Source of the DNA: a virus
Lineage: Duplodnaviria > Heunggongvirae > Uroviricota > Caudoviricetes
Virus record (IMG/VR): IMGVR_UViG_2671180753_000007
DNA length: 6,205 nt
Reading direction: 5' to 3' (one strand)
Under the pieces are notes generated by a model. It was not told where the DNA came from. It was given only the letters and a program-made list of their open reading frames with translations, and ran no database searches. Positions 1 to 6,205 of the stretch are shown here, one piece after another; the first letter of the stretch is position 1; every line of letters starts with the position of its first letter. The position numbers and the translations under genes were made by a program.

Positions 1-36
1 CAGCACGTTTAACGTCCTGTGCCGTTTTTCAGGTAT

Positions 37-58
37 AAAAAAACCCGCATAAAGCGGG
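37..58 (-). terminator. Rho-independent terminator downstream of the Q-like gene
   Basis: Plus strand has a 7-A run (37-43) followed by CCCGC-ATAAA-GCGGG (44-58). On the minus strand this is a GC stem-loop followed by UUUUUUU, about 78 nt past the Q-like stop codon. Confidence 0.6.
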
Positions 59-137
59 CTCTTTCAAATGTCCATGTCTGCTATTCGCCTCGCGGTACAG
101 CTTTGCGAAGCGTACAAGAATTGAAGCAGTTTTTACG

Positions 138-692
138 TCAAAAAGCAATAACTTTTTTCTCTATACCAAAAGCCATAACCATTGGTTTGTACAAAATAAA
201 TTCTGCCACCTTTAGCCAATGCTCAATGCGTCTTTCACAGGTTCTTAAACTCCATTTCGGGTGTGCATCATTCAGCAGTTCAGCCATTTTGCGTTTGGTC
301 ATCCCCCGCCCCTCATACCGTTGCCGAAGGACGCTAATCAATCCTGGATGCTCTGCCAGCACCTCACTTATGACCCGATCAATACATAACGCCTCTGCAT
401 CAGTACAATGCGCCAGCCAGCTCTTTTGCTTACCGTTAATCATATCCCGCAAAAAAGCCTCAAGTTCAGACTTGTTCAGACCTGCTTTTTTCATCCTCCG
501 GAGCGCCTCGTTAATTGCCGTTTTTGTCAGCTTTTTAGAGGTCAACATCAGGTTAAACATATTCCCCGTCTTACCGCCACCAATATACGACCAGCGCCCC
601 CACATACGTAGTTTTCCCTGAATCCAGACACTTTCCAGCGTGGTGAGACGAAGGTGTTCTCCGCTTTTTCCTGTATTCGTTGGGTAAATCAT
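138..692 (-). CDS. Putative Q-like late antiterminator (184 aa); function assigned by synteny
   Basis: The ORF track gives 138..812, but the internal ATG at 692..690 has a strong SD (AAGGAGG about 6 nt upstream) and forms an ATGA stop/start overlap with the upstream DUF1364 gene. It is the last gene of the DUF1367-DUF1364-X module, where lambdoid/Qin-like prophages carry Q, and a strong terminator follows. No diagnostic motif was recognised, so the family is inferred. Confidence 0.5.
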   Translation of the reverse strand: MIYPTNTGKSGEHLRLTTLESVWIQGKLRMWGRWSYIGGGKTGNMFNLMLTSKKLTKTAINEALRRMKKAGLNKSELEAFLRDMINGKQKSWLAHCTDAEALCIDRVISEVLAEHPGLISVLRQRYEGRGMTKRKMAELLNDAHPKWSLRTCERRIEHWLKVAEFILYKPMVMAFGIEKKVIAF

Positions 693-979
693 AAATATCC
701 CTCCTTTCTCCAGATTTCTTGTGTGCGAAAAACACCTTCTGCATGCATCAGGCGTAATTCTTCTTTGGTGTAATCGCTGGTTTTTACCCGCCCGTCGATT
801 AAATCGTGGCACGAGCTACAGGCAATCGCTGCCTGCATATCGTGTGGCTTTATCGCTGTTCCGCACGTTCCCGCCAGTCGGTAATGCGCCAGCACAGACG
901 TTTCCGGATCGTGATTGCAGTAGCCAGGAATTCTGACGGTGCACATCTGCCCCCGCGCCGCTTTACGTAAATCCACCAT
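689..979 (-). CDS. DUF1364 / YbcO-like zinc-binding prophage protein (96 aa)
   Basis: 96-aa ORF with spaced Cys/His residues (CTVRIPGYCNHDPETSVLAH ... IACSSCHDLIDGR) and the same length as YbcO-family proteins of the lambdoid nin region. Its start overlaps the DUF1367 stop (TAATG) and its stop overlaps the Q-like start. Confidence 0.7.
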   Translation of the reverse strand: MVDLRKAARGQMCTVRIPGYCNHDPETSVLAHYRLAGTCGTAIKPHDMQAAIACSSCHDLIDGRVKTSDYTKEELRLMHAEGVFRTQEIWRKEGYL

Positions 980-1578
980 TACGCAAACTCCAGCAGCTGC
1001 GCGGCCACATTTTCGACTTGTTCCGGAGAGGAAAATTTACGGAACAGAATCCAGTTCCACAGCACATTCAGAACAGATTTATAAACCTGCTGAAACTCGG
1101 TTTCGTCCATATTCGCAAAAGCGATGGATTTTGCCCGACGCCCGCGGCTACCGTCCGGATAAAAATGTTCGGTGTAAAATCCAGCCTGAATGGTTACCCA
1201 CTCGCGAAAAGCCTCAAACGACTTTAGCAATGCCGTATCCCGGGTTCTGCGTGTCGCAACTGTATTCAGATATTGCTCTGCGGCTTCGCTCAGAGCTGGC
1301 GTATGTTCCCGACCTACTGATTCGCACAGGTAATCAACGAAACCAGACAGCAGTTCTCGTTCGCGAGGCGTGATCGCCCCACCGACCGGAGTCCAGTAAT
1401 CGAATCCCAGTTGCAGGAGTTTGAAAAAACGCTTGTGGAATGCGTAGTTACGCACACGCTTAAAGTCTGCGTGTATCCACTCACCTGTTTTGATTTGATG
1501 CAGAAAATCGCAACTCTCCGGCGTCGCCGGGAGAAGTAATCCGGAAGAGGTTTGTTTGATCAGTTGTATATGCGCCAT
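979..1578 (-). CDS. DUF1367-family lambdoid prophage protein (199 aa), intact copy
   Basis: 199-aa ORF starting MAHIQLIKQTSSGLLLPATPESCDFLHQIK, with SD GGAG 7 nt upstream of the ATG at 1578..1576. Its 5' 307 bp recurs as truncated paralogs at 2852..3158 and 4284..4437. Confidence 0.7.
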   Translation of the reverse strand: MAHIQLIKQTSSGLLLPATPESCDFLHQIKTGEWIHADFKRVRNYAFHKRFFKLLQLGFDYWTPVGGAITPRERELLSGFVDYLCESVGREHTPALSEAAEQYLNTVATRRTRDTALLKSFEAFREWVTIQAGFYTEHFYPDGSRGRRAKSIAFANMDETEFQQVYKSVLNVLWNWILFRKFSSPEQVENVAAQLLEFA

Positions 1579-2093
1579 CGTAGTTCTCCGCTGGCGCAGT
1601 AGAATGGGTGTTCAGCCCGTTATGTAGTATACCAGAATTAATGCCAATACTAACAGGATGCTCTGACTCGCAATTCATCCAGCAGTTTATCATTTCCCAT
1701 AATGTCACTTACCCTCATCGGTAAAAAAATTGCCTTTCGACCATTACGATACATCATTGATTTTTTGGTTTCAGGGAAGTAATCCATTTCGACTATAACT
1801 GACAGGTCATCACGACGTATGACTGCGTATTTACTACTAAATAGTTTCTTTATTTTTTCCACGATGCCTCCAGGTTTATAAGTACAAACGGTTATATCAA
1901 CATAGAGACAAAAGGTGATGCTGCCAACTTACTGATTTAGTGTATGATCGTGTTTTTGAGGTGCTCCAGTGGCTTCTGTTTCTATCAGCTGTCCCTCCTG
2001 TTCAGCTACTGACGGGGTGGTGCGTAACGGCAAAAGCACTGCCGGACATCAGCGCTATCTCTGCTCTCACTGCCGTAAAACATGGCAACTGCA
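1272..2093. repeat. 822-bp direct repeat, copy 1 (DUF1367 5' part, Rem-like ORF, upstream region, IS1 nt 1-180)
   Basis: Colinear with 2852..3673 at a constant offset of 1580 bp. There are 8 mismatches, all within 1312..1497, and none from 1498 to 2093. Confidence 0.95.
1650..1862 (-). CDS. Small hypothetical prophage protein (70 aa), possibly Rem-like
   Basis: GTG start at 1862..1860 preceded by GGAGG. It sits immediately upstream of DUF1367, as rem sits next to ydfU in Qin. Its N-terminus weakly resembles the 95-aa ORF at 4476..4763. Confidence 0.45.
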   Translation of the reverse strand: MEKIKKLFSSKYAVIRRDDLSVIVEMDYFPETKKSMMYRNGRKAIFLPMRVSDIMGNDKLLDELRVRASC

Positions 2094-2147
2094 CGCATTA
2101 TGGGCGTTGGCCTCAACACGATTTTACGTCACTTAAAAAACTCAGGC
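1914..2147 (+). mobile_element. IS1 left-end fragment (IS1 nt 1-319 with an 85-bp internal deletion)
   Basis: Starts with the IS1 inverted repeat GGTGATGCTGCCAACTTACTGAT and matches the complete IS1 at 3494... It lacks the 85 bp lying between two 10-bp direct repeats GGCAACTGCA (3664-3673 and 3749-3758 in the full copy). Homology ends at 2147. Confidence 0.9.
1969..2136 (+). pseudogene. insA: insA pseudogene (frameshifted by the 85-bp deletion)
   Basis: Reads [41 protein letters not shown], identical to the intact InsA at 3549, then shifts frame at the deletion junction and stops at 2134-2136. Confidence 0.8.
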
Positions 2148-2851
2148 TACCTCAGAGAATGGCATCATCGTTGGTCGTGACCGACTGGCACGTCTTCGTA
2201 AGGAGCTAAGGCTACGCTGTAAGCAGAAACGCAAGTTCAGAGCGACTACGAACTCGAACCACAATCTGCCAGTTGCGCCAAATCTGCTGAACCAGACGTT
2301 CGCTCCTACAGCACCAAATCAGGTCTGGGTGGCGGACCTGACGTATGTTGCCACACAGGAGGGATGGTTGTACCTCGCTGGCATCAAAGATGTTTATACG
2401 TGCGAAATTGTCGGCTACGCCATGGGAGAGCGCATGACAAAAGAGCTGACAGGTAAAGCCCTGTTTATGGCGCTCAGGAGCCAGCGCCCACCTGCCGGGC
2501 TAATCCACCACTCTGATCGAGGTTCACAGTACTGCGCATACGATTACCGGGTCATACAGGAGCAGTCTGGTCTGAAAACATCAATGTCGCGTAAAGGTAA
2601 CTGTTACGACAACGCTCCGATGGAAAGCTTCTGGGGAACGCTGAAAAATGAGAGCCTGAGCCACTATCGTTTTAATAACCGGGATGAAGCCATCTCAGTA
2701 ATACGGGAATACATTGAGATTTTCTACAATCGTCAGCGTCGTCACTCTCGTCTGGGGAATATCTCCCCGGCAGCCTTCAGGGAAAAATATCATCAGATGG
2801 CTGCTTAAAAAAAGAACAAATGGTAGTGTCCGCTATTGCCAGTACACCTCA
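2148..2851 (+). mobile_element. 3' fragment of an IS3-family element (IS3 group, possibly IS600-like)
   Basis: Contains only the C-terminal part of an OrfB transposase and ends in a terminal repeat ...CGCTATTGCCAGTACACCTCA (TG...CA type). It abuts the truncated IS1 on the left and the DUF1367 fragment on the right. Confidence 0.8.
2149..2808 (+). pseudogene. IS3-family transposase OrfB, C-terminal DDE-domain fragment
   Basis: A continuous frame from 2149 encodes ...PNQVWVADLTYVATQEGWLYLAG...HSDRGSQY...SMSRKGNCYDNAPMESFWGTLK...YNRQRRHSRLGNISP, with the D, D, E core motifs of IS3-family OrfB. There is no OrfA or OrfB N-terminus. Confidence 0.85.
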
Positions 2852-3158
2852 ATTGCTCTGCGGCTTCGCTCAGAGCTGGCGTATGTTCCCGGCCTACTGA
2901 TTCACACAGGTAATCAACGAAACCGGACACCAGTTTTCGTTCGCGAGGCGTGATCGCCCCACCGACCGGAGTCCAGTAATCGAAACCCAGTTGCAGGAGT
3001 TTGAAAAAACGCTTGTGGAATGCGTAGTTACACACACGCTTAAAGTCTGCGTGTATCCACTCACCTATTTTGATTTGATGCAGAAAATCGCAACTCTCCG
3101 GCGTCGCCGGGAGAAGTAATCCGGAAGAGGTTTGTTTGATCAGTTGTATATGCGCCAT
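2805..3158 (-). pseudogene. DUF1367 gene 5' fragment (copy B), truncated by the IS3-family element
   Basis: The first 102 codons match the 979..1578 protein (MAHIQLIKQT...EAAEQ). The frame then runs into IS sequence after 2852 and stops. Confidence 0.85.
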
Positions 3159-3673
3159 CGTAGTTCTCCGCTGGCGCAGTAGAATGGGTGTTCAGCCCGT
3201 TATGTAGTATACCAGAATTAATGCCAATACTAACAGGATGCTCTGACTCGCAATTCATCCAGCAGTTTATCATTTCCCATAATGTCACTTACCCTCATCG
3301 GTAAAAAAATTGCCTTTCGACCATTACGATACATCATTGATTTTTTGGTTTCAGGGAAGTAATCCATTTCGACTATAACTGACAGGTCATCACGACGTAT
3401 GACTGCGTATTTACTACTAAATAGTTTCTTTATTTTTTCCACGATGCCTCCAGGTTTATAAGTACAAACGGTTATATCAACATAGAGACAAAAGGTGATG
3501 CTGCCAACTTACTGATTTAGTGTATGATCGTGTTTTTGAGGTGCTCCAGTGGCTTCTGTTTCTATCAGCTGTCCCTCCTGTTCAGCTACTGACGGGGTGG
3601 TGCGTAACGGCAAAAGCACTGCCGGACATCAGCGCTATCTCTGCTCTCACTGCCGTAAAACATGGCAACTGCA
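2852..3673. repeat. 822-bp direct repeat, copy 2
   Basis: Matches 1272..2093 (see copy 1). Confidence 0.95.
3230..3442 (-). CDS. Small hypothetical prophage protein (70 aa), second copy, possibly Rem-like
   Basis: Identical at nucleotide level to 1650..1862 and lies within repeat copy 2. Confidence 0.45.
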   Translation of the reverse strand: MEKIKKLFSSKYAVIRRDDLSVIVEMDYFPETKKSMMYRNGRKAIFLPMRVSDIMGNDKLLDELRVRASC

Positions 3674-3824
3674 GTTCACTTACACCGCTTCTCAACCCGG
3701 TACGCACCAGAAAATCATTGATATGGCCATGAATGGCGTTGGATGCCGGGCAACTGCACGCATTATGGGCGTTGGCCTCAACACGATTTTACGTCACTTA
3801 AAAAACTCAGGCCGCAGTCGGTAA
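3549..3824 (+). CDS. insA: IS1 InsA (91 aa)
   Basis: [18 protein letters not shown]...[11 protein letters not shown] matches canonical IS1 InsA as recalled. Confidence 0.95.
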
Positions 3825-4246
3825 CCTCGCGCATACAGCCGGGCAGTGACGTCATCGTCTGCGCGGAAATGGACGAACAGTGGGGCTATGTCGGGGCTAA
3901 ATCGCGCCAGCGCTGGCTGTTTTACGCGTATGACAGTCTCCGGAAGACGGTTGTTGCGCACGTATTCGGTGAACGCACTATGGCGACGCTGGGGCGTCTT
4001 ATGAGCCTGCTGTCACCCTTTGACGTGGTGATATGGATGACGGATGGCTGGCCGCTGTATGAATCCCGCCTGAAGGGAAAGCTGCACGTAATCAGCAAGC
4101 GATATACGCAGCGAATTGAGCGGCATAACCTGAATCTGAGGCAGCACCTGGCACGGCTGGGACGGAAGTCGCTGTCGTTCTCAAAATCGGTGGAGCTGCA
4201 TGACAAAGTCATCGGGCATTATCTGAACATAAAACACTATCAATAA
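3743..4246 (+). CDS. insB: IS1 InsB reading frame (expressed as the InsAB' transposase by -1 frameshift)
   Basis: 167-aa [19 protein letters not shown]...HYLNIKHYQ overlapping insA in the -1 frame. The AAAAAAC slippery site lies at 3800-3806. Confidence 0.9.
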
Positions 4247-4260
4247 GTTGGAGTCATTAC

Positions 4261-4437
4261 CTACCTAATGAAATAGACTATCAAAAAACGCTTGTGGAAT
4301 GCGTAGTTACACACACGCTTAAAGTCTGCGTGTATCCACTCACCTATTTTGATTTGATGCAGAAAATCGCAACTCTCCGGCGTCGCCGGGAGAAGTAATC
4401 CGGAAGAGGTTTGTTTGACCAGTTGTATATGTGCCAT
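4261..4437 (-). pseudogene. DUF1367 gene 5' fragment (copy C), truncated next to the IS1 right end
   Basis: ATG at 4437..4435 with SD GGAG. The first 51 codons (MAHIQLVKQTSSGLLLPATPESCDFLHQIKIGEWIHADFKRVCNYAFHKRF) match copies A/B, then the frame reads 7 unrelated codons and stops at the IS1 boundary. Nucleotide homology to copy B covers 4284..4437. Confidence 0.8.
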
Positions 4438-4475
4438 CGGCTTTCTCCGGTGGCACGGTGTTACACAGCAGGAGT

Positions 4476-4763
4476 TCAATCCTGCTCAAGATTGTAGATG
4501 AGTTTATTCTTCAGCAAAAGCAGAAAACCAGCCTTAAAACCAATCTCTTTCAAAACCCGTAATGATGTGACAAATTCGTCCTCACGCAAAATAAAACCGT
4601 CCGTCAGAAGTCCATTACAAAAATAAAATAACACAGCACCGCTCTTCCTTTGTTGAGATTGCAAACATCTAATGCGGCAATGGCTGACAATCGCTCCATT
4701 CTCAACGCGCACAGCATAGAGGCCATTTTCACTAAAAATTTCACGCAATTCTTCGATTTTCAT
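4476..4763 (-). CDS. Small hypothetical prophage protein (95 aa), divergent Rem-like
   Basis: ATG at 4763..4761 with SD GGAAGGA about 8 nt upstream. It lies between hok and the DUF1367 fragment, the position rem occupies in Qin. Weak N-terminal similarity to the 70-aa ORFs (..LREIFSENGLYAVRVENGAIV vs ..KKLFSSKYAVIRRDDLSVIV). Confidence 0.5.
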   Translation of the reverse strand: MKIEELREIFSENGLYAVRVENGAIVSHCRIRCLQSQQRKSGAVLFYFCNGLLTDGFILREDEFVTSLRVLKEIGFKAGFLLLLKNKLIYNLEQD

Positions 4764-4844
4764 CTTCAGAATCCTTCCAGATAAATAGCTCTCCCCTGTT
4801 CGGGGTCCATCCCTCTTCTCCCTGCGCGCTACTTAAGTGAGTCG

Positions 4845-4872
4845 ATTCTATCTGCGAAGGTGCGCGAATCAA
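4845..4872 (-). promoter_or_regulatory. Candidate sigma70 promoter for the Rem-like/DUF1367 transcript
   Basis: On the minus strand: -35 TTGATT (4872..4867), 16-bp spacer, -10 TAGAAT (4850..4845), about 80 nt upstream of the 95-aa ORF start. Confidence 0.25.
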
Positions 4873-4892
4873 ATTCACCGGAAATAAACAAC

Positions 4893-4935
4893 AAAAAACC
4901 CGCCGAAACGCTGAGAGATCACAGCGATGGGCGGG
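4893..4935 (-). terminator. hok mRNA 3' terminator
   Basis: On the minus strand: CCCGCC-CAT-CGCTG-loop-CAGCG-TTTC-GGCGGG followed by UUUUUU, about 80 nt downstream of the hok stop. Confidence 0.55.
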
Positions 4936-4941
4936 TTAAGT

Positions 4942-4956
4942 GCGGGTGCGTTGAGG
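4942..4956 (-). promoter_or_regulatory. hok mRNA fbi (fold-back inhibition) element, complementary to the 5' tac element at 5327..5340
   Basis: Plus-strand GCGGGTGCGTTGAGG (4942-4956) is the inverted complement of CCTCAAGCACCCGC (5327-5340) with one extra base. In the minus-strand transcript the 3' end can therefore pair with the 5' end, as in hok-family mRNAs. Confidence 0.45.
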
Positions 4957-5012
4957 ATGCCTGACACATCAGAGGTGGGCGGGGATGGGATCAGCTCCCC
5001 GCCCGGTCACTC

Positions 5013-5168
5013 TTACTTCCTGGATTCGTAGTCTACGAAGACAGCGACCTCCGTCTGGCCGGTTCGGATTCGTACCTCACAGAGGTCTTTCCTCGTTACC
5101 AGTGCCGTCACTATGACGGTTAAACAGATGACGATCAGGGCGATTAACATCGCCTTTTGCTGCTTCAT
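5013..5168 (-). CDS. hok: Hok/Gef-family type I toxin (51 aa), hokD/hokC-like
   Basis: MKQQKAMLIALIVICLTVIVTALVTRKDLCEVRIRTGQTEVAVFVDYESRK: a single transmembrane helix and the conserved RKDLCEV.IRTGQ.EVA motif of Hok/Gef proteins. SD AGGAG lies 9 nt upstream of the ATG. Confidence 0.85.
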   Translation of the reverse strand: MKQQKAMLIALIVICLTVIVTALVTRKDLCEVRIRTGQTEVAVFVDYESRK

Positions 5169-5225
5169 AGCCTGCTTCTCCTTGCCTTTCGGCATGTAAG
5201 AGGCTAACCTACATGTGCAAAGCAT
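5013..5225 (-). CDS. mok: mok-like in-frame upstream reading frame overlapping hok (70 aa)
   Basis: ATG at 5225..5223 gives MLCTCRLASYMPKGKEKQA fused in frame to Hok, resembling the in-frame MokC arrangement of chromosomal hokC as recalled. Confidence 0.45.
   Translation of the reverse strand: MLCTCRLASYMPKGKEKQAMKQQKAMLIALIVICLTVIVTALVTRKDLCEVRIRTGQTEVAVFVDYESRK
5182..5210 (+). promoter_or_regulatory. Candidate sok antisense promoter
   Basis: Plus-strand -35 TTGCCT (5182-5187), 17-bp spacer, -10 TAACCT (5205-5210), antisense to the mok/hok translation initiation region. The position and hexamers parallel the plasmid R1 sok promoter as recalled from memory. Confidence 0.4.
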
Positions 5226-5290
5226 GAAATTGGCCTCAGATTAATGTTAAGCGTCTTGCCGGACGCGTAATGTTAACTGGGGCTTTTCTC
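5217..5290 (+). ncRNA. sok: Candidate Sok antisense RNA (3' end uncertain)
   Basis: Would start about 7 nt after the -10 at 5205-5210 and run antisense to the mok start and hok leader. No clean terminator hairpin with a U-tract was found, so the 3' end is approximate. Confidence 0.3.
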
Positions 5291-5344
5291 TATCTGCCTT
5301 TTGGTGTTCATGCCTGAAGCAGATAGCCTCAAGCACCCGCAGTC

Positions 5345-5374
5345 ATTCTACTTACCTCGCCAATATGAAATCAA
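5345..5374 (-). promoter_or_regulatory. Candidate hok mRNA promoter
   Basis: On the minus strand: -35 TTGATT (5374..5369), 18-bp spacer, -10 TAGAAT (5350..5345). The predicted transcript start GCGGGUGCUUGAGGCUAUCUGC resembles the 5' end of plasmid R1 hok mRNA and carries the conserved 5' stem (plus-strand inverted repeat CTATCTGC/GCAGATAG at 5291-5327). Confidence 0.45.
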
Positions 5375-5395
5375 TCAGAAAGGTGCCCCATAAAA

Positions 5396-6082
5396 TCACT
5401 CCTTCTCTTCTTTACCGTAGTGGAGTTGACCAATTTTGATAAGAGGGCGTCCCTGAGATTTGCGGTGTAGATTGGTATCGCGCAGAGAATACACACAGCC
5501 ACAATATTCCTGCTGATAGAATTTTTCGCGCTTGCTGATTTCAATCATACGGGACGAGCCGCCCTGCTTGCGCCAGTTATAATCCCAGTACACCATGCCC
5601 GGATAATGCGCGACGGCTCGCCGCCCACAGTCGTTAACCTGCTGCATATTTTTCCAGCGTGAAATGCCCAGTGAACTGCTGATCACACTGAAACCATTTT
5701 CAGCGGCGTACAGCGCTGTCCGCTCAAAACGCATGTCAAAACACATGGTGCAACGGATCCCTCGTTCGGGCTCCCATTCCATTCCTTTGGCTCGTTCAAA
5801 CCAGTTGTCTGTGTCGTAATCAGCATCAATAAACGGCACGCCGTGTTGTTCAGCAAAGCGAATATTCTCATCCTTACGAATTAAATACTCTTTCTGAGGA
5901 TGAATGTTCGGGTTGTAGAAAAAGATGGTGTAGTCGATTCCCGAGGCCTGAAGCGCCTCCATCACCTCACCGGAACATGGAGCACAGCAAGAGTGCAGTA
6001 GTAGTTTGTTTGCCCCGTTTGGGAGCTCCAATTTGGGCCGTTTGAAATCAGCAACTGTCATAAATATGTTTATTGGGGTCAT
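5396..6082 (-). CDS. queH: QueH/DUF208-like protein (putative epoxyqueuosine reductase family), 228 aa
   Basis: Intact 228-aa ORF with Cys-rich motifs [20 protein letters not shown] and EYCGCVYSL, which fit the cluster-binding motifs I recall for QueH (DUF208). No obvious SD precedes either candidate start (M1 at 6082 or M8). Confidence 0.55.
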
Positions 6083-6205
6083 AAAAATATCAAAGAGTGT
6101 AGCATTAGAACGGGGCTATCGGAAACAGATGTGTGACTGCTCCCCGCCCTTTCGGGTGGTCTCCTGATGATTTGAGGGTGCAGAAATCCCTCCGGTTAAG
6201 GATTA

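Follow-up and report, generated by a model that had tools for sequence, protein, structure and literature searches.

Two kinds of small gene that lie just upstream of a NinB-like (DUF1367) gene in a lambdoid prophage are probably antirepressors of DicA-class immunity, in two versions that would each act on their own repressor type. Both kinds are homologous to proteins of this class, they occupy a corresponding genomic position, and the version found in this slot co-varies with the type of repressor encoded further upstream. Judged by its sequence, the 95-aa ORF at 4476–4763 is most likely a version of Rem and the partner of DicA/DicC-type immunity, the partner repressor being assigned from relatives. 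The 70-aa ORF, which is present twice (1650–1862 and 3230–3442), is most likely a previously unannotated member of the GfoA family and the partner of a second DicA-class repressor type, designated A1 here.

In the mechanism that we propose, this group of lambdoid prophages would carry its antirepressor locus just upstream of the NinB-like gene, following the hok terminator in E. coli and dinI in Salmonella Gifsy-like phages. The partner would be a short DicA-class repressor that lacks a self-cleavage domain and is composed of an HTH and a helical C-terminal domain bearing the motif LLxLFxxLPxSEQ; such a repressor would be beyond inactivation by RecA-stimulated cleavage. The small protein (57–95 aa) would bind the repressor, strip it from its operators and start lytic gene expression. 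Derepression and complex formation are on record for Rem and GfoA, and we infer by analogy the same action for the alleles described here.

Layout of the window and position of the slot genes

The window, by which we mean the whole stretch of 6,205 nucleotides that was analyzed, is the nin region of a lambdoid prophage interrupted by insertion sequences, and all of its phage genes lie on the minus strand. Its features are the following:

138–701, minus strand: Q-like antiterminator
689–979, minus strand: YbcO/DUF1364
979–1578, minus strand: intact DUF1367 gene
1650–1862, minus strand: 70-aa ORF, copy 1, GTG start
1914–2147, plus strand: IS1 fragment, internally deleted and then cut by the IS3-family element
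2153–2855: IS3-family element, which cuts the IS1 fragment
2805–3158, minus strand: DUF1367 fragment of 117 aa, cut by the IS3-family element
3230–3442, minus strand: 70-aa ORF, copy 2, GTG start, identical to copy 1
3494–4261, plus strand: complete IS1 of 768 bp, with NCBIfam IS1 transposase matches
4261–4437, minus strand: N-terminal DUF1367 (NinB-like) fragment of 58 aa, right neighbor of the rem-like gene (Pfam DUF1367, 3.6e-19, positions 1–51 of 198)
4476–4763, minus strand: 95-aa Rem-family ORF, ATG start
4845–4872, minus strand: promoter-like site TTGATT-16-TAGAAT from a consensus scan, candidate promoter of the rem-like gene
4892–4937, minus strand: stem-loop and T-run closing the hok transcript (AACCCGC...GCGGGTTTTTT), read from the sequence
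5013–5168, minus strand: hok toxin gene, left neighbor of the slot (Pfam HOK_GEF, 4e-23)
5163–5338: sok match (Rfam RF01794, 117 bits)
5396–6082, minus strand: QueH

A sequence-only reading of this DNA had described a 95-aa ORF and a duplicated 70-aa ORF, with good ribosome-binding sites and immediately upstream of DUF1367 starts. All three are present as described, the two 70-aa copies being identical, and they end 38–71 nt upstream of the DUF1367 starts (4437, 1578 and 3158). Plausible ribosome-binding sites precede them: GGAAGGA 8 nt before the ATG of the 95-aa ORF, and GGAGG 5 nt before the GTG of the 70-aa ORF. The same reading had placed these genes in a conserved slot between hok and DUF1367. 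Across relatives, such a conserved slot does exist, bounded upstream by hok and downstream by the NinB-like gene, and it is filled with very divergent small genes. Within the window, the description fits the 95-aa ORF but not the two 70-aa copies, which have IS1 rather than hok upstream; in intact relatives of the latter, such as locus L002, hok does precede the 70-aa gene.

The window is a mosaic. Positions 1–4261 and 4283–6205 match different sets of public phage contigs at 99–100% identity, which indicates that two prophage backgrounds meet at the complete IS1. One end of this element abuts the second 70-aa copy, and the other interrupts the DUF1367 gene downstream of the rem-like gene. The three DUF1367 5' ends in the window result from this join, and two of the three DUF1367 genes are truncated by insertion sequences (58 aa at 4261–4437 and 117 aa at 2805–3158). 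IS1 abuts both 70-aa copies at an identical point (1863–1914 and 3443–3494), 51 nt upstream of the GTG, from which it follows that the IS1 insertion preceded the duplication. Compared with the complete copy, the IS1 fragment at 1914 lacks about 90 bp internally, and the C-terminal part of the transposase is all that remains of the IS3-family element in 1914–2855. At the other end of the window, the QueH (epoxyqueuosine reductase) gene adjoins hok. The corresponding region of Salmonella phage SPN3UB contains a gene for a queuine tRNA-ribosyltransferase (L242, 142–897), and queuosine-related genes recur there. The counterpart of the hok stem-loop in L002 is a called terminator, and the loop of the hok terminator in the window (4892–4937) carries an insertion of about 33 nt relative to most relatives (AACCCGC-TTCG-GCGGG).

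Relationship of the slot genes to Rem and GfoA

Over residues 1–80, the 95-aa ORF is 68% identical to Rem of K-12 (E 2e-34), and it matches phrog_340 (6e-20). It has 77 database relatives, all with a precomputed PF27490 assignment, and the dN/dS of the family is 0.27 (34 alleles); neither slot ORF had a Pfam match in the library searched. Relatives from phage records are annotated rem, with one annotated "prophage antirepressor", and both slot families are annotated as CDS in RefSeq relatives. The Rem family is narrow, with 56 relatives in total in an exhaustive profile search of 1.84 billion representatives. Like Rem of the Qin prophage, which lies downstream of hokD, the 95-aa ORF is located downstream of hok in the lambdoid nin region, outside the immunity region, and its relatives likewise carry a DicA-like repressor and a DicC-like Cro. 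In L001, the closest intact relative, a gene 4.6 kb upstream codes for a repressor of 135 aa that shares 62% identity with DicA. The gene order here is QueH, hok, 95-aa ORF, DUF1367, as opposed to hokD, rem, ydfU in K-12, where ydfU encodes DUF968; the DUF1367 gene following the 95-aa ORF is cut by IS1. The suggestion that the ORF matches rem in position is thus borne out on the hok side, with the sequence identity going beyond mere position, but not on the other side, where K-12 rem precedes DUF968.

The description of rem as uncharacterized, also part of the sequence-only reading, proved outdated. Rem is an antirepressor of DicA that relieves repression of dicBp 165-fold (Ragunathan et al. 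2023, PMC10448788). It causes filamentation via DicB and DicF, and the toxicity of ectopically produced Rem arises because dicBF is derepressed (PMC10448788). Iterated searching, with the Gifsy antirepressors GfoA and FsoA as starting points, had led to the protein, and its inducing signal was stated to be unknown (PMC10448788).

The 95-aa ORF differs from the usual Rem-family members of 83–86 aa because a 1-nt deletion has replaced its acidic tail. Through residue 80 the protein is identical to one of 86 aa (P0003), and alignment of the window DNA with the loci L027/L028, which are otherwise identical through the 3' end, showed that one T is missing: a T4 run at 4524–4527 (minus strand) stands in place of the T5 run of the 86-aa allele. 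The ancestral TAA (4504–4506) is read through, and the stop is a TGA 27 nt further on (4476–4478). The frameshift after F80 swaps the acidic tail SAFAEE for LLLLKNKLIYNLEQD while the core (residues 1–80) stays intact; the usual C-terminal tail of the Rem family (GFSAF plus acidic residues) is thereby absent. Conservation across the superfamily ends with the G-F at 79–80, immediately before the shift, and tails beyond this G-F vary widely among functional relatives, for example GfoA and Rem. The 95-aa allele was found at 24 distinct IMG/VR loci and belongs to a cluster whose 82 sequences are spread over about 999 contigs, and the exact protein is named from Shigella sonnei and Shigella flexneri. 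In the K-12-like Rem genes P0044 and P0045, an independent 1-nt deletion in an A-run two codons upstream leads into the same alternative frame (...LAFLLFQKNKLIYNLARG), and one P0044/P0045 cluster has 102 members. Given these two independent deletions, frameshifted tails of the rem-like gene arose at least twice.

For the 70-aa ORF, listed before as a gene of unknown function, the searches revealed homology to the Gifsy antirepressor GfoA. The ORF matches phrog_1813 (1.6e-32) and has 19 database relatives, and the dN/dS of its family is 0.33 (29 alleles). A tblastn search of phage genomes identified a 32%-identical counterpart in Salmonella phage SPN3UB (gp59), and the sequences of GfoA and GftA were recovered from public viral contigs by means of the primers printed in Lemire et al. 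The 70-aa ORF aligns with gp59 over 66 aa (E 2e-13), gp59 aligns with GfoA over 77 aa (E 2e-15), and the 70-aa ORF aligns with GfoA directly over 39 aa (E 4e-5, about 33% identity). BLASTP of the 70-aa ORF against GftA gave no alignment, and an HMM that included GfoA recovered the whole 70-aa family. The gene starts with GTG and lies 71 nt before DUF1367, outside the immunity region, and the same order is found at the other two loci. At the GfoA locus it reads LexA box, dinI, gfoA, DUF1367 homologue (STM1020/STM2620-like), and in SPN3UB it reads terminator, LexA box (TACTGTGTTTATATACAGTA), dinI, gp59, DUF1367. Homology both via gp59 and directly, combined with the shared position, assigns the 70-aa ORF to the GfoA type by sequence as well as by location. 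As an aside, the record PP818812.1 (hit H31), labeled Actinobacillus phage vB_Apl-pPE4, contains a 70-aa gene 95.7% identical to that of E. coli/Shigella, a degree of identity that makes the stated host surprising.

Gifsy repressors are short and uncleaved, and small antirepressors bind them, most likely in an A2B2 complex (Lemire et al. 2011, PMC3121763). The same repressor class includes DicA and RacR, and gftA and gfoA have non-ATG starts (PMC3121763), with which the GTG of the 70-aa ORF agrees. The 70-aa ORF thus resembles GfoA and GfhA (Gifsy-1/-3) in size, in its non-ATG start and in its place immediately upstream of DUF1367. In both cases the unit begins after a terminator and the partner repressor, A1 for the 70-aa family, is short and lacks a cleavage domain. 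The two systems differ in that dinI lies upstream of gfoA and gfhA whereas hok does so in the 70-aa family, in that GfoA and GfhA are LexA-controlled whereas a LexA box was found only in two divergent relatives of the 70-aa ORF, and in that their partner repressors are of different DicA-class types. GftA (Gifsy-2) and FsoA (Fels-1) are of the same functional class and similar to GfoA according to Lemire et al. (PMC3121763); in our comparison, GfoA and GftA matched with an E of 6e-4 in a small sequence set. FsoA is controlled by the repressor of its own phage, in the left operon. Tum (phage 186), AntC (N15) and Ant (P22) also inactivate a phage repressor by binding, but they are larger proteins encoded at other genomic positions than the slot ORFs. 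Tum and AntC are SOS-controlled.

How the two slot families relate to each other is less readily seen. A weak N-terminal similarity had been reported, and alignment with Rem and structure prediction had been put forward as checks. BLASTP gave no direct alignment of the 95-aa with the 70-aa ORF, and hhalign of the Rem family against the 70-aa family returned a probability of 0.55%; adding GfoA and gp59 raised it to 8%, with an alignment that was collinear over the full length. Since this result is weak, the case for relatedness was built on intermediate proteins instead. P0137, which came from the exhaustive profile search, gives a full-length alignment with the 95-aa ORF (E 7e-11) and aligns with the N-terminal 37 residues of the 70-aa ORF (E 2e-7), and it consists of a 70-aa-type N-half joined to a Rem-type C-half. 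GfoA in turn matches the C-terminal part of the 95-aa ORF (E 0.003). Within a set of 147 sequences, it also matches (E ~1e-4) the 57-aa proteins that form a third slot family (P0067), and this third family has its first 23 residues/codons in common with Rem. We conclude from these comparisons that the 95-aa and 70-aa ORFs appear to be distant members of one superfamily with exchangeable halves. The reported N-terminal similarity therefore survives by way of P0137 and not as a direct match, and the alignment check came out clearly for the 95-aa ORF against Rem, with the link from the 95-aa to the 70-aa ORF running through intermediates only. Structure prediction contributed little: confidence in the two AlphaFold2 models was low to moderate (pLDDT 60.5 and 72.6), and a Foldseek search with both against the PDB and BFVD returned nothing with an E below 0.1. 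Both models show, at low confidence, the predicted order helix, four strands, helix. Similarities to Hfq (E ~0.1), to SocB and to the small alarmone synthetase YjbM (E 0.002, with 17.7 bits where the cut-off is 320) were dismissed as noise.

Co-variation of the slot with immunity type, and upstream control regions

To compare slot and immunity genes, 236 distinct loci with a Rem-type, 70-aa or 57-aa slot gene were collected with up to 10 kb on each side, and their ORFs were clustered. Pairing was assessed in the 124 loci with at least 9 kb upstream; the IMG/VR loci among them are phylogenetically non-independent. The Rem slot was accompanied by a DicA-like repressor and a DicC-like Cro in 35 of 40 loci, the 70-aa slot by repressor A1 (139 aa) and cro138 in 34 of 44, and the 57-aa slot by repressor B (153 aa) and cro99 in 32 of 40. 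A single clear mismatch between slot version and repressor/Cro type was found among the 124 loci. The adjusted mutual information (AMI) between slot type and gene presence was 0.43–0.53 for the immunity genes, located at -6.4 to -7.1 kb, as compared with 0–0.13 for the genes in between (-5.8 to -0.5 kb), 0.008 for hok immediately upstream and about 0.2 for downstream genes. Co-selected interacting partners would be predicted to show just such an association, one that passes over about 6 kb of freely assorting genes, and high divergence at a fixed position is the expectation for a specificity partner of a repressor. The loci comprise 87 distinct backbones, with each slot type occurring on 28–33 of them. 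Five backbones are common to different slot types, and the immunity type tracks the slot in all five.

The DicA-like, A1 and B repressors are all full-length matches to the NCBIfam model "repressor DicA" (A1: E 1.4e-15), and Pfam detected HTH domains only in the three types, with no peptidase or self-cleavage domain. Pairing at a finer level was not observed, as Rem alleles combine freely with four DicA subtypes that are 48–67% identical, and comparison of the N- and C-halves of the repressors gave no difference pointing to a contact domain. Two rarer DicA-class repressors, A2 and A3, were seen alongside each of the slot versions, and the usual Cro types did not accompany them; prophages with A2 or A3 may use another antirepressor, or cross-reacting ones. 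As far as our searches show, the literature apparently contains no description of three slot versions each paired with a repressor type of its own, and this pairing fits within the established model.

The candidate promoter of the rem-like gene is situated just downstream of the hok terminator. Its TAGAAT and the leader downstream of it are kept in Rem-type and 57-aa-type loci, where the leader is nearly identical. This leader (4764–4838) holds a short upstream ORF (MDPEQG...), which is fused in frame to the rem-like gene in some alleles (P0034, P0049). A LexA box was not found upstream of the rem-like gene, as is also the case for Rem of Qin, nor was one found at the 70-aa genes, either in the window or in mainstream alleles. 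Mainstream 70-aa genes have a distinct AT-rich upstream region of about 170 nt, from which IS1 severs both copies in the window, and a consensus scan of the intact 70-aa locus L002 gave no promoter site on the right strand. Perfect LexA boxes were present in L161 (~9781–9800, TACTGTATATCCATACAGT) and L163 (~9790–9809, TACTGTATATGCATACAGT), in both cases directly after the hok terminator and about 215 nt upstream of divergent 70-aa-family genes. Their location after the hok terminator links the E. coli arrangement to the Gifsy one. Two other modes of control were considered and rejected. For control of the slot by the phage's own repressor, no 11-mer was common to the repressor-cro intergenic and slot promoter regions of 131 loci, and for a structured regulatory RNA in the rem leader, folding gave a z-score of -1.7 and Rfam found sok only.

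Alternative readings and implications

The co-variation might simply reflect linkage inherited in a small number of phage lineages, in which case the 70-aa protein would have another nin-region role, for example with the NinB-like recombination protein. The 70-aa loci are indeed fairly uniform, mostly with the same replication genes and always with DUF1367 downstream, and the IMG/VR loci are not independent of one another. However, simple linkage does not readily account for an association that skips about 6 kb (AMI of 0–0.13 in between versus 0.43–0.53 at the immunity genes), or for identical backbones that carry different matched slot/immunity pairs. GfoA, a homologue at the same position, is moreover experimentally an antirepressor, and we consider the linkage explanation unlikely. 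It is very improbable that the slot genes are accessory "moron" genes (toxin, exclusion or anti-defence) unrelated to the lysis-lysogeny switch, an idea close to the variable accessory slot of the sequence-only reading. In its favor, the slot adjoins the hok/sok toxin-antitoxin locus, has its own promoter-like site and shows strong divergence at a fixed position, and ectopic Rem is toxic through filamentation. That toxicity is nevertheless accounted for by dicBF derepression, PADLOC gave no match at E <= 1 for either ORF or for Rem, and the 70-aa ORF is homologous to GfoA. The slot version also tracks the repressor/Cro type about 7 kb away, and such tight pairing over 87 backbones would be unexpected for a free accessory gene. 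Although the ORFs are short and had no Pfam match in the library searched, the notion that they are chance reading frames is hardly credible in view of their PHROG matches, their 77 and 19 relatives, dN/dS values of 0.27–0.33 and CDS annotation in RefSeq.

A further possibility qualifies the antirepressor reading rather than competing with it: the genes in the window could be inactive relics, in remnants that are no longer inducible via them. Pointing this way are the 1-nt deletion relative to the 86-aa allele, the IS1 located 51 nt upstream of both 70-aa copies, the truncation of two of the three DUF1367 genes in a region that is a patchwork of IS1 and IS3-family elements, and the naming of the exact 95-aa protein from Shigella sonnei, an IS-rich lineage. 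On the other side, the frameshift falls after the last superfamily-conserved residue, and tails differ among functional relatives. The 95-aa allele is also widespread (82-sequence cluster, ~999 contigs), and IS1 could supply outward transcription. We regard inactivity as quite possible while leaning somewhat against it. All three window copies may be crippled, the Rem-type gene by its frameshifted tail and both 70-aa genes by having been cut off by IS1; if all three are disabled, the prophage remnants would be locked in the repressed state. A bolder extension would make the slot a second, unlinked immunity-specificity locus of DicA-class lambdoid phages, with at least three allelic classes of exchangeable N- and C-halves, each kept with its own repressor class despite mosaicism, and with the three Shigella-like copies disabled independently (by frameshift, and by IS1 at a fixed point). 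In this full form the proposal is speculative, and we find it rather doubtful.

If the slot genes are antirepressors of DicA-class immunity, as we favor, they represent a known kind of system and not a new one. Two recurrent "hypothetical proteins" of E. coli and Shigella prophages would thereby become candidate induction switches, with a predicted repressor target for each slot version, and the relatives of the slot genes include Stx-phage-associated elements. Such assignments would help to predict prophage induction and cross-induction in polylysogens with toxin genes, and the three slot versions with their repressor types could provide a ready 3x3 set of antirepressor/repressor pairs for the study of recognition specificity.

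Follow-up and report, generated by a model that had tools for sequence, protein, structure and literature searches.

A probable complete hok/mok/sok type I toxin-antitoxin locus of the hokD/hokW subgroup in a cryptic lambdoid prophage of Shigella type

The hok/sok system of plasmid R1 is plasmid-borne, and its role in post-segregational killing has been proven. A related system, hokW-mokW-sokW, is found in the Stx2 phages 933W and Sp5 (VT2-Sakai). HokW of Sp5 was reported to be toxic and to be neutralised by sokW expressed from its own promoter, and mutation of this promoter eliminated the antitoxin activity; the system depended partially on RNase III and Hfq and had a role in lysis after induction with mitomycin C (PMC8621323). 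In E. coli K-12, hokD (also called relF) is located downstream of relBE in prophage Qin. According to a passage of PMC12214031, the K-12 hok loci other than hokB are thought to be inactivated, the cause being insertion elements in hokA, hokC and hokE and a genomic rearrangement in the one locus left, for which Pedersen & Gerdes 1999 is cited there. Because the other loci are eliminated in this way, the rearranged locus should be hokD.

The window studied here is a stretch of 6,205 nucleotides from the virus record IMGVR_UViG_2671180753_000007 (Caudoviricetes). Its minus strand from 5374 to 4893 was interpreted, with a probability of about 0.88, as a type I toxin-antitoxin module of the hok/mok/sok kind that is structurally complete and belongs to the prophage-borne hokD/hokW subgroup. 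The locus is known from prophages as hokW/hokD and is present here as its Shigella allele; annotation and tests of it in a close relative have been published. An earlier note had listed a promoter, a tac sequence, a 5' stem, mok and hok frames, a sok promoter, a post-stop hairpin, an fbi element and a terminator for this strand. All of them were found in the sequence and in the list of open reading frames at the same coordinates, in the order and at the spacing of the family. The claim in that note that the locus is a complete member of the hok family was upheld by matches to Rfam and Pfam models and by a fold backed by covariation. The Rfam model RF01794 matched positions 5338-5163 on the hok strand over its entire length (model positions 1-157 of 157) with 117 bits, the gathering score being 59, and E = 5e-27. 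This model is named 'sok', but it describes the hok-sense leader, the real Sok gene lying antisense within that leader.

The closest comparison is provided by hokW-mokW-sokW. From the -10 hexamer to fbi, the window is about 91% identical in nucleotide sequence to 933W and VT2-Sakai, which are identical to each other across this region. The Hok of the window and HokW share 50 of 51 residues (the exception is E50R) and the unusual C-terminus VDYES. Both loci have the same in-frame mok of 70 codons, and both are located in a lambdoid prophage. The annotated 5' end of sokW corresponds exactly to position 5217 of the window and its 3' end to approximately 5287, while the starts of mokW and hokW correspond to 5225 and 5168, respectively. 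The 933W locus diverges upstream of the -10 hexamer and again right after fbi, and it lacks the CCCGC...GCGGG terminator; it is flanked by L0139 and a ygiW-like gene, whereas the window has queH and rem in these places. Within the locus, eight positions differ in the region of the Sok 5' tail and the mok start.

The comparison with K-12 hokD gave a different picture. Its position is orthologous, since rem and the DUF1367 gene (ydfU) follow it as they follow the locus in the window, and it shares the hok coding sequence, fbi, the terminator stem and the rem leader with the window. However, queH rather than relBE lies upstream in the window. The earlier note had contrasted this locus with K-12 hokD, and pairwise alignment with MG1655 agreed with it: homology begins only at the hok Shine-Dalgarno (SD) sequence (approximately 5182), and all K-12 sequence before that point belongs to the 3' end of relE. 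Consequently, relE replaces the promoter, tac, the 5' hairpin, ucb, the mok start, and the sok -10 hexamer and transcript there. The C-terminus of Hok also differs (TAYEPEE in K-12 hokD and VDYESRK in the window), and the K-12 terminator has a short TTCG loop. This alignment fits the published view that K-12 hokD was rearranged. The truncated relBE-hokD form of K-12 was considered for the window and discarded, as the full leader is present and there is no relBE upstream. The suggestion that an intact hokD-type module had been kept here was likewise sustained, given that the whole regulatory region is retained, unlike in the K-12 copy.

Alignment with R1 hok/sok, which the earlier note had proposed, revealed the same elements in the same order and the same predicted closed fold. 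Both toxins belong to the Hok/Gef family, but they are only distantly similar; for HokW, an identity of 44% with R1 Hok is given (PMC8621323). The mok and hok AUGs of R1 proper are separated by 58 nt and are out of frame (numbering of PMC9841398), whereas in the window the distance is 57 nt and the frame is shared; in addition, the Sok hairpin of the window is approximately 20 nt longer than that of R1 in the RF01794 alignment. E. coli hokC/mokC/sokC (gef) has an in-frame mok of 69-70 codons, a toxin with 80% identity and the same leader architecture. It differs in its core-chromosome location and its shorter Sok hairpin, and in K-12, hokC is separated from its fbi by IS186.

The hok toxin gene occupies positions 5168-5013 of the minus strand, encodes 51 amino acids and is preceded by the SD sequence AAGGAG (5183-5178). 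Its product matched the Hok/Gef profile PF01848 over the full length with 79.9 bits against a cut-off of 22. The same protein is recorded as HokD in RefSeq (WP_014532198.1), and an identical E. coli copy is annotated as hokD. The mok frame extends from 5225 to 5013 on the minus strand and comprises 70 codons; its ATG at 5225 follows the SD sequence GAGG (5237-5234) at a distance of 8 nt. It is in frame with hok, remains open through the hok start and ends at the common stop codon; the annotations of mokW and mokC follow the same pattern. The mok ATG lies 57 nt upstream of the hok ATG, as in most relatives, and its position was retained in 31 of 32 aligned loci, the locus MAG_L020 having ATA in that column. 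Among these loci, the distance between the two ATGs is 56, 57 or 58 nt, so that mok is in frame 0, +1 or +2 relative to hok, the in-frame arrangement being the commonest. This variation agrees with the view that what counts is translation of mok and not the Mok product. An open reading frame of 43 amino acids on the plus strand (4985-5116), antisense to the 3' half of hok and also overlapping the hairpin after its stop codon, had no independent support and was dismissed as spurious.

Upstream of the coding region, a consensus scan predicted the hok/mok promoter, of the sigma-70 type, at 5374-5345 of the minus strand, with the -35 hexamer TTGATT (5374-5369), a spacer of 18 nt and the -10 hexamer TAGAAT (5350-5345). 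Nine of the 12 hexamer positions agree with the consensus. This was one of only two promoter-like sites in the interval 4700-5600; shuffled sequences contained 0.8 ± 0.9. The -10 hexamer is at a constant distance from the GGGTGC start across the relatives. The 5' end of the hok mRNA was placed by alignment to position 1 of RF01794 and to the start of the R1 hok mRNA, and the predicted full-length transcript (5338-4893, minus strand) comprises 446 nt, its 3' end being the U-run of the terminator.

The leader begins with the tac element GGGUGCUUGAGG (5338-5327), which pairs with 4956-4944 in the minimum free energy (MFE) fold and has compensatory changes across the family. It is followed by the conserved 5' hairpin at 5326-5290, with a stem formed by 5326-5319 and 5297-5290 that corresponds to consensus columns 13-20 and 58-65. 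In the alignment of 32 loci, 99.6% of this helix was paired, and two of its pairs were changed on both sides. The ucb (anti-SD) element GCCCCA at 5283-5278 has as its MFE partners positions 5233-5238, i.e., the mok SD region, and the corresponding consensus helix (columns 72-84 and 113-125) contained four compensatory pairs.

The putative sok promoter was read directly from the plus strand at 5182-5210. It consists of TTGCCT (5182-5187), a 17-nt spacer and TAACCT (5205-5210); its -35 hexamer overlaps the hok SD sequence on the opposite strand, and the promoter points into the mok start region. It was absent from the output of the consensus promoter scan of 4700-5600 because its -10 hexamer, TAACCT, matches the consensus at only three of six positions. 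It was nevertheless accepted because both hexamers are identical to those of the tested sokW promoter of 933W and Sp5; the sole difference is one base in the spacer. The predicted Sok RNA extends on the plus strand from 5217 to approximately 5287, ends that map to those of the annotated sokW (933W, VT2-Sakai), and is approximately 71 nt long. It was predicted to consist of a single-stranded 5' tail of 15 nt over the mok AUG, a long hairpin and a UUUU run, and a free 5' tail with a terminator hairpin is the canonical form of a Sok RNA. Its fold had a free energy of -28.6 kcal/mol (z = -4.7), and none of 200 shuffled sequences was equally stable. These features argue for a Sok gene with its own promoter, the product of which would be complementary to the mok initiation region.

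At the other end of the transcript, a GC-rich hairpin of 9 bp follows the hok stop codon (5004-4977, minus strand), in which GGGCGGGGA (5004-4996) is paired with UCCCCGCCC (4985-4977). The consensus helix (columns 363-370 and 382-389) contained three compensatory pairs, and by analogy with R1, this structure is likely the 3' protective hairpin of the processed mRNA. The fbi element CCUCAACGCACCC (4956-4944, minus strand; 13 nt) is complementary to the 12 nt with which the transcript begins. Its distance from the stop codon was conserved in 30 loci, amounting to 45-62 nt in the relatives and 56-70 nt in the window, where fbi is farther from the stop codon because the post-stop hairpin is larger. 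The transcript ends in a terminator at 4937-4893 (minus strand), composed of the stem AACCCGCC/GGCGGGUU (4937-4930 and 4904-4897) and a U6 run (4898-4893). A simple scan of 4700-5600, which allowed loops of up to 8 nt, detected no terminator; this reflects a limit of the scan because an insertion of 23 nt enlarges the loop to 25 nt. The terminator was revealed by folding and by comparison of 3' ends as a stem plus U6 with an inserted loop. Its hairpin had a predicted free energy of -22.3 kcal/mol, compared with -11.3 kcal/mol for that of K-12.

Folding of the predicted mRNA (5338-4893) gave an MFE of -189.6 kcal/mol. The tac-fbi pairing that the earlier note had suggested looking for was present in this structure as a helix of 12 bp with one bulge (4956-4944 with 5338-5327), together with the ucb/mok-SD helix and pairing of the hok AUG with downstream coding sequence. 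Only three of 200 shuffled 3' UTRs yielded a duplex as good as tac/fbi. An R1-type locus folded in the same manner had an identical architecture.

Comparative support for this fold was obtained from hok loci drawn from phages, plasmids and E. coli genomes, and from one genome per species. Thirty-two loci from Escherichia, Shigella, Kluyvera, Citrobacter, Pantoea, Photorhabdus and an IncF plasmid were aligned with MAFFT from the mRNA start to fbi. Unguided RNAalifold analysis of this alignment recovered the tac/fbi helix, the 5' hairpin, the ucb/mok-SD helix, the post-stop hairpin and the hok-start helix, which connects the start of hok with the end of its ORF. In the consensus structure, 96.7% of cells were paired, compared with 36-45% when the partners were slid by 1-3 columns. 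Of its 71 pairs, 20 were changed on both sides, and none of 500 shuffles reached any of the observed measures. The covariation was evident in tac/fbi itself: GGGUGC/GCACCC in Escherichia is replaced by GGGCGC/GCGCCC in Photorhabdus and Pantoea, the second half occurs as GAGG/CCUC, GAGA/UCUC or GAAG/CUUC, and one pair of the consensus helix was UA in 19 loci and CG in 12. MAFFT offset the second half of this helix by one column between Escherichia, which has a bulged C, and Photorhabdus; only the first six pairs were therefore counted formally, the remainder being evaluated for each locus with RNAduplex. Given the covariation and the unguided recovery, it may be concluded that the fold is a conserved, selected feature, and the copy in the window has all of it. 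Folding and covariation both support the part of the model that concerns the closed mRNA.

These data also bear on whether the likeness could be accidental or partial, i.e., whether the window contains a hok-like ORF lacking working RNA control. Such an explanation could draw only on the weak sok -10 hexamer and the failed simple terminator scan. Chance resemblance was rejected because of the Rfam E-value of 5e-27, obtained over the full model, and because the fold is supported by covariation; moreover, sokW, mokW and hokW map onto the window nucleotide for nucleotide. With the RF01794 match, the RNAalifold recovery and the covariation counts refuting it, this explanation was considered extremely improbable, and the complete module remains the preferred reading.

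By homology with R1 hok/sok and Sp5 hokW-sokW, the following mechanism may be proposed for the complete module; where transcription starts, how the 3' end is processed, how Sok acts and that Hok is toxic are inferred from these homologues, and any biological role in this strain is putative. The promoter at 5374-5345, presumably of moderate strength, would give the hok mRNA of approximately 446 nt. In this mRNA, pairing of the 5' tac (5338-5327) with the 3' fbi (4956-4944) would keep the molecule closed, ucb (5283-5278) would hold the mok SD sequence and the hok start would be buried, so that no translation would occur. Slow trimming of the 3' end would strip the terminator and fbi, after which the 5' end would refold onto ucb and free the mok SD sequence. 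Translation of mok from 5225 would then cross the hok SD sequence and AUG and switch on synthesis of Hok, a presumptive inner-membrane toxin of 51 amino acids. The short and unstable Sok RNA, transcribed on the plus strand from its own promoter (5217 to approximately 5287), would pair with the mok start, block translation and render the duplex a target of RNase III. Sok synthesis could cease when the element is lost, when transcription is arrested or when the prophage is induced; the pool of stable mRNA would then be translated, and the cell would be killed or lysed.

The refolding step was also addressed by thermodynamic prediction. In the MFE folds of mRNAs truncated at the 3' end (at 4958, 4965 or 4975), the mok SD sequence was still sequestered. 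When it was forced to be free, the best fold of the 5' domain was the tac/ucb open stem, which was only suboptimal, 5.2 kcal/mol above the closed fold, and thermodynamic prediction of this kind cannot decide a kinetic switch between tac-ucb and tac-fbi. In the experimentally active hokW, the gap between the open and closed folds was 5.1 kcal/mol, and truncation likewise did not release the mok SD sequence. Because the validated hokW behaves alike and the switch is kinetic, the unreleased mok SD sequence was not taken as a defect.

Several features distinguish this allele from its relatives. The promoter is 10 bp shorter than in the queH-linked copies of phage HannyBb, E. coli O18 and E. albertii, owing to a deletion between GCGAGG and TAAGTAGAAT whose junction lies between 5355 and 5354; this length corresponds to one helical turn. 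The -35 hexamer of the relatives, TTGGCG at a spacing of 17 nt, is lost here, and the deletion brings TTGATT to a distance of 18 nt. As a sequence match, the predicted hok promoter is real and of recent origin. In the terminator loop, the window has an insertion of 23 nt (4930-4908) at a place where the relatives have CCCGC-TTCG-GCGGG. This insertion, found in only three of 55 loci (L001, L009 and L010, all of this lineage), folds as a small inner hairpin, so that the hairpin of the terminator becomes longer and branched. The hairpin after the hok stop codon exceeds that of 933W and O18 by 7 nt. The promoter deletion, the terminator insertion and the larger post-stop hairpin were present in all of 13 genome records with near-identical copies of the locus.

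It is conceivable, though improbable, that the allele has been re-tuned and not simply inherited, with the exchange of the -35 hexamer, the terminator insertion and the divergence of the Sok 5' tail and mok start from co-resident hokD-type paralogues leading to an altered hok:Sok ratio, slower 3' processing and insulation from cross-talk. If this were true, the allele would be a specific regulatory variant of hok/sok, insulated from other Sok RNAs in the cell.

The distribution of the locus was studied. Both the exact 51-aa and the exact 70-aa product were found on at least 1000 contigs each, under the names HokD or Hok family toxin, and these contigs were mainly from Shigella sonnei, S. flexneri and S. 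boydii; exact matches to the protein and the locus were present in S. flexneri and S. sonnei records. In the 13 genome records, the 495-nt locus had 0-2 substitutions, while the flanks differed by IS insertions. This near-invariance among Shigella genomes may be due to recent common ancestry rather than selection. Of 5426 complete E. coli genomes, 3823 (approximately 70%) had a match that spanned at least 80% of the 501-nt locus. Prophages of E. coli and Shigella commonly contain complete loci of the hokD/hokW type, and the truncated K-12 hokD is the exception. Intact versions of this type are the norm and have been described previously, so both the kind of system and, in effect, the locus are known.

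The genome is of Shigella type, and the locus is part of a cryptic lambdoid prophage with many IS elements, in which it is flanked by queH and a rem-like gene. The upstream side comprises a replication module in addition to queH, and the downstream side encodes rem, DUF1367, YbcO and a Q-like antiterminator. The prophage is broken by IS1 and IS3-family elements (IS1, IS600 and IS2) and by triplication of a segment, and it carries pseudogenes. IS elements interrupt the prophage of related genomes as well; the DUF1367 gene has been both disrupted and triplicated, and FDAARGOS_943 has a split terminase. When the whole window was used as the query, none of the E. coli genomes found had its arrangement of IS elements; the exact matches in S. 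flexneri and S. sonnei records make a Shigella genome the probable source.

In such surroundings, the locus could be structurally complete yet silent or strongly attenuated owing to the promoter deletion, the terminator insertion or both, which would have altered the synthesis, stability or processing of the hok mRNA, and it would then be a harmless relic in a decaying prophage. The two changes are specific to this allele, the prophage around it is full of IS1, IS600 and IS2 and contains pseudogenes, and hok loci are often disabled, as K-12 exemplifies. Furthermore, intact chromosomal hokA, hokB and hokC tested by others caused no post-segregational killing (bioRxiv 10.1101/2025.08.07.668861). 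However, a TTG-type hexamer is still found 18 nt from the unchanged TAGAAT, with nine of 12 consensus matches, and the terminator retains its stem and U6, its hairpin being predicted to be more stable than that of K-12. All 13 copies are free of stop codons, frameshifts and IS insertions, and neither tac/fbi and ucb/SD nor Sok and the ORFs are damaged. A silent relic is possible but doubtful. By analogy with its homologues, the allele, with its promoter deletion and terminator insertion, is possibly functional.

Another explanation is that the module acts in the manner of Sp5 hokW-sokW: upon induction, Sok would be lost and Hok would aid lysis so that more phage is released, with no role in stabilisation or defence. 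The closest characterised relative does act in this way (PMC8621323), and it has 91% nucleotide identity, 50 of 51 identical residues and a lambdoid prophage as its location in common with the window. Nevertheless, the position in the phage genome differs, 933W having other neighbours and no canonical terminator, and productive induction is unlikely from an IS-interrupted prophage with a broken DUF1367 gene and a split terminase. A role in phage release is unlikely here because the prophage is broken by IS elements and segment triplication, and we give this explanation very little weight. For the complete module, selfish retention or the lack of a current function is likelier than a role in phage release.

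The finding has little importance beyond correct annotation of the locus. RefSeq records of this allele contain the hokD CDS alone, and the mok frame, the Sok RNA and the boundaries of the hok mRNA could be added to them. The promoter deletion and the terminator insertion constitute a small natural experiment on the tuning of hok/sok, which is of interest to specialists only.

The surroundings of hok in the prophage were analyzed. The toxin gene was found directly downstream of queH, which encodes an epoxyqueuosine reductase (6082-5396, minus strand; QueH Pfam match of 220 bits). More than 1600 E. coli records contained the queH-hok junction, as did all 10 of the Shigella-size genomes examined. 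A terminator scan allowing loops of at most 8 nt found no terminator between queH and the hok promoter, which would make transcriptional read-through from queH into hok possible. Directly past the hok terminator, the promoter scan revealed a promoter-like site, TTGATT-16-TAGAAT (4872-4845, minus strand), with the same hexamers as the hok promoter. This site was followed on the same strand by a leader conserved with K-12 (4844-4764) and by a Rem-like ORF (4763-4476; PF27490 Rem).

On the minus strand at 35-122, directly downstream of a Q-like antiterminator gene (812-138, minus strand), a GC hairpin followed by a U-run was observed. It coincided with Rfam matches to Trp_leader (23 bits) and isrK (20 bits). 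Both scores were below threshold, and the element is probably a tR'-type terminator of the late operon leader instead of a member of one of these two families.

A segment comprising the 5' portion of the DUF1367 gene, together with the sequence upstream of it, occurred in three 300-nt copies (1272-1571, 2852-3151 and 4131-4430). Compared with the first copy, the other two were 97% and 61% identical. Interspersed with these copies were two IS1 sequences, one complete and one partial, and an IS3-family transposase fragment (the segments 1940-2150, 2329-2808 and 3549-4246 belong to the same mosaic). This arrangement was found in no E. coli genome when these genomes were searched with the whole window, and it points to a cryptic prophage scrambled by IS elements.

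The truncated relBE-hokD arrangement was also considered. In the Kluyvera sp. locus L042, the region upstream of hok was similar to the 3' end of K-12 relE and unlike a hok leader. Therefore, judging by sequence similarity, this arrangement is not restricted to E. coli K-12.

Within hok, the Tyr47-Glu48 codons TACGAA (5030-5025, minus strand) were identical in all 32 aligned hok loci, without variation even at synonymous positions, and fell within a segment predicted to be unpaired in the consensus fold of these loci. The hexamer contains the UACG motif, described in earlier editing literature as the target of A-to-I editing by TadA. In hokC, hokD and hokE, the tyrosine corresponding to Tyr47 is recoded to cysteine by editing (PMC12214031).

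The Rfam model RF01794, named 'sok antitoxin', matched the hok-sense strand. Since the model starts at +1 of the hok mRNA and extends as far as the hok AUG, its match is a marker of the hok leader, and the matched strand should not be taken for that of Sok. When close hokD-type loci were compared, substitutions were concentrated at 5236-5210, both between the SD and the AUG of mok and in the codons at the start of mok. This segment is the counterpart of the Sok 5' tail. Three such loci (L010, L015 and L017) were found in the single genome of S. flexneri SFBU1023. Clustering of substitutions in this segment could allow cross-reaction between co-resident Sok RNAs to be avoided.

Follow-up and report, generated by a model that had tools for sequence, protein, structure and literature searches.

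An intact gene for QueH, a cobalamin-independent iron-sulfur enzyme that converts epoxyqueuosine (oQ) to queuosine (Q), lies in a prophage remnant that is riddled with IS elements. We propose, with a probability of about 0.7, that the product is a functional QueH and that the gene is mobile cargo that would make the step from oQ to Q independent of cobalamin. Q is found at position 34 of tRNA-Asp, tRNA-Asn, tRNA-His, and tRNA-Tyr. The DNA analyzed (referred to as the window) is a 6,205-nt stretch from a viral record (IMGVR_UViG_2671180753_000007); all coordinates refer to it, and all features described below are on its minus strand.

The prophage gene encodes a full-length QueH

A preliminary description of the window, made from the letters alone, had drawn attention to a 228-aa open reading frame (ORF) at positions 5396 to 6082 with QueH-like cysteine motifs, including YCGCV. 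The ORF listing contains this frame, and its membership in the QueH/DUF208 family (COG1636) was upheld by profile, conserved residues, and fold. The protein matches the Pfam QueH profile PF02677 (E = 1.9e-65; 220.6 bits against a cutoff of 23.5) across profile positions 1 to 174 of 175, and among solved structures its sequence matches QueH of T. maritima best (7lc5; E = 5e-22). When an AF2 model of the prophage protein (pLDDT 94, pTM 0.90) was compared with known structures using Foldseek, the top five matches were all T. maritima QueH entries, with E = 3e-14, a target-normalized TM score of 0.92, and an rmsd of 1.3 Å for 7lc5; the next family, TtuA, followed at E = 6e-5. The QueH fold has an adenine-nucleotide alpha-hydrolase-like core. 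A scan of the protein against NCBIfam matched no family, a miss that is uninformative against QueH membership; RefSeq itself names the protein QueH. The gene thus encodes a full-length QueH.

The prophage protein retains every residue, 18 in total, that does not vary among 33 diverse QueH sequences (35 to 84% identical to it). These include seven cysteines (C32, C33, C36, C111, C114, C194, and C196) as well as N59, E65, R69, E106, R110, R118, K144, and Q191. From the alignment and the titles of PDB mutant entries, we take the seven cysteines to be putative ligands of the [4Fe-4S] cluster and the additional iron of QueH; how the ligands are divided between the two was reportedly worked out by Li et al. 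in 2021. The seven cysteines align with C9, C10, D13, C87, C90, C169, and C171 of T. maritima QueH, among which C9 and D13 have been mutated in the PDB entries 9d86 and 9dco. Compared with T. maritima QueH (7lc5, 7lc7, and 9deu), the prophage protein is approximately 30% identical, shares the fold, and keeps the CCAP-x, RCxxC, and YCGC cysteine motifs. It has Cys36 where the T. maritima enzyme has Asp13; the latter is the exception, since cysteine is the rule at this position in the 33-sequence alignment. From these residues and the modeled fold, we infer that the prophage enzyme is active and converts oQ-tRNA to Q-tRNA.

The coding sequence probably begins at the ATG at 6061, giving a 221-aa epoxyqueuosine reductase QueH plus stop codon at 5396 to 6061, and not at the ATG at 6082. 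The in-frame extension of seven codons between them (6062 to 6082) is probably 5′ leader. The conserved start at 6061 equals the one used in RefSeq WP_012421537.1, while the ATG at 6082 reads ATT in the divergent prophage allele of strain A10 and in plasmid copies from Klebsiella and Salmonella. Nonsynonymous changes accumulate in codons 1 to 7 and cluster in codons 1 to 10 of the 228-aa frame; in the isolated phage HannyBb, 4 of the 21 nt within 6062 to 6082 differ, all of them nonsynonymously, against an overall divergence of 4.5%. No Shine-Dalgarno sequence was found ahead of either ATG. The GC content of queH (48.6%) is similar to that of its surroundings, so its base composition does not point to a recent arrival from a foreign source.

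queH occupies a cargo slot next to hok/sok

The preliminary description had assigned the gene to a prophage context and to the slot just ahead of hok that holds relBE in Qin, and a comparison of loci confirmed this layout. In a 99.9% identical E. coli locus, the gene order is integrase, RecE, Cro/CI, ydaV, DUF977, queH, and hokD, followed by DUF1367, DUF1364, DUF1133 (Q-like), tRNAs, and lysis and head genes. queH is positioned in a lambdoid early-right operon, between the replication genes and ninB/Q. In Qin of K-12, relB-relE sits directly upstream of hokD, so that the cargo is a toxin-antitoxin pair there and a tRNA modification enzyme here; both occupy a ren/nin-boundary cargo (moron) slot that follows the replication genes. 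The window is homologous to Qin only over positions 4431 to 5182, which indicates that relBE in Qin replaces both queH and the hok promoter/mok/sok region; the latter is complete in the window and missing from Qin. With its variable presence among related prophages and its fixed slot, queH is a candidate moron.

The ORF directly downstream of queH encodes a Hok/Gef protein (PF01848 HOK_GEF; E = 9.8e-23), a type I toxin linked to queH. Its 51-aa hok frame (5013 to 5168) lies within a mok-type ORF (5013 to 5225), and the start of the latter is overlapped by the hok/sok regulatory region (5163 to 5338), which matches the full Rfam sok model RF01794 (model positions 1 to 157; 117 bits against a gathering threshold of 59; E = 5.4e-27). 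A promoter-like site for the hok mRNA at 5345 to 5374, scored 9/12 in a sigma-70-like consensus scan, consists of a −35 element (TTGATT, 5374 to 5369), an 18-nt spacer, and a −10 element (TAGAAT, 5350 to 5345); the sok match starts 7 nt past this −10. By its sequence, the hok/sok locus beside queH is complete, with toxin ORF, mok frame, sok region, and promoter-like site. The queH stop codon (5398 to 5396) is 21 nt from the hok −35, close to the 22 nt or so given in the preliminary description, and this junction is kept in identical register in nearly all of 80 viral loci. The prophage of strain A10 has queH without hok and carries a DUF1971 gene in its place.

Upstream of queH, a candidate promoter can be read from the sequence at 6096 to 6124, with a −35-like TTCCGA (6124 to 6119), a 17-nt spacer, and an extended −10-like TGcTACACT (6104 to 6096). 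The block that contains it, approximately 50 to 65 nt upstream of the start, is kept in all prophage types, in HannyBb, and in the IncF plasmid copies, and the sequence beyond it diverges among these copies. This block of about 65 nt is common to mobile copies only: the upstream regions of chromosomal queH in Photorhabdus and Providencia are unrelated to those of the prophage and plasmid copies and lack it. The consensus promoter scan did not report the candidate at 6096 to 6124, as its −35 matches at only 3/6 positions. We infer from its conservation that the site may serve as a functional queH promoter and allow expression in lysogens. Because the candidate is weak and a Shine-Dalgarno sequence is lacking, lysogen expression is uncertain, and queH may be transcribed in lytic growth alone, from the early-right promoter of the phage. 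The scan gave no terminator-like site in positions 4900 to 6205.

queH is common in E. coli prophages, mobile, and under purifying selection

queH is present in 995 of 5426 complete E. coli genomes (18%), and a close search of IMG/VR identified it on 188 viral contigs; it is common, not rare, in E. coli prophages. Carriers include ST131, APEC O1, an O157:H7 strain, and Shigella sonnei, and a look-up of the exact protein points to Shigella sonnei Ss046 and S. boydii Sb227. Outside the prophages, it occurs in one isolated phage, HannyBb, and on IncF plasmids of Klebsiella, Salmonella, and Enterobacter, where no phage genes surround it. The settings of the mobile copies vary, with no fewer than four upstream backbones and two kinds of nin/Q module. 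A profile-based search of IMG/VR returned 216 relatives, compared with 188 in the close search, and the 80 loci listed of these 216 are all of the E. coli type. Other phage copies were sought by tblastn of phage genomes, which, HannyBb aside, yielded only short unannotated fecal contigs and oversized records labeled as phage (Acinetobacter, 328 to 379 kb; Staphylococcus, 282 kb); these were not accepted as evidence of carriage by phage.

All 83 copies of queH that were examined are intact. The commonest allele differs from that of the window by 19 synonymous and 3 nonsynonymous substitutions, and queH is under purifying selection.

RefSeq already names the protein QueH, and neither PHROGs (phrog_3217) nor the HannyBb record gives it a function. 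Our search of the open-access literature, which was not exhaustive, found no report on a prophage QueH. One published gene table lists "Epoxyqueuosine reductase" in E. coli genomes and does not specify which enzyme is meant.

Related QueH proteins are widespread in Enterobacterales

QueH proteins of Erwinia, Photorhabdus, Providencia, Proteus, Pantoea, and others are 80 to 86% identical in amino acid sequence to the prophage protein. In the two genera examined for context, Photorhabdus and Providencia, queH is chromosomal and has no phage genes nearby; the copy in the window is prophage-borne and does not lie in a housekeeping locus. Enterobacterales proteins (Providencia, Proteus, Photorhabdus, Erwinia, Pantoea, Gibbsiella, and others) have the same length as the prophage protein and the same basic C-terminal tail of approximately 25 residues, which differs from T. 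maritima QueH. On these comparisons, an Enterobacterales-type queH is probably the kind of gene from which the phage copy came. A lambdoid phage lineage would have captured such a gene together with approximately 65 nt of its own upstream sequence, and queH would now travel as cargo at the replication/nin boundary, with its 3′ end fused to a complete hok/sok locus in most copies.

These relationships qualify two statements of the preliminary description. Its view that enterobacteria normally use QueG for this step holds for E. coli but not for the order, in which many members carry QueH. Similarly, a prophage-associated QueH is unexpected with respect to E. coli and its prophages, although not with respect to Enterobacterales at large.

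QueH would free the last step of queuosine synthesis from external cobalamin

The preliminary description had asked whether the host also encodes queG. At the species level it does: queG is present in all 5426 E. coli genomes, and queH is thus redundant on paper. Because QueG needs B12 and E. coli is, to our knowledge, unable to make cobalamin, independence from B12 is the most likely effect of queH. E. coli QueG (YjeS) catalyzes the same reaction as QueH, belongs to an unrelated family, and uses cobalamin and [4Fe-4S] cofactors. The QueG step requires cobalamin (PMC4646009), and E. coli grown in M9 (without B12) accumulates oQ instead of Q (PMC7026641), so that QueG activity in this species relies on B12 from outside (PMC4646009, PMC7026641). 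Without B12, E. coli tRNAs would stop at oQ, and a prophage QueH would free the last step from external cobalamin in a lysogen or an infected cell. S. aureus has QueG and QueH together, which the authors of that study read as redundancy by different cofactors (PMC13443448); the pair is treated there as a feature of the species, whereas QueH of E. coli is accessory, mobile, and present in 18% of strains. Between the two functions suggested in the preliminary description, these observations favor an effect on host tRNA queuosine status over one on DNA modification.

A selective benefit of queH is conjectural, given that a literature search, which was not exhaustive, found no decoding or fitness difference between oQ-tRNA and Q-tRNA. 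The gut often contains B12 and other corrinoids, which would lessen the advantage of queH. In one study, deletion of queG left the growth of a metE mutant unchanged (PMC11841063).

Alternative roles of queH

QueH may instead serve the phage itself. Delayed-early expression would complete Q on host tRNAs during lytic growth and allow efficient decoding of phage mRNAs whatever the B12 supply, a role that is compatible with cobalamin-independent Q synthesis as cargo function and that we regard as unlikely but worth serious consideration. It agrees with the orientation of queH, which in every backbone seen is co-oriented with, and inside, the replication-nin-Q early-right operon, with its presence in the isolated phage HannyBb, and with the weakness of its own candidate promoter. 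The IncF plasmids point the other way: they hold queH and the same upstream block without phage genes around them, which indicates that the gene is maintained outside any lytic cycle, and in the window queH is intact although the prophage is an IS-riddled remnant. A lytic role is also weakened by the lack of any oQ-versus-Q decoding effect in the literature searched (not exhaustively). We considered whether the phage supplies Q-substrate tRNAs of its own and rejected the idea, as a tRNA scan of the prophage gave Met/Ile(CAU), Arg, Thr, and Gly tRNAs (anticodons CAU, UCU, UGU, and UCC) without a Q substrate among them, which also counts against a lytic role; in the HannyBb segment the scan gave no tRNA. 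That queH is a neutral passenger, kept through its fusion to an addictive hok/sok locus or by a recombination-tolerant slot, strikes us as improbable. The constant register of the queH stop-to-hok/sok junction in almost every one of the 80 viral loci and the other cargo that the slot carries in related prophages (e.g., relBE in Qin) would fit a passenger, but strong purifying selection (19 synonymous versus 3 nonsynonymous substitutions, with 83/83 copies intact) and the retention of all invariant QueH family residues would not, nor would the occurrence of queH without hok on plasmids and in the A10 prophage, where DUF1971 replaces it.

Two further proposals would change what the enzyme acts on. 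As a neofunctionalized paralog, it might process another epoxide, another tRNA modification, or a defense-related nucleotide, which we judge very improbable. Such a shift could account for the redundancy with QueG in every E. coli strain. Against it, the protein is very highly identical to other Enterobacterales QueH proteins and has no invariant column changed, and no partner genes besides hok/sok travel with queH. A role in phage 7-deazaguanine DNA modification (Dpd/archaeosine type), with DNA and not tRNA as the target, has a probability close to negligible in our estimate. The QueH substrate requires QueA acting on tRNA-bound preQ1, and Dpd-type systems depend on a DpdA/Tgt-like transglycosylase together with genes for making preQ0. 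The preliminary description had raised such a pathway, and a survey of neighboring genes left it unsupported, as DpdA/Tgt, FolE, QueC, QueD, and QueE are absent from the annotation of a 31-kb integrase-to-neck/tail stretch and of the 16.7 kb of HannyBb around queH. The identity of 80 to 86% to other Enterobacterales QueH proteins, whose genes are chromosomal in Photorhabdus and Providencia, likewise argues against a DNA modification enzyme. Phages are known to modify their own DNA with Q pathway enzymes (PMC6884629), and Q pathway enzymes have been recruited to antiphage systems, e.g., the QueC-like QatC (PMC13639016). The main survey of phage Q pathway genes found no QueA, QueG, or QueH among the viruses analyzed (PMC6884629), which places QueH outside the known DNA modification pathways.

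Possible consequences for E. coli strains

If cobalamin-independent QueH is active in its carriers, approximately one-fifth of E. coli strains finish queuosine without vitamin B12 and the remainder cannot. This would amount to a between-strain difference in tRNA modification state that involves ST131, APEC O1, an O157:H7 strain, and Shigella sonnei, and to the horizontal spread of a cobalamin-independent isozyme into a species unable, as far as we know, to make B12. As a broader and more tentative idea, which we consider possible but doubtful, prophage QueH might be a lysogenic conversion factor that acts through the tRNA epitranscriptome. Expressed from its own promoter, it would convert oQ to Q on Asp, Asn, His, and Tyr tRNAs when cobalamin is scarce, alter translation of NAU/NAC-rich genes, and give ST131, APEC O1, O157, and Shigella sonnei carriers an advantage in B12-limited niches. 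In bacteria deficient in Q, NAU/NAC-rich genes have been tied to virulence and to the formation of biofilms (PMC10570037). Should this idea be correct, queH would be the first tRNA modification enzyme gene shown to spread as a phage- or plasmid-borne fitness gene in Enterobacteriaceae.

Phage Q pathway genes have been viewed as a means by which phages modify their DNA (PMC6884629). The gene described here encodes a true QueH and is regular cargo in a widespread E. coli/Shigella lambdoid prophage family and in one isolated phage; it also occurs on IncF plasmids. The practical consequences are modest but concrete: phrog_3217 should appear as QueH in phage annotation pipelines, and strain background should be considered when oQ and Q are studied in E. 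coli.

A QueH family protein in a lambdoid prophage

The minus-strand open reading frame at 5396 to 6082 (228 amino acids, containing the motif YCGCV), in which QueH-like cysteine motifs had been noticed from the sequence, encodes a QueH family member by each test applied. A profile search returned PF02677 (QueH) and not an unrelated family (E = 1.9e-65; 220.6 bits against a Pfam cutoff of 23.5 bits; profile positions 1 to 174 of 175), and among solved structures the one nearest in sequence is that of Thermotoga maritima QueH (PDB 7lc5; E = 5e-22; residues 27 to 203 aligned). When aligned with 32 QueH sequences that are 35 to 84% identical to it, taken from two protein searches, the window protein carries the family residue in all 18 invariant columns (C32, C33, C36, N59, E65, R69, E106, R110, C111, C114, R118, K144, Q191, C194, G195, C196, S199, and the initial Met). 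Its conserved metal-binding residues align with those of the family: seven cysteines pair with T. maritima C9, C10, D13, C87, C90, C169, and C171; mutants of C9 and D13 have been deposited as PDB entries 9d86 and 9dco. An AlphaFold2 model built from this alignment (mean pLDDT, 94; pTM, 0.90) superposes on T. maritima QueH, which accounts for the best five matches in a Foldseek search of the PDB (rmsd, 1.3 Å; target-normalised TM, 0.92); the next family in the ranking, TtuA, trails by nine orders of magnitude in E value. The QueH name is already known for this protein, being given by RefSeq in about a thousand genomes.

Downstream of queH and in the same orientation, hok/sok is present as a complete locus comprising a sigma-70-like promoter from a promoter consensus scan (−35 at 5374 to 5369, −10 at 5350 to 5345), a sok family match (5338 to 5163; Rfam, 117 bits), and mok/hok frames (5225 to 5013; Pfam HOK_GEF), all on the minus strand. 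The queH stop codon is 21 nt from the hok −35, close to the 22 nt or so estimated previously, and in nearly all of 80 viral loci, hok/sok starts with the first nucleotide past the queH stop. The preliminary description placed queH in the slot where Qin carries relBE, and in K-12 relB and relE do directly precede hokD. Homology between the window and Qin (80%) is confined to 4431 to 5182 (3579 to 4289 of the Qin locus) and ends approximately 14 nt upstream of the hok start codon; relBE therefore displaces queH together with the hok promoter, mok start, and sok region, whereas hok/sok is complete in the window.

Beyond hok, the same strand carries a phrog_340 ORF, DUF1367 (NinB/Orf family by PHROGs), YbcO/DUF1364, and a Q-like DUF1133 antiterminator. 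The window is an IS-damaged version of this queH-hok-nin/Q prophage region, rearranged via IS elements from 1272 to 4454. It holds an entire IS1 of 768 bp, its two terminal repeats included (3494 to 4261; insA and insB ORFs, 3549 to 4246) and a cut-off IS1 left end (1914 to 2147) followed by an IS3-family transposase fragment with rve domains (2329 to 2808). Segment 1272 to 2093 is duplicated at 2852 to 3673 (99% identical), and segments 1424 to 1595 and 3004 to 3175 reappear at 4283 to 4454 (95 to 96% identical). The 5′ part of DUF1367/ninB occurs three times, once in an intact gene (979 to 1578) and twice truncated (2805 to 3158 and 4261 to 4479), each copy adjoining an IS1 end.

The undamaged arrangement is found in E. 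coli FDAARGOS_944, whose sequence matches window positions 4900 to 6205 at 99.9% identity and confirms the prophage setting. Its lambdoid prophage, adjoining ybhA/modC, reads integrase, excisionase, Gam, RecE, Rha, CI/Cro-like, YdaT, ydaV, DUF977, queH, hokD, DUF1367, DUF1364, DUF1133, four tRNAs, holin, RrrD, Rz, terminase, and head. Shigella sonnei Ss046 and S. boydii Sb227 both have an identical QueH protein on record, which agrees with the abundance of IS sequences in the window; taken together, the two observations suggest that the window comes from Shigella.

In the FDAARGOS_944 prophage, Q is separated from the lysis genes by the four tRNA genes (12598 to 12908 of that locus), whose anticodons are CAU (annotated Ile, although ARAGORN calls Met), UCU (Arg), UGU (Thr), and UCC (Gly); queuosine-substrate tRNAs are not among them. 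The longest DUF1133 ORF of the window (138 to 812; 224 amino acids, GTG start at 812) shares 124 nt with the YbcO/DUF1364 gene (689 to 979); its real start is probably internal, since the RefSeq form in a near-identical locus has 184 amino acids and the Pfam match begins at residue 41.

Distribution of queH and queG

Nucleotide matches to queH (90 to 100% identity) are present in 995 of 5,426 complete E. coli genomes, at 1,014 chromosomal and 3 plasmid places. Every E. coli match listed is annotated as epoxyqueuosine reductase QueH, and carriers among the matches listed include APEC O1, an O25b:H4-ST131 strain, an O157:H7 strain, and an O111:H11 strain. Close relatives occur on 188 IMG/VR viral contigs and in one isolated phage, Escherichia phage HannyBb (PP925841), whose copy (8001 to 8687 of the segment examined; 95.6% identity) has O/Ren/methyltransferase genes on one side and a Mok/Hok gene on the other. 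The HannyBb record calls it only a hypothetical protein and PHROGs lists its counterpart, phrog_3217 (E = 1.9e-138), under unknown function; these phage resources thus give the family no name. The HannyBb record also has approximately 20 tiny ORFs of 30 to 45 codons called between Q and holin (1800 to 4600 of that segment), which look like over-annotation of a noncoding or repetitive stretch, as ARAGORN finds no tRNA there.

The modules around queH vary, with O-like/DnaC-like/Ren-like or YdaU/YdaV/DUF977 replication genes and NinB/YbcO/DUF1133 or DUF968/RusA/Q genes downstream. A prophage of E. coli A10 (NZ_CP028764.1; 6037 to 7656 of that locus) has a 93%-identical allele in the same slot without hok/sok, and an opposite-strand DUF1971 gene sits between queH and ninB. 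IncF plasmids of Klebsiella, Enterobacter, and Salmonella carry copies that are 85 to 92% identical, with IS elements and either TonB/TolA-like or fecCE genes around them. Near the copy on K. pneumoniae pHNGS471-3 are short genes of the TonB and TolA families, and that on a Salmonella Gaminara IncFII plasmid adjoins fecC and fecE, which serve iron-dicitrate transport; QueH, an Fe-S enzyme, may be linked to such iron-uptake cargo.

All 5,426 complete E. coli genomes encode queG, so every E. coli carrier of queH has queG too. The earlier statement that enterobacteria normally use QueG thus holds for E. coli but not for the order as a whole: proteins 80 to 86% identical to the window's QueH occur in Erwinia, Photorhabdus, Providencia, Proteus, Gibbsiella, Ewingella, Pantoea, Dickeya, Sodalis, and others. 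In the two genera checked, Photorhabdus and Providencia, queH lies among ordinary chromosomal genes without phage genes nearby.

The family is known, but its mobile context is undescribed. We found no description in the searchable literature of QueH as regular lambdoid-prophage and IncF-plasmid cargo in a species that universally bears QueG, and the main survey of viral queuosine pathway genes reports no QueH (PMC6884629).

A probable cobalamin-independent route to queuosine

Epoxyqueuosine (oQ) is made on tRNA by QueA and reduced to queuosine (Q) by either QueG or QueH (PMC10570037, PMC9508795). QueG needs cobalamin (PMC4646009), QueH is an iron-dependent alternative (PMC13443448), and E. coli in M9, without B12, has much lower Q and much higher oQ (PMC7026641).

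Because every queH carrier also has queG, the simplest function of the prophage protein is a cobalamin-independent bypass that would finish Q when B12 is absent. E. coli is not known to synthesize B12 de novo. The authors of a study on Staphylococcus aureus, which has QueG and QueH in one organism, read that pair likewise (PMC13443448). The comparisons here establish the family of the prophage protein, its catalytic residues and fold, the mobility of its gene, the co-occurrence with queG, and the selection on it; in the most likely reading, B12-independent completion of Q, the enzyme would in addition be active, expressed in the lysogen, and beneficial to fitness. The significance would be greater if a B12-independence phenotype and a fitness effect were demonstrated.

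The gene is intact in all 83 copies compared (80 viral loci, two annotated loci, and the window). Between the commonest allele and the window, there are 19 synonymous and 3 non-synonymous substitutions, two of the latter in codons 5 and 10, giving a dN/dS near 0.05, a rough estimate that takes non-synonymous sites to outnumber synonymous ones about threefold. This low ratio makes a neutrally drifting passenger unlikely, and neutral hitchhiking with hok/sok is contradicted both by the selection data and by queH copies without hok. A changed function is also unlikely, given 80 to 86% identity to other Enterobacterales QueH proteins and unchanged invariant residues. A lytic-cycle role fits the position of queH in the early-right operon, but plasmid copies and an intact queH inside a decayed prophage argue against this as the sole role. 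The evidence lends no support to participation in 7-deazaguanine DNA modification, on which the preliminary description had speculated: the annotations of the prophage stretch examined and of the HannyBb segment include neither DpdA/Tgt nor preQ0-synthesis genes, and QueH is absent from known phage DNA pathways (PMC6884629).

Start codon and upstream block of queH

Translation of queH probably starts at the ATG at 6061 (221 amino acids), as annotated by RefSeq (WP_012421537.1), rather than at 6082. The ATG at 6082 is ATT in the divergent A10 prophage allele and in the Klebsiella and Salmonella plasmid copies, all of which keep the ATG at 6061, and non-synonymous differences cluster in codons 1 to 10 of the 228-amino-acid ORF.

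Homology 5′ of queH lasts approximately 50 nt and then gives way to at least four unrelated contexts. A block of approximately 65 nt 5′ of the start is common to all mobile (prophage, HannyBb, and plasmid) copies; the sequence upstream of the Photorhabdus and Providencia chromosomal genes is unrelated to it. It contains a candidate promoter on the minus strand (6124 to 6096; TTCCGA, 17-nt spacer, TGcTACACT), at which a consensus promoter scan made no call. From these sequence comparisons, we infer that the block may be the gene's own promoter, of the extended −10 type, plus leader, moving with queH.

Approximately 45 nt upstream of the candidate −10 lies a palindrome, GTCTGCTTTGTGTCAAAAGCAGAC, with the core GTCTG...CAGAC (approximately 5915 to 5940 in L026, a locus of the commonest prophage type). 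It occurs in that type and in HannyBb, is degenerate in the Salmonella and Klebsiella plasmid copies, and may represent an operator or what is left of a terminator. At its place, the window has another hairpin, CCACCCGAAAGGGCGG (6144 to 6159).
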